Shown here in pieces: positions 1 to 64,000 of a stretch of 64,000 bases of DNA (position 1 is the first letter of the stretch; each line of letters starts with the position of its first letter). Source of the DNA: an uncultured Actinomycetes bacterium (GTDB lineage: Bacteria; Actinomycetota; Acidimicrobiia; IMCC26256; DASPTH01); the NCBI GenBank assembly GCA_963705625.1, contig CAVPKG010000008.1, positions 2,846-66,845 on the forward strand, read 5' to 3'. The notes beneath the pieces are model-generated. The model had not been told where the DNA came from. It saw only the letters and a program-made list of their open reading frames with translations, and did not search any database. The translations under genes were made by a program, and so were the position numbers.

Positions 1-2
1 AC

Positions 3-599
3 GTGCTGTGCTCGAACGCCGGTGTCGGCGCATTCCCTCCGATCGCGGACGCGACCGCGTCCGACTGGGATTGGGTGATGTCGGTGAACCTCGGCGGCAC
101 GGTCAACTGCCTGCTGGCGTTCCTGCCGCGCATGAGGGATCAGGAAGGCGAGAAGCACATCGTGCTCACCGCGTCGATCGCGGGTCTCGCACCGCTGAAC
201 ATGACGATCTACGCGACCACGAAGTACGCGATCGTCGGGATGGGCGAGTCGCTCGCGCAGGAATCAGAAGCGAACGGCTACGGCATCGGCGTGAGCATCC
301 TCTGTCCCGGCGGCGTCGCCACCAACTTCGGCACGTCGAATCGCAATCGTCCCGACGGTCTGACCGGACGACAGCTCTCACCGAGCACCTCGGCCGGCAG
401 CCGCGGTTCCGACCCCGACCGGCAGTACACCGTGATGGAACCACGCGAGGTCGGGATCTTGGTGCGCGACGCGATCATCGACGGCGACCTCTACGTGCTC
501 CCGCACGCCTACACGCGGTCATACGTCGATGCGCGCCACGCAAGGATCAGCGCTGCGTACGACAAGGCCAGCGCGAAGGCCGAGCTCGCGTCCGGTTGA
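3..599 (+). CDS. SDR family oxidoreductase (5' partial)
   Basis: NAG motif, VNLGG, catalytic YATTK (YxxxK), LCPG; runs off the window start. Confidence 0.9.
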   Translation: MLCSNAGVGAFPPIADATASDWDWVMSVNLGGTVNCLLAFLPRMRDQEGEKHIVLTASIAGLAPLNMTIYATTKYAIVGMGESLAQESEANGYGIGVSILCPGGVATNFGTSNRNRPDGLTGRQLSPSTSAGSRGSDPDRQYTVMEPREVGILVRDAIIDGDLYVLPHAYTRSYVDARHARISAAYDKASAKAELASG

Positions 600-608
600 G
601 CGACCCGC

Positions 609-899
609 TCAGGCGGTGGCCGCGCGGCGCTGCTGGCGGGCCTGGAAGCTCGCGTAGTGCGTGCTCATGTCGGCGAAGAACGCGAGGATCACGACGAACC
701 AGCCGAAGCCGGTGACGCCTTGGATCGGCGCGTAGGCGACGGCCCACGCCAGCGTCGTCCACGGCAGGAAGATGAAGCCGAGCAGGGCGATCCAGAACGA
801 GTTGAAGGCGATTCCCATCCGGTCGGTGAACAGCCACACGAGAAAGATGGCCAAACGCGGCGAGAAGAACGCGACGAGGGCAATGAAGCATCCGCACAT
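609..899 (-). CDS. small hypothetical membrane protein
   Basis: ATG at 899; 96 aa hydrophobic, SPRLAIFLVWLF...GFIFLPWTTL. Confidence 0.75.
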   Translation of the reverse strand: MCGCFIALVAFFSPRLAIFLVWLFTDRMGIAFNSFWIALLGFIFLPWTTLAWAVAYAPIQGVTGFGWFVVILAFFADMSTHYASFQARQQRRAATA

Positions 900-910
900 G
901 GCGAGAGAGA

Positions 911-1327
911 CTACGCCGAACGCCCGCCCAGGTCGAGGTCGCCGAACACCTCCCGCGCGTGCGCGGTATCGGCGTACTCCTTGACGATGACGATCTTGCC
1001 GTCGCGGATCTCGAAGAGCATGTGGTAGTGGTTGTTGTAGACCTTGCCGTTGACCAGCGGCGCGTAGCTCTCCACCTCCGCCGCGACGCGGACGCCTTCG
1101 GCGGTGAGCGCGTGGACGGTGAACGCGATGCCTCCTTCGACGAAGATCGGCATCGGGTCCACCATGATCGCTCGCATCCCGTCGATGCCGGCGAAGTCGT
1201 CGGTCGACGCTCGGCCGCCACCCCACTTCGCGTCTGCGGCGAACAGTTCCCACATCTCCTCGTACCGCCGGTCGTTCATCCGCCGGTAGAACTCGAGCAC
1301 GAGCGCCTTGTTCTCTTCGACACCCAT
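911..1327 (-). CDS. NTF2/SnoaL-like protein
   Basis: MGVEENKALVLEFY...YNNHYHMLFEIRDGKIVIVKEYADT. Confidence 0.85.
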   Translation of the reverse strand: MGVEENKALVLEFYRRMNDRRYEEMWELFAADAKWGGGRASTDDFAGIDGMRAIMVDPMPIFVEGGIAFTVHALTAEGVRVAAEVESYAPLVNGKVYNNHYHMLFEIRDGKIVIVKEYADTAHAREVFGDLDLGGRSA

Positions 1328-1334
1328 CGCTACC

Positions 1335-2102
1335 TCACGTTCGGCGGTCGACGAGGAACGGATACCGCTCGCGGGTCTTCTGCACCACTGCCGGGTCCAC
1401 GTCGGCAACGAGCACCGTCTCGCCGGCACCGCCGCCGTCGGCGAGCTCCTCGCCGAACGGTCCGATGATCGCGCTGTCACCGACGTACGTGACCCCTCCC
1501 CCGCTCCCCACCCGGTTGGCACCGACCACGTACGCCAGGTTCTCGATCGCTCGGGCCCGGAGCAGTGCGCGCCAGTGGTCGCGGCGCTGCTCCGGCCAGT
1601 TCGCCGGACATGACGTAGCAGTCGGTGTCGCGGCGCAAGCGCCCAGAACTCGTCGGCGAAGCGGAGGTCGTAGCAGACGAAGAGGCTCAACCGCACGCCT
1701 TCGACGTTGACCGTGAGGAGTTGGTCGCCGGCCTCGTAGCGCTCGTGCTCGCCGGAGTAGGTGAACGGGTGGATCTTGTCGGTACCGGTACGCCGCGCCG
1801 TCGGGACCGGCGAGCACGAGACAGTTCGCCGGCTTCGTGCTGCCATCCCGCCGTTCGGGGACGGATCCGCACACCCACACGCCGTGCGCGCGGGCCTGTT
1901 CGACGAGGAACCGGGCGCTCGGGCCGTCGTACGGCTCCGCGATCCTGTCGGTGTCCATCGAGAACCCGGTCGAGCACATCTCGGTGAGCACCACGAGCCG
2001 CGCACCCTCGGCCGCCGCCTGCTCGATCATGGGCGCGAGCCGCGCGAAGTTCGCGGGTGGGTCTTCCCACACGATGTCGTGCTGCACCGCCGCGACCCTC
2101 AC
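1335..2102 (-). CDS. carbon-nitrogen hydrolase (nitrilase / omega-amidase family), internal frameshifts
   Basis: MRVAAVQHD..LTEM, KIHPF, VCYDLRF, ARAIENLAYVVGANRVG spread over two frames. Confidence 0.85.
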   Translation of the reverse strand: MRVAAVQHDIVWEDPPANFARLAPMIEQAAAEGARLVVLTEMCSTGFSMDTDRIAEPYDGPSARFLVEQARAHGVWVCGSVPERRDGSTKPANCLVLAGPDGAAYRYRQDPPVHLLRRARALRGRRPTPHGQRRRRAVEPLRLLRPPLRRRVLGACAATPTATSCPANWPEQRRDHWRALLRARAIENLAYVVGANRVGSGGGVTYVGDSAIIGPFGEELADGGGAGETVLVADVDPAVVQKTRERYPFLVDRRT

Positions 2103-3275
2103 GGGCGCAACGCCTTCAATCGTGCAACCGCTTCGTCGATCACGTCGAGGCGCTTGCAGAACGCGAACCGCACGAGCGGGAGGCCGGCGGCCCGGTCGTC
2201 GTAGAACACCACGTTCGGGACCGCGACCACTCCGCAGCGCTCGGGCAGTGCACGGCAGAACGCGAGGCCGTCCTGCTCACCGAGCGCGCGGATGTCGGTG
2301 GTGACGAAGTACGTACCGTGCGACGGGAACACCGTGAAGCCGGCATCGGCCAGACCACGCGACAACCGGTCGCGCTTCTCGCGGAGGTCCGCCGCGAGCG
2401 CGTGGAACCTCGCGTCGGGCAGGCGCGAGGCCTTCCGCGATCGCGAACTGGAACGGTCCCGCGTTCACGTAGGTGAGGAACTGCTTCGCGGTGCGCACGG
2501 CGGTGACGAGTGGAGCGGTCGCGCACACCCAACCGACCTTCCAGCCGGTAAACGAGAAGGTCTTGCCTCCCGACGAGATCGTCACCGTGCGGTCGCGCAT
2601 GCCGGGGAGCGTGGCGAGCGGTACGTGCTCGCCGTCGAAGACGAGGTGCTCGTACACCTCGTCGGTGACGGCGAGGAGGTCGTGCTCGACGCACATACGC
2701 GCCACCGTGTCGAGCTCGCCGCGCGAGAAGACCTTGCCGGTCGGGTTGTGCGGGGAGTTGAGGAGCACGAGCCGGGTGCGCGGCGTGATCGCGGCCGCGA
2801 GCGCGTCGGCGTCGAACGAGTAGTCGGGTGGGCGCAGTTGCACCACCCGCCGCTCCGCGCCTGCCATCGCGATGCACGCGGCGTACGAGTCGTAGTACGG
2901 CTCGAACGTGACGACCTCGTCGCCCGGCTCGCACAACGAGAGCAGCGCGGCGGCGATCGCTTCGGTGGCGCCGGCGGTGACGAGCACCTCGGTGTCGGCG
3001 TCGTAGTCGAGGCCGTACAAGTGCCGCTGGTGCGCGGCGATCGCGGCGCGCAGTTCGGGGATCCCGGGCCCCGGCGGGTACTGGTTGTGGCCGCCCCGGA
3101 TCGCGGCGACCGCGGCGTCGAGCACCTCGGGCGGGCCGTCGGTGTCGGGGAAGCCCTGCCCGAGGTTGATCGAACCGGTCGCCACCGCGAGCGCCGACAT
3201 CTCGGCGAAGATCGTGGTGCCGAACCCCTGGAGCCGTGACGTCAGGTAGGGCACGCGATCGCTCACCGCGCTCAC
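2099..3275 (-). CDS. PLP-dependent class I/II aminotransferase (YbdL/DapC-like), frameshift near C-terminus
   Basis: INLGQGFPD, LNSPHNPTG, TDEVYE, SSGGKTFSFTGWKVG, VRFAFCK. Confidence 0.9.
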
Positions 3276-3673
3276 CCCGCCACGCTCTGCCAGACGACGA
3301 GCATCGGAGCGAACGACCGCGTGGCCGGGTATCCCGGCCACGTAGTGAGCGACCCATGAGCAGGTTCGCCGGCTTGTACGGGGAGCACGACACTCGGGGC
3401 GACGATCGCGGGGAGCACGTGATCGGCACCGTGCCCGGGCGAGCCGTGCGCGTGCCGGTAGCGGCCGTCGCGCGGGAGGAGGCGCTCGAGCGCTTCGACG
3501 AGGTCTTCGTCGGAGTGCGCGCCCGTTTCGATCACCGCGAGCCCGGCCGTCGCGTGGGGCGCGAAGACGTTGCAGAGCCCGTCGCCGCGACCGGAGCAGA
3601 ACGCGCGGAGCTGACGGGTGAGATCGACGATCTGCTCGCGCGACGTGTCGACGTCGAGCACGGTGGTATCCAT
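3272..3673 (-). CDS. yjbQ: YjbQ/UPF0047 family protein with an in-frame repeat insertion and shortened C-terminus
   Basis: FAPHATAGL, YRHAHGSPGHGADH, WQSV. Confidence 0.8.
   Translation of the reverse strand: MDTTVLDVDTSREQIVDLTRQLRAFCSGRGDGLCNVFAPHATAGLAVIETGAHSDEDLVEALERLLPRDGRYRHAHGSPGHGADHVLPAIVAPSVVLPVQAGEPAHGSLTTWPGYPATRSFAPMLVVWQSVAG
3306..3362 (+). repeat. hairpin repeat family copy inside yjbQ
   Basis: GGAGCGAACGACCG-CGTGGCCGGG-TAT-CCCGGCCACG-TAGTGAGCGACCCATGAGCA; same layout as the 55-bp unit at 62549. Confidence 0.85.
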
Positions 3674-3697
3674 CCGCGACGAGCCTACGCTCACAGC

Positions 3698-3891
3698 ATG
3701 AGGAAACGGACTGCTCTCCTCGTCGCCGGCGCCGCGGTCGCCGGCGCAGTCGCGTACCGCCGGATCGTGCGGCCGTGGATGACGACACTGGGCGCCACGG
3801 CCACCGAGCTCGAGCAGCCACTCTCGTGATGGAGCAGCAGATGATGCGCGGGCTCAAGGAACGCGCCGAGCGCGCGAGCGCATCCGTATGA
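3698..3891 (+). pseudogene. internally deleted remnant of a conserved SRPBCC-like hypothetical protein
   Basis: N-terminal RPWMTTLGATATELEQPL joined out of frame to C-terminal VMEQQMMRGLKERAER; the middle is missing. Confidence 0.5.
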
Positions 3892-4388
3892 GCGATCCGT
3901 CGGCAACCCGTCCACACATGCCCGGGTACGGCGTGCAACCGGCCGCCGAGGGCACCGGGCTGCTGCCGTGGTCCTGGGCGGTCGAACGGCTGACGCGCTC
4001 GCACGACTACTGGCTCGCGACGACGTGGCTCGGAAGAGGGAGTCCCCACGTGATGCCCGTGTGGGGAGTGTGGTTGAACGACGCGCTGTGGTTCAGCTCC
4101 GGCCTGCGGTCGCGCAAGGCGCAGAATCTCGCGCACGACGACCGCTGCGTGCTGACGACCGACGACGCGCGGAACCCGGTGGTCATCGAGGGCACTGCCG
4201 CGCGCGTCACCGACCCCCACATGATCGCCGGGTTCAACGATGCGGTGAACGGCAAGTACGAGACGAGCTATTCGGTCGACTTCTACGACCGCACGGTCAA
4301 CGGCGTGTTCCGAGTGGAACCGGTGGCTGCTTTCGGCGTTGCCGAGGGCGACTTCACCGGGTCGCCCACCCGCTGGATCTTCCCGTGA
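3888..4388 (+). CDS. pyridoxamine 5'-phosphate oxidase-like (split barrel) protein
   Basis: LLPWSWAVERL..YWLATT..PHVMPVWGVW..SRKAQNL..SPTRW. Confidence 0.85.
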   Translation: MSDPSATRPHMPGYGVQPAAEGTGLLPWSWAVERLTRSHDYWLATTWLGRGSPHVMPVWGVWLNDALWFSSGLRSRKAQNLAHDDRCVLTTDDARNPVVIEGTAARVTDPHMIAGFNDAVNGKYETSYSVDFYDRTVNGVFRVEPVAAFGVAEGDFTGSPTRWIFP

Positions 4389-5485
4389 CCGGCGACGTCC
4401 TCGAGCAGTACGGCCTCGATCCCGCGGCTCCCTCGGCCGACGAGTGGCGGGAGCTCATCGCACTCGCGGTTGCCTCGGGCGCGTCCGAGGAAGAGATCCA
4501 GCGGGGAATCGACGAGCGGTCACTGCACGCGATCCCCGTGCAGCGCGGGCTGGTTGCCGGGCGCGAGCAGCTGACCATCGAGAGTGCCGGCGAACGCGCC
4601 GGCCTCGATCCCGAGTTTGCGCGACGAGTGTGGGGCGCGCTCAGCCTTCCCGACGACGAGTGGACGATGTGCTCGGAGCGCGACGTCCCACTCTTCGAGT
4701 ACTTCAAGGTGCTGGGCGAGCTCATCGGGCGCGAACAGGCCCTGCGGTCCGCGTACGCCATGGGCGCGGCGCTCTCGCAACTGGCCGATTCGGAGGTGTC
4801 GCAGGTTCGCTCGGCCTTCGAAGCTCCGCTTCGCACGAGCGGAGGCGGAAACCCCGACGTGGCGCGCCTGCTGTTGGGCCTGCTCGACGCGATACCGGCC
4901 CTGAACGAGGCGATGCTCGTCGTGCACCGGCAACACCTCCACGTTGCGGGACGGCGCTACTCCTTGTGGGGTGTCCGACCGTCCGAGGCGAGCACCACCG
5001 AGTGTGTCGTGGGGTTCGCCGACATGGTCGGCTCCACCTCGCTGGGCGAGCGGCTCGACGCCGGTCAACTCGACGCATTGCTTCGGAATTTCGAGCAGCG
5101 GGTTGCGCGCCTCGCGACCAGCCGGCGCACGCGGCTCGTCAAGCTCATCGGCGACGAAGCGCTGTTCGTCGCGGGAAGCCCGGAGGAAGCCATGTCGATC
5201 GCCTCGTCGCTCCTGCGCGATCGCGAGATCCCGGAGCTCAGGGTGGGCCTCGCGGCCGGCGAGGTCGTGACGCGCGGCGGTGACGTGTACGGGTCGGTGG
5301 TGAACCTCGCGTCCCGGCTGGTGGCGATCGCCGCGCCTGGTCAGATCCTGGTCGACGCGCGAACCGTGGAACGCTTCGCACCCGGCGGGGACGCGCGTGT
5401 GGAGGCACTCGGCGCGCGTGCGTTGCCTGGCTTCGCAGCTCCGGTCGACGTGTTCGCGGTCACCCCGCGTCGACGAGCCAGCTGA
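4385..5485 (+). CDS. class III adenylate cyclase with N-terminal regulatory domain
   Basis: GFADMVGST, VKLIGD, GDVYGSVVNLASRL; GTG start overlaps upstream stop. Confidence 0.88.
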   Translation: MTGDVLEQYGLDPAAPSADEWRELIALAVASGASEEEIQRGIDERSLHAIPVQRGLVAGREQLTIESAGERAGLDPEFARRVWGALSLPDDEWTMCSERDVPLFEYFKVLGELIGREQALRSAYAMGAALSQLADSEVSQVRSAFEAPLRTSGGGNPDVARLLLGLLDAIPALNEAMLVVHRQHLHVAGRRYSLWGVRPSEASTTECVVGFADMVGSTSLGERLDAGQLDALLRNFEQRVARLATSRRTRLVKLIGDEALFVAGSPEEAMSIASSLLRDREIPELRVGLAAGEVVTRGGDVYGSVVNLASRLVAIAAPGQILVDARTVERFAPGGDARVEALGARALPGFAAPVDVFAVTPRRRAS

Positions 5486-6232
5486 AGCCGTGCTCTCGTA
5501 GCCCGTCGATGATGCGAGCAGTGACGGGCTGGAGTTGGTCGGTGAGCAGGATGATCCCGAAGATCGCGAGGATCCCTGCCGAGACGAGCGTGATCGCGCG
5601 TGAGTGGCGCTTGAACCAGTTGAGCGTCCGCGTGAGCTTGCCCATCGCCAGCCCCACCACTAGGAACGAGAGGCCCAGCCCGAGCGAGTAGGAGATGAGC
5701 AGCAGCGTTCGCGCGCGGTGTTGTCCCCGACCGCGGCAAAGCCGAGCACCGCGCCGAGCACGGGACCGATGCAGGGCTGCCAGCCGAGACCGAACGCCGC
5801 ACCGGTCACCGGCGCGGCCACGGGCCCGAAGCGCTCGAGGTGCGGATGGAACCGCACCTCCTGGTAGAGGCTCGGCGTGGTGAGGATCTGCGAGCCCGCG
5901 AGGTAGCACGCCATCAGCAGCACGAGGCCACCCGAGATCCGCGTGAGCGTCTCCTGGTTGGTGAAGAGCGCGTTGCCGACGGTCGTGGTGAGCAGACCCA
6001 GGAACACGAACACCACGGTGAAGCCGAGCACGAACAGGCCTGTGTTGATCGCGATGCGCTTGAGGTAGTGCGGGCTGCCTTCCTGGATCTCGCCGACCGA
6101 GAGGCCCGTGACCAGGCTGAGATAGCCGGGCACCATCGGCAGCACGCACGGCGAGAGGAACGAGATCACGCCACCGCCGAACGCCGTGAGGAGATAGAGG
6201 TTGCTGGTGACGTTCGTCGCGAGCGCGTGCAT
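5460..6232 (-). CDS. ccdA: cytochrome c biogenesis protein CcdA (frameshifted)
   Basis: SFLSPCVLPMVPGYLS and GWQPCIGPVLG; C-terminal YSLGLG in a second frame. Confidence 0.88.
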
Positions 6233-6293
6233 ACGGAAGGTGCCGGTGATGGTAGGGCGGGTGGATCACGGTCCGAACTCGGGACCGTCTGCC

Positions 6294-8494
6294 CTATGGC
6301 AAGGCAGGCAGGCTCCACACGCCGACGACCTTGAACGCGTTCCCACCTGCGAAGTTCACGACCGGCGAGTCCTTGCACTTGGCGTTCGTGGCGCTCGGCG
6401 CAGCGGAGTCGAGGAACCGGGTCGTGACGCCCGCGCTCTCGGTGCTCGAGCCGCAGGCCCCACCGTCCGAGTGCAGGTACAGGTCGGTGTTCGGTTGCGG
6501 CGTGATCGTTCCGTCGAAGCGCGACGGGCGCGAACGCGGCGTCGTAGTACACGCGCAGGCCCGTGGCGCTGTTGTGACTTCCTCCGGCCACGGTGCACTT
6601 CGTGCCGTTCGGGTTCGTGCCGATCCGCGCCGAGATCCGGAGCGCCAGCGCGTCGTTCGTGCCGACGGCCAGGGGCGCCGTGAGCGGATACCAGGGGACG
6701 ACCACCTGCTTGGCGAGGGAAGGATTCCTCGTCACTCCGGGCACGCATCGAGTCAGACCCGACGCGACCGGGTTGCCGTTCTGGAGCAACTCGACCTGGA
6801 GGTCGAACAAGGTGCCCTGGTCGTCGCTGTTGCGCAGCCCGACGAACGCGTGGACGTCGCTGAGCGTCGTGAGCTGGCGCGCCGTTACAGCAGGTGCGCC
6901 GGGCTCGGTGATGACCGCATTGGCGGTCCCGTCCTGGTCGCCGGGGGCCACACCGTCCTGCAGGTGCAGGGTGATCCGGTCACCGCTCACGACGGCGGCG
7001 GGCGCCAGGAGCTTGACCCACGCCGGGGTACTCGTGAGCTTGTAGTACGCGTCGGGGTGGGTGCCCGGCGGCAGGTCGATGGTCACCGTTGCCGGATCGC
7101 CGGGCTGGGCCACGTGCACGTTGAAGCCGAGGATTCCCAGAGGGAACGCCTCCCCGTCGGGCCACGCCGGGGTCGTGGGCGCGGGCAGGGCCTGCACGTC
7201 GGTCAGGGTCGTGCCCTCGGGCGCGGTGATCGTGAGCGGACTCCCGCCGGCGGGGCTTTGCACCCTCACCTGGTTCGTGGGCCCGAAGTAGAGGTAGGCG
7301 TGGCCCGACCACGCGTGGTCGGCGGTTGGTGTCTGGTTGGCCACGAGGAAGCACTGGTCACCGCCGAGGACGGGCGGCACGGTCGGCGGCTGCCCGTTCT
7401 CGGTGCAGTCGCTGGTGGTGAGAGCGAGGTCGGGTGGCGGGGTCGTCACCGGGCTCTGCACCACGGCGACGTCGGCCTCGAAGGTGCCGTCGTCCTGGAC
7501 CGGGAAGCGCGTCCCCAGGGTGAATGTCCCGTCCGTCGTCGGGTCGCCGATGATCGGCGTGAAGTTCTGGCCGTCGATCTGGCCGCAGAAGCCGGGTCCC
7601 GCGTCGCCGTTCACACATTCGGCGACGACGACGTCCTCGTCGGGCACCCATCCGAGCCCCGTCACGTGGACGGTCGAGCCGTCCCCGAGATCGGTGATCG
7701 GGCTGGCCGTGATCCGGCCCCACCAGAGGCCGGGCCAGACCCCGTTGTCGCGGGCCGGCTGGTCGGGAGTGGTCTGGCTCTGGGCGAGGAGGAAGCACCC
7801 GAACGGGAACTGCCGGCCCGAGGTCTGGCAGTTCACGCCGCCGATCTGCTTCGCGACCGCCAGCGTTCCCGTGAACGTCGAGTCGTTGCCAATCGTGACC
7901 GTGGTCTGGTTGCCCACGCCGCCACAATCGGAGATCTGCGCGCCGGGCGCGCACTCCTTCACGTTCACCTGTGAGCCGGCGGTGAAGCCGCTGAGCCTGA
8001 ACGAAACGGCGTCGCCGTCGAGGAGGCCGAGGTTCGAGTTGTTCAGGAACTCCAACTTCGGCAAGGGAATGCTCGCGTCGAACCCGAGGTCGTGACTCGC
8101 CAACTCGGTCGGGCTGGGGCCCAAGGGCCACAGGGCCACCAGGCGGCAGCCCTCGGTGACGCAGTCATTGCCGTTCACGACGCGGTGCACCACCACCGGC
8201 ACGGCCGCGAACGTGCCCGAGCCGGAACCGGTGCCGCCGAGGCCGATGCAGTTCGCGCCAGGGCCCACGCACTCGACGAACGAGACGTTCTGGTTGGCGC
8301 TCCAGCCCGAGCCGCCGACCTGCACGGTCGGGTTGAGGGCGAGCCCCGTGTCGGGTACGACCGTGATGGACGGCGGCCCCGCCGCCGTCGCCGGTGTCGC
8401 CCCGCCGAGTCCGGTGACCCCCCGCGCTGCCCAGCACTCCGAACACAAGCGCGCACGCAGCCACGAGCGACCTGCGCCTCTGCGAACCCCGCAT
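6294..8494 (-). CDS. large secreted protein: three neocarzinostatin-apoprotein-like domains, choice-of-anchor-U-like domain, unknown C-terminal domain (frameshifted)
   Basis: signal peptide MRGSQRRRSLVAACAL; repeats P.T.L.DG.TV.V.G.G...EC; FPLGILGF..YYK..LQDG..GDQDGTANAVITEPGAP. Confidence 0.7.
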
Positions 8495-8725
8495 CACCGT
8501 CACCCCGCCCCGCCGTCGCTTCGCCCCAGAACCGGGGACCACCCTGACTCATCCGCAAGCATCCGCCCCGACGCACCCCATCCATAGAGTCCTAAGACCC
8601 CACCACGCGATCGCGGCGCGTTGAGATCTCCTCGACGCTCGCGGCGATGCGCGATTCCTCAGACGCGGAGCCCGTCCACCGTCGCTACCGTACGGCCGTC
8701 GATCCGCGAGCCAGGGGGAACCGAG

Positions 8726-9533
8726 ATGGGAAGACTCGACGGCAAGGTTGCACTGGTGACCGGCGCGGCACGCGGTACCGGCGCCACGATCGCGCAGCTC
8801 TTCGTCGACGAGGGCGCGACCGTCGTGATCGCCGACATCCTCGACGATCGCGGCAAGGAGACCGCCGAGAAGATCGGCCCCGGCGCCCGGTTCCGTCACC
8901 ACGACGTCACCAGCGAGGACGACTGGCGCGAGACCGTCGAGGACGTCCGTGCCCAGGAGGGCAAGCTCGACGTGTTGGTGAACGACGCGGCCGTGCTGCA
9001 CCTCTCGTCGATCGACGACACGACCCCGGAGACGTTCGAGAAGGTCTTCCGCGTGAACTGCTTCGGGCCGTTCCTCGGCACGCAGCGCGTGCCTGCCGAT
9101 GCTCCGTGAGACGCGCGGCGCGATCGTGAACATCGGGTCGATCAACAGCATCTTCACGCTGCCCGGCACCGTGGCGTACACGGCCGCGAAGTTCGGGCTG
9201 CGCGGTCTCACGAAGTCGACCGCGCTCGAGAACGGCAAGTACGGCGTGCGCGCCAACATCGTCTGCCCGGCCACCGGCAACCCCGAGATGCACTTCGACC
9301 TCGTCGGCAAGGAGCGTTCCGGTGATCTCCCGGCCGAGGGACCGAAGACGCCGGGCCAGGAGGCTGCCGACGAGCTCGTCACCGGCATGGACCTCGGTCC
9401 GATCGCGGCGGTCGCGCTGTTCCTCGCCTCCGACGAGTCGCGCTACTGCACCGGAGCGGAGTTCGTCGCCGACAACGGCATGCAAGTGGGCCCCGTCATC
9501 GACATCCCCGGCGTGTGGACATCCGAGATCTGA
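8726..9533 (+). CDS. SDR family oxidoreductase (frameshifted)
   Basis: MGRLDGKVALVTGAARGTG; YTAAKFG; FLASDESRYCTGAEFVADNG. Confidence 0.9.
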
Positions 9534-9955
9534 CTACAGCTCAGCGAGGCGTCGAACATCGGCGGGGTCGTTGACGCCGATCACGTCATCGAGATAGCCG
9601 AGGTTCTTGGCGATCAACATCATTGAAAGCGCCGGCGCCCTTCCCGGGGAAGATGCGACGTCAGGACGACGAATGGTGGGTGATCGCCAGCGCGCGCAGC
9701 AGCGCCCCATTGGCGACCGCTTTCTTCACCGTGTCAGTTCGTAAGAAGCCGGGGCGCGTACCCTGAAAGCTGCCCTTGTACTCCGCCCACACGAGAGTTC
9801 CTCGACGACTTACGCAGACTTGATCGATCTCGACACCGAGCTCGCGAAATACCCGCCGACCTTGCAGTTCGTAGCCGTTCGAGATCAGGAGGAAGTCACA
9901 CTGCTGTGCGAATTGCCGGCCCAGCCAACCCGCAGCGGATTGGAACTCGCTCGAT
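9534..9955 (-). CDS. putative PD-(D/E)XK nuclease, paralogous to the C-terminal domain of the neighbouring methyltransferase (frameshifted, start uncertain)
   Basis: GVEID..WAEYKG..PGFLRTDTVKKA; then PPFVVLTSHLP and YLDDVIGVNDPADVRRLAEL-stop in other frames. Confidence 0.6.
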
Positions 9956-10310
9956 CCTGCCCCGTGTCGTTCTCGTCTCTGAACAAGGGCGCGACCCGGA
10001 TCTCGAACGCAACCCGCTCTTCGTCGAGATCGTCGTCCTTCCAGATGTGCTCGTCGGGGTAGGCATCGACGACTGTTCCGGTCTGCTCGATCCACTCGCC
10101 AAGCGCGGTTGCCCACTCCTCTGCAAGGAGCGCAGAGCGGATCAACGATGCACGGCTCGGGTCGCGTAGGTCTGTAGCCCGAGTCCGCGCGATGACATGC
10201 AACGCAAGGACTCGAGAGAGCACCTCCTCGTCTTCTGCGATGTAGACGTCGGGAGGATCCGAGTGCACCACCGCATAGGCAACCCGTCCACGCTCGGGGA
10301 ACATGCTCAC
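9885..10310 (-). CDS. acidic hypothetical protein
   Basis: 141-aa ORF; GTG start overlaps the methyltransferase stop. Confidence 0.65.
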   Translation of the reverse strand: MSMFPERGRVAYAVVHSDPPDVYIAEDEEVLSRVLALHVIARTRATDLRDPSRASLIRSALLAEEWATALGEWIEQTGTVVDAYPDEHIWKDDDLDEERVAFEIRVAPLFRDENDTGQDRASSNPLRVGWAGNSHSSVTSS

Positions 10311-11812
10311 GTCGTCTCCGAACCGGGGCCGAGCATCTCGCCGATCGGCCCGAAGGCTCCTCCTGCCGCGTATTCGACGAGCCGGCGCTGGCCTGCATCG
10401 TCTCGCATCTCGAGAACGTCCATGAACAACTGACCGCGCGCCTTGCGAAGCGCGGCGTACCCGGCGCTTCCACGCGGAGGCAGGTCGGTAGTGAGCAAGA
10501 TCAACGGCGGTGCCCGATCGCCGAGTTCCAGTCGTAGCACCGCCGCCTCGCCGAGCGCCTTCCAGACAGTGTCCGTTCGACGGAGCCCAGCACGCGCGCT
10601 GGTGAACGCCCCCGAAACGTCGAAGTACCAGAGCCTCCCAGCGGCATCGCGTGCCGTCATGTTCACCTCGACGCCCGAACGAAACCGCTTGTTCTCTTCG
10701 ATGTCAGTGAACCGACAATCTCTCACGACCTCTTTGGCGATCTCCTCAGCCTTCTGCCCCTCCCGCACAGCGCGCGCCTGGAAACTGCCGCCGGGCTCGT
10801 CGTCCGGCTCGTTCTCCGGAATCGCCACGAGTCTTGGCCGCTCGAGCGGCGGCCTCGCCGCGATGCGATCACGTTCTGCTTGCGCTCGTTCCTTCGCTAC
10901 GGCGACATAGTTCTCGTCGGTGTCGTATCCGATGTAGTGCCGGCGTGTCCGGACTGCCGCCACTGCTGTTGTTCCCGAACCCATGAAGGGGTCGAGCACC
11001 AGGTCTTCGTCGTACGTGTAGAGCTCGATCAACCGCTGTGGCAACTCGACGGGGAATGGGGCGGGATGACCGACGCGTCGTGCGCTCTCCGCCGGAATGT
11101 CCCAGAGGTCGACGGTTGCCTCCATGAACTCGTCTTTGTAGATCGTTCCCTCGGAAGGAAGCCCCGCATGGTGTCGTTCCCGACGAGAGAGTGCCCGGTC
11201 GAAGCGCCCCTTGCTCGCGACGATCACCCGTTCAGTGAGATCGCGGAGCACGGGGTTCGCAGCGCTCTGAAATGAACCCCATGCGCACGATCCAGCGGCA
11301 CCGTGCGCCTTCTGCCAGATGACTTCTCCGCGAAGCAACAAGCGAAGGTCGTCTTGCAGGATTGTGATCACGTCAGCAGACAACGAACGGTAGGGGCGAC
11401 GACCAAGGTTGGCGACGTTGACGGCGAGTCGCCCACCCGGCTCGAGCACGCGCACGCACTCTCCGAGCACTTCCGCGAGCATCTTGCGGTACTCGTTGTA
11501 GCTCGCCGGGATGTTGCCCTGACCGAGCGCCTCCTCGTACTCCTTGCCGGCAAAGTACGGAGGGGAAGTGACGACGAGGGCTACCGAATCGGGCGCGACC
11601 TGGCGCATGTCGCGGCTGTCATCGCAGTAGATCTCGTCGACAACCTCGGTGCGCTGGACCTTCTTCGCCTTGGAGATGACGGGAGGAGTGAAGCACACGT
11701 AGAACGCGCTCGCGTCGTGACTTTCGCGTCGACCGACGCCAAAAGTTGATGTTGTCGTGGGTTTCCGGCGCTCCGCCAAGTGATCCTCCGACCGCCGGGT
11801 GGATTCTCGCAT
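10307..11812 (-). CDS. site-specific DNA methyltransferase (N4-C/N6-A, beta class) with extra C-terminal domain
   Basis: motif IV VTSPPY precedes HPAPFP and motif I DPFMGSGTT; about 150 extra C-terminal aa; true start may be nearer 11779. Confidence 0.92.
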   Translation of the reverse strand: MRESTRRSEDHLAERRKPTTTSTFGVGRRESHDASAFYVCFTPPVISKAKKVQRTEVVDEIYCDDSRDMRQVAPDSVALVVTSPPYFAGKEYEEALGQGNIPASYNEYRKMLAEVLGECVRVLEPGGRLAVNVANLGRRPYRSLSADVITILQDDLRLLLRGEVIWQKAHGAAGSCAWGSFQSAANPVLRDLTERVIVASKGRFDRALSRRERHHAGLPSEGTIYKDEFMEATVDLWDIPAESARRVGHPAPFPVELPQRLIELYTYDEDLVLDPFMGSGTTAVAAVRTRRHYIGYDTDENYVAVAKERAQAERDRIAARPPLERPRLVAIPENEPDDEPGGSFQARAVREGQKAEEIAKEVVRDCRFTDIEENKRFRSGVEVNMTARDAAGRLWYFDVSGAFTSARAGLRRTDTVWKALGEAAVLRLELGDRAPPLILLTTDLPPRGSAGYAALRKARGQLFMDVLEMRDDAGQRRLVEYAAGGAFGPIGEMLGPGSETT

Positions 11813-11850
11813 GCTGCCACGGCCCTACGACGCTTATCCGGGTCGGCCGG

Positions 11851-12812
11851 TCAAGATGCGGTCCTGGTACGCCGGCGGCGGAGCCAGACCGCGATACCCG
11901 CGGTGGCGGCGAGCGCGCCGGCCGCGATCAGGACACCGGTGGGGAGCCCACGGCGTCGCCGCCGCCGCCTCCGCCACTCCTGCGGTGCACCGCGGCCGCC
12001 TCGACCTGCGCGGCGTTGCGGTCGCGCGGTCGGGACGTGGTCGTCGGAGGAGTCGTGGACGTCGGTGGCGCGGCCGATCCTGCATCGTCGGGCTCGGGAT
12101 TGCCGGCGGCGGCATCGGTCGAGCCCGCACCGCCCGGCTCGACCGTCCCGCCCGATTGCCCGCCGCTCGGGCCGGCGCTCGGGGCCCCACTCGGTTCGTC
12201 ACTCGACCCGCCGGTCGTCCCCGGCGTGGTCCCCCCGGTCGTCCCCGGGGTCGTCTCACCGGTCGTCCCGCCCGGGCCGTTTCCCGGACTCGCGCCCGCT
12301 CCGCCACCGGCCGGGGGCGACGTCGCCGGCGGCGCGCAGTCGACGTACGCGGAGAAGTCGGCGGACGAACTCGGTGCCGTGCCGGTGCCGTAGCGCCAGC
12401 CCTCGACGTCACCGTCGTGCACCGTCGTCGTGCACGCGCAGCCGCGCGAGTACGCCCAGCTCGTGGACCCACCCGTTGCGACGAAGTACGCCCAGTACTC
12501 GCCGTGCGGACCGATGAGACACGACTGGTCCGCGGGATTGCCCACACCGTCGAGCGCGCACACCGCGGCGCCCTGTCCCTGGAACCCGTAGGTCACCGGG
12601 TTCGCGCCGGCAAGCTGGAGCGCGTCGATCCCGCTGATCGATCCGTCGAAGTGGATCACCGTATGGCGCACTGCCGCGCCGGTGTCGATCACGACGACGG
12701 CGGTCGAGCTCCCGGCCGCGGACGCGACCCGTCGCGCCCACGGCATCCAAGCCCCCGAACGTCGCGACCATCGCGACGATTGCGGCCACGGCACGCGCCG
12801 TCGCGCCCTCAT
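11851..12812 (-). CDS. surface protein with DUF4430/transcobalamin beta-domain-like region, Gly/Pro/Thr linker and C-terminal membrane anchor (frameshifted)
   Basis: VCALDGVG..YWAYF..WAYS..VHDGDVEGWRYG; tail SPTGVLIAAGALAATAGIAVWLRRRRTRTAS-stop in another frame. Confidence 0.65.
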
Positions 12813-14267
12813 CCGGTGAACGTGGGCTGGACGCTCACAACCGCTGCTCCGACGGCAACCGGTTGTTCGACCGCAACCACGCCTTCGACGGCAACCGCGC
12901 CTTGGGCGGCAACCGCGCCTTCGACGGCAACCGCGGCTCGCACGTCGATGGTGACGACGCTCGTTGTGGGTTGCCCGTCGGGGCCGAGGCCCGCCACCAC
13001 GATCTCGTGGGCACCCGCTGCCGTATCGGCAGGGATGGTGACGGTTGCCGAGTACGCACCCGTCACGTCGGCGGTGACCGTCGCGAGCACGACCGCGTCG
13101 CTGTGCAACTCGATCGTGAGCGACGCGCCGGGCGCGAAACCGTCACCGGACACAGTGATCGTTCCGCCGGCGGTGGGGGCGCTGGTGCTCACGCTCGGCG
13201 CGGACCCGGCTGTCGTGCACACCTGTGCGGCGGCGCGCGCGACGGGGAGCCACGACCGGAGCAGTCCCTCGACCGCCTGCGACGTTGGCAGCGTATTGAT
13301 GCCGAACGAGTCGCTCGGGCTCTGCACCCGGCCGGCGTCGGCGCCGGTGGTGAGCTGCCGGGAACGGAGCCAGACATCGGGACTCGTGTACGGGGTGCCC
13401 GCGAGCGCGGGTGCCACGGCGTCACGCCAGCACGGCGTTCTCACGTCGTAGCCGGCGGCGGTGATCGCGAGGATCGCCATCGCGGTGGAGTTCGGGTCGT
13501 CCTCTCCGAAGGACTGCCACGCGCCGTTCGCCTGGTGGTTGTGCGCGAGGAACCCGAGGGCGGCGCGCACCGCGGGATCGCTCGGGAGTGCGCCGCTGCC
13601 GACGAGCGCTTCGACCGCGAGCGCGGTGGTGTCGTTGTCGATGTCGTCGGCGGTCGGGTCGCCCACGAACCCCCATCCGCCGTTGGCTTGCTGCGCCGCG
13701 CGCACCGCGGTGACCGACGCCGCGGGTGCGCCGTTGCACGACAGTTGCTGGGCGATGATCAGGTAGAGGAGCCCGTTGAACGTCGGGCTCGTCAGACCGC
13801 TGCAGCCGCCCATCTTGGCCTGGAGGTTCACCGCCCCGAACGCCGTGGGGTCGATCCCGAGCGGTTCGCTCACCAGCACGACGGTCTTCGCCGCCACGCC
13901 CGGGTCGTTGCTCGCCGCCACCAGGTCCTCGAGATAGTCGAGTGGTGTGGGCCCGGAACCGCCCGCCTGCAGCGCCTCGACCGCGGTCCGCGCCGCGCTC
14001 GCGGTCCACGTCGTGGTGGTCTGCGCCTGCTCCGCGATGGCGAGCACCACGTCCCGCGTCTCGAAGCCGGCGAAGCTGGCGACCTCGAAGCCGCCGTCGG
14101 GCTGCTGCTGCGTCTTCAGCCACGCGACGGCGCTCGCGGCCGCGCCGATAGATGTGGAGTCGGTGGAGGCGGGGTCGGCCGCGCCGGCAGGCGCGGCCGA
14201 CGAACTGAACAGGAGTGCGAGCGCGATCGCGCTGACGCACGCGAGCACGACGACGACGGCGCGTCAT
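12809..14267 (-). CDS. secreted prenyltransferase/squalene-cyclase-repeat (alpha-barrel) protein with Ig-like domain
   Basis: QW-like repeats WLKTQQQPDGGF, QQANGGWG, NHQANGAW; DNDTTALA, DPNSTAMA; GGAGG RBS before ATG at 14267, N-terminal frameshift. Confidence 0.8.
12850..12937. repeat. 18-bp coding tandem repeat, 5 copies (AVAVEG-type hexapeptide)
   Basis: cgacggcaaccgcgcctt-like units with period 18. Confidence 0.8.
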
Positions 14268-14361
14268 CGGATGACCTCCACTGGCCCCTGGTCCACGAGG
14301 GCCTTCTGTGGACCGCCCGAGGGCGGCCTCCCTACGGGAGCACCGGTGGCCCGGTGGACAG

Positions 14362-14480
14362 AGGCGGGTAGCCTGGCTCGCGGAGTGCGGCGGTGATGCC
14401 GCAGAGCCGCTCACAGTTGCGGGTCAGCGTCGGTCTCGCACCGACTTCCCCCGTCCCGACACACTTGCGTCCCGGGACCA
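14362..14480 (-). promoter_or_regulatory. cobalamin (B12) riboswitch
   Basis: minus strand reads GGGAAGTCGGTGCGAGACCGACGCTGACCCGCAACTGTGA...GAGCCAGGCTACCCGCC, matching the B12-element core and B12 box. Confidence 0.88.
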
Positions 14481-14546
14481 CACGTACGCCCGGCCCTCTT
14501 GGGCCGGGTTCCGCGCAACCGCTGTCGAGGAAGCAGGCTACGGATC

Positions 14547-15673
14547 GTGACCAGCGGGGTGCAAACCAGGACCGCCATCGCCGAACCGGTCACCGAGTCG
14601 GTGGTCGAGCCGGCTCGCGCTTCGGTCGCCGAGTGGCATGCCGGTGTCTGGTTGGTGTGGGCGCTCGCGGCGGGCGCATGCGTACAGCTCGCATCGAGCC
14701 CGGTCTACGTCGCGCTGGTGGTCGGCATCGCCACGCTCGCGGTCTCAGCGCACGCGCGCCCCGGACCGTACGCTCGGGCGTTCCCGATTCTCGTGAGTGT
14801 CGGGGTGTGCTTCGCGATCGTGCGGATGCTCCTCACGGTGGCCACCACGCATGGCCTCGGCCACGTGTTGTTCGCCACCCCCCACTTCGTGCTCCCCGAG
14901 ATGCTCGGAGGGTTCACGGTCGGGGGCACCGTCGAGCTCACCGTGATGCTGCAGTCGCTCGCCGAGGGCTTCGCGATCGTCGGCATGATGGCGGTCTTCG
15001 GCGCGTTCAACGGAGTGGTCACGCACTCGGAGCTGGTGCAGTCCACACCACGCGCGTTCTACGAGGTCGGGTTGGTCGTGGTGGTCGCGCTCGCGTTCGT
15101 GCCGTCGACGCTCGCGGCGATCGGCGACGTGCGCGACGCCGATCGTGCCCGCACCGGAGGGCGTGCCGTCCGGCGGGGCCGGCTCCTGCGCCAGACCGTG
15201 CCGGTGCTCGAGCTGGGCATGGAGCGCGCGGTGACGCTGGCGGAGTCGATGGACGCGCGCGGGGGTTCGCGCGCGTCGGCGCCGGACCGCGCGACCGCGT
15301 GGCCGGGTGGTGCGGAGTGGCGTCGCTCCTCGCGCTCGCAGGATCCTTCGTCGCGCTCATCGGCGAGCGCCGCACGCCGGCCGCGGTGCTCGGCCTCACG
15401 GGCGCCATCGGTCTCGCGGCGGCCGTGGTGCTCGCGTCGTCGGGAGAGCAGCGAGCGCGCTACCGGCCGCGGCGCATGTCGCTCGCGGACTGGATCGTCG
15501 CGGGCGCAGTGCTCGTCGCGCCGGCGGGCCTCGCCCTTTGTTCGATCGTGGGCGACGGCAGCCTGTTCTGGTACGCGAGCCCACTCCGCTGGCCCACGCT
15601 GCACGTGGTCCCCACGCTCACGCTGCTCCCCTTGCTCGTACCGGTCGTCGCGCGCTCCTGGATCAAGCCGTGA
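14547..15673 (+). CDS. ecfT: ECF transporter transmembrane component T (frameshifted)
   Basis: multiple TM segments; PVLELGMERAVTLAESMDARG (ARG motif). Confidence 0.85.
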
Positions 15674-17321
15674 GCGCGATCTCGATGCGGGACCTGTCGT
15701 ACGCGTACCCGGACAGCGCCGCGTCCCGCGCTCACGCAGGCCCGCCTCGACGTCGAGCCGGGCGAGCTCCTGCTCGTGGTGGGCACGTCGGGCTCGGGAA
15801 AGAGCACGCTGCTGCGCTGCGCGAACGGCCTGGTCCCGCACTCGAGCGGCGGCCGGTTCGCCGGCGAGGTGATCGTGTTCGGGCGTTCCACACGCTCGCA
15901 CCACCCACGCGAGCTCGCCGACGTCGTCGGTTTCGTCGCGCAAGACCCTGAGTCGCAGTTCGTCGTCGACCACGTGGAACGCGACATCGCATTCGTGTTC
16001 GAGAACCTGGGCTTCGCGCCCGACGCGATGCGGCGCCGCGTGGAGGAGACGCTCGACGCGCTCGGGATCGCACACCTCCGCGACCGTGATCCCTCCACAC
16101 TGTCCGGCGGCGAGCAGCAACGGTGTGTGATCGCGGGTGCGCTGGCGGCGGCGCCTTCGGCTTTGGTGCTCGACGAGCCCACGTCACAGCTCGACCCACA
16201 GGGCGCCGACGACGTGCTCGGGGCGCTCACGCGTCTCAACGCCGACCTCGGCACCACTGTCCTGCTCGCGGAGCACCGGCTCGAGCGCGCCGCACCGCTC
16301 GCGGACCGGACGGTGATCGTCGAGGGCGGCAGTGTGGGCACGCCCGGTGCTCCCGGTGTCGTGCTTGCGGACTACCCGGGCGCGCCGAGTGTGACCCGGC
16401 TCGGGCGCGCGCTCGGCTGGGACCCTCCGCCGCTCACCGTCCGCGATGCGCGCCGATGGGCGGCGCGCACTGCCCGTCGAGCTCCCCGATCCCGTCGAAC
16501 GGTCGGCGAGCGCGCCGGGCGAACTGCTGCTCTCGGCGCGCGGCGTGCGCGCCGAGCTCGGTGGGCAGATGGTCCTCCGCGACGTCAGCGTCGACCTGCG
16601 GCGCGGCGACGTCGTCGCGTTGCTCGGTCGGAACGGTTCGGGCAAGTCCACGTTGCTTCGGGTGCTCGCCGGGCTGCTGGACCCGGCGGGGGGTCGCGTC
16701 GCCCTGTTTGAGGGCGCACGGGCCGCCTATGTGCCCCAGAACCCGAACACGCTGCTCTTCGAGCCCACCGTCCGCCGCGAGATCGAGGAGACCCTGCGCC
16801 TGCTCGGCACCCACGATCACGGCGACGTCGACCGCTGGCTCGACACGCTCGGCCTGCACGACCTCGCGGCGCGTCACCCGCGCAGCCTGTCGGGCGGCGA
16901 GCGCCAGCGCATCGCGATCGCGGCGGTCGCGGTCGGTGGTGCGCCGGTGCTGCTGCTCGACGAGCCCACCCGCGGCATGGACGCGTCGTCACGGCTCGCC
17001 CTCGATCGGGCCGTCCGGCTGCACGCGCAATCCGGCGGCGCGGTGGTGCTCGCGACACACGACGTCGAGCTCGCCGCACGCTCCGCGACACGGGCGGTGG
17101 TGCTCGGTGACGGTGACATCGTCGCCGAGGGGAACGCTCGCCGCGTGCTCGCCGGATCGCTGTTCGCGCCGCAGGTGCTCCGGGTACTGCCGCCGTTCCT
17201 CACCGTCGAAGAAGTCGAACGGGCCGGACCGGCGCACACGAGCGAACGTCCGCGGGCCGGGTACCCCGGCCCGCAGGGAGCGAGCCATCGTGCAGGCACC
17301 GAGAGCGGGGAGGAGGGATGA
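15670..17321 (+). CDS. ECF transporter duplicated ATPase (A-A' fusion, frameshifted)
   Basis: two Walker A motifs (GTSGSGKST, GRNGSGKST), two LSGGE, two LDEPT. Confidence 0.88.
17240..17296 (+). repeat. hairpin repeat family copy in the 3' end of the ECF ATPase gene
   Basis: GAGCGAACGTCC-GCGGGCCGGG-TAC-CCCGGCCCGC-AGGGAGCGAGCCATCGTGCAGG. Confidence 0.75.
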
Positions 17322-18114
17322 TCACGAGACACGCGCCCGTTGCTCGTGTACCTGCTCATGGTCGTCCTGGGCGCGGCGGCGTTCCTGTACCCGTTCTGGC
17401 TTCCCTCCGCCGCGTTCTCCAGCCAGGCCCACAGCGCCGACGCGCCGCTCGTCGCCGCGTTCGTCGGTGCGCTCGTCATCGTCGCGGTGGCGCTCGAGGT
17501 TCGGCACGGCACCATGAACGGAGCGACCGTCGCGATCCTCGGCATGCTGTCGGCGTGCGCCGGGCTGCTCCGGCTCCTCGACCTCCCCGGCGGCGGCAGC
17601 GGGATCTTCTTCCTCATCGTGCTCGCCGGCGCGGCTTTCGGCCCGCGCTTCGGGTTGCTGCTCGGGCTGTGCTCGATGGCGGTGTCGGCCGTCGTCACCG
17701 GTGGGATCGGACCCTGGCTGCCGTTCCAGATGTTGGCGCTGGCGTGGATGGGCGGACTCGCCGGCATCGTCGGCCTGTGGACCGCGCGGCTGCACCCGCG
17801 CGGAGGTGCTCGCCCTCGCTGCGTACGGATGGATCTGGGGGTTCGCCTACGGGGCGATCATGAACCTGTGGTTCTGGCCGTTCGCACACGGCGGCGCGCT
17901 CGACTGGCATCCGGGCCTCGGCTTCACCGAGACCCTCCACCGCTACTGGTCGTTCTACGTCGCGACGTCGCTCGGCTGGGACGCCGCCGCCGCGATCACG
18001 AACGCCGCGCTCATCCTGGTCACCGGCGCCGCCCTGCTCCGCACCCTCCGGCGCTTCGCCCACCGCCTCGAGCCCGCCGTCACCTTCGAACCGGCGTCAA
18101 CAAACGGGGTATAG
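17318..18114 (+). CDS. ECF transporter S component (CbrT-like, probable corrinoid substrate; frameshifted)
   Basis: FFLIVLAGAAFGPRFG, GGIGPWLPFQM, YGAIMNLWFWPF, TSLGWD. Confidence 0.8.
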
Positions 18115-18140
18115 CCCCATCTGCTGACGCCAGTTCGTTC

Positions 18141-18636
18141 TCAATCTCCGCCGATGCGGAGGTAGGTGCCGCGGTAGAAGAGCAGCGGGCGTGCGTCTTC
18201 GCGCATGTCGAGGTCGAGCACGCTGCCGACGATGATCTTGTGGTCGCCGCCCGGGTACTCGGCCTCGAACTCGCAGTCCATGTACGCGATCGCCTCGTCG
18301 AGCACGGGCGATCCGGAGATTCCTCGGTGCCAGGGCGTCACGCCGAAACGGTCGGCACCGCGTTGCGCGAACAGGCGGGACAGCTCCTCGTGCTCCTCGC
18401 CGAGGATGTTGACGGCGAACTTGCCGCGCCTGTTCGATCCGCGGCCACGTGGTCGACGAGTGCGCGACGCAGAACAGCACGAGCGGCGGATCGAGCGACA
18501 GCGACGTGAAGGAGTTGGCGGCCATGCCGACGGGTTCGTCGCCGTCCATCGCGGTGATGATGGTGACACCCGTCGCGAAGTGGCCGAACACGTCGCGGAA
18601 GCGACGATCGTCGGGGGTGACGATCTCGTCAGGCAT
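18141..18636 (-). CDS. flavin reductase family protein (frameshifted)
   Basis: FRDVFGHFATGVTIIT, ANSFTSLSLDPPLV, GGDHKIIVG. Confidence 0.9.
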
Positions 18637-19516
18637 CGCGCGCCGAGCGCGGCAGCACCAGGTGTTGCATGCTGTCGGCGGCCGCGAACAGCTCGGGACC
18701 GCCGATCCGCGCCGAGAGCTCGCGCGCGTCACGCAGGATCTCGTCGACCTGGTCGTCGCCGTGCGACGGGCAATGGTGGAAGAGCGCGAGCTCACGGGCG
18801 CCGGATTCGCGCGCCACGTGGATCGCGTACTCGATCGTGCAGTGACCCCAGTTGCGCTTGAGCTCGTACTCGTCGGTTGTGTGCTGCGCGTCGTGGATGA
18901 GGAGGTCGACGCCGTCGCACAGCTCGAGCACGTCGTTCGGCACGTAGTCGTCGGGGTCGTCGGGAACGGTGCCCGGCCCGTGATCGGGCAGGTAGGCGAT
19001 CGACACACCCTCGATCTCGACCCGGAACCCGAGCGTGGGATCGGTGTGGCGGACCCAGCGCGAGCGGACCTTCGCGCCGTTCACCGCGAAGTCGTCGCGG
19101 CCCACGCCTTGGAACGAGACCGTTCCTCGGAGCTCCTCCGGACGGATCGGGAAGTAGGGCGGGCGCATCACGTCGCCGAAGACGACGTCGAGCGGCCCTT
19201 CCTCCTGCTCGGGCCCGTACACCTCGATCGTGCCGCCCCCGGCAGCCATCGGCGCGAAGAACGGCAGACCCTGGATGTGGTCCCAGTGGAGGTGGGTGAG
19301 CAGGACGCTCCCGTGGTATCCGGGGAGCCGCCCGTCCTCGGCCAGCTGCGCGCCGTAGTTGCGCAGACCGGTGCCGAGATCGAAGATCAGCGGGTCGTGG
19401 CCGTCGGCCGCGATCTCCACGCACGACGTGTTCCCGCCGTACCGATCGAACTGGTGGCCGTCACACGGAGTGGATCCGCGTACCCCCCAGAATGTGACAT
19501 GCGTCGCGGGCGACAC
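18629..19516 (-). CDS. MBL-fold metallo-hydrolase
   Basis: FWGVRGSTP, YGGNTSC, THLHWDHIQG, WGH, FHH. Confidence 0.9.
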   Translation of the reverse strand: MSPATHVTFWGVRGSTPCDGHQFDRYGGNTSCVEIAADGHDPLIFDLGTGLRNYGAQLAEDGRLPGYHGSVLLTHLHWDHIQGLPFFAPMAAGGGTIEVYGPEQEEGPLDVVFGDVMRPPYFPIRPEELRGTVSFQGVGRDDFAVNGAKVRSRWVRHTDPTLGFRVEIEGVSIAYLPDHGPGTVPDDPDDYVPNDVLELCDGVDLLIHDAQHTTDEYELKRNWGHCTIEYAIHVARESGARELALFHHCPSHGDDQVDEILRDARELSARIGGPELFAAADSMQHLVLPRSARDA

Positions 19517-19564
19517 ATTTCCACCATACCCGCGTAACCGGCGAGCAATACGTCCGGGCGCCGG

Positions 19565-20409
19565 TCAGCTCAGCACGCGCTTCTTGAAGCCCTTGATTCC
19601 GAGCCACGTAAACAACGCCGAGAACCCCAGCATCGCGGGATAGACCGCCCACAAGGTCATGTGCGGGCTGGTCGTGAGCGCGGCGCGCAGGCCTTCACAC
19701 AGGTACACGAGCGGGTTCGCCAGCACGAGGATCTGGACCCACCGCACCGGCTCGAGCGTGGACCAGCTGTAGTAGACGGCGCCGAGGAACGTGATCGGGA
19801 GCACGAAGATACCGAACAACATCGGCACGGTACGCGGCTCGAACCGAGTGCCGAACGTGAGGCCGAGCGCGCCGCACATGTAGCACCCGATGGGCACGAT
19901 CGTGAGCAGTTCGAGCCAGTTCACCTCGAGATTCACCGGAGTGGCAGGGACGATCGCCGCGATCGGGAACACGAGCAGGGCCGCGAACACCCCGTTCACT
20001 GCGCCCGCAACCGCCTTCTCCACCGCGAGCAGCGACACCGGCAGCGGTGCCTGCACACGGTCCTCGATCTCCCGGGTGTACCCGAACTCCTGCACCATCG
20101 GGATCGCGACCGACTGGACGCCCTGGAACATGATCGCGAGTCCGACCACTCCGGCGACCAGCAACGTGGAGAAGTCGGTCTCACCGAGCCGTCCGCCGAT
20201 CCCCTGGCCGATCTTCGGGAACACGTACGCGAAGACGAAGACGAGCAGGAAGGGCTGCATCAACGACCGGGGAACAACCTCCTTCCACGTCTTGCGCACG
20301 ACGACGAGGTCGCGCACGAGCAGCGCGCCGAATGCCGTGCGCGCGCCGCGGAGGTCGGGCTACAGGTGGGAGCAAGCGTTGCGGGTGTGGCGGACGTGAC
20401 CGCGGTCAT
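19565..20409 (-). CDS. ABC-2 type transporter permease (N-terminal frameshift)
   Basis: multi-TM; NPLVYLCEGLRAAL. Confidence 0.85.
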
Positions 20410-21350
20410 TCGCGCAGATCCTTTCCCGTGAGGTTGATGAAGACCGTCTCGAGCGACGGCTCGGCAACCGAGACATCGGTGAGGTCGAAGCCGTGTCGCT
20501 CGGCGGCGTTGAAGACGGCGGGCAACACACCCTCGCTGCCGCGCACCGCCACCCGGACGGTGCTGTCGACACGGTCGACTCGCTGCACGAAGGGCAAGTC
20601 GGCCATGAGCACGCGGGCGAGTGCGTCGAGGTCGCCCACCGCGGAGATCGTGACCATCGTGTCGACGCCGACGGTCCGCTTCAGCTCGGCCGGGCTTCCC
20701 AGCGCGAGGAGGTGCCCGTGGTCGATGATCGCGACGCGGTCACACAGGTTGTCGGCCTCTTCCATGTAGTGCGTGTTCATCATGATCGTCTGGCCGCCGC
20801 CGTGCAGCTCACGCAGGATCTCCCAGAGTGCGATTCGGCTCTGCGGATCGAGCCCGGCCGTGGGTTCGTCGAGAAAGAGCGTCGCGGGCTGGTGCATGAT
20901 CGCCCGCGCCACCATCAGGCGTTGCGCCATGCCGCCCGAGAGGGATTCGATGCGATCGTGCGCGCGGTCGGCGAGCCGGAATTGCTCGAGCAGGCGCGTC
21001 GCTTCCGCCTTCGCGGTCGCCGCCGGCATCGAGAAGAACCGACCGTGGAAGTAGAGGTTCTCCCACAGATCGAGTGAACGGTCGAGCGTGTTCGTCTGCG
21101 GAACGACGCCGATCACCTGCTTGGCCGCAGTGGGGTGGGCGACCACGTCGACGCCCCCGACGAACGCGCGTCCGCTCGTGGGGATCACGCGCGCCGTGAG
21201 CATGCCGATGGTGGTGGTCTTGCCGGCGCCGTTGGGCCCGAGGAAACCGAAGATCTCGCCGCGCTGCACCTCGAGGTCGAGGTTCTCGACCGCGCGCACA
21301 CCGTTGGGGTACACCTTGGTGAGCTGCTCGGTGCGGATGACCGGGTCCAT
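20406..21350 (-). CDS. ABC transporter ATP-binding protein (DrrA-like)
   Basis: GPNGAGKTT, LSGGM, FLDEPTAGLDPQ. Confidence 0.92.
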   Translation of the reverse strand: MDPVIRTEQLTKVYPNGVRAVENLDLEVQRGEIFGFLGPNGAGKTTTIGMLTARVIPTSGRAFVGGVDVVAHPTAAKQVIGVVPQTNTLDRSLDLWENLYFHGRFFSMPAATAKAEATRLLEQFRLADRAHDRIESLSGGMAQRLMVARAIMHQPATLFLDEPTAGLDPQSRIALWEILRELHGGGQTIMMNTHYMEEADNLCDRVAIIDHGHLLALGSPAELKRTVGVDTMVTISAVGDLDALARVLMADLPFVQRVDRVDSTVRVAVRGSEGVLPAVFNAAERHGFDLTDVSVAEPSLETVFINLTGKDLRE

Positions 21351-21396
21351 CACCTCTCATCATGAGCCTGCGGCGTGGGCCACGCCAGCCGGGCGG

Positions 21397-21954
21397 TCAG
21401 GCCTGCTGCGGCCCCACGTCTCGCACCTTCTGCACGTGCACGAGCGCGTCACGGAGCTGCGTGATCCAGTCGGATTCGTGGTCGCCGACGAGGCGCACAC
21501 ACCACGCGAGGGCGTGGCTCCGGCTGCGCGCCACGCCGGCGTCGACGAGGGTGTCGAGCACCTGCCGCTCCGGCATGCGGAGGCGCGTCATCACCGGCAC
21601 GCTCATCGTCGTGAAGATCTCTTCCTCGTCGCCGCAGCGCGCCGCCCAGGCCACCTTGCGCCCGAACCTCGCCTCGGCTTCGTCGGCGATACGCATCCGG
21701 GATTGGCGGGTGTCCTCGCGGAACCCCTGGATGCGCGCGAGCCGTGCCGCGGCGTTCGTGGTGTCGTCGGCATCCCGTCCGGCGTCGGGTTCGGCCAGGG
21801 TCCCCCAGACCAGGATCTCGTCGCGGTCGAAGGTGACCTCGGGGGGTGCGGTGAACCAACCGTCGGGAAGCCGCCCGGCGAACCAGCCCAGGAGCTTGCC
21901 GCCGTGGGACGTGGCGTCGGTGCTCGGTGGCTGCTGCGATGCCTGATCGTTCAT
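21397..21954 (-). CDS. conserved actinobacterial hypothetical protein
   Basis: GWFAGRLPDGWF, PVMTRLR..ERQVLDTLVDAGVARSRS. Confidence 0.8.
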   Translation of the reverse strand: MNDQASQQPPSTDATSHGGKLLGWFAGRLPDGWFTAPPEVTFDRDEILVWGTLAEPDAGRDADDTTNAAARLARIQGFREDTRQSRMRIADEAEARFGRKVAWAARCGDEEEIFTTMSVPVMTRLRMPERQVLDTLVDAGVARSRSHALAWCVRLVGDHESDWITQLRDALVHVQKVRDVGPQQA

Positions 21955-21967
21955 GATGATTACAGTA

Positions 21968-22399
21968 TTACATCGTTGCGCCCTTGGCAAGAGCAGCCCG
22001 GATGGCCTCCGCGCACGCCGCCATCTCCTCCTCGCTCGCGTACTTCGTGCGGGGCCAGAAGAAGCCCCGGAGACCGTCCTTGCGGTTGCGCGGAACCGCG
22101 TGCACGTGCAGGTGGGGCACGCTCTGGCTCACCACGTTGTTCAGGGCGACGAACGAGCCCTGGGCGCCCGTCGCGTCCTGCACCGCCGCGGCGACCGCCT
22201 GGGTCTGCGCGAAGAGCTCGTCGCGGAGCGAGTCGGGCAGGTCGCGCAACGTCGGTATGTGCGCGCGCGGGAGCACGAGCGTGTGGCCGGCAAAGAGCGG
22301 GCGGTGGTCGAGGAACGCCACGACGTTCGGCGTGTCGAGCACGACGTGCGCCGCGACGTCCCCGGCGACGATCGAGCAGAACGCGCAGCCCGTCGCCAT
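21968..22399 (-). CDS. HIT family protein
   Basis: CAFC..QSVPHLHVH. Confidence 0.92.
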   Translation of the reverse strand: MATGCAFCSIVAGDVAAHVVLDTPNVVAFLDHRPLFAGHTLVLPRAHIPTLRDLPDSLRDELFAQTQAVAAAVQDATGAQGSFVALNNVVSQSVPHLHVHAVPRNRKDGLRGFFWPRTKYASEEEMAACAEAIRAALAKGATM

Positions 22400-22408
22400 G
22401 GGTGTGCC

Positions 22409-22915
22409 CTACTCGGGTGACGTGTAGGGCCGCCGGCGGGCGGGGCCCGCCTCGCGCCTGGGCACCATCACCTTCCGGCGGAAGTAGCACACCTCTTCAC
22501 CGCGCTGGTTGAAGCCGCGCGACTCCACGGTGACCACGCCGCGGTCCGGGCGGCTCTCGGAGGCGCGCTTCTCGAGCACCGTCGTCTCCGCGTAGATCGT
22601 GTCGCCGTGGAAGGTGGGGCGCCGGTGGCGGAGCTGCTCCACTTCGAGATTGGCGATCGCGGCACCGCTCACGTCGGGCACGCTCATCCCGAGGACCAAC
22701 GAGTACACGAGGTTGCCCACCACCACGTTCTTGCCGAACTGTGTCTGCGTCTCCGCGTACCACACGTCGAGGTGCAACGGATGATGGTTCATCGTGATCA
22801 GGCAGAAGAGGTGGTCGTCGGCTTCGGTGATCGTCTTGCCCGGCCAGTGCTTGTACACGTCGCCCGGCTCGAAGTCCTCGAAGTACCGCCCGAACGGCCG
22901 TTCATGGATGGCCAT
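22409..22915 (-). CDS. MaoC family dehydratase
   Basis: FGRYFEDF..HWPGKTITEAD..NHHPLHLD. Confidence 0.9.
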   Translation of the reverse strand: MAIHERPFGRYFEDFEPGDVYKHWPGKTITEADDHLFCLITMNHHPLHLDVWYAETQTQFGKNVVVGNLVYSLVLGMSVPDVSGAAIANLEVEQLRHRRPTFHGDTIYAETTVLEKRASESRPDRGVVTVESRGFNQRGEEVCYFRRKVMVPRREAGPARRRPYTSPE

Positions 22916-23030
22916 GGTGGGGAGGCTACCGACGAGGCGAGAAGCGAAGCGAGCGAGTGACCCAAGTGTCGGCTGGGTCGCCGGATACCATCCGACGGTC
23001 GCCGGCCTCCCGATCACGGCGCCCTTCCCG

Positions 23031-24219
23031 ATGCCCGATCCCTACCCTCGCGACTCCGGCGGCCACGACGCTCGGCACAGCCGACGCGACCGCCGTGTCT
23101 GGCGACGGCAGGAGCGCGCCCGCCGCATCGTCACCATCGCTGCCGCGATCGTGATCGCCGCCGGTTTCGGGCTCCTCGCGACCGAGACGGTCCGGTTCGG
23201 CGGCGACGACCGTCCGACCCTTGCCGGCGCGGTGCCGCGCGGAGCCGGGCAGCACGTCGTCCACCACGACGATCGTCTCGGACCGGCCGTGTCGCTCCCC
23301 GCTCACCGACCCCAACCCGCTTCGCCTCTGGGTCGGCGGTGACTCGCTCGCCGGGTCGCTCGGCCCGTCGCTCGGGACGATCGCGGGGGCCACCGGTGTG
23401 GTCCAGCCGTACTTCGACTCGCGCGTGTCGAGCGGCCTCACCAACCCGAGCTTCTTCAACTGGCCCACCCACGCCGCGGCGGAGATGGCGCGCCTGAACC
23501 CGGAGATCGCCGTCTTCATCATCGGCGCCAACGACTATCTGGCGCCGACGACGCGACCCACCACGACCGGCACGGACGCCGCAACGAGCACCACGATGGC
23601 CGGTGACGACGCGTGGAAGGCCGACTACGCGAATCGCGTGGAGGCGATGCTGACAACGCTGAGCGCGCCGGGACGAACCGTCATCTGGGTGGGGCCGCCT
23701 CCGTTCAAGAACGATCACGACAACGCCGGTATCGAACAGATCAACGAGGTCTCGAAGGAAGTGATCGCGCGTCACCACGACGCCGTGTTCGTGGACGACT
23801 ACGCGATGTTCCTCGACGCGAACGGGAAGTACACCGACAAGCTGCCCGACGAGCACGGGAACCTCGTGACCGTTCGCGCCGGCGACGGTGTGCACTTCAC
23901 AACGGACGGCGGCAGCATGCTCGCACGCGCGGTGTACAAGCTCGTCGACGCACAGTGCAAGGTGACCGCGCAGCGCGTGCCCGGCGTGACGAAGGCGACC
24001 ATCCAAACCGAAGGCAGCACGCTCGTCGCGCCCGGGGGCAACACCGGGCAGGGTGGCACCGTCGCCACCACCCCTCCCGCCACCGCGCCTCCCACGACGA
24101 CCGCGCCGACGACGACGACCGCGCCGACGACGACGACCACCAGGCCGACGACCCTCCCGACCATCCCATCCGCCACTGCGCCACCGATCCCGACCTTCTC
24201 GACCGTCCCCTCGAGGTGA
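23031..24219 (+). CDS. DUF459/SGNH hydrolase-like membrane-anchored protein with Thr/Pro tail (frameshifted)
   Basis: GDSL, SSGL, GAND, DGVHF. Confidence 0.8.
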
Positions 24220-24264
24220 CGCTCGGGCACCGCGGGCGCGGAGGCCGTCGGTAGGCTGCCGCTC

Positions 24265-25887
24265 ATGCCCGACCAGCTGGTTGCCGCGGCGGCCGCCGTC
24301 GACCGGGCAGCCGAGATCGTCGACACCGCGACCGGCACGCTCGCGCGTGCATCGACCGAAAGCGGGCGGCTGTCGGTCGCGAAGCTCGACCAAAACCAGG
24401 TGCTCGCCTACGACCTCGCGCACGCCGCCAGCGCGGTCGAGGGGTGCCGCGTGATGCTCACCTACGGCGAGGAGGGCGAGCTCGAGTCGATGCTCGCACG
24501 CGCGTTCATCGCCGACGCCGTCGCCGATCTGGGTGCGAAGGTGCTCGGTCGAGACGCGCTGTGGGGCGCCGACCTCGACACGCTCGCCGGGGCGCTCCCG
24601 TTCGTCGAGGCGCACCGTTCTCCGCAGTTCCTGGAGGCACTGGCCGCGACGCTGCCCGAGTCGGGCACCGGTCCCCGCCACCTACCGGAGGAATTCGAGC
24701 TCGCGGCCGACACGTTCCGCCGGTTCGCCGCCGACAAGATCCGCCCGGTCGCCGAGCACGTGCACCGCACGAACGCCGACATCCCCGAGGACGTGATGGC
24801 CGGGTTGGCCGAGCTGGGCGGCTTCGGGCTCTCGGTGCCGGAGGAGTACGGAGGCTTCGCGACCGGCGGTGAATCCGACTACCTCGGCATGGTCGTCGCC
24901 ACCGAGGAGCTGTCGTGGGGGTCGCTGGGCGTCGGCGGATCGCTCATCACGCGGCCCGAGATCCTGACGCGCGCGATCGTGGCCGGGGGCACCGCGGCGC
25001 AGAAGCAGCGCTGGCTCCCTCGCATCGCGTCGGGCGAGCTGCTGGTAGGGGTGAGCGTGACCGAGCCCGACTTCGGCTCCGACGTCGCGAGCATCACCAC
25101 GATGGCCACGCCGGTCGACGGCGGCTACCGCGTGAACGGTGTGAAGACCTGGGCGACGTTCGCCGGGCGCGCCGAGCTGATCATGCTCCTCGCGCGCACC
25201 GATCCCGACCGTTCCGCTGCACACCGAGGGCTCTCACTGTTCGTCGTGGAGAAGGAAGCGGTGCCCGGCCACGCGTTCGCGCTCGCGCAGGGTGGCGGCG
25301 GCACGGTCGAGGGGCGCGCGATCGACACGATCGGCTACCGCGGCATGCATTCGTTCGAGGTGTCGTACGCCGACTGGTTCGTGCCCGCGGAGAACCTCGT
25401 GGGCGAGGAAGCCGGCCTCGGCCGCGGCTTCTACCTCCAGATGGAGGGTTTCGAGAACGGACGGTTGCAGACCGCCGCGCGCGCCGTCGGGCTGATGCAG
25501 GCGGCGTTCGAGGCGGGGCTCGGCTACGCACGCGAGCGGGTCGTGTTCGGCCAACCCGTGTTCGACTACCAGCTGAGCCGGGCGAAGCTCGCCCGCATGG
25601 CGGCGTCGATCCAGGCCGGGCGCCAGTTCTCGTACGACGTCGCGGCCCGCATGGGCCGCGGTGAGGGAACGCTGGCGGCGTCGATGGTGAAGGCGTACGT
25701 GTGCCGGGCGGCGGAGTGGGTCACCAGGGAGGCGATGCAGCTCCACGGCGGCATGGGCTACGCCGAGGAGTTCCCCGTGTCGCGCTACTTCGTCGATGCA
25801 CGCGTGCTGTCGATCTTCGAGGGCGCCGACGAGACGCTCTGCCTGCGCGTCATCGCCCGTCGCTTGGCGGAGCAGGCGCTCGCCTGA
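24265..25887 (+). CDS. acyl-CoA dehydrogenase, (2S)-methylsuccinyl-CoA dehydrogenase-like
   Basis: 540 aa with N-terminal extension; GSLITRPEI, TEPDFGSD, IGYRGM, HGGMGYAEE, SIFEGA. Confidence 0.85.
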   Translation: MPDQLVAAAAAVDRAAEIVDTATGTLARASTESGRLSVAKLDQNQVLAYDLAHAASAVEGCRVMLTYGEEGELESMLARAFIADAVADLGAKVLGRDALWGADLDTLAGALPFVEAHRSPQFLEALAATLPESGTGPRHLPEEFELAADTFRRFAADKIRPVAEHVHRTNADIPEDVMAGLAELGGFGLSVPEEYGGFATGGESDYLGMVVATEELSWGSLGVGGSLITRPEILTRAIVAGGTAAQKQRWLPRIASGELLVGVSVTEPDFGSDVASITTMATPVDGGYRVNGVKTWATFAGRAELIMLLARTDPDRSAAHRGLSLFVVEKEAVPGHAFALAQGGGGTVEGRAIDTIGYRGMHSFEVSYADWFVPAENLVGEEAGLGRGFYLQMEGFENGRLQTAARAVGLMQAAFEAGLGYARERVVFGQPVFDYQLSRAKLARMAASIQAGRQFSYDVAARMGRGEGTLAASMVKAYVCRAAEWVTREAMQLHGGMGYAEEFPVSRYFVDARVLSIFEGADETLCLRVIARRLAEQALA

Positions 25888-25905
25888 CCTGCCCGTTTGA
25901 CGCGC

Positions 25906-26313
25906 TTACTTCATGCCGGCTTCGATGCCGGCGACGCTGAAGTCGGCGTTGATCTTGACGGTGACCTTGGAGCCGTCCGACTTCGTCATGTGCGCCTCGT
26001 ACGTTGCGCCCTCGGCGTCGTTCTCGACGCGGTCGACGGTGGCACCGGGCACCGCAGCCCGAGCGGCGGACGTGACCTGGGTCGCGGTGTCACCGGTGAG
26101 CAGCACTTCGGTGACGCCGTTCGCCGTGTGGCCACCCTGGCTCGGATCCGGTGCCGGCGCAGCGCGGTTCGGCGCACCGGTGGAGCTCGACGATGACGAC
26201 GAGGAGCCGGTCTGGGCAGTGGCGGTGCCGACGACGGAAGCGCCGATGGCACCGCCCGTGATCGCCGCGCCGACGGCGACCGCGGTCACTGCCAGCTTGC
26301 GGAACGTGTTCAT
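25906..26313 (-). CDS. secreted PepSY-like protein
   Basis: signal peptide, Ser linker, AAVPGATVDRVE.D..YEAH. Confidence 0.7.
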   Translation of the reverse strand: MNTFRKLAVTAVAVGAAITGGAIGASVVGTATAQTGSSSSSSSSTGAPNRAAPAPDPSQGGHTANGVTEVLLTGDTATQVTSAARAAVPGATVDRVENDAEGATYEAHMTKSDGSKVTVKINADFSVAGIEAGMK

Positions 26314-26490
26314 GGTGTTCTCCGTTTCTGGTCGTTGGTGTGGCTGATTGCCGAGACCAGACTCGGAGACGAACCACAAGCGTTCGTCGGCTCGACTCAA
26401 GAGTCGTGCAAGAAACCGATCGCGCCTGAACGTACGCGCTTGGGAGCGGCTTCCGCACCCAAACGCGCGCCCTTGCCGGTCAACTGCGGG

Positions 26491-27411
26491 TCATGCCCGC
26501 CGCGCTCGCCGCGGGTGACGAACTTGAGCGCCATCTTTCGACTCGCTTCGTCGATCATCTCGTCGCCGAACATCACCGCACCGCGGCGTTCGCCTTCGGT
26601 GTGCGTGCTCGTAGGCCTCGAGAATGTCGAACGCGCGGTCGAACTGCTCCTGCGTGGGCGTGAACACGTCGTTGATCACGGGCACCTGGTCGGGGTGGAG
26701 CGCCCACTTGCCGTCGTAACCGAGGATGCGGGTGCGCATCGCGTACTCGCGCAGCGCGTCGACCTCCCGGATCTTGAGGAACGGGCCGTCGATCACCTGG
26801 AGCCCGTTGGCGCGCCCGGCCATGAGGATCTTGGCGAACACGTAGTGGAAGTGGTCGCCCGGATACTCGGGGATCTGCACGCCGCCGGTGAGCACCGGCA
26901 TCTCGGTGGACGCGGCGAAGTCGGCGGGCCCGAACACGATCGTCTCCATCCGCGGTGACGCGGCGCAGATCTCCTCGACGTTGATGAGGCCGCGGGCGGT
27001 CTCGATCTGCGCTTCGATGCCGACGTGCGACTCACGGCCGGTGACCTGCTCGATCTGCGTGAGCAGGAGGTCGAGGGCGACCACCTCGCTCGCCGACTGC
27101 ACCTTGGGCAGCATGAGCTCGTCGAGGCGCTCGGACGCGTTCTCGACCACGTGTACGACGTCGCGATACGTCCACTTCGTGTCCCACGCGTTCACCCGCA
27201 CGCAGAGCACGGTCTCGCCCCAGTCGAGCTCGTTGATCGCCTTCACGACGTTGTCGCGGGCGGCTTCCTTCTCGAGCGGTGCGACCGAGTCCTCGAGGTC
27301 GAGGAAGACCATGTCGGCGCCGAGGTTCGGTGCCTTGCCGAGCATCTTCTCGCTCGAGCCCGGTACCGCCAGGCACGTGCGCCGAGGCAGGTCACGTGAT
27401 CGTTCGGACAT
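26491..27411 (-). CDS. CitE/malyl-CoA lyase-like CoA ester lyase (C-terminal frameshift)
   Basis: FLDLEDSVAP, VRVN, LPKV, QIET, GPAD, GYDGKWALHP. Confidence 0.9.
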   Translation of the reverse strand: MSERSRDLPRRTCLAVPGSSEKMLGKAPNLGADMVFLDLEDSVAPLEKEAARDNVVKAINELDWGETVLCVRVNAWDTKWTYRDVVHVVENASERLDELMLPKVQSASEVVALDLLLTQIEQVTGRESHVGIEAQIETARGLINVEEICAASPRMETIVFGPADFAASTEMPVLTGGVQIPEYPGDHFHYVFAKILMAGRANGLQVIDGPFLKIREVDALREYAMRTRILGYDGKWALHPDQVPVINDVFTPTQEQFDRAFDILEAYEHAHRRRTPRCGDVRRRDDRRSESKDGAQVRHPRRARRA

Positions 27412-27514
27412 GGCCCGGAGGGTAGACGCGCGGCGCCGAAATGGGCTTCGCCGCGGCGGTCAACCTCTCCCGCGCCGAGCTCGACCGGGTGATCGAGGGC
27501 ATAGCCTCCGAGCC

Positions 27515-28363
27515 ATGACTGCGAAGACCTCACACTCGAAATTGGGCCTCACCGAGCTCGGCGACGGCGTGTACGCGTGGCTCCAACCCGGCGGCGAATC
27601 TGGCGTGTCGAACGCGGGCGTGGTCGTCGACGACGACGGCATCACGGTGATCGACACCCTCATGGTGCGCTCGCAGTGGGAGCCGTTCGCGGCGGCGGTG
27701 GCCGAGCTCGACATCCCCGTACGGCGCACGATCCTCACGCATGCGCACATCGACCACTGCGGGGGCACGAAAGCCTTCGAACGCGCGGCCGTCTACGGCT
27801 CGCAGCAGACGAGCGACGTGCTCGACCAGGCCATGCCGATCGACGGCTACAAGGCGTTCATGCCCGCATTCGATCGCGAGTTCGACGAGCTCGAGGAGCT
27901 CGGCACCCGGCCGGTCACCCACATCGTGAGCGGCCCCGCGCAGCTCACGCCGCGGTGCGAAGTGCTCCCGGCCGAGGGCCACACCGAGGGCGACATCATC
28001 GTGCTCGTCGCCGACACCGACCTCTGCTTCGCCGGCGACATCTGCTTCTTCGGCGTCACGCCGCTGGCGTTCCAGGGCAACCCCGCGGTGTGGGCCGACG
28101 TGCTCGACGCGGTCGCGGACCTCGCGGGGGTGATCGTGCCCGGGCACGGGCCCGTGGGCAGCGAAACCGAAGTGCGCGAGCTCCAGGGCTACCTGCGTGC
28201 CTGCGTCGACGCCGACGGCGACGTACGCGCGATCCCGGCAGGACCGTGGGACACCTGGCTCGAGCGGGAACGCGACGCGATCAACGTCGAACGCGCCGCC
28301 ATGCTCGGGCGCGGCGACGACCAGATCCCGCAGTCGATGCTGAAGGCCATGGGGATGGCCTGA
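27515..28363 (+). CDS. MBL-fold metallo-hydrolase (cyclase-like)
   Basis: SNAG, THAHIDHCGG, GHT.GD, VPGHG. Confidence 0.88.
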   Translation: MTAKTSHSKLGLTELGDGVYAWLQPGGESGVSNAGVVVDDDGITVIDTLMVRSQWEPFAAAVAELDIPVRRTILTHAHIDHCGGTKAFERAAVYGSQQTSDVLDQAMPIDGYKAFMPAFDREFDELEELGTRPVTHIVSGPAQLTPRCEVLPAEGHTEGDIIVLVADTDLCFAGDICFFGVTPLAFQGNPAVWADVLDAVADLAGVIVPGHGPVGSETEVRELQGYLRACVDADGDVRAIPAGPWDTWLERERDAINVERAAMLGRGDDQIPQSMLKAMGMA

Positions 28364-28371
28364 CCCGAGCG

Positions 28372-29053
28372 CTACTTCACGTGCTCTCGGAGAAAGGCGA
28401 TCGTGCGCTCCCACGCCGCCTGCGAGTGCGCCTCGTGGTACACCTCGGGCCGGTGGTGGTTGGTGAACGCGTGCTCGGTGCCCGGGTAGAGGAAGAACTC
28501 GTAGTGCTTCCCGGCGGCTGCGAGCTGGTCTTCGAGCGCGGCAACCGCCGGCGGACCCGCGAAGTCGTCGTTCTGCGCATAATGCCCCTGCAGCGCCGCC
28601 TTGAGCTTCGTGTAGTCGGGTTGCGCACCCTCCCACGGGATGACCCCGTAGTACGGCACGACCGCGAGGACATCGTCGGGCCGCAGCGTCGCGAGCCACA
28701 GCGCGAGCCCGCCGCCCATGCAGAACCCGACGACACCGACACCGTTGGACGTGACCGCTGCGTGCGCCGCGCAGGTAGTCGATCGCGCCCGCCATGTCCT
28801 TCGCGGCCCGCTCGATGTTCAGCGCCATCATCAGCTTGCCGGCCTCGTCGGGTTCCGTCGTGATCTCACCGCGGTAGATGTCGGGGGCCAGCGCGACGAA
28901 GCCCTCGGACGCGAAGCGGTCGCAGACCTCCTTGATCTGGTCGTTGAGACCCCACCACTCCTGCAGCACGACGATGCCCGGTCCTGCACCCGAGGCGGGA
29001 ACGGCGAGATACCCCTGTCCCTCGGTGCCGTTGCTCGGAAAGCTCACCATCAC
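28372..29053 (-). CDS. dienelactone hydrolase family protein (frameshifted)
   Basis: LQEWWGL, GFCMGG, HAF. Confidence 0.9.
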
Positions 29054-29055
29054 CT

Positions 29056-29140
29056 GCGCTCACTCTCTGCGGCGCAGGGCACCTGCACCGCGGTCGTTCG
29101 TTCGCCGGCGAGCGCACTCCGCTTCCGCTGCGTGCGCCGC
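29056..29140 (-). repeat. inverted, diverged copy of the composite hairpin repeat
   Basis: reverse complement GCGGCGCACGCAGCGGAAGCGGAGTGCGCTCGCC..GAACGACC-GCGGTGCAGG-TGC-CCTGCGCCGC-AGAGAGTGAGCG resembles 31996-32073. Confidence 0.65.
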
Positions 29141-29186
29141 ATCGCGCAGGCTACGCGTTAAGTTCTGCCCGTTCCTGGAGGACAGC

Positions 29187-29666
29187 GTGGTGAAGAATCC
29201 CGATCCGACCCTGAAGCTCACGACGACGAAGGGCGTGACGCGCACGCTCGACGACTGGTCGACCATGTTCCACCTCTGCCTCGTGATCCTCCCGCCCCGG
29301 CCGGAAGCGTCTGCCTTCATCCCGATCGCGAAGCGGATCTTCGCGGTGTTCGGCGACGCCGACTGCCACACGGCGTTCTGCGTATGCGGCAACGAGTTCA
29401 TCGCCCGTGGCGTGCTCGGCGACGCCGAAGACCGGTACCTCACGTTCATCGATCCCGACCGCGCCTTCGTCGAGAGCCTCGGCCTCACCCACCTGCCGGC
29501 CTTCGTGCACCTCCGGCAGGACACCAGCATCGTCGCGTCGGCAGAGGGCTGGGATCCCGAGGAGTGGCAGCGGGTGGTCAAGGAGGTGGCCAGGGCCATG
29601 GCCTGGAGCGCTCCCGAGGTGGCGAAGCCCGGCGATCCTCCCCCCACACCCGGCTGGCCCGTGTAA
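29187..29666 (+). CDS. hypothetical protein, possible thioredoxin-like/AhpC fold lacking CxxC
   Basis: FIDPDRAFVESLGLTHLPAFVHL..GWDPEEW. Confidence 0.65.
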   Translation: MVKNPDPTLKLTTTKGVTRTLDDWSTMFHLCLVILPPRPEASAFIPIAKRIFAVFGDADCHTAFCVCGNEFIARGVLGDAEDRYLTFIDPDRAFVESLGLTHLPAFVHLRQDTSIVASAEGWDPEEWQRVVKEVARAMAWSAPEVAKPGDPPPTPGWPV

Positions 29667-29742
29667 GAATGCCCTGGTCAGCGGCCGGGAACACGATGGC
29701 TGGACCCGCCCGCAACCGCTCAACTAGGGTGCGGCGCGTTCG

Positions 29743-29782
29743 AGCCGTACGTCATGTGAGTGGCGTACGGCTTTGTCGTTGT
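29743..29782 (+). terminator. intrinsic terminator-like hairpin
   Basis: 12-bp stem AGCCGTACGTCA/TGGCGTACGGCT (one G-U pair), 6-nt loop, followed by TTGTCGTTGT. Confidence 0.55.
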
Positions 29783-29824
29783 CAGATGTGTCCATTGCGG
29801 CAGAGCTTGGGAGCCCCCTCACAC

Positions 29825-30915
29825 ATGAAGCGCCGGGCACTGCGACTGCTCACACTGGCACTCGCGCTGTCGACGCTGGGCTCGCTCCTCGGTCCGGTCT
29901 CTGCGCCGGCTGCGCCGATCGACGACAAGCAGGCAGAGGCCGCGCAGCTCGAGCAGCAGATCACCGAGAACGGCCGCCGCATCGACGCAGTCAACGAGCA
30001 GATCAACAGCGCGCAGATCGCGCTCGACGACGCCAATGCCGCCATCGCCCTGGCCGATGCGCAGGTCGCCGCCGCGACCGCGAAGACCAAGGACCTGCGC
30101 GACGAGCTGGCTCGCCGCGCCGCCAACGTCTACATGCAGTCGGGTTCGTCGGGAGGCGTGTTCGACCTCGACGCGACGAACGCCACCGACCTCAACGCGC
30201 GCCGGACGTACACGGGCCTGGCCGCGCAGCGCGAGAAGCTACTGGTGAGTCAGCTCGCGCGCGCGCCAAGGACGACCTCGCGGCACGCAAGGCCGACGCG
30301 GAGGACGCGCGCGCCGCCGCCGATACCCAGAAGCAGCAGATCGAGTCGACGAAAGCGGTCCTCGTGGCGGGCGACGCCAAGCAGCGCGACCTGCTGTCGC
30401 AGGTGAAGGGCGACATCGCCGTCCTCGTCGCGCAGCAGGAAGCGGAGCGACGCGCGCGCGAAGAAGCCGCGGCCCAGGCACGAATCGCAGCGGCGGCCGC
30501 CGCGGCGGGCAACACGAGCAGTGGCGGCGGATCGGGCCTCGGCGCCGACACGACGCCGAGGAAGATCCCCGCTCCCAGCCCCAATGCGGCGAAGGCAATC
30601 GCGTACGCGCAGTCTCAGCTCGGCAAGCCGTACTGCTATGGCGGCGCCGGCCCGGACTGCTTCGACTGCTCGGGCCTCACGATGATGGCCTGGGGTGCGG
30701 GCGGTGTCGCGATGCCCCACGGCTCCACCGAGCAATACAACATGTTCGCGCACCTCCCGGTGGGCCAGGCCCAACCCGGCGACCTCATCGTGTGGGACGG
30801 GCACGTGGGCCTCTACATCGGCGGCGGCATGATGATCCATGCACCGCATACGGGCACCGTCGTCCAGATCGCGCCCATCTACGGCACCCCGTGGGGCGCC
30901 GCCCGTCCCGGCTGA
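29825..30915 (+). CDS. NlpC/P60 peptidoglycan endopeptidase with coiled coil (frameshifted)
   Basis: signal peptide, coiled coil, LGKPY.YG..GP..FDCSGL, HVGLY, IHAP. Confidence 0.9.
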
Positions 30916-30936
30916 TCCCTCTCCCTCGGGGGACTC

Positions 30937-31981
30937 GTGAAGCTGACGCAGTACTCGCACGGGGCGGGCTGCGCGTGCAAGCTGTCGCCTGACGACCTGC
31001 GCACCGTGCTCGGCCTCGTGCGCGGGATCGACGCACCCGAAGACCCCGACCTGCTGGTCGGGTTCGACACCGCCGACGACGCGGCCGTCTACCGCGTGCG
31101 CGACGACCTCGCGCTCGTCGTCACCACCGACTTCTTCACGCCGATCGTGGACGACGCCTACGACTGGGGGCGCATCGCCGCCACCAACGCCTTGTCCGAC
31201 GTGTACGCGATGGGCGGCACACCGCTGCTCGCGCTGAACATCGTGGCGTGGCCGCGCGAGGGCCTGCCGTTCGAGCTCCTCGCGCGCGTGCTCGACGGCG
31301 GCAGCGACGTCGTGCGCGCCGCGGGCGCGATCGTCGCCGGCGGGCATTCGATCGACGATCCCGAGCCCAAGTTCGGCCTCGCCGTGGTCGGCACGGTCCA
31401 CCCCGAGCGGGTGCTGACGAATCGCGCGGCACAGGCCGGTGACGCGCTCGTGCTCACCAAGCCGATCGGCCTGGGCGTGATCTCCACCGCGGTGAAACGC
31501 AATCAGGCACCGCCCGCGCTCGTCGACGAGGCGATCCGGGTGATGACCACGCTCAACGCCGGCGCGCGCGATGCCGCGCTCGAGCTCGGCGACGCGGTGC
31601 ACGCCGCCACCGACGTCACCGGCTTCGGCCTACTCGGGCACTTGCGCGAGCTGGTCTCCGCATCCGGTCTCGCGGCCGACGTCGAACCGGGGGCGGTGCC
31701 GGTGATCGATGGCGTCCGTGATCTCCTCGATCTGGGCATGGTCGCCGGCGGCACGCAGCGCAATCACGCGTTCGTGAGCGAATCGGTCGAGTGGAACGGG
31801 CTCGCCGAGAACGATCAGCTCCTGCTCGCCGACGCGCAGACGTCGGGTGGACTGCTCCTCGCCGTCGCGCGACGACGCCGCGCCCGACCTCGTCCACGCA
31901 CTCGAAGCCCGCCACACCCTCGCCGCGGCCGTCGTCGGCGAGACCCACGCAGGCCTCGCGGGCTCGATCACGATTCAGTAG
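30937..31981 (+). CDS. selD: selenide, water dikinase (Cys form; C-terminal frameshift)
   Basis: GCACKL, DDAAVY, DFFTPIVDD, NALSDVYAMGG, TDVTGFGLLGHL, DAQTSGGLL. Confidence 0.93.
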
Positions 31982-31995
31982 CAAGTCCGGCTCAC

Positions 31996-32262
31996 GCGGC
32001 GACGAGCGAAGCGAGTCGCTCGCCAGCGAGCGAGCGCCCGCGGCGCAGGTACCCTGCGCCGCAGCGAGCGAGCCAGTAGTCAGGAGCGAGCGCCCGCGGC
32101 GCAGGTACCCTGCGCCGCAGCGAGCGAGCCAGCAGTCAGGAGCGAGCGCCCGCGGGCTCGATCACGATCCAGGAACAAACGCGGCGACGAGCGAAGCGAG
32201 TCGCTCGCCAGCGAGCGAGCGCCCGCGGCGCAGGTATCCTGCGCCGCAGCGAGGGAGCGAAT
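31996..32262 (+). repeat. cluster of hairpin repeats (3 full hairpins plus one truncated unit)
   Basis: GAGCGAGCGCCC-GCGGCGCAGG-TAC-CCTGCGCCGC-AGCGAG three times (third copy has a TAT loop), in a convergent intergenic gap. Confidence 0.88.
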
Positions 32263-32264
32263 AG

Positions 32265-33263
32265 TCAGGGAATCACCAACATCCCGAGCTCGGCTTCGAG
32301 TTGGGGACGCGGCTTGGCGCCGAGCGAAGCACGTTCGAGACGGCCGTTCCTGAACAGCCCGATGAGCGGGATGCTCTGCACGTCGTAACGCTGCGCGAGC
32401 GTCGGCTCCTCGTCGATGTTCACCTTCACGACCTTGTACGCGCCCTGGCGCATCAGCGCGATCTGCTCGACGACGGGACCCACCTGGCGGCACGGCCCGC
32501 ACCACGGCGCCCAGAAGTCGACGATCACCGGGATGTCGGAGCCGAGCACTTCGGTGTCGAACTCGGCGGTGGTCACCGGCCTCACCGGACTCTCGGGCGG
32601 AGGCGCCGGGAGCGGCTCCGCCGGGCGTTCGCCGGCTCTGACCGCGTCGAGCCAGGCCCGCGCCTGTTGCACGCTCTCGAGCGCAACTTCGTGGCCCATC
32701 GGGAACTCGGCGAAGACCAGCGGCACGTCGTGCTCGACGAGGACCTTTGCGAGCTCGCGGCTGTTCGTGACCTTCACCATCGGGTCGTCGGTGCCGTGCT
32801 GGAGGAGCACCGCGACGTTGCGCGCCGCGTCCCAGTCGACGTCGACCAGCTCGAGGCGGACGAACGGGCTCATCGCGAGCACGGCCGCGGGATGCGCGCG
32901 GTCGCTGCGGCCGAGCCCGAGCGCGAACGCGAGGCCGGCCCCCTGCGAGAAGCCGGCCACCACCGCCTCCTCGCGCTTCATGTCGTGCTCGGCGCACACC
33001 TCGTCGAGGAGGTCGTCGACCGCGGCGAGCGCGGCGGCGAAACCGTCGCGCGCCTCGTCGGGATCGGAGGTCATCACGTCGAACCACGAGAAGCCGGGCG
33101 GCGCGGCGAGCGGACCGCGTGGGAGCACCGTGACGAACTTGCCCTCGGGATCCAGGTAGGGAAGGAGGCCACCGAGGTCGCGCTCGTCGGCGCCGTACCC
33201 GTGCATGAGCAGGAGGACCCGCGCGGCCTCGCTCCCCTTCACCACGTTCTGCACCAGCGCCAT
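32265..33263 (-). CDS. phospholipase/carboxylesterase - thioredoxin fusion
   Basis: HGYG, GFSQG, HGTDD, MGH followed in frame by VDFWAPWCGPC..VQSIP. Confidence 0.88.
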   Translation of the reverse strand: MALVQNVVKGSEAARVLLLMHGYGADERDLGGLLPYLDPEGKFVTVLPRGPLAAPPGFSWFDVMTSDPDEARDGFAAALAAVDDLLDEVCAEHDMKREEAVVAGFSQGAGLAFALGLGRSDRAHPAAVLAMSPFVRLELVDVDWDAARNVAVLLQHGTDDPMVKVTNSRELAKVLVEHDVPLVFAEFPMGHEVALESVQQARAWLDAVRAGERPAEPLPAPPPESPVRPVTTAEFDTEVLGSDIPVIVDFWAPWCGPCRQVGPVVEQIALMRQGAYKVVKVNIDEEPTLAQRYDVQSIPLIGLFRNGRLERASLGAKPRPQLEAELGMLVIP

Positions 33264-33304
33264 CGAACGATCCTCCTCCTACTTCCGGTTCCCGCTCGGG
33301 CCGC

Positions 33305-34117
33305 TCAGAACATGTAGTTCATCTCGCCGACCACCCGTCGCCCGAGCTCGTCGTCGCCTTCGATCCGCACCTCACCGGCCGCGACGGCCAACGCCGGGTC
33401 GACCCGGCCACACGCAAGGCGCTCGAACGTCACGCTGTCCATCGCGAGTCGGGCAGTGGGTTTGGCCGGCACCGCGTCGAGTCGTGCCGCACGACGCTCG
33501 ACCATCTGGATCGCGAGCTCGCGCGGCAGAGGGCCGGTGATCGAGAACACGACGATGCAACCGTCGGGAGGCGCCACCTTCTTCCCGACGACGAAGGGCA
33601 TCGCGTCGACCACCATGCTCTGGGTGAACCGGGCGGCGTCCGAATCGAGGTTCCCCGCGCGGGCGACGGCACGACGCATGTCCTGCTCGTGGACCCACGA
33701 GTCGAAGATGCGGAACGGGAGCAGGTCGCGCACCGTTCCCGGGCCCACGGGGGTCCACGAATCGGCGCCGAAGCCGTCTTCGTCGAGGGCGCGCAGCTGC
33801 GCGATCCGCTCCGTCGTGAGCACGTGGAACTCGGCCAGCGCCCGCGCGCCGGTCCATCCACGCCGGGAATCGACGGCGTGCTCGTTGGACTTCCCGATCT
33901 CGTTCTGCACGTGGCGTAGATCGGTGGCCTCGTGCCCCCTCCACGGCCGGCCGAGGCTCATCGCCTCGACCGCGGAGAGGTGCACCAGGTTGTCCTGCAC
34001 CGTCCAACCCGGTAGCTCGGTATGCCGCTTCCACTCGCTCTCGGTGAGGTCCTCGCCCATCGTCTCGATGGAGTCCCAGACCGACTCGAGCAGGTCCACC
34101 AGCTCTTGATCCGTCAC
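33305..34117 (-). CDS. mycothiol-dependent maleylpyruvate isomerase (DinB) family protein
   Basis: TELPGWTVQDNLVHL, RIFDSWVHEQDMRRAV. Confidence 0.88.
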   Translation of the reverse strand: MTDQELVDLLESVWDSIETMGEDLTESEWKRHTELPGWTVQDNLVHLSAVEAMSLGRPWRGHEATDLRHVQNEIGKSNEHAVDSRRGWTGARALAEFHVLTTERIAQLRALDEDGFGADSWTPVGPGTVRDLLPFRIFDSWVHEQDMRRAVARAGNLDSDAARFTQSMVVDAMPFVVGKKVAPPDGCIVVFSITGPLPRELAIQMVERRAARLDAVPAKPTARLAMDSVTFERLACGRVDPALAVAAGEVRIEGDDELGRRVVGEMNYMF

Positions 34118-34186
34118 AGGCCTATCTTTCCCGCTCTCGGCGCTCCACGCCGGGCCGCTCCGGCCCCGGCTCGCGGTGCCGCATGT

Positions 34187-34298
34187 GGGCGAACGACCGC
34201 GGGCCGGGTATCCCGGCCCGCCGTGAGCGAACCATAGTCAGGAGCGAACGGCCGCGAGCCGGGTATCCCGGCTCGCAGTGAGCGACCCGGAGTCAGGT
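34187..34298 (+). repeat. two tandem copies of the hairpin repeat
   Basis: stems GCGGGCCGGG-TAT-CCCGGCCCGC and GCGAGCCGGG-TAT-CCCGGCTCGC with shared flanks. Confidence 0.85.
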
Positions 34299-35036
34299 AG
34301 CTTCGGCACGGCCGCCCGCCTCCGGGCTTCCACGCGGACGGCGGATCCGCCTCATGGAGTGGTCGGGGCCCTTCTCGACGACGACGTCGGCGAACTCGCG
34401 GGTGGGGAGGATGTACTCGTGGAGGTTCACCGCGTTGATCGCCGCCCACGTCCGGCGGGCAACGGCGGTCACGTCGTCGTCGGACATCCTCGCGAACTGC
34501 GCGTAGAACGAATGGCCGCTGTTCCGCAGTTCGAGGAACCGGTCCACGTACCACTGCTCGATGTCGGGTTCGACGGCGTCCACGTAGATCCCGACGTCGA
34601 TCGCGTCCGACAGTTGCAAGAGGTGGAGTCCCTCGACGATGACGACTTCGGCTTCCGCCAGGACGCGCGGTTCGTCGAGGACGTCGTACTCCTCGTGCGA
34701 GTACACGGGAACGCGGATGTCGCGCTCCCCGGCCTTGACGGCTTCGAGGAACGCGACGAGCGCGGCGCGGTCGTAGGTCTCGGGAAAGCCCTTCCGCATC
34801 GCGAGCCCACGCTCGTCGAGCACACGGTTCGGGTACAGGAACCCGTCGGACGACACGATCTCCACCCGAAGCTCGTCGATCGTGGCGGTCAGCGACTCCC
34901 CCAGGAGCCGCGCGGTCGTGCTCTTCCCGACGGCGACGCTTCCGGTGATGGCCGTGACGTTCCGAACCTGCCGGGCCCGGCATCCCTCGATACCGGGCCG
35001 GAGCAGGAGTTGGAGCTCGATCAGGGGGTCCGCCAC
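34293..35036 (-). CDS. coaA: type I pantothenate kinase (short form)
   Basis: GSVAVGKSTTAR, DGFLYPN, RKGFPETYD, PVYSH..YD, WYVDRF, INAVNL..YILPTR. Confidence 0.85.
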   Translation of the reverse strand: MADPLIELQLLLRPGIEGCRARQVRNVTAITGSVAVGKSTTARLLGESLTATIDELRVEIVSSDGFLYPNRVLDERGLAMRKGFPETYDRAALVAFLEAVKAGERDIRVPVYSHEEYDVLDEPRVLAEAEVVIVEGLHLLQLSDAIDVGIYVDAVEPDIEQWYVDRFLELRNSGHSFYAQFARMSDDDVTAVARRTWAAINAVNLHEYILPTREFADVVVEKGPDHSMRRIRRPRGSPEAGGRAEAT

Positions 35037-35169
35037 TCCCCCACGCTCACACGCCGGCGCCCACCGCGGCAAGGTGCCGGGCTTCGTCGGCGTCGGTGAG
35101 CGCGCCCAGCGCCGCGACGGTGTCGCACGTCGTTCGAGAAACGTCACGCCGCACGGGCCGTGCCTCGGC

Positions 35170-35664
35170 TCATGCGCCCGCGCCTGACCGGCTCCAGATG
35201 TCGGCGCACTCCTCGCACACGGACTCGGGGATCACACCGAGCCGCATGAGGAGGTTGAAGATCTTGCACCCGAGGCAGTAGGCGAACACCGACTCGAGCG
35301 TGGCCGCGATCACGATCATGCCGACGAGCACGTAGGCGGCACCGGTGGCACCGAATCCGAAGTGCAGGATCAAGGCCGTGACGGACAACGTTGCACCGAC
35401 GCCCTGCGCAAACCGCTTCGGAGGCCCGGGCACGTACTTCGGAGCGAACGGCAACCGCGGCGTGATCACGCGTGTGACCAACTGACCGAGCGGGCTCAGC
35501 GTGGGACCGGTGAGCGCACGAGCCACGAATCCGTACGCGAGCGGCACGAGGATCCACGGTTGGTCGAACACGACCGTCGCCACACTCATCACGACGACCC
35601 CCGCCGCCACCGACCGCGCCGAGACCTCGTTCACCGGGTTCGGGAAGCTGAAGAGCTGCTTCAT
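35170..35664 (-). CDS. DUF4395 family membrane protein
   Basis: FPNPVNE.SAR, PPKRFAQGVG, LES..YCLGC. Confidence 0.85.
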   Translation of the reverse strand: MKQLFSFPNPVNEVSARSVAAGVVVMSVATVVFDQPWILVPLAYGFVARALTGPTLSPLGQLVTRVITPRLPFAPKYVPGPPKRFAQGVGATLSVTALILHFGFGATGAAYVLVGMIVIAATLESVFAYCLGCKIFNLLMRLGVIPESVCEECADIWSRSGAGA

Positions 35665-35686
35665 GCGACGCTCTCCGTTCGGTTCG

Positions 35687-36196
35687 TCACGACTTCTCCC
35701 GCAACTTTGCGATGACCCGCTCGTCGGTGTCGAAGGCGAGCGGCACAGGCAGGTCATCGAGCGCGAAGAAGCCGGCGTCGACCGCGTCGTCGCCCGCTCG
35801 TAGCGTGCCGCCGACGCGGTGTCCCGAGAACCAGATCCCCGCATGGTGCCGATTGCGGTCGTGGAACGTGGTGTGCGCGTCGAACACACCGTCGAGCTCG
35901 ACCACGAGGCCAGTCTCCTCCTCGAGCTCTCGGACCGCGGCCTCCCGCACGTCCTCGTGCCAAGCGACGTGACCGCACGGTATGCACCACGCGCCCGCGT
36001 CGCGGCCGTAGCGGCGCTGCACCATCAGCAACCGCCCTTCCTCCAACACGATCACCGCCACCCCGACGATCTGGCGACGGTGCTGACGGTGTCCGCAGCT
36101 CGGGCACACCCAGATCGGCTCGCCGCCGACTTCGGTCTGCTCGACGGGCGTCGCGCACTGCGAACAGAATCGCGGCAGCACGTCGTCGTCGCTCAT
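35687..36196 (-). CDS. NUDIX hydrolase with zinc ribbon
   Basis: FCSQC..CPSC; Nudix box AAVRELEEETG. Confidence 0.9.
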   Translation of the reverse strand: MSDDDVLPRFCSQCATPVEQTEVGGEPIWVCPSCGHRQHRRQIVGVAVIVLEEGRLLMVQRRYGRDAGAWCIPCGHVAWHEDVREAAVRELEEETGLVVELDGVFDAHTTFHDRNRHHAGIWFSGHRVGGTLRAGDDAVDAGFFALDDLPVPLAFDTDERVIAKLREKS

Positions 36197-36214
36197 GGCA
36201 TCACGATACGACCC

Positions 36215-37021
36215 TCAGAAATCGGTGCCGCCGTCGATGTTGATCAACGCCCCGGTGAGATATCCGGCGCGCGGCGAGAGCAGGAACGCGAACAGGTCAC
36301 CCACCTCGTCGGGGCGCCCCGGACGGCCCAACGCCACGTCCATGTGCCATTCCTCGACCATCACCCGCTCGAGCACGCCTTCCTCCGGGATCCCACGCGC
36401 GGTTGCGATCTGCGTCCGCAGCGCGGCCAGACCTCCCGTCTCGATCGCGCCGGGGCACACGCAGTTCGCCCGAATTCCGGCGCGCCCGTAGGTCTTCGCC
36501 ACGTTCTTGGTGAACACCGCGACCGCCGCCTTGAGCGCCACGTATGGCATGCGATTCGAGTGCGGCGAGTGGATGCTGTAGGCCGAAGTGGTGACGATCG
36601 TGCCCGACCCGCGATCGACGAGCTGCGGCAGCACCGCCTTCACCGTGCGGACGATCGACATCAGCACGTCTTGCACCGCCTCGTCCCAGACCTCGTCGGT
36701 GGCGTCCTCGAGCGTGCTGTGCGCCAGCCCGCTGGTCCCGGTCGTGATCGCCATGCCGGCGAGATCCCCGAGCGCTTCCGTCGCCTCGGCCACTACCCGC
36801 TCGGCCTCCCCCGCCGCTTTGCCGACGTCGCCGGCAATCGGCACGACCCGGGTTTGGTACTCGGCGCCGATCGCGTCGGCGGCGCGGCGGGCTCGGTCCG
36901 GGTCACGCCCGGCGACCGCCACCCGCGCGCCGTCGGCGGCCAGCGCACGCGCCGCCTCGTACCCCATGCCGGCCGTGCCGCCGACGATCAGGTATGCCTG
37001 GTCCCGCACTCCGAGGTCCAT
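36215..37021 (-). CDS. SDR family oxidoreductase
   Basis: GGTAGMG, YVALK, NCVCPG, NIDGG. Confidence 0.9.
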   Translation of the reverse strand: MDLGVRDQAYLIVGGTAGMGYEAARALAADGARVAVAGRDPDRARRAADAIGAEYQTRVVPIAGDVGKAAGEAERVVAEATEALGDLAGMAITTGTSGLAHSTLEDATDEVWDEAVQDVLMSIVRTVKAVLPQLVDRGSGTIVTTSAYSIHSPHSNRMPYVALKAAVAVFTKNVAKTYGRAGIRANCVCPGAIETGGLAALRTQIATARGIPEEGVLERVMVEEWHMDVALGRPGRPDEVGDLFAFLLSPRAGYLTGALINIDGGTDF

Positions 37022-37055
37022 CGAGCTCCTCTTCTCGGCGTGTCATCTCGGTCGG

Positions 37056-37520
37056 TCACGACGGCAGGCCGTCGGAAAGAGAGCTGACAACGCCGGCCAA
37101 GAAACCGCGCGCCCATGCTTGCGTCGCTTGCATGATCACGTCCGGCTCCACCGAGGGCAGTTCGCTGCGAAGGTAGGTGCCGATGACCGTCAGGTTGGAA
37201 CGGGCTGCGTCCGCGCGCTCGAGCTGGAGGTCACCATCGAAGAGCTCGGGGAACAGCTCCGGGGACAGGCGGCTGATCCATCGCATCGCGACGGCAAGGG
37301 CATCGGGCGCCACACGTACTGGGCCGAGTTCGTACCGGAGCGCGTCCGGCCATACCCTGATCGCCGGCATGCGCGACCCTTCGGCAGAGCGGTTGCGGAC
37401 CGATTGCAGCGCGTCGCCCACGGCCGTGATGGCCAACGGATGGAGCCAATCGGGGGCGACGAAGTGGGGCGCGAGGCGCTCGAAGGGCTGCGTTACCTGG
37501 GAGGCTTCCCGAATGAACAC
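37056..37520 (-). CDS. hypothetical protein (SRPBCC-like, actinobacterial)
   Basis: 154-aa ORF; LFPELFDGDLQL..LTVIGTY. Confidence 0.55.
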   Translation of the reverse strand: MFIREASQVTQPFERLAPHFVAPDWLHPLAITAVGDALQSVRNRSAEGSRMPAIRVWPDALRYELGPVRVAPDALAVAMRWISRLSPELFPELFDGDLQLERADAARSNLTVIGTYLRSELPSVEPDVIMQATQAWARGFLAGVVSSLSDGLPS

Positions 37521-37698
37521 GGGTTTCCCCTCCCGACAGCACGCAGCTGCCGTTCTCGGTGTCGATGCTTCGACCGGTTCTCGGTGTCGATCTTCGACCG
37601 GAACGGCTGAGCCGCCTAGGGTCGAAGGTCATTGCCGCCAGCTTTTTCGAACTGCTCGGGCGAACCCGTCGGAGGGGTGTCGCGGCTCGAGGGCATCA

Positions 37699-38400
37699 TT
37701 ACCAGTAGCGGGGACGAGGCGGGCTCTGCCAGCGTGCTTCGAAGACGATCCTTCGAATTTCGCGGATCGTTTCGTCGATCTCGTCGATCACCGCGTGGGT
37801 CGCGTCCCCCACCTCGTGTCGCTCTGCGATCTGTGCCGTCAGCGTGAGCCCGACATCGAACAGACGTCGGACGATCGAATCCAGCAGCTCATGAGCGAGC
37901 CGATCGCGCTCTTGGTCCAGCGCGAGCTCTGAGGCGGTCTCGCGGGCCAGCTGCGCGTCCGAGACATCACGCACGATCGCGATCGTCAACCGCGCAGAAC
38001 CCTCGTTGAACGGACTGAGGCTCACCTCGATCGGGAACTCGACACCATCCGCGCGTAAGCCGTGCAGCAGAATTCCCGCGCCCATGGGCCGAGTCACCGG
38101 CGCGACTGCGAACGCCGCGCGATGTTCTTCGTGACGCGCCCGCAGTCGTGTCGGGAGCAGCTCCTCGACGGGACGGTGGAGCAGCCCGCCGCGCCCGTAG
38201 CCAAAGATCCCCTCGGCTCGGCGATTCGCGAGCACGATCTCGCCACCCTGTTCGACGAGAAGGATGCCGTCCGGCGCGGCGTCGACGATCGCCCAACCGA
38301 CGCTGCCCACCGACTGGGACAGCCGCGACGAAGACACGGGTCGAGAGTCATCGGCAACCCGCAACTGCACGAGCCTTCCCACCTCCTGCCCCCGCGAGCC
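37699..38400 (-). CDS. PAS-domain protein with degenerate HisKA_3-like region and no ATPase domain (start uncertain)
   Basis: AAPDGILLV..ANRRAE.IFGY..RPMG..DGVEFPIEVSLSP..IVRD then ERDRLAHELLDSIVRRLF. Confidence 0.75.
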   Translation of the reverse strand, partial: GSRGQEVGRLVQLRVADDSRPVSSSRLSQSVGSVGWAIVDAAPDGILLVEQGGEIVLANRRAEGIFGYGRGGLLHRPVEELLPTRLRARHEEHRAAFAVAPVTRPMGAGILLHGLRADGVEFPIEVSLSPFNEGSARLTIAIVRDVSDAQLARETASELALDQERDRLAHELLDSIVRRLFDVGLTLTAQIAERHEVGDATHAVIDEIDETIREIRRIVFEARWQSPPRPRYW

Positions 38401-38456
38401 AAGAGCAGCAAGATCTTCTCGCGCCGAAGGCAGCCGCACAACAGGACGGCAGCGCT

Positions 38457-38708
38457 TCAGTGCGCCGGGTCGACGGTGCGCCGGGTGAGCAGGCGGACGA
38501 GACTCCAGAGCGACACCGCGAGCCACACGACCTCGAGGAGCACGAAGCCCCACTGGTCCTCCACCACGGCGGTCGTCAGCAAGAGGATCGAACCCGCGAC
38601 GTTCGCGACGAGATACGCGAGCCCGACGCTGCTGAGCCTGCGGATCTGCACGCCGACGAAGGCCGCGAGAATGAGGATCGATCCGGTCAGTTGGGCAGCG
38701 AGGCTCAT
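38457..38708 (-). CDS. CBU_0592-like small membrane protein
   Basis: GSILILAAF..YLVANVAGS..QWGFVLLEVVW. Confidence 0.8.
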   Translation of the reverse strand: MSLAAQLTGSILILAAFVGVQIRRLSSVGLAYLVANVAGSILLLTTAVVEDQWGFVLLEVVWLAVSLWSLVRLLTRRTVDPAH

Positions 38709-38986
38709 CAGATCTCCTGCGGGCAGTGCTCGTTGAGCGGACCCATCACGCGCTCGGCGTTGCCGATCTGCGACGACAGACGTTCGAAGTCGCGGCGGAT
38801 GTCGTCGGCGATCGGCGTTCCGGCTTCCGAGAGCCAACCGGCGAGCGTCTCCAGCGCCGATCCGAACTCGTCGGCGTCGATGCGCGCGTCGACCGAGCGG
38901 CACTGGTCGAGCGTGAGGTGATCGTCGAGGAGGATGACCAGGCCGCGAAGCCGGCCGGCGAGATCAGCGCGCGTGGCGAAGTCCAC
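38708..38986 (-). CDS. MafI-like immunity family protein
   Basis: 92 aa, acidic, helical; IDADEFGSALETLAGWLSE..TPI. Confidence 0.55.
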   Translation of the reverse strand: MDFATRADLAGRLRGLVILLDDHLTLDQCRSVDARIDADEFGSALETLAGWLSEAGTPIADDIRRDFERLSSQIGNAERVMGPLNEHCPQEI

Positions 38987-39028
38987 GAGGCCAGTCTCGC
39001 AGAACGTGGCGGAGCTCGAACGACGACT

Positions 39029-41529
39029 TCACCCGTCGCCGGCCGGGACGCGCGCGCGTCCCATGGGTGGGGTCGGGATGAAGGGCTCGGGCTGCTGCTC
39101 GATGAGCCCGCGCGAGACCCAACCCCGCTTCGGCTGGTCGGCCCACACGAGCATCGGCGGGAGCACCACCAGCGCGCTGAGCAACGCGACGGCGACGTTC
39201 ATCGCCACGATGTGGCCGAAGTCGCGCAGCAGCGGCAGCGACGAGAACGAGAGCACCGCGACACCGGCGATCGCGGTGAGCGCCGAGACGACGAACGCGC
39301 GGCCGGTGCGCGACGCGGTGACGTCGATCGCCGCACGCGGCTCGAGCCCGCGCCGCCGTTCCTCGACGAAGCGCAGCAGGATCAGCGACGTGAACTCGGT
39401 ACAGGCCGCGACCACGAGCGGACCGCCGACCGCGGTCATCGGGCTGAGCTTGAAGCTGAGCCCGTACGCGACGAGCGACGCGATGCCCACCGCGATGAGC
39501 ACGGGCACGAGCGACAGCAGCGAGCGGATCACCGACCGGAGCCGGAACGCGAGGAACAGGAACACGAACAGGATCGCGAGGTAGGTGAGCTCGACCCGGT
39601 TCGCCTCGAGGTTGTCGAGCAGGCCGACGCCGACGACGGCGAGGCCGGAGGGCGTGGCCCGGATGCCCGGCGGGCGGCTCGGTGTCGGCACGGATCTCGC
39701 GGACGACGGGCGCTCGTGCGTCCAGCGACCCCTGGCCCGGTGCGGAACACGATGTTGAACGCGGTGCCGTTCTCGGCGACCGTCGACTTCTTGACGTCGG
39801 CCGGCGCGACGTCGTAGGCGGCGCTGCACGTCGTCACCGGTCGGTGCGATGTCGGTGGCACCGGGAACGTCGTCGACGATGTCGCCGATCGCGCGTCTCG
39901 ATGCTCGACCCGGTGAGCAGCAGCTTCGGGTACTTCTCGAGCGTGCCGGTTCGCGTGAAGTCGTGCGCGAACGTGACGAACTCGTCCGTGAAGACGTCCT
40001 TGCTCCGTGGCGAACACGCCGAGCTCGCTCGATCCGCCCGTCGGCGTTCGACCGTCTTGGATGTCCTTGATGGTCTGGCTGTTCTGGTTGACCCACTGGA
40101 TCGGGTCGGTCTGCAGCGTGAGCTTGCCCTCGACGACGATGCCGCCGACGAAGATCGCCGATGCTCACGACCGCGAACAGGACCGCGGCGCGCGCGGGGA
40201 GGCTGCCGAGCCAGACGACGAGCCGGCCGAGCGGACCGCTCGCGGAAGTCGCGGCCCTTGGTCGGCGACTTGAACTCGCGGATGCCGAGGATCGCGAGCG
40301 GCAGGATGATCGAGCAGAGGCAGATCGCCGCGATGCCGACCGCGAGCAGCAGCCCGAAGTCGCGGATCATCGGCACCTTGGCGAAGTGCAGCGCGGCGAA
40401 GGCGAAGATCGCGTCGAACGTGACGACGAGCAGCGCGGGTCCGAGGTTCCGGGCGGTCTCCTGGATCGGGTGCTCGGCGCGGTCGATCACGACCTCTTCC
40501 TCGACCCGCGCGTGCATCTGGATCGCGTAGTCGATGCCGATGCCGAGCATCACGGGCAGACCGGCGATCGTGACGATCGTGAGCGGGATCCCGAGGTAGC
40601 CCGCGAGGCCGAACGCCCAGATGACGCCGACGAGCACGACGCAGCAGCGGCAGCAGCCGCCACCGCACGTTGAACAGCACGAGCAGGATCACGACCATGA
40701 TCGCGACCGCGATGCGCGCCGAGCGTGAGCATCCCGCCGCGGAGGTAGTCGTTGATGTCCTTGAGCAGCACCGCCGCGCCGGTCGGTGACGATCGTCGTG
40801 TTCGCGAGATGCGAGCTTCGCCGCCTGCTGCCTGGACGAGCGTCGGCCGCCTTGCCTTCGGCCGTCGATCGACTCGTTGCCGGGAAGCCGCGTGACGATC
40901 TGCGCGGTGTGCTCGTCGAGGATGACCGAACGCAGCGCCTTCCGGACTTCCCCTGGTTGTCGTAGAGGAGGAACTTGCACCCACGCGGGGTTGTCGAGCG
41001 TGCGCTCCGCGAGTGGAATCGCGGCGAGGCGCTCGAGCGTCTTCACCGTGTCGGCCGTGCGCGCGCCGCGGCCGCCGGCGATCCGGGTACCTCCTTCGCC
41101 TGCGCGGCGAGCAGCGCCTTGCCGGCGACGCTCGTGGTCGGGTTGCCGTCCGGGCTCGAGACCAGCGCGTCCGAGAACTCGAGGATCGTGAGCGGCGTGA
41201 CGACCGCTGGACCTTGCCGGTTCGCATCAGCGTGTCGTGGAACTCCTTGAACTGCGCGGCGGCCGTCACCCGTGAAGAGCTCGTCGACCGTGTGGCCGGC
41301 CTTCATCGAGATGACGGTCAGCATCGCCTGGCCGCCGAAGAGGCGCTGGTAGACGACGTTGTCCTTGTAGACCTGGTCGCTCTTGTTGAGGTAGCTGTCC
41401 TGACCCGTCGCGAAGCTCAGCTGCGTGATCCCGAGACCGAGCGCGATCGTGACGACGACGCCGATCACCGTCACCCAGCACCGCGTGCTTGCCGAGCTGC
41501 ACGGCGATGTAGGACCAGAACCGCTGCAT
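39029..41529 (-). CDS. MMPL/RND family transporter (multiple frameshifts)
   Basis: LGIGIDYAIQ, PMIRDFG, PLLRDFG; two TM clusters across frames. Confidence 0.85.
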
Positions 41530-41577
41530 CACACCTCCCCCCGGGTATCGCTGCGAAGAGTACGACCGTTGCCGGTC

Positions 41578-42642
41578 TCAGTCGACGCGGCGGTGAGAGT
41601 GGCGATGGTGGATGTCGCTGACGTGCGCGTGCGAGTGCACGAGGTCGTCGTGATGATGCTGATGTGAGTGCGGTTCGTCCGGTGAGATGCCGGGATCATG
41701 GGTGTGCTGATGGTGTGCATCGTGGACGTGGACATGCGCGTGGTCCATCGGTTCGTGGCGATGGACGTGTTGGTGGCGCTCACTGAGCAGGAGCGCGACA
41801 CCGCATGCCATCAACGCACCGGCCACCAACTCCTGGAGACCGATTGACTCGGGCAGCACGAGTGGAGCGAGCAAGGCGCCGGCGAACGGTGCCACGGCGA
41901 ACACGGCTGCCTCGCGTGCCGCGCCGAGGCTGCGGAGCGCGAGCGCGTCCAGGTAGACGCTCATGCCGTAGCTGATGCCACCGAGCGCCAGCACGGCGGC
42001 AAGAATCGAGACCTGGGGCAGACTCTGTCCCACGATCACTGCGAGCACCGCGTTGACCGTCCCCGCGATGCCCACCTTCACCCTCACGATCGAGCGCGGA
42101 TCGCGAACCGTCAACGACTGGGTGAGGTTGTTGTCGATCGCCCAGCACGCGGACGCGGCGGCGATCAGCGCGATGCCGACCCAGTCCGCCCGAGTGCTCC
42201 CGGGCCCCAGTCCGAGCAGGAACGCGCCCGAGAAGATCACGACCGCACCCAACACCGCCTGCCGGGGTAGATGCTCCCGGAAGAGCGCGACCCCCACCGC
42301 GATGGTGAACGGGCCCTCGAGGTTCAAGAGCAGCGAACCGGTCACACCGGTCACGCGCTCCAAGCCGAGCAACAACAGCACCGGCGCGACCACGCCACCC
42401 GCAAGGATCATCGCGGCCATCCGAGGACCATCCGCGCGCTGGAGCGGTGCTTCCACCCGTGACCGGCGGCCGAACAGGCTGAGCACGACGAAGGCACCGA
42501 GATAGAGCAGGCCCGCCAACATCTGCGGCCGCACATCGGCCAGCAACACCTTTGCCAACGGCGCACTGATCCCGAACGACACCGCTGCCCCGAGTCCCAG
42601 CAGGACGCCTCGCCGGGCCGCCGAATTCCGCGCCACGCACAC
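41578..42642 (-). CDS. DMT/EamA family transporter with His-rich C-terminus
   Basis: about 10 TM segments, LLLNLEG, WAIDNNLT; tail HQHVHRHEPMDHAH..HHRHSH. Confidence 0.88.
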   Translation of the reverse strand: MCVARNSAARRGVLLGLGAAVSFGISAPLAKVLLADVRPQMLAGLLYLGAFVVLSLFGRRSRVEAPLQRADGPRMAAMILAGGVVAPVLLLLGLERVTGVTGSLLLNLEGPFTIAVGVALFREHLPRQAVLGAVVIFSGAFLLGLGPGSTRADWVGIALIAAASACWAIDNNLTQSLTVRDPRSIVRVKVGIAGTVNAVLAVIVGQSLPQVSILAAVLALGGISYGMSVYLDALALRSLGAAREAAVFAVAPFAGALLAPLVLPESIGLQELVAGALMACGVALLLSERHQHVHRHEPMDHAHVHVHDAHHQHTHDPGISPDEPHSHQHHHDDLVHSHAHVSDIHHRHSHRRVD

Positions 42643-42674
42643 GACCGTACCGCCGATCGCCGCACGAGGCGCGC

Positions 42675-42688
42675 GGGACGAACGGCCC
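42675..42688. promoter_or_regulatory. possible DosR-like operator box
   Basis: GGGACGAACGGCCC matches GGGACTAAAGTCCC at 11/14 positions, in a divergent intergenic region. Confidence 0.3.
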
Positions 42689-42757
42689 TACCGTCAACCG
42701 CCGAACGCTGCGATCGTCGATGGCGTCGAACGTTGCCAGCGAGGGAAGGAAGCCGAC

Positions 42758-43036
42758 GTGGGAACGATCCTGGCCGCAATGCACGCACGGGGATCTGACG
42801 ACTGGATGGACAACCACATGGGCGGTGGGAGTGGTTGGTGGTGGGTGATGGGCATCGGTTGGCTCGTGTTGCTCGCCGCGGTCGTCGTGGTGGTCGTGCT
42901 CCTCACACGGCGGCCCGGGAATCAGGACGGCCGCGGCGCGGCGCGGAGCGCCGAGGACGTGCTGGCGGATCGCTTCGCGTGGGTGAGATCGACGAGGCCG
43001 AGTTCTACCGGGAGGCGCGACGCGTTGCGCAGCTGA
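42758..43036 (+). CDS. SHOCT-domain small membrane protein (frameshifted)
   Basis: Met/Gly/Trp-rich N-terminus, one TM, AEDVLADRFA / GEIDEAEF. Confidence 0.8.
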   Translation: MGTILAAMHARGSDDWMDNHMGGGSGWWWVMGIGWLVLLAAVVVVVVLLTRRPGNQDGRGAARSAEDVLADRFAWVRSTRPSSTGRRDALRS

Positions 43037-43083
43037 TCACGGAGCTCTGGTCGTCGGTGTCCCGGATGTACGAGACTCGTCGC

Positions 43084-44314
43084 GTGGCGGCCGACGTCCC
43101 GAAGTCCCCGTTCTCACCGTCAACCGCTCCTCCCGTCGCGCATCCCGACTGGTCGCGCACGACCCGAGCCATCGTGGGCGGCCGCCCGGCACGCGCACCC
43201 GACGCGCCGTTGAACCCACCGCCGGTGTTCGCTTCGGCGTACCACGCCGGGGGTCCGGTGGCGTACGCCCGCGACGGCAACCCCACGTGGACCGCGCTCG
43301 AGGACGTTCTCGGCGACCTCGAAGGCGGCACCGCCGTCGCGTTCGCGTCCGGCATGGCCGCCACCGCGGCGATGTTCGACCAGGTCGCGATCGGGGGCGC
43401 CATCGTCGTGCCGAGAGACGGCTACTACGGCACGCGCGCGTTCCTCGACGCGGCCGTTGCCGGTCGGTGGGAGGTGCGACCGGTCGACGTCGCCGACACC
43501 GACGCGACCGTCGCCGCGTGCAACGGCGCGGCGTTGCTCTTCATCGAGTCGCCGACGAACCCGATGCTCGACGTCGCCGACATCCCCGCGCTCGCCGTAG
43601 CTGCGCAGTCACGAGGGCTCGTCGTGGCCGTCGACAACACGCTCATGACCCCGCTCGGCCAACGGCCGCTGGAGCTCGGCGCCGACGTCGTGGTGCACAG
43701 CGCGACGAAGCTCCTCGCCGGTCACTCCGACGTGGTCTTGGGTGCCGTGGTGACTCGTCGTGGCACCGAGCGGTGCGACCAGTTCCGGCAGCGCCGCTCG
43801 CTCGCGGGCGCCGTGCCCGGGCCGATGGAGACCTACCTCGCGTTGCGCGGCATCCGCACGCTGCCGCTGCGCTTCGAACGCGCGTCGGCCAATGCCGAGG
43901 GGCTCGCCCGTCGGCTCGAGCAACACCCCGGCGTCGAACGGGTCCGGTATCCCGGCCTCCCGTCGGACCCGGGACACGAACGTGCCCGCGCGCAGATGGA
44001 GAGTTTCGGGGCGATGCTCGCGTTCGAGGTCTACGGCGGAGCGGGCGCAGCCGAGGCGCTCGCGCGCTCGACCCGCCTGATCGTCCACGCCACCAGCCTC
44101 GGTGGCATCGAGACGACGATGGAACGCCGCCGCGAAGTGGCCCGGCGACCACGCGCCACCGGCGCTGCTGCGACTCAGCGTCGGATGCGAAGACCTCGAC
44201 GACCTCTGGGCCGACCTCGATCATGCGCTCGCCATCGCGGCAGCGGTTCGGCGCGCCGACACCACCGAGGTGGCCATCACGTCGCCACACGGGAGCCGGC
44301 GCGTGGACGAGTAG
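43084..44314 (+). CDS. PLP-dependent trans-sulfuration enzyme (cystathionine gamma-synthase/lyase; C-terminal frameshift)
   Basis: YARDGNPT, FASGMAA, ESPTNP, VDNT, HSATK..GHSD, SLGGIET, LRLSVG.ED. Confidence 0.9.
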
Positions 44315-44331
44315 CGAGCGACGAGACCGCG

Positions 44332-44415
44332 TGCCCGGGGAGGGAGTCGAACCCATCACGCTCTTTCGAGCCGGCGGGTTTAAGCCGCCTGCGTCTACCG
44401 TTCCGCCACCCGGGC
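44332..44415 (-). tRNA. tRNA-Leu (anticodon UAA)
   Basis: GCCCGGG acceptor stem, TGGCGGAACGGTAGACGC D-arm, anticodon loop CT-TAA-AC, long variable arm GGCTCGAAAGAGC, GGTTCGACTCC T-loop; CCA not encoded. Confidence 0.93.
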
Positions 44416-44430
44416 TCGGGCCACGAAAGG

Positions 44431-44742
44431 CTACGCCGCTCGGGCAGGGACCTCGCCGTGGACCGCGTCCTCGAGCGCGGCGCGGATGCGTGCCGCGTCG
44501 GCAGGCGCGACCCGGTTGGCGACGAGCACGCCCTCCACCATGTCGTCGAGCGCGGCCTCGAACGGGCGGCCCCGGAGCCGCACCGACACGACGGTGCCGC
44601 CCGGGTAACGGCGGATCGTGCGGGTTGCGCCCGCGATCCGCGGCGGGCAGCGGAACGCCGGCACGGCGAGCCCGCCCGCGTGCGCAGCGGCACCGAGGCG
44701 GCGGGCCGCATCGGCGAAGCGCAGCGCGGGGAGATTTTCCAC
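44431..44742 (-). CDS. conserved hypothetical protein
   Basis: PAFRCPPR..RTIRR..VSVRLRGRP..DMVEGVLVAN. Confidence 0.7.
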   Translation of the reverse strand: MENLPALRFADAARRLGAAAHAGGLAVPAFRCPPRIAGATRTIRRYPGGTVVSVRLRGRPFEAALDDMVEGVLVANRVAPADAARIRAALEDAVHGEVPARAA

Positions 44743-44781
44743 GCACACAGCATCGCGCCGGGCTGTGACACTTATTCCTCG

Positions 44782-46110
44782 ATGCAGGTCATCCGCCGCA
44801 GCCGCCACGACCGCGAGATCGTCCGCCTCGCCGTCCCCGCGCTCGGCGCGCTCGCCGCCGAGCCCCTCTACCTGCTCGCCGACACCGCCATCGTCGGCCA
44901 CCTCGGCACGAACCCGCTCGCCGGCCTCGCGGTCGCCGGCACCGTGCTCACCGCCGCCTTCTCCGTCTTCAACTTCCTCGCGTACGCCACCACCGCGTCG
45001 GTGGCACGTCAGGTGGGCGCCGGCAACCGGCGGGCCGCCTCCGAGCTCGGGATCGACGGGTGCTGGCTCGCGGTGGGGCTCGGGCTGGCGCTGACCGTCC
45101 TCGGCCTCGCGCTCGCGCCCGTCATCGTCGACGTGATGGGCGCGTCGAGGGTCGTGCACCCCTTCGCGGTCACGTACCTCCGCATCAGCATCCTCGGCGC
45201 ACCGGCGCTGCTGCTGACGCTCGCGGGCGCCGGCTACCTGCGCGGCATGCAGGACACGCGGACGACCCTCGTGATCGCGGTGGCGTCCAACACCCTCAAC
45301 CTCCTCCTCGAGCTTGCGTTCGTGTACGCCCTCCACCTCGGCATCGCAGGCTCGGCGTGGGGCACCGTCATCGCCCAGTTCGCCGCCGCGGCCGCCTACC
45401 TCCTCGTGGTGGGTCGTGCCGCCCGGCAGGCGGCAGCCTCGGTGCGGCCCCGTCCCGCCGGCATCCGTGCCAACGCGGCCGTCGGCAGCCGCCTCGTGAT
45501 CCGCACCGCGGCGCTCCTCGTGACCCTGCTCACGGCCACCGCGATCGCGGCCCGCTTCGGCGACGACGACGTGGCCGCGCACCAGGTCGCGATGCAGATC
45601 CTGCTGTTCCTCGCCCTCTCCCTCGACGCGCTGGCAATCGCGGCGCAGGCGATGGTGGGCCGGTTCCTCGGTGCCGACGCCGCGCACGACGCCCGCACCT
45701 CGGCGCGACGCCTCCTCGAATGGGGAGTCATGGCCGGAATCGTGCTCGGGATCACGGTCGCGCTGACGCGGCCGTGGCTCGCCGCGCTGTTCACCGACGA
45801 CGGCCACGTGCGCGCCCTCGTCGAGCAGCTCCTCTGGTTCGTCGCCGCGTTGCAGCCCGCGGCGGCGATCGTGTTCGTGCTCGACGGTGTGCTCATCGGT
45901 GCGGGCGACGCCGGCTATCTGGCGATCGCGATGCTCGCCGCGACCGTGGCCGTGTACCTGCCTGCCGCGTTGGTCGTCGCCGCGCTCGATGCCGGGTTGC
46001 TCTGGCTCTGGGGCGCGATCTCGCTCTGGATGATCGCCCGGCTGGTGGGCATGGTGGCGCGCTACCGCACCGACCGTTGGCAGGTGACCGGCGCGACGCG
46101 TTCGGTCTAG
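44782..46110 (+). CDS. MATE family efflux transporter (DinF-like)
   Basis: LAVPALGALAAEPLYLLADTAIVGHLG, AAHQV, FVLDGVLIGAGD. Confidence 0.92.
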   Translation: MQVIRRSRHDREIVRLAVPALGALAAEPLYLLADTAIVGHLGTNPLAGLAVAGTVLTAAFSVFNFLAYATTASVARQVGAGNRRAASELGIDGCWLAVGLGLALTVLGLALAPVIVDVMGASRVVHPFAVTYLRISILGAPALLLTLAGAGYLRGMQDTRTTLVIAVASNTLNLLLELAFVYALHLGIAGSAWGTVIAQFAAAAAYLLVVGRAARQAAASVRPRPAGIRANAAVGSRLVIRTAALLVTLLTATAIAARFGDDDVAAHQVAMQILLFLALSLDALAIAAQAMVGRFLGADAAHDARTSARRLLEWGVMAGIVLGITVALTRPWLAALFTDDGHVRALVEQLLWFVAALQPAAAIVFVLDGVLIGAGDAGYLAIAMLAATVAVYLPAALVVAALDAGLLWLWGAISLWMIARLVGMVARYRTDRWQVTGATRSV

Positions 46111-46748
46111 CTCAGGAACGCAGCTTCGATCTCGTGTTTCCGCGCGTTCCAGTCTTCGATCGTGATCGCGTAGCGCACGTGGTCTTCCCAGACCCCGCGG
46201 ATCTGGAGGAAGCGGAGCGCAGTTCCCTCGTCGCGCAGGCCGAGCTTCTCGGCGACGCGGCGGCTCTTCTCGTTGCGCGGGACGATCGCCGCCTCCATCC
46301 GGTGCAGGCCGAGCGTCTCGAACCCGTAGCGGATGAGGAGCGCGACCCCCTCGGGGACGTACCCGTTCCCCGCCTGCTTCTCGTCGATCCAGTAGCCGAT
46401 GAAGCTCGACTGGAACGGGCCGCGCAGCACGCTGCCGAGGCTCACCTCGCCGAGCAGGGTGCCGTCGCGCAGGATCAGGCCGAAGCCGTACGCAGTGTCG
46501 AACTGCCGCTGACGTTCCCATGCACCGCAGCGGGCGCGGAACGCGTCGCGATCGGCGACCGGGTCGGGCGAGCCGACCTCGGGCAGCGGCTCCCAGGGCT
46601 CGAGCCAGTCCCGGCTGCGGATCCGGATCTCGCGCCAGGCTTCGAAGTCGCGGCTCTCGAGCGCGCGCAGCATCACGCGCGGCCCGGCGAGCGATACTTC
46701 GCGGCGCGCTCTCACCTGCAACTCCCCATGGCCGCGAACACTACGCAC
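46107..46748 (-). CDS. RimJ-like GNAT N-acetyltransferase
   Basis: LEPWEP, IGYWID..AG.G, LHRMEAAI.PRN..SRRVAEKLG, WEDH. Confidence 0.9.
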   Translation of the reverse strand: MRSVRGHGELQVRARREVSLAGPRVMLRALESRDFEAWREIRIRSRDWLEPWEPLPEVGSPDPVADRDAFRARCGAWERQRQFDTAYGFGLILRDGTLLGEVSLGSVLRGPFQSSFIGYWIDEKQAGNGYVPEGVALLIRYGFETLGLHRMEAAIVPRNEKSRRVAEKLGLRDEGTALRFLQIRGVWEDHVRYAITIEDWNARKHEIEAAFLS

Positions 46749-46768
46749 CGATTCGTTACTGTGACCAG

Positions 46769-47350
46769 ATGACCGAGCCCCCCGCCGACGACCGGCTCGT
46801 GTGGCTCGACCTCGAGATGACCGGGCTCGACATCCGCCGTCACGTGATCGTCGAGATCGCCGCGCTCGTCACGAACGGCGCGCTCGAGCCGCTCGACGAG
46901 GGGATCGACGTCATCGTCCACCGACCGCCGACCGCGCTCGCGGAGATGGACGACTTCGTGCGGGCGATGCACACCCGATCGGGGCTGATCACGGCGATCG
47001 AGGCGTCGACCGTCTCGCTCGACGACGCCGGCGCGCAGGTGCTCGACTACGTGCGCGTCCACGTGCCGGAGCCGGGTACCGCGCCCCTGTGCGGCAACTC
47101 GATCGGCGTCGACCGCCGCTTCCTCGACGCCCAGCTCCCCGAGCTCGACCAGTACCTCCACTACCGCAGCATCGACGTCTCGAGCTTCAAGGAGCTGTGC
47201 CGGCGCTGGTACCCCGACGTGTACCGCAAGCGTCCCGCGAAGGTGGAGACGCACCGCGCGCTCGCCGACGTCCACGAGTCGATCGCCGAGCTGCGCTACT
47301 ACCGCGAGGCGATGCTGCGACCCGCCGCCGAAACCTCGGCGCCTCCGTCA
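46769..47350 (+). CDS. orn: oligoribonuclease (stop uncertain; as read the ORF continues to 47545)
   Basis: LVWLDLEMTGL, MHTRSGL, LCGNSI..DRRFL, HYRSIDVSS, HRALAD..ESI.EL. Confidence 0.92.
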
Positions 47351-48467
47351 GGCGAGCAGCTCGCGGAGCGCGCCGAGCAGCGTGGTGACCGAGCGCTCGC
47401 GCGCCGAGTGGCCCATGAGCCCGATGCGCCACGCCCTGCCCGCGAACTCGCCGAGGCCGCCGCCGACCTCGATGCCGTAGGTCTCGAGCAGCGCCTTGCG
47501 CAGCGTCGGCGTCGTCGGCGCCGTCGGGCAGCCACGCGGTGGTGAGCTCGGGGAGCCGGTGCCCCTCGGGCACCGACCAGCCGGAACCCGAGCTCGGGGA
47601 GCTCCGCCTGGAGCCGCGTGCCGACGGCGCGGTGGCGCGCCCACGCCGCCTCGAGGCCCTCGTCGAGCAGCGCGCCGAGCGCGGCGTGCAGCGCGAAGAT
47701 CATCGCGACCGGCGCGGTGTGGTGGTACACGCGCGCGCGCCCGCGACGTAGTTGGCGATGAGCGACAGGTCGAGGTACCACGACTGCGGCGCGTGCTCGC
47801 GCGGACTGCGAGCGCGGTCGACGGCGCGGTCGGAGAACGTGACCGGCGACAGGCCCGGCGGCACGCCCGAGGCACTTCTGGGTGCCGGAGTAGCACGGCG
47901 TCGACGCCCCAGCCGTCGATCTCGACCGGGATGCCGCCGAGCGACGTGACGGTGTCGACGAGCAGCAGCGTGTCGGTGTCGCTGCAGCGCGCGGAGCGGC
48001 GCGATGTCGTTCTCGACGCCGGTCGACGTCTCGGCGTGCACGACCGCGACGACGCGCGCGTCCGGGTGCTCGCGCTGCGCGTCGAGCAGGCGCTGCGGGT
48101 CGAGCGGCAGCCCCCAGCGCTCCTCGACGCGCACGACGTCGGCGCCGCAGCGGCGCGCCACCTCGCACATGCGGTCGCCGAACACGCCGTTGACGCCGAC
48201 GATCGCGGTGTCGCCGGGCTCGAGCAGGTTGACGAAGCACGCCTCCATGCCGGCCGAGCCGGTGCCGGTGATCGGCAGCGTGAGCGCGTTGTCGGTGCGG
48301 AACACCGTGCGCAGGCGCGCCATCGTCTCGTCGAGGATCGCGAGGAACTCGGGATCCATGTGCCCGAGCAGCGGCCGCGCGAGCGCGGCGGTCGCCTCGG
48401 GGTACGGGTTCGACGGGCCCGGCCCGAGGAGCAGGCGGCCAGTGATCGGACGGCGGGTGATCGGCAC
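47348..48467 (-). CDS. class V aminotransferase (alanine-glyoxylate-like; multiple frameshifts)
   Basis: [53 protein letters not shown]. Confidence 0.88.
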
Positions 48468-48491
48468 GCGCCGAGACGCATTGGACCGCGG

Positions 48492-48859
48492 TCAGCTGCG
48501 CACGGCGAGCGGGAACCAGTGCACGAGCAGCCGGCTCACTTCGCTCTCGACGCCGTGCGCGGCGACCAGGCCACGCGCGACCTCCGCCGCGGCGCGCGCC
48601 ACGTGCGTGACGTCGGGGTCGGGCAGCTCGCATCCCCTGCGCCGCTGCGGTCCGCTGGACGATCTGCGCGGCGTCCCACGCGGCGTGCGCGGCTTCGCGG
48701 GAGCGGTGCGTGTGCCGGAGCGCGCGGTCGATCGCGATGGTCGCTCGCCACGCGTCGACTTCGTCGCCCGCGGTGTCACTCTCGAGCGAACGCGCGATCG
48801 CGTGGATGTCGTGGCGGCGTGAGCCTGCTCAGCGCTTCGGCGAACTCCGAATTGGCCAT
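48492..48859 (-). CDS. hypothetical protein (frameshifted)
   Basis: [14 protein letters not shown] / [16 protein letters not shown] / [20 protein letters not shown] across frames. Confidence 0.5.
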
Positions 48860-49001
48860 GACCGCTATTCTCGGCACAAATCATGAACGAGTTGGGGGAT
48901 TTCGCGGTTCCCGGACGTGAATTCCGTGTTACCGGTGGCACATTCCGTGAGGTTGCAGGGCCTGGCGGGGCCGGAATCGCGTCGAGGCGACGGCGGCGCG
49001 G

Positions 49002-49930
49002 TCAGCTGAGGCTGCGCACGAGGCCGTCGAGGATGTCGGCCTCCGAGACGAGCATCTCGTCGAAGCCGAGCACGCGCAGGATGGTCACGAGCACGATCAC
49101 GCCACCGACGATCACGTCGACCCGACCGGGCTCGAGCCCGGGGTTGTGGCGCGCGCTGCGCGGCGGTCTCGGTCGCGAGCGTGCGGAACACGTCTTCCGC
49201 AGCCGCCGCGCGTCAGGCGGAAGTGGTGGATGCGCTCGGGGTCGTACTCGGGGAGGCCGAGCTCGATCGCGGCGACGGTCGTGACCGTGCCGGCGAGGCC
49301 GACGAGCGTGCCGGCCTCGCGCGGCGCCCGGCACGACGCGCGGCACGTCGGCGACGAGGTCGCGCACGGTGGCGACCGCGTTCGACAGCTCCTCGGGCGC
49401 GGGCGGGTCGGACGTGAGGAACTGCTCGGTGATGCGCACGCACCCGATGTCGAGCGAGACGAGCCCGTCGGGCTCGTGCGGTGCCGAGCACGAACTCGGT
49501 CGACCCGCCACCGATGTCGACGACGAGGTAGGGCGACGGGGCGTCGAGGTCGGCGGTGGCACCGAGGAACGAGAGCGCCGCCTCCTCCTCGCCGGAGAGG
49601 AGCTCGGGGGTCACGCCGAGGGCGTCGAGCGCGGCGCCGAAGAAGTCGTCGCGGTTGCGTCGCGTCGCGTGCCGCGCTGGTCGCCGTGGCGCGCACGCGT
49701 TGCACGCCGTGCTCGTCGAGCGCGGCCCGGTACTCGCGCAGCACGTCGACGGTGCGCTCGATCGCGTCGGGCGCGAGCGCGCGGGCGCGGTCGACACCCT
49801 GGCCGAGCCGGGTGATGCGCATCCGCCGGTCGAGCGTGCGCAGCTTCGCGTCGCGGCCCGAGCCGTCGACGTCGGCGACGAGCAGCCGCACCGAGTTCGT
49901 GCCGATGTCGACCGCGCCGAGCGTGCTCAC
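49002..49930 (-). CDS. ppx: Ppx/GppA phosphatase (frameshifted)
   Basis: AVDIGTNSVRLL, ATSAARDA, GEEEA, DIGGGSTE, SEADILDG. Confidence 0.9.
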
Positions 49931-50379
49931 GAACCGTCCCTGAGGTGGGCGGCGACCCACGCGCCGACGGGGTCGTCGCCGCCGGCGAGGAAGTAGGCGT
50001 AGTGCGCGTGGAGGCACTTCACGCCGGTGCGGGTGCCGCCGACACCGCCGTGCGGGCGCGGACCCGCGTGGCCGGCCGGGAGCGCGGCGTCGCGCTCCGC
50101 CGCGTAGGCGTCGTGCGCGGCGCGCAGCGCGTCCGGGTCGACGGCCTCCTCGGCGGCGCGCACACCGCCGGCCGACTCGAGCCGCGACACCGCGGTCGAC
50201 GAGGTCGCGGTCGACGAGCCAGTAGCGGGTCGGCATCGGCGTGCCGTCGCGGGTGAGCGGCGCGTTGCGGATCACGACCGGCGCGCCCGTCGCACCGCGC
50301 ACGACGACGTCGAACTCGGCCTCGGCGGACGGCCCGAGCAGCGCGGTGAGCGCGGCGACGTCGTCGGGGAGGCGACCAT
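49927..50379 (-). CDS. DUF501 family protein (frameshifted)
   Basis: DGTPMPTRYWL, SRLESAGG, GVKCLHAHYA; conserved eno-divIC-DUF501-ppx order. Confidence 0.85.
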
Positions 50380-50389
50380 CGGCCGCAGT

Positions 50390-50834
50390 CTACGGGGCCG
50401 GATTCGTCGCTTCCGGGGGCGGGACGGGTGGTGGGCGCGCGGGATGATCACGAACGGCTGCTCGCCCGGTCTGACCAGTCCGTACCGCGCGCGCGAGCCG
50501 CTCGATCTCGGCGTCGCTCTTCAGCCGCTTCGCTTCGTGCGCGAGCTTCGCGTTCTCCGACTTCAGGAGCTCGAGCTGTGCGCGTGCACGGTTGGTGGCG
50601 TCACGCTGGTCGAGGAACGTGCGCGTCGGGTACACGAACACGAAGAGCAGGCCCACGAGCACGACGCTGCCGATCGCCGCCGCGCACGACCGCGAGCCGG
50701 CGCCCCGCATCTCGATTCGGCTTCGGTTTCGGTTTGGCTTTCGGTCTGGGTTTGGCCTTGGGTCTGGGTTCGGCCTTCGGTTCGGCCGCGGCCCTCGCGG
50801 CCGATGTGCGCGCCGGCTTCGGCCGTTCAGGCAC
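50390..50834 (-). CDS. septum formation initiator (DivIC/FtsB) with Pro/Lys-rich N-terminus (frameshifted)
   Basis: single TM, coiled coil, [16 protein letters not shown]. Confidence 0.8.
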
Positions 50835-52120
50835 CGGCGAACCCCGGAGCCAGCGCGGCGCGCCCGAGGTACGCCGCGACCGGACCGAGCTCCTCCTCGA
50901 TGCGCAGGAGCTGGTTGTACTTCGCCACCCGGTCGCTGCGCGCCGGCGCGCCGCTCTTGATCTGCCCGCAGTTCGTCGCGACCGCGAGGTCGGCGATCGT
51001 GGTGTCTTCGGTCTCGCCGCTGCGGTGCGACATCATCGGCGTGTACCCGTCGCGCGCGCGAGCTGCATCGTGTCGAGCGTCTCCGACAGCGTGCCGATCT
51101 GGTTCACCTTGATCAGGATCGAGTTGGCGACGCCGCGCTCGATGCCCTGGCGGAGCCGCTCGACGTTGGTGACGAAGACGTCGTCGCCCACGAGCTGCAC
51201 GCGGCGCCGAGCGCGTTGGGTGAGCGCGACCCAGCCGTCCCAGTCGTCCTCGGCCATGCCGTCCTCGATCGACACGATCGGGTAGCGGTCGCACAACGTC
51301 GACGAGCCGGTCGGCCCACTCCTCCGACGAGTAGTCGGCGCCCTCGCCCGCGAGCACGTAGCGTGCCGTCGACGTAGAACTCGCTCGCCGCCGCGTCGAG
51401 CGCGAGCGCGATCTCGTCGCCCGGCGTGTAGCCCGCGGCCTCGATCGCGCCGAGCAGCAGCGTCGAGCGCCTCCTCGTTCGACGGCAGGTTCGGCGCGAA
51501 GCCGCCTTCGTCGCCGAGCGCGGTCGAGAGCCCACGGTCGTGCAGGCGCGCCTTGCAGCGCGTGGTACGTCTCGACGCCCCAGCGCAGCGCCTCGGCGAA
51601 GCTCGCGGCGCCGACCGGCGCGAGCATGAACTCCTGGAGGTCGACGTTGCTGTCGGCGTGCGCGCCGCCGTTGAGCACGTTCAGGAACGGCACCGGCAGC
51701 ACGTGCGCGTTCGCGCCGCCGACGTAGCGGTAGAGCGGGAGGTCGAGCTCGTCGGCCGCCGCCTTCGCCACCGCGAGCGACACGCCGAGGATCGCGTTCG
51801 CGCCGAGCCGCGACTTGCCGTCGGTGCCGTCGAGCGTGACGAGCTCGTCGTCGAGGAGCCGCTGGTCGGTGGCGTCGAGGCCGACGACGAGGTCGGCGAT
51901 CTCGCCGTTGACGTTCGCGACCGCGGTGCGCACGCCCTTGCCGCCGTAGCGCTCGCCGCCGTCGCGCAGCTCGACCGCCTCGTGGGCGCCGGTGCTCGCG
52001 CCGCTCGGGACGATCGGCCCGGCCCCGGGCGCCCGAGAGGAGCTCGACCTCGACCTCGACGGTGGGATTGCCGCGCGAGTCGAGGACCTCGCGGCCGACG
52101 ACCTCGACGATCGTGCTCAC
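50827..52120 (-). CDS. eno: enolase (frameshifted)
   Basis: [61 protein letters not shown]. Confidence 0.95.
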
Positions 52121-52177
52121 CGTCGAACGCTCCCTCGTCCACAGACGGTGCCCGCAACCGTCGGTAGTGTTGCTCCT

Positions 52178-53467
52178 GTGACGGGTGATCCTATCCCGAA
52201 CGGCTTCGCGGACCCGCCCACCTTCAATCCGCTCGAGCCCGGCTTCGCGGCGGACCCCTACCCGCAGTACCGGCTCATGTTGGAACAGAACCCCGTGCAG
52301 CGGAGCCTGTTCGGGCCCTGGATGCTGTTCCGCTACGACGACTGCTTCCGGTTCCTGCGCGACCCGACGCTCAGCGTGGAAGACGCGAGCGTCGAGGGCG
52401 TGAATCCCCGCGCCGAGCTGCGCGAGCAGGTGCTCGGCGAACGCGCCCGGCGCGGCACCCGCAGCATCCTCAGCATCGACCCGCCCGACCACACGCGGAT
52501 CCGCGGGATCGTCCAGAAGGTCTTCACGCCGCGCGCGATCGAACAGCTCGCACCGCGCGTGCAGGAACTGGTCGACGACGCGCTCGACGCGGTGGTCGCC
52601 CGTGGCGACGGCATGCCGGATGCCGAAATGGAGGTCATCGCCGACCTCGCGTTCCCGCTCCCCTTCCAGGTGATCTCCGACATGCTCGGGATGCCCGACG
52701 CCGACCGCGACGAGCTCCGCGGTTGGGCGCACACGCTCACGCTCGGTCTCGAACCCGTCCTCGCGCAGCTCCACATCGACGACATCATGGAAGCGTCCGA
52801 TCACATGACGGATCACGTCCTCGACGCGATCGAGTGGAAGCGCGCGCACCCGGCCGACGACCTCCTCACCGCGCTCATCGACGCCGAGCACGAAGGCGAG
52901 CGGCTCACCGCCGACGAGCTCGTCGACCAGGTGGTGCTGCTGTTCGTCGCCGGTCACGAGACCACGGTCAACCTCATCGGCAACGGGACGCTCGCGCTGC
53001 TGCGCAACCGTGCGCAGCTCGAGCGGTGGCAGCGCGATCCGTCGATCGCGGCGGGCGCGATCGACGAGCTGCTGCGCTACGACGCGCCGGTGCAGTTCTC
53101 ACGGCGCGTCACCACCACCGACGTCGAGGTGGACGGCCGCTCGATCGCCGCGGGCACGTTCGTGTTCGTCGTGCTCGGTTCCGCCAACCGCGACGCCGCG
53201 CGTTGGGGCGACGACGCCGATACGGTCGACCTCACCCGGCCCGGTGCCGCGCAACACCTCGCGTTCGGCAGCGGGATCCACCACTGTCTCGGCGCCGCGC
53301 TCGCGCGGCTCGAAGGCCGGATCGCGCTGGGCACGCTCGTGGCGCGCTTCCCCGAGATGGAGCTCGCGACCGGCGAGCCCGAGTGGAACGGCCGGCTCGT
53401 CCTCCGCGGCCTCGACGAGCTCCCGGTGGCGCTGGGCAGGGGGCTGACGGCACGCGCGCAGGAATAG
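52178..53467 (+). CDS. cytochrome P450
   Basis: [32 protein letters not shown]. Confidence 0.95.
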
Positions 53468-53496
53468 TTGCGCACGCAAGGAGGTTGGCGACCGGC

Positions 53497-54465
53497 ATGC
53501 CTGCTGTGACGGTCGAGAACCCGCTCGTCCTGCCGAGGATCGCTCGGCCCGACCTCCAGACCGCCGTCGCCCGGCCCGTCGGGCAGGTCGTACCCGCCCA
53601 CCACGCGGTCGAGGGCGCCGGCTTCGAGGTGTGGCGCCCCTTCCCGGGCGCCCTCGACCTCCACGTCAGCGACCCGTTCCTGTTGTTGGATCAGCTCGGG
53701 CCGGTCTCGTACGCGCCGGGCGAGGCGAAGGGCGCGCCGTGGCACCCCCACCGCGGCTTCGAGACCGTCACCTACGTGCTCGACGGCGAGATCTCCCACC
53801 ACGACTCGAACGGTGGCGGTGGGACGATCGGCGAGGGCGACACGCAGTGGATGACCGCCGGCGCCGGGATCCTGCACGACGAGGTACCGAGCGAGCGAGC
53901 GCTGCGCGACGGCGGGCCGTCGCACGGCGTGCAGCTCTGGGTGAACCTTCCCGCCGAGCTCAAGTTCACGCCGCCGCGGTACCAGGCGATCACGGGCGAC
54001 AACCTCGTGCTCCTGTCGTCGCACGACGGTGGTGCGCTGGTGCGGTTGATCGCCGGCGAGCTCGGCGGTCACCCCGGCCCGGGATCGACCCACACGCCGA
54101 TCACGTATGCGCACGCCACCATCTCTCCGGGCGCGGAGCTGTCGGTGCCGTGGAACCCGGAGTTCAACGCGCTGGCGTACGTGCTGCTCGGTCAGGGCTA
54201 CGCCGGGGCGGAGGGTCGACCCGTCCGCGACCACGATCTCGTGGTGTTCGGTCCCGGCGACGCGTTGGCGTTCCGCGCCGCCGACCGTCAAGACGGTCCG
54301 TCGGACGCACTCGAGGTGCTGCTGCTCGGCGGGCTCCCGATCCGTGAGCCCATCGCGCACTACGGCCCGTTCGTGATGAACACCCGCGACGAGATCCTCG
54401 AGGCGATCGACGACTTCAACGCGGGCCGCATGGGCACGATCCCCGCCGTCGAGCTCGGAGGCTGA
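53497..54465 (+). CDS. pirin family protein
   Basis: DPFLLLD, HPHRGFETVTY, WMTAG.GI.H.E, QLWVNLP, YGPFVMNT. Confidence 0.93.
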   Translation: MPAVTVENPLVLPRIARPDLQTAVARPVGQVVPAHHAVEGAGFEVWRPFPGALDLHVSDPFLLLDQLGPVSYAPGEAKGAPWHPHRGFETVTYVLDGEISHHDSNGGGGTIGEGDTQWMTAGAGILHDEVPSERALRDGGPSHGVQLWVNLPAELKFTPPRYQAITGDNLVLLSSHDGGALVRLIAGELGGHPGPGSTHTPITYAHATISPGAELSVPWNPEFNALAYVLLGQGYAGAEGRPVRDHDLVVFGPGDALAFRAADRQDGPSDALEVLLLGGLPIREPIAHYGPFVMNTRDEILEAIDDFNAGRMGTIPAVELGG

Positions 54466-54483
54466 CGTTGGGCTCCGACGTCA
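54463..54483 (+). terminator. hairpin at the pirin stop codon
   Basis: TGACGTTGG-GCT-CCGACGTCA; no U-tract. Confidence 0.35.
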
Positions 54484-54739
54484 ACTGACCGAACGGCCGA
54501 AGCTCTTCGCGCGCGTTCACGATCGTTGGTGTCACACCCTCGTGTGATGATCTCGGTACGCCTCGAGAGCCTGGCGTGCATGGCTCTCCTTTCGAGTCCT
54601 GCAGCAATGTCCGTCGAGCGCGAATACCGATCCGCAGCTCTGGCGCGCTGCCGCAAGCGATCGCGATGTTTCACAACGACCGCTGTGAAATACAGGGTCC
54701 TGCGGAATGTTCCCTTCTCTGCGCCGGTCAGCGGCGCGT

Positions 54740-56462
54740 CTATGGGGTTGCTTTGCGATGGCGCTGGATCCAACCGTGTTGGGGTCGCTCAAGTCCGAGA
54801 TGGCGCCCACGGGCATGCAGAACATCGGTACGGGTACAGACGCCGACCAGATACTCGCCGTCGACGACGGGAAGGTGATCGACGCGTTCCTGCACCATCT
54901 TCTCGAGCGCTGAGAGGACCGAGTCGCCTGGGGCGACGACGACCAGCTGTGACTCGATCGGAACGCAGGCGTCGTCACCCGCGGCGAGGATATCGCCGCG
55001 GGTGACGATTCCGACGCAACGGCCGTCTGGGTCAACGACGGGATACGCGCTGTGTCCTCCAATCGCGAAGAGTTCTCGGAGTGTCTGCGCGGAAGCATGT
55101 TCCGGAAGGGTTTGCACGTCACGCGTCATCACTTCGCTGACGACAGTCGCGCGCAACACATCCGGCTCGTATCCGGTGGGGACGCGAAGCCCACGACGGG
55201 CGAGCTTCTCTGTCATGATGCTCTCCGGGAGGAACGTGCTCGCAACGAGGTCAGCAAGCACCGCGGCAAGCATGAGCGGGACGATGGCGCTGTAGTCGCG
55301 TGTCAGCTCGAACGCGAAGACGATCGCGGTGAATGTCGCCCTCGTCGCAGCCCCGAACGTCGCGGCCATGGCAACGAGCGCGACCGCCCCGGGAGAGATC
55401 CCGAGGCCGGGGACGACGTGTTGCACAAGCGCGCCCATCAAGCCGCCGAAACACCCGCTGATCAGCAAGATCGGCGCCAGTGTGCCCCCCGAAGTCCCCG
55501 ACGCGAGCGCTATCCACCACATCGCCAGCTTCGCGAGGAGGAGCACGGCCAGGGTTCCGACCGCGAGCCGGTTCGCGAGCACGTCGTTGATCGACTGATA
55601 GCCGACGCCGAGTGCACGCGGAACGGACATGCCGATGCTCGCGAAGACCAGGGCCCCGAGCATCGGGTGCCAGAACACGCCGAACGGCAGCCGGCGAAAT
55701 ACCGCCTCGATGAGGAACAGGCCGCGCACGACAACGATGGCGAGCGCGCCGCACGCGACACCGAGCACCGCGAAGACCCACAGGGTGTCGAGCCCTGCGT
55801 ACTCATGCGGCGGCACATGAAACAGCGGCCCAGCTCCGAACAGCGCCGCGTGCATCCCCGCCGCGATACTCGCCGACACGACGAGCGGAACGAGCGAACG
55901 CGGCGAGAACTCGAAGAGCAGGAGCTCGACTGCGAGCATGACCGACGCGAGCGGCGCGCCGAACACCGCGGCCATACCCCCTGCGGCCCCACACGCGAGC
56001 AAGATCTTGCGCTCCGACGGTGAGACACGGAACAACTGGCCGAGCAACGAGCCGACCGCGCCGCCGGTCACGATGATGGGACCCTCAGCACCGAAGGGCC
56101 CTCCCGTCCCGATTGCCACTGCAGCCGAGATCGGCTTCGCGATTGCGGTGCGCGGCGAAATGCGGCTCTCGCCGGTGAGCACGGCCTCCTGCGCCTCGGG
56201 AATCCCGTGCCCTCGGATGTTCGGTGACCACAGCGCGAGCAGGGTCACCACGAGCGCGCCACCGACCGCCGACGAGCAGCAGCTCGGGTCCCGGGTGGAA
56301 GGCGGCAAACGATGGCACGTTCCAGCCGAATCGGTGGAACAGCGCCAGATTCGTGATGAGCCCGATCAGGTGCAAGAGGAGCCAGGCAGCCGCGCCGCCG
56401 ACGAGTCCGAGACCAGTACCGACAGCGGTCAGAAACCACAACCGCCGCGGTGGAGTGTGCAC
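54740..56462 (-). CDS. CLC family chloride channel/transporter with CBS pair (N-terminal frameshift)
   Basis: GHGIPE, GAEGP, ELLLFE, GTSGG, FELTRDY, two CBS domains. Confidence 0.9.
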
Positions 56463-56505
56463 GCGAGAGACTCCTCGTCGACAGACCGGCAGTCGTCGTC
56501 GCAGT

Positions 56506-56524
56506 TATATCTTGTCAGGATATA
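56506..56524. promoter_or_regulatory. AT-rich inverted repeat, probable MarR operator
   Basis: TATATCTTG-T-CAGGATATA (1 mismatch), between divergent CLC and MarR starts. Confidence 0.55.
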
Positions 56525-56527
56525 TCT

Positions 56528-56923
56528 ATGACGGAACCGGATCTCAACGATGCCCAGTACTCGCAGCTCCTCGAATTCCGAACAGCGCTACGCCAGTTCC
56601 TGCACTGGAGCGAAGAGCAGGCCCGCGCGGCCGGACTCTCGCCTGCCGAGCACCAGCTCTTACTCGCCATACGTGGCCACCCTCGTCGCGAGGCGCCCAC
56701 CGTCGGCGACGTCGCCCAATCGCTGCTCCTTCATCACCACAGCGCCGTGCAACTCATCGACCGTGCTGAACAACATGGCCTTGTCCACCGCAAACCCGAC
56801 ACGCGAGACCGCCGCGTCGTGCGCCTCCAGCTGAGCGCACGAGGCCGCGCCCGCCTCACCAAACTCAGCGCTGCCCACGTCGAAGAACTCGCCCGCCTCG
56901 CGCCCGCACTCAAATCACTGTGA
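56528..56923 (+). CDS. MarR family transcriptional regulator
   Basis: GLSPAEHQLLL, HHSAVQLIDR, DRRVVRLQLS..G. Confidence 0.9.
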   Translation: MTEPDLNDAQYSQLLEFRTALRQFLHWSEEQARAAGLSPAEHQLLLAIRGHPRREAPTVGDVAQSLLLHHHSAVQLIDRAEQHGLVHRKPDTRDRRVVRLQLSARGRARLTKLSAAHVEELARLAPALKSL

Positions 56924-56957
56924 CCACAAAGCTCCACGGTCGCGGCGCCGGCGTAGC

Positions 56958-58395
56958 TCACACCGGGCCGGCGGCCTCCAACCAGAGGGCGGCAACGCCG
57001 GCTTCGTCGAGCGCGGCGAGGTCGAGGCCGCGGGCGATGGCGAGGCGTTCCATCGCCTCGAAGCGCCCCCGGTACCGCGCGGCCCAACCGCGTAGCGCCG
57101 ATTCGGCGTCGATACCGCCGGCGCGCCGCGACCACGACCGCGGCCGCCAGCAGCTGCGCGAGATCGTGCTCGAAGGTCCGGTTGTCGGCACGCAGAGCGC
57201 GCGACCGCGGTGTCGACCCGGTCGAGCGCCTCGTCGAGCAGCGCCGGGATCGAGGCCGACCGACGCCGCCTTGCTGAAGAGCTTGTGCGTATAGAGCAGG
57301 GACGGCAATCCCGGGGTGATGCCCTCGACGATCGACGTGTTGCCCTTCTCGTCCTTCTTGATCTGCTCCCAGTTGCGCACGACCTCGGTGGACTCCTCGG
57401 CGACGACGTCACCGAACACGTGCGGATGCCGGCGCACGAGCTTGTCGTGGATGCCGCGGGCCACATCGGCCATCGTGAACTCGTCGGTCTCTTCCACGAT
57501 CGCCGAGTGGAACACGACCTGGTAGAGGAGATCGCCGAGTTCGTCGGCGAGCGCGATGTACGCGGCGGGATCCGGCAGGGCCTCGATCACCTCCACGACC
57601 TCGTACGACTCCTCGAGCAGGTACCGGGTGAGCGACTGGTGGGTCTGCTCCGCGTCCCACGGGCAGCCACCGGGGTCACGCAGGCGCTTGGTGAGCTGCA
57701 GCAGCCGGCCAACCTCGTGCGCCGCGCCGGCCGCGCTCCGGTCCACGTCGACGTACAGAGATGTGAGGTGGTCGGGCTCGACGATCCGGTCGAGCTCGAC
57801 AAGGGGCACGCGCTGGACGAGCTCGTCGGCGAGGCCCAGACGCTGGAGCACCGTGATCGGCGTATCCGAGGCGAGGTGTTCCAGCAGCGCGAGCTTCACG
57901 TCGGACAGTACGAGTGCGTGGTCGCACTCCGCGATGAGCATCGGGACCGGCGAGCTCCACCTCGTCGATCGCGCGCACGTCGACGACACGCGCTTCGCTC
58001 GCCATCGGGTCGATACCCACGCGCGTCCACGCGAGGTCCGCGAACGACAGGCCGGGGACCACTTCGAGCTCCAGTCCGCGCTCACGCAGCAGGACCACGG
58101 TGCGCTCCGCCACCGCGGGGTTCCCTGGCACCGCGTACACGACTGCTCCTCGGGATGTCGCTTCCACGAGCGCGTCGACCATCCGGGTGTACGCCGACTC
58201 CAGATCGGGCGCGGCGTCGTAGACGTCGTCGAAGGCGGTGAACGTGATCCCGGCGGCCTCCAGCTCCGCGACGGCGGGATGACGGCGGGTGCGCACGAAG
58301 CGCACCGAAGCCGATTCGAGCGCCTCCCGAGCGGCCGGGAGCACGAAGTCGGCGCCCGCCGGTCCGAGCCCCACGACGACGACGCGGCCGGGCAC
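56958..58395 (-). CDS. mazG: tetrapyrrole methylase - MazG fusion (YabN-like; frameshifted)
   Basis: VVVVGLGPAG, YAVPGNP, GGCPWDAEQTH, EESYEV, ELGDLL, KLVRRHPHVFG. Confidence 0.88.
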
Positions 58396-58403
58396 GACAG
58401 CTG

Positions 58404-58976
58404 CTACCCGCCCGACGACGGCGGCGGACAGCCGGTCGGGGGGCAGACGATCAGCCGCTTCCCGTTCCAACGCCCGTACCGGGGATCGACGGTGACGCTC
58501 GCGCGTCTCGGCGCGCGACTGATCGCCGTCGTAACGCCGCTCTGGCCGAGCTTGTTCTGCAGCTTCTGGAGCCCGAGGTTGTAGTCGAGCAACGTGCGCT
58601 TCACGCTGCTCGAGAGCCCCTGGAGCTGGTTGCCGGCGCTCTTTTCGAGGCGCGCGCGCTGAGCATCGGTCAACGTGATGCCCTGACGGTCGAGCTCCTC
58701 GAGGACGACCTGGGTCTGGACGAGGCGCGTGAGCCAGCCCGAGCTGACCGTGCTGGTGACCGAGCCTTCCGAGCTTTGCGCCGTCTGGTTCAGTTGACCG
58801 CTGTTCGCGATCGAATCGAGGTCGTCGTTGATGTCCTGTTGGGACGTGACATGACCATTGACCTCGAGCCCGGTTGGCGAGAGATCGGTCGCGGTCACGG
58901 CAACCCCGGCTCCGACCACCACGACGAGCGCGAGCACCACGACGACGACCAGGCTGGTGGACACGTACCGGTTCAT
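58404..58976 (-). CDS. SurA/PrsA N-terminal-like membrane-anchored protein
   Basis: N-terminal TM, VNG..TS, VTVDPRYGRW; located between mfd and mazG. Confidence 0.7.
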   Translation of the reverse strand: MNRYVSTSLVVVVVLALVVVVGAGVAVTATDLSPTGLEVNGHVTSQQDINDDLDSIANSGQLNQTAQSSEGSVTSTVSSGWLTRLVQTQVVLEELDRQGITLTDAQRARLEKSAGNQLQGLSSSVKRTLLDYNLGLQKLQNKLGQSGVTTAISRAPRRASVTVDPRYGRWNGKRLIVCPPTGCPPPSSGG

Positions 58977-61900
58977 GGCGCTGCGGAGGCTAGTGCAGGC
59001 GCTTCTGACGGCTCGGCCGGAGCCGGAGGCACGAGCTCCCCGAACAGCGCGACCAGTGTGGATGCGACGTCGGCGGGCGCCACGGTGAGCGGAACTGCGA
59101 CCTCGCCCTCGTCCTTGGCAACGGCATTCGGCACCAGGCGTCGGAGCCTGACCTTCTGCGACTCCTTCAAGTCGAGCCCGGTGATGCGCGCGGTGTTGCG
59201 CTGGACCGTGATCGAACGGATGCCGAGGCGCGCGCACTCGGCACGCAGGCGCGCCACGTCGAGCAGCGCGACCGCCGGCGCCGGCGGCGGCCCGTAGCGG
59301 TCCTCCCACTCGGCGCGCACGTCTGCGACGTCGGCGGGATCGGTGACCGCCGCAAGGCGGCGGTACGCCTCCATGCGGACGTCGTCGCGCGCGACGTAGT
59401 CACGCGGGAGGTTGGCGTCGACCGGGAGGTCGACGGTGATCTCGAGCGGCTCCGGGATCGGCTCGCCCTTGAGCTCGCCGACGGCTTCGATGACCATCTG
59501 GCAGTAGAGATCGAAGCCGACCGCGGCGATGTGGCCCGACTGCGCGGCTCCGAGCAGGTTGCCCGCGCCCCGGATCTCGAGGTCGCGCATGGCGATCTTG
59601 AAGCCGGATCCGAGATCGGTGAACTCGCCGATCGTCTTCAAACGCTCGTAGGCCTCTTCGGTGAGCACGCGGTCGGGCGGATGCAAGAGGTACGCGTACG
59701 CGCGCTGCCCACGACGACCGACCCGGCCCCGGAGCTGGTAGAGCTGTGCGAGCCCGAGCAGGTCGGACCGGTCGACGACGAGCGTGTTCACCGTCGGCAT
59801 GTCGAGACCGCTCTCGACGATCGTCGTGCACACGAGCACGTCGTACTCGCGCTCCCAGAAGTCCTGCACCACGCGCTCGAGGCGACTCTCGTCCATCTGC
59901 CCGTGCGCGACCGCGACGCGCGCTTCGGGCACCAGCGCCCGCACGTTCTCGGCGACGAGCTGGATGTCGCGGACGCGGTTGTGCACGTAGAAGACCTGGC
60001 CCTCACGGAGCAGCTCGCGGCGGATCGCCTCGGCGGCGGCATGGTCGTCGTACTCGCCGACATAGGTGAGGATCGGTTGGCGGTCTTCCGGCGGCGTGTT
60101 CACGAGCGACAGATCGCGGATGCCCGTGAGCGACAGCTCCAGGGTCCGCGGGATCGGCGTGGCGGTGAGCGTGAGCACGTCGACGTTGGCGCGCAGGTGC
60201 TTGATGCGTTCCTTGTGCTGCACCCCGAAGCGTTGCTCCTCGTCGACGACGAGCAGGCCGAGGTTCGGCACCTTCACGTCGTCGGAGAGCAGCCGGTGCG
60301 TGCCGATGACGATGTCGACCGAACCCGCTTCGAGGTCGCGGATGACGCCGGCCTGTTCCCGCGCGGAGAGGAAGCGCGAGAGCACCTCGACCCGCACCGG
60401 ATAGTTGACGAAGCGGTCACGGAACGTCTGGCCGTGCTGGCTCGCGAGGAGCGTGGTGGGCACGAGCACCATCGCCTGCTTGCCGTCCTGCACGGCCTTG
60501 AACGCGGCACGCACCGCGATCTCGGTCTTGCCGTAACCGACGTCACCGCACACGAGGCGATCCATCGGGATCGGCTGCTCCATGTCGCCCTTCACGTCCT
60601 CGATGGCGCGGAGCTGGTCGGGAGTCTCCTCGTAGGGGAACGCCTCCTCCACCTCGTGCTGCCACGGCGTATCGGGCGGGAAGGCGTGACCGGTCGTGGC
60701 GAGCCGCTGCCGGTAGAGCACCACCAGCTCTTCGGCGATCTCCTGCACCGCGGTGCGCACCCTGGCGCGCTGCCGCTCGAAGTCGGCGCCGCCCATCCGG
60801 TTCAGCGACGGCGACTCGCCACCCGTGTACTTCCGGACGAACCCCACCTGGTCGGTGGGCACGTACACCATGCCGTCGCGGAACTGCAGCGACAGGTAGT
60901 CACGCTCGACCCCGCCCATCGTGAGCGGCTTCATCTCGACGTACCGGCCGACACCGTGCACGTAGTGGACGACGTAGTCACCCGGTTCCAGGGCGTCGTA
61001 GTAGTCGGCGCCGCGCCGTGCACCGCGCGGCACGACGGTGCACCCGCCGGCGCCCGGTGAGGTCGGCCTCGGCGACGAGCGCGAGGCGCGCCCCCGGCAG
61101 CACGACCCCGCGCCCGATGGGCGCGACGACGAGCTCGAGGACTCCGTCGACCCCCTCCGACGCCAGCACGTCGCGCAGACGTTGCGCGGACCCGGTGCCT
61201 TCCGCCGCGAGCACGACGCGGTACCCCTCGCCCGCGAGCGAGCGCAACCGGCGCGCGAGCGCGTCGGTGTCACCCACGACGGGGTCGAACGCCGTGGCCG
61301 CGACCCGCGGCGTGTCGGGACCCTCGGGCGTCGCGAGCAACGACACCGCGCCTGCTCTCGTGTGCGCCAGGAGGCGGTCGAAGTCGAGCGACAAACGCTC
61401 GAGGTCACCGTCGTCGGTCGCCTCCCAGGTGATCGACAGCGTCGCCGCGAGCGCGGCTTCGTCGTCGAGCAGTTCCTGCGCACGGTCGCGCATTCGCTTG
61501 GGCTCGACGAGCAGGGTGAGCGCACTGTCGGGCAGCAGATCGGGCAACAGGTGCTCTCGCTCCGCCAGCCACGGGAGCCACGACTCCATGCCGTCGAACA
61601 CCTGACCCTCGGCGAGACGTTCCCACTGCTCGCGTCCCCACGGGTGCGTCCGCACGAGCTGCGCCGCGCGCGCGGACCGCGTCGGTCGGGAGGAGCTCAC
61701 GGGTGGGGAAGATCCACACCTCGTCGACGTCGTGGGTGGACCGCTGGTCGGCCACCGCGAACGCGGAGAGCCGATCGACCTCGTCGCCCCAGAGATCGAT
61801 GCGCACGGGATGGTCGTCGGTGGACGGGTACACGTCGACGATCGACCCGCGGACGGCAACCTCGCCGCGCGCCTCCACCTGGTACTCGCGCCGGTAGCCG

Positions 61901-62412
61901 CTCGCCACCAGCGTTGCCACGAGCTCGTCGCGGTCGAGCTGGTCGCCCGGCCGCACCACGACCGGCTCCACCTCCTCCACGTGAGGGCCCAGCCGCTGCA
62001 CGAGGGCCCGGACGGGCGCAACCACCACGGCGGGTGCGCGGTCAGCCGAACGGAGGCGCCAGAGCACCCGGAGGCGGCGACCCATCGTCTCGAGCGACGG
62101 CGACACCCGCTCGAACGGCAGCGTCTCCCAGGCCGGGAACAGCTCGACCGCGCCGAATCCCGGGGTTTCCCCGCCGAGGAACTGCGCGAGGTCGCGAGCC
62201 AGCCGTTCGGCCTCCGCGCCGGTCGGGACGGCCAGGAGCAGTGGCCGGCGTGTGGTGGCCCCGGCGAGCGCGGCGACGAACAGCGCCCGGGCTGCTTCGG
62301 GCACCGCCACCGCGGTGGCGCGGGCGATGACGGCGCGCACCGCCGGCTCCTCGGCGAGCATCGCCGGGAGCGTGGTGAGGGGGAGAGGCGTTGCGGGGTC
62401 AGGGGAGGGCAT
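58973..62412 (-). CDS. mfd: transcription-repair coupling factor (frameshifted)
   Basis: FPAWETLPFE, GDVGYGKTE, VDEEQRFG, TATPIPRT, QLRGRVGR, DLEIRGAGNLLG. Confidence 0.95.
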
Positions 62413-62548
62413 GAGAACGCGACGAAGACCCGAATACCGCGCGGCACCCGGGCATCACCATGTTAGAAGCGATCGGTGAGCACACGCGGCACGAGCGAGC
62501 GGACCGCACACGCGGCACGAGCGAGCGAAGCGAGTCGAGTGCTCGCCA

Positions 62549-62900
62549 GGAGCGAGCGGCCGCGAGGCGGGTATCCCGGCTCGCAGCGAGCGACCCATGT
62601 GCAGGAGCGAGCGGCCGCGAGGCGGGTATCCCGGCTCGCAGCGAGCGACCCATGTGTAGGAGCGAGCGGCCGCGAGGCGGGTATCCCGCCGAGCAGCGAG
62701 CGACCCATGTGCAGGAGCGAGCGCCCGCGAGGCGGGTATCCCGGCTCGCAGCGAGCGACCCATGTGTAGGAGCGAGCGCCCGCGAGGCGGGTATCCCGGC
62801 CGAGCAGCGAGCGACCCATGTGCAGGAGCGAGCGCCCGCGAGGCGGGTATCCCGGCTCGCAGCGAGCGACCCATGTGCAGGAGCGAGCGCCCGCGAGGCG
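62549..62900 (+). repeat. tandem array of 55-bp hairpin units (6 full, 1 partial), flanked by related repeats (about 62480-62992)
   Basis: units start at 62549, 62604, 62659, 62714, 62769, 62825, 62880; consensus GGAGCGAGCGSCCGCGAGGCGGGTATCCCGGCTCGCAGCGAGCGACCCATGTGYA. Confidence 0.93.
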
Positions 62901-62992
62901 ACGCACACGCGGCACGAGCGAGCGAAGCGAGTCGAGTGCTCGCAGACGAGCGAGCGCCCGCGGCGCAGGTACCCTGCGCCGCAGCGAGCGAG

Positions 62993-63598
62993 TCAGTTGA
63001 TACCGGTTCATGGCGGCGTCGACGCCGTCGGTGGCGATGCACTCGACCGCGTCGGCGGCCTGTTCGATCGTCACGTCGATCTCGGCCCGCTCGCGCTTCG
63101 AGAACCGGCGCAGCACGTGGTCGACGCCGCGCTCCTTCGACACCGGCTTGCCGACGCCGATGCGCACGCGCTGGAACTCGTCGGAGTGCAGGTGCGACGT
63201 GATCGAGCGGAGCCCGTTGTGGCCCGCGAGCCCGCCGCCCGACTTCACCCGCAGCGCGGCCGCGGGCAGGTCGAGCTCGTCGTGCACGATCACGATCTGC
63301 TCGGGTTCCACGCCGTACCGTCGCGCCAGCGCGGCGACCGCGAGGCCCGAGTCGTTCATGTACGTGAGCGGGACCGCGAGCGCGACGCGCTTGCCGCCGA
63401 TCGTGACCTCGTCGGCCCGCGCGCGCTCCTTGCTCTTGCGCAGCGACGCGCCGTGACGCTCGCGAGCAGCTCCACCGTGTCGGCACCGACGTTGTGCCGC
63501 GTGCGCGCGTACTCCTCGCCGGGATTGCCGAGACCGACGACGAGCAGGTCGGCCGGCGTGCCCGTGCGCGGCGCGCGACCGGGCCGCCGGAGTCTCAC
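62993..63598 (-). CDS. pth: peptidyl-tRNA hydrolase (frameshifted)
   Basis: [45 protein letters not shown]. Confidence 0.93.
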
Positions 63599-63604
63599 GG
63601 CGGG

Positions 63605-64000
63605 CTACTCGCCGCCGTCGCCGCCCTCGGACGGCGCCCCGCTCGACGCCTCGCCCTCGGCGCCCTCGGCCGCCTCGCCCTCTTCGCCCTCGGCCAGCTC
63701 GCCCTCGACCTCTTCCTCGACCACGACCCGCGGCGCCGCGACCTGCGCGACGACCGCGTCGGCATCGAGCTGGGTCGCGACGTCGGCCGGGATCGACAGG
63801 TCGGACGCGTGGCGCTGGTCGCCGATCGCGAGCGCCGAGACGTCGAGCTCGAGCGACACCGGGATGTTGCCCGGCATCGCCTCGACGGTGACGCTGAAGA
63901 TGAGCTGCTCGAGCAGACCGCCGTCGCGCACACCCGCGGGCTCACCGACGAGGTGGAGCGGGACCTCGGCGGCGACCGCGACGTCGCGGCGGATGCGGAT
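63605..64000 (-). CDS. rplY: 50S ribosomal protein L25/CTC (5' partial)
   Basis: GGLLEQ..IP..LELDVSALAIGD, acidic tail; upstream of pth. Confidence 0.85.
   Translation of the reverse strand: MRIRRDVAVAAEVPLHLVGEPAGVRDGGLLEQLIFSVTVEAMPGNIPVSLELDVSALAIGDQRHASDLSIPADVATQLDADAVVAQVAAPRVVVEEEVEGELAEGEEGEAAEGAEGEASSGAPSEGGDGGE

Follow-up and report, generated by a model that had tools for sequence, protein, structure and literature searches.

Three linked genes on the minus strand make up the cluster described here: a methyltransferase (MTase) ORF at 10307-11812, a smaller ORF at 9885-10310 and a third gene at 9534-9954 (positions are those of the window, i.e. the whole 64,000-nucleotide stretch of DNA that was analysed). 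An earlier, sequence-only reading had reported this arrangement in a patch less rich in GC, and both observations stand, as GC content is 0.631 in the cluster and 0.708 in its flanks. The MTase ORF, which encodes 501 aa, was identified by the ORF call and by matches to PF01555 and PADLOC MTase_II; its real start is probably the TTG at 11779, 11 codons inside the ORF, where orthologues begin. Pfam and PADLOC profiles delimit the catalytic domain to residues 13-316 (10865-11776, minus strand): PF01555 (N6_N4_Mtase) matches residues 77-308 over profile positions 1-221 of 221 (E = 8e-38; 131 bits for a cut-off of 26.7), and MTase_II (PDLC03350) matches residues 13-316 (E = 6e-83). In the translation SPPY (motif IV) precedes DPFMGSG (motif I), which makes the enzyme a beta-class MTase, as had been proposed. 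Its nearest solved relative is 2zie (TTHA0409; E = 7e-29), followed by the N4-cytosine MTases 8s9n and 8s9m.

The second gene (141-aa ORF, 9885-10310, minus strand) begins at a GTG that overlaps the TGA stop of the MTase. Its conserved part spans about 113 aa (9972-10310; pI 4.55), and its last ~25 codons, which overlap the start of the third gene, are absent from orthologues. The product is acidic in all 20 orthologues (pI 4.1-4.7). Its model has a pLDDT of 84.8 and no structural match to its fold was found (best Z 4.3, Foldseek E of 0.5 or worse). Searches of PADLOC, NCBIfam and PDB sequences returned no match, the Pfam family DUF4272 reached only an under-cut-off E of 0.032, and Atlas matches consist solely of unnamed Actinomycetota clusters.

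The C-terminal tail of the methyltransferase

Residues 337-486 of the MTase (10355-10804, minus strand), hereafter the tail, form a PD-(D/E)xK-fold domain according to an AF2 model, its structural matches and a census of 232 sequences. The surrounding region (residues ~330-501) matches no Pfam family at E values up to 1 and has no NCBIfam or PADLOC annotation. The tail model (pLDDT 88.1) shows the topology a-bbb-a-b-a-b-a, with elements H14-36, E40-47, E53-59, E65-71, H84-104 and E108-112. Its best structural match is XisH (2okf; Z 10.0, rmsd 3.1, 119 of 129 residues aligned, 11% identity), a likeness that is structural only, as the XisH family PF08814 gives no Pfam sequence match at E<=1 on the tail or on the free-copy piece of the third gene. 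Other matches include BsaWI (Z 8.8), BsoBI (8.6), PspGI (8.5), the small subunit of R.BspD6I (7.6) and BbvCI (7.3). Many restriction enzymes lie at Z 7.5-8.8, and the tail matches between Z 7.5 and 10.0 are mostly PD-(D/E)xK proteins; Foldseek E-values are weak, 1.8e-3 at best. The nuclease fold that had been suspected from motifs was thus recovered by structure search.

The hallmark of the tail is W.FDVSGAFT..R.GL.RTDT.WK, with a degenerate catalytic motif composed of N391, D405 and S407 (protein numbering). The window tail, with N, D and S, does not conform to the canonical D...(D/E)xK triad, and the substitution of N and S for D and K that the sequence-only reading described is visible in the window translation. 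Among the 232 sequences, the first acidic site (tail position 55) is occupied by N 145 times, by D 28 times and by S 25 times; position 69 is acidic (D or E) in 223, and the lysine site (position 71) carries S, A or T in 213 and K in none. W66, G72 and G80 are nearly invariant, position 85 is D/E in 229 sequences and position 89 is K/R in 228. Conservation of D/E69 and of K/R89 in the next helix leaves room for a non-canonical active site.

The tail is related to the product of the third gene (the free copy) by several comparisons. BLASTP of the tail against the frame-a piece of that gene gives E = 1e-8 at 30% identity, the tail-family HMM matches the free-copy piece at E = 6e-16, and a profile built from intact orthologues of the free copy aligns to the window tail over positions 3-137 of 139 (E = 1.8e-17). 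A tblastn search of the tail against the third gene returns three collinear pieces in three frames, including PPFVVLTSHLP and DVIGVNDPADVRRL, and recovers all six segments on which an end-to-end alignment of the ~150 C-terminal residues had been claimed. What did not hold up is the description of the tail as a dead copy of its neighbour. On the sequence evidence, the tail is instead an old and strongly conserved domain family, and not a recent dead duplicate of the free copy: in all 80 related loci it is immediately preceded by the MTase part, and in at least 73 of them a single open frame spans both. Moreover, as the free copies form a single clade on a very long branch (in a quick tree with SH-aLRT support only), the tail must serve a purpose of its own, and docking the free copy cannot be its chief role, since 56 of 66 fusion loci have no free copy. 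Proteins of ~305 aa that carry a tail-type domain N-terminally also exist, and match no Pfam family.

The free paralogue and its frame breaks

The third gene (9534-9954, minus strand), a 139-aa-type paralogue of the tail with intact EID..EYK, is spread over three frames in the window (9664-9954, ~9631-9690 and 9534-~9640). Its orthologues have a single open frame in 10 loci, and reading the window against intact orthologues confirms that the last two of the previously matched segments need frame correction. The triad D44-x13-E58-x-K60, which reads EID..EYK in the window, is invariant in 121 of 121 sequences. The free copy therefore retains the catalytic signature, and the active/inactive pattern first seen in this one locus holds across homologues, with the triad complete in every free copy and the lysine present in 0 of the 232 tails. 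Judging from its homology to the tail (E = 6e-16), the free copy probably adopts the PD-(D/E)xK fold as well.

Compared with three intact orthologues, the window lacks one base after 9689 (break 1; 9688-9689, minus strand) and has two surplus bases in a CCCCGGG run (break 2; 9646-9647, minus strand). In addition, the expected start codon (9952-9954, minus strand) reads TCG in the assembly and GTG in orthologues. Both frame breaks are most likely assembly errors. In rpoB, rpoC, ileS, secA, uvrA and valS we counted 23 breaks in 17,010 bases, or 1.35 per kb, and as essential genes are broken at this rate, the frame breaks of the window fit assembly error. At the same rate ~3.1 breaks are expected in the 2.28-kb cluster, and two are observed. 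An SDR gene in the neighbourhood is likewise split in the window, and intact (268 aa) in G032, a genome of the same genus. All residues invariant in the free-copy family are retained across the three frames, in which no in-frame stop occurs. In the short-read check, run X1 alone contained 6% of sampled words; its contigs span 9921-10177 with 99% identity, plus scattered fragments in other places, none of them over 9646-9647. These 99%-alike contigs supply a start codon (A at 9953 on the plus strand, giving TTG) and the base absent at 9689, the latter as an extra T in one thin contig (depth 2, 22-letter side).

The competing explanation, namely that the free copy is a genuine pseudogene in this genome and that the cutting gene is decaying to leave a solitary MTase, is somewhat unlikely, and has several observations on its side. 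Both breaks fall inside the free copy, for whose 0.42 kb the background rate predicts ~0.57 (Poisson; P(>=2) ~0.11), and at the expected position the assembly lacks a start codon. One X1 contig also skips 9705-9920, which corresponds to the catalytic core, but this joint is a single contig of depth 2 with a 22-letter side, of a kind flagged as unreliable. Other genomes carry remnants of the gene: only positions 3-62 are left in G104, with one TGA within the match, and only positions 89-135 in G103. These remnants show that the free copy disappears with time, in the manner of restriction genes, the decay of the nuclease gene to a solitary methyltransferase being the usual fate of restriction-modification (R-M) systems. 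We also considered a fusion of the middle gene and the free copy masked by a homopolymer error at GGGG (~9963), and rejected it, as a 99%-alike contig is ungapped there and orthologues have a stop at this point.

Distribution and neighbours of the cassette

The cassette is common to hundreds of Acidimicrobiia species, and the tail family counts 502 representative clusters at E up to 0.001, that of the free 139-aa nuclease 615 clusters. Our survey of the order comprised 121 genomes, three of them unpublished (G055, G076 and G093); 67 carry the tail, in 39 of 52 genera, 19 a full free copy and 21 the middle gene. Every full free copy adjoins an MTase tail (19 of 19 genomes, 10 of 10 loci), which R-M pairs and the conjectural toxin-antitoxin pair of the sequence-only reading would both predict, and all middle genes in the survey adjoin the MTase, so that the linkage of the three genes recurs in other genomes. 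The association is one-sided, however. The sequence-only reading would have been undermined by rare co-occurrence of the third gene with the MTase, and the outcome is divided: each free copy lies beside an MTase, but a minority of MTases have a free copy. Among the 66 loci with sufficient downstream sequence, the free copy is absent from 56 and the middle gene from 34. As 11 of the 21 genomes possessing the middle gene have no full free copy, the partner of the middle protein must be the MTase.

In the quick tree, the sub-tree of free copies mirrors that of their partner MTases (e.g. L068/L070/L083), and the free copy is, as far as such a tree can tell, an anciently diverged accessory. Other genes can occupy its place. 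In a set of 50 loci whose flanks are complete, the free copy is present at 8, a D..DLK-motif protein of ~200 aa at 11 and a ~335-aa protein at 15, which leaves 16 loci with none of these; no locus combines two of the three neighbour types, as expected for alternative partner nucleases. The ~200-aa and ~335-aa neighbours are unrelated to the tail and free copy by HMM (E of 0.08 or worse) and belong to no Pfam or PADLOC family. Finally, the syntenic site in G032 (95% complete) carries a 317-aa MTase and no tail, middle gene or free copy, indicating that the MTase core can do without the tail.

Role of the cassette and comparison with known systems

The explanation that we favour, tentatively and at somewhat less than even probability, is an R-M-like, chromosomally inherited cassette in which the free paralogue is a nuclease subunit and the tail a non-catalytic DNA-binding or docking module. 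Homology, fold, motif states, linkage, distribution and the error rate of the assembly were observed directly, whereas nuclease activity, docking and any role in defence are inferences. The cassette would be mostly vertically inherited in Acidimicrobiia, and would derive from or resemble an R-M system. Its constant core would be the beta-class MTase, whose last ~150 residues are a restriction-endonuclease-fold tail; this tail no longer has the canonical lysine, nor in most cases the first aspartate, and may bind DNA or serve as a docking surface. The free paralogue, with its full D..ExK, is most likely the cutting subunit. Since 139 aa are too few for it to find its own target, it would act on the MTase and form a pseudo-dimer with the tail, its homologue, by analogy with R.BspD6I, whose small subunit works on a large one. 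The middle protein, which is acidic, would be an accessory of the MTase, and may be a regulator or an inhibitor.

That the free copy docks on the tail has weak support from structure prediction: the predicted complex scores 0.50 (runs of 0.52, 0.45 and 0.50) against 0.01 for the best control, a score of the weak class that is more often wrong than right unless the pairing is likely beforehand. Partner pLDDT is at least 84 and the runs share at least 89% of contacts. When the method was calibrated, 58 of 80 solved complexes and 2 of 110 mismatched pairs attained the mark, and passing scores of 0.60 or less comprised 7 of the 80 solved complexes and both passing mismatches. Dimers of the PD-(D/E)xK fold are common among solved structures, and for this reason the pass may reflect likeness to them.

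Two other roles deserve consideration. The tail could be an active non-canonical nuclease, in which case the MTase would be a bifunctional R-M enzyme, the middle protein its inhibitor or immunity factor and the free copy an optional second-strand cutter. Active-site residues do migrate within the PD-(D/E)xK superfamily (Cfr10I, NgoMIV), and the strong constraint on the tail (W66, G72 and G80, together with the acidic positions 69 and 85 and the basic position 89), the acidity of all 20 middle proteins and the occurrence of the middle gene in genomes with no full free copy, where the MTase must be its partner, could all be read in this way. We nevertheless consider it improbable. The canonical lysine is absent from 232 of 232 tails, only 28 of which have Asp at the first acidic site; the RTDT..K helix motif is no replacement active site, since the free copy has it in addition to the canonical triad; and the 34 of 66 loci that have no middle gene would be odd if its product were the immunity factor of a constant toxin.

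Alternatively, the cassette may be a domesticated chromosomal DNA-processing module, dedicated to methylation-guided nicking or repair and tied to the DNA-damage response, and no defence system at all; this we hold to be unlikely, with genomic evidence on its side. Three genomes from two genera carry the cassette at a shared chromosomal position, flanked by the same genes, 10 loci have a ccdA-like gene after it, more than half of the surveyed genomes and 39 of 52 genera carry the tail, and free copies and MTases have matching sub-trees. The PafBC-type promoter consensus has the geometry GTC-N12-tA(N3)T (PMC8635444), and its strict pattern TGTC[AG]N11TAN3T occurs no more than 130 bases upstream at 22 of 80 loci compared with 6 of 1600 control segments. 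With syntenic vertical inheritance, this enrichment makes a housekeeping or damage-response role fit better than mobile defence. However, the strict motif occurs in 0 of 11 loci with a free copy, and the window has a relaxed match only (CGTCGTAGGGCCGTGGCAGCAT, 11811-11832, minus strand, just upstream of the probable TTG start), of a kind that is also found in 36 of 1600 control segments. A mycobacterial RecA-NDp pattern with fixed GTG (TGTCRGTG-N7-9-TANNNT) was rejected, as it was found nowhere in the window and in 1 of 80 loci vs 1 of 400 controls. Domestication is also at odds with patchy occurrence (missing from both other genomes of its genus, from all 11 of family f20 and from all 7 of family f11), with the look of allele replacement given by a cluster that is 69% identical to the G032 allele between flanks that are 80-89% identical and lies 7.7 GC points under them, and with the fact that no part has a known repair function. 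In its widest form, the tail would be a universal docking and DNA-reading platform that recruits interchangeable small nucleases (139-aa, ~200-aa D..DLK or ~335-aa), making the cassette a modular, chromosomally inherited, methylation-guided nicking machine of Acidimicrobiia, PafBC-switched in part of the lineage and serving housekeeping strand discrimination or repair rather than phage defence; we regard this as a long shot.

If the favoured R-M-like reading is true, here is a system whose methylase physically bears a disabled copy of its own nuclease, whose pseudo-dimer could couple cutting to methylation, and which would show how a selfish defence module settles permanently into the chromosomes of an entire order of bacteria. 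Our literature search for an architecture combining an MTase, a degenerate nuclease tail and a free nuclease found no description, and the tail, the middle protein and the free copy all lack a Pfam, NCBIfam or PADLOC model, which makes all three open targets for biochemistry. Methylation at CGCG and BAAAA has been reported for every Acidimicrobiia genome of a metagenomic methylome study (PMC8919816).

Among known systems, orthodox Type II R-M systems with a beta-class N4-cytosine or N6-adenine MTase (of the M.PvuII, M.RsrI or TTHA0409 type) resemble the cassette in that the MTase adjoins a small candidate PD-(D/E)xK nuclease, in the order of SPPY before DPFMGSG with solved relatives 2zie, 8s9n and 1boo, and in the loss of the nuclease from many lineages. 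Unlike them, the cassette has an MTase with a conserved nuclease-fold tail homologous to the nuclease, a third, acidic protein, synteny across genera and a nuclease of only 139 aa; independent action of R and M is doubtful. For the candidate nuclease, PADLOC gave a single and stray match, that of the REase_II model (E = 0.06) on a different neighbour gene. Type IIG/IIC enzymes combine in one chain an MTase, typically gamma-class, and a catalytically competent nuclease domain, typically N-terminal, whereas here a beta-class MTase has the nuclease fold at its C-terminus and that fold lacks the canonical lysine. CcrM is likewise a beta-class MTase with an added C-terminal domain, and is conserved across a whole class. 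It depends on that domain, which holds the non-target strand in the dimer (PMC6787082); the same paper describes the domain as SAND/PWWP-like rather than nuclease-fold, and we rejected it as a structural relative of the tail. Sequence similarity to CcrM is confined to the SAM-binding motif (E = 3.6e-6). XisH, a cyanobacterial minimal PD-(D/E)xK protein, is single-domain, of similar size and the closest structure to the tail (Z 10.0), but it has no sequence match to it (11% structural identity) and a different gene context.

Other known systems keep two related nuclease folds together. Sau3AI carries in one chain an active MutH-like domain and an inactive duplicate that acts as a DNA-binding effector domain. 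By analogy, the cassette may have retained an inactive nuclease-fold copy as a DNA-binding or allosteric module near an active one; it differs in that the inactive copy sits on an MTase and in that most relatives have no active copy at all. In two-subunit restriction enzymes such as R.BspD6I, BbvCI (R1/R2) and Bpu10I, the small subunit is catalytic but cannot recognise the target, and is active only once bound to a larger, DNA-recognising partner of related fold. Structures of this group (2p14, Z 7.6; 2ewf, Z 7.3; 6eg7, Z 7.3) are among the matches of the tail, but in the cassette the larger partner is an MTase, and its nuclease-fold domain has no lysine.

The methyltransferase and its C-terminal tail

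The cluster (9534-11812) comprises three genes, all on the minus strand: a 501-aa ORF (10307-11812), a 141-aa middle ORF (9885-10310) whose GTG start codon overlaps the stop (TGA) of the 501-aa ORF, and a third gene (9534-9954) which is readable only with two frame changes. Its GC content is 63.1%, vs 70.8% in the flanks, in agreement with the less GC-rich patch noted in the sequence-only reading; in other loci, the methyltransferase (MTase) gene is not GC-poor (median difference from flanks 0.008). By its sequence, the first protein is indeed a beta-class DNA methyltransferase: residues 77-308 match PF01555 (E 8e-38), residues 13-316 match the PADLOC model MTase_II (E 6e-83), and SPPY precedes DPFMGSG in the translation. 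Its nearest solved relatives are TTHA0409 (2zie, E 7e-29), then N4-cytosine methyltransferases. No Pfam, NCBIfam or PADLOC model matches residues ~330-501, the middle protein or the third gene. At the MTase start (11779-11812), the annotated ATG overlaps a loose -10-like element, and orthologues start about 11 codons downstream, where the window reads TTG-GCG-GAG; the true start is probably 11779. According to passages of a marine methylome study, all its Acidimicrobiia genomes carry CGCG and BAAAA methylation, the BAAAA mark being attributed to 'orphan' MTases (PMC8919816).

The C-terminal tail of the MTase and the third gene (hereafter the free copy) are true paralogues at the sequence level. 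BLASTP matches the tail to the longest of the third gene's frame pieces (E 1e-8), and tblastn recovers three collinear pieces in three frames, which are exactly the six matched segments reported earlier. A tail-family profile scores the free-copy piece at E 6e-16, and a profile built from intact free-copy orthologues covers positions 3-137 of 139 in the window tail (E 1.8e-17). The tail structure model is confident (pLDDT 88.1), and its best structural matches are PD-(D/E)xK proteins, which supports the proposed relation to this fold: XisH comes first (2okf, Z 10.0, rmsd 3.1, 119 residues aligned), and the others include the nuclease domains of Cdn1, Can2 and Card1, AF1548, the restriction enzymes BsaWI, BsoBI, PspGI, BstEII, SgrAI, Bse634I, Cfr10I and NgoMIV, and the small subunit of R.BspD6I. 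Foldseek matches are weak (best E 1.8e-3; SfsA, EndoMS/NucS, Can2).

Tails share the hallmark W.FDVSGAFT..R.GL.RTDT.WKALG and, as claimed for the window, they are without the catalytic motif. Among 232 tails, 28 have D at the canonical first-Asp position, 145 have N there and 25 have S; the (D/E) position is acidic in 223. The Lys position never holds K, and 213 tails carry S, A or T there. The tail is nevertheless an old, conserved family by sequence, and not the dead duplicate it had been taken for. When 1.84 billion representatives were scanned in full, 502 relatives emerged at E <= 0.001, many of the listed hits being MTase fusions or fragments of them. In all 80 loci, which were drawn from species genomes (Actinomycetota or Acidimicrobiia MAGs throughout), the tail directly follows the MTase part, and both share one open frame in at least 73. 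The tail-type domain has also been reused outside methyltransferases, as proteins of ~305 aa that carry it N-terminally (FDVSGSFTS; P0017, P0020, P0036, P0037, P0040, P0047 and P0071) nest within the MTase-fused clade (support 98, quick tree). Beyond the domain, ~150 further residues are conserved and include a GGCTS motif, and no Pfam family matches these proteins.

The free copy and its frame breaks

Intact single-frame orthologues of the free copy were found in 10 of the 80 loci, and a word-indexed search yielded 615 clusters, mostly of exactly 139 aa, all named 'hypothetical' and none with a Pfam domain. The free copy keeps the D..ExK signature, as previously stated for the window: all 121 copies examined share D44, E58, K60, RTDT, KK and H101. 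In a quick maximum-likelihood tree (97 rows, SH-aLRT support only), free copies form a single clade (support 100), with 3.2 and 2.5 changes per column on the branches between it and all tails; groupings within this clade mirror those of the partner MTases. The duplication is thus ancient, with subsequent co-divergence of the pair. In some lineages the free copy decays, since remnants adjoin an intact MTase fusion and middle gene in two genomes: one spans positions 3-62 and is interrupted by a single TGA (G104:C1:343900-344079), the other positions 89-135 (G103:C434:6128-6268).

The window's own copy may likewise be decaying, but its genome (4.05 Mb in 11 contigs, CheckM-type completeness 57%) is riddled with frame-shifting indels, so that pseudogene calls require caution. 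Six essential genes (17,010 bases) carry 23 breaks, or 1.35 per kb: one in rpoB, three in valS, four in ileS and five each in rpoC, secA and uvrA, each of the last three lying in six frame pieces. The neighbouring SDR gene (8621-9533) is split near 9100, at profile position 119/120, and is intact (268 aa) in a genome of the same genus, G032. This rate predicts ~3.1 breaks for the 2.28-kb cluster, against two observed, and both of these fall in the 0.42-kb free copy, where ~0.57 are expected (P(>=2) ~0.11 by our arithmetic). Comparison with three intact orthologues places one break after 9689, where the window is a base short, and the other at 9646-9647, where it carries two surplus bases within a CCCCGGG run; all invariant family residues are preserved across its three frames. 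A public short-read run, X1, holds the window organism or a close relative at a depth of ~2. Its contigs cover 9921-10177 gap-free at 99% identity and carry A at 9953, changing TCG in the assembly to TTG at the orthologue start codon. The letters of one contig include the base missing at 9689, evidence which we treat as thin because depth is 2, one side is only 22 letters long and 9705-9920 is skipped. The 151-base contig in question (depth 2, 22-letter side) joins 9921 to ~9704 and omits 216 bases, or 72 codons in frame, amounting to the entire D..ExK core; a mis-join could account for this, or a deletion carried by a related population. Overall, an assembly artefact is the likelier cause of the window's breaks, true decay keeping a substantial share of the probability. 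Nearby, a large secreted-looking ORF (6166-8448, minus) carries three neocarzinostatin-family repeats (PF00960, E 2e-15), and its arginine-rich tail looks like a further frameshift artefact.

Distribution and alternative neighbours

In a survey of the order (121 genomes), the tail occurs in 67 genomes (40 of the 71 high-quality ones), the middle gene in 21, a full free copy in 19, and the latter two together in 10; remnants add two more genomes, and three unpublished genomes (G055, G076, G093) each have all three genes. All free copies and middle genes adjoin the MTase, so the proposed association of third gene and MTase holds as regards position, but a free copy accompanies only a minority of tails. 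Sixty-six loci extend 1 kb or more downstream; in 32 of them the fusion stands alone, in 24 it is joined by the middle gene, in eight by middle gene and free copy and in two by the free copy. The site is syntenic in another genus (G081: SDR, free copy, MTase and the same downstream genes). In G032 (95% complete), the syntenic place (L096, G032:C35 559-1512) holds a 317-aa MTase which ends right after the catalytic domain, without tail, middle gene or free copy. At the DNA level this gene shares only 69% identity with the window MTase, vs 80-89% for the flanks.

Fifty loci with full flanks revealed two further neighbour families, both unannotated, recurrent and directly adjoining the fusion. 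One, of ~200 aa, has D..vDLKEK and DETVYRR motifs (loci L017-L074, e.g. L030:5361-5951, L037:7713-8312), and the other, of ~335 aa, a D..scKY motif (loci L041-L091, e.g. L041:2044-3051). The free copy is the neighbour in 8 loci, the ~200-aa protein (D..DLK) in 11, the ~335-aa protein in 15 and none of them in 16; the three kinds never co-occur. As neither family ever accompanies the free paralogue or the other, both may be alternative nuclease partners.

A proposed restriction-modification-type cassette

The cassette looks like a restriction-modification-type system turned chromosomal fixture, in which the free paralogue would be the cutting subunit. It is the likeliest cutter, as its triad is complete and invariant, it always lies beside the MTase and it is repeatedly lost, like restriction genes. 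At 139 aa it could hardly recognise a site alone, and the economical model is that it acts on the MTase through the homologous tail. For locus L013, a complex fold of both proteins, each with its own alignment, scored 0.50 (runs 0.52, 0.45 and 0.50; best control 0.01), with partner pLDDT of at least 84 and contact agreement between runs of at least 89%, which rates as weak support for docking. In calibration, 58 of 80 solved complexes attained such a mark, as did 2 of 110 mismatched pairs; only seven of the solved complexes, and both of these mismatched pairs, did so at <= 0.60. Dimers of this fold are common among solved structures, so the score may reflect likeness alone. Since the tail is conserved in the many loci where the free copy is missing, its main function cannot depend on that copy; candidates are DNA binding, dimerisation and the docking of further partners.

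Alternatively, the tail may be a non-canonical active nuclease, and the acidic middle protein its inhibitor. The middle protein (~113 conserved residues) is acidic in 20 of 20 orthologues (pI 4.1-4.7); its model is confident (pLDDT 84.8), and structure and sequence searches found no relative. In the order survey, 11 of the 21 genomes bearing its gene have no full free copy, so its partner should be the MTase. The cassette may also have a damage-response or repair role. The PafBC consensus is given in passages of a published study as tGTCgg(N10)tA(N3)T, with GTC strictly conserved (PMC8635444). A strict pattern of this type (TGTC[AG]N11TAN3T, <= 130 bases upstream of the MTase) is present in 22 of 80 loci (e.g. 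L017, L021, L036, L054 and L078) vs 6 of 1600 control segments; the 11 free-copy loci all lack it, and the window has a loose match only (11811-11832). This partly confirms a DNA-damage-type promoter for the family, though not for the window itself.

Our literature search did not find this architecture described. What appears new is the free paralogue, with its intact triad, ancient split from the tail and minority distribution, as well as the fact that it never occurs with either of the two other neighbour families. Under the restriction-modification reading, the free copy would find its functional parallel in the small subunit of R.BspD6I, and the tail in Sau3AI, whose second domain is inactive.
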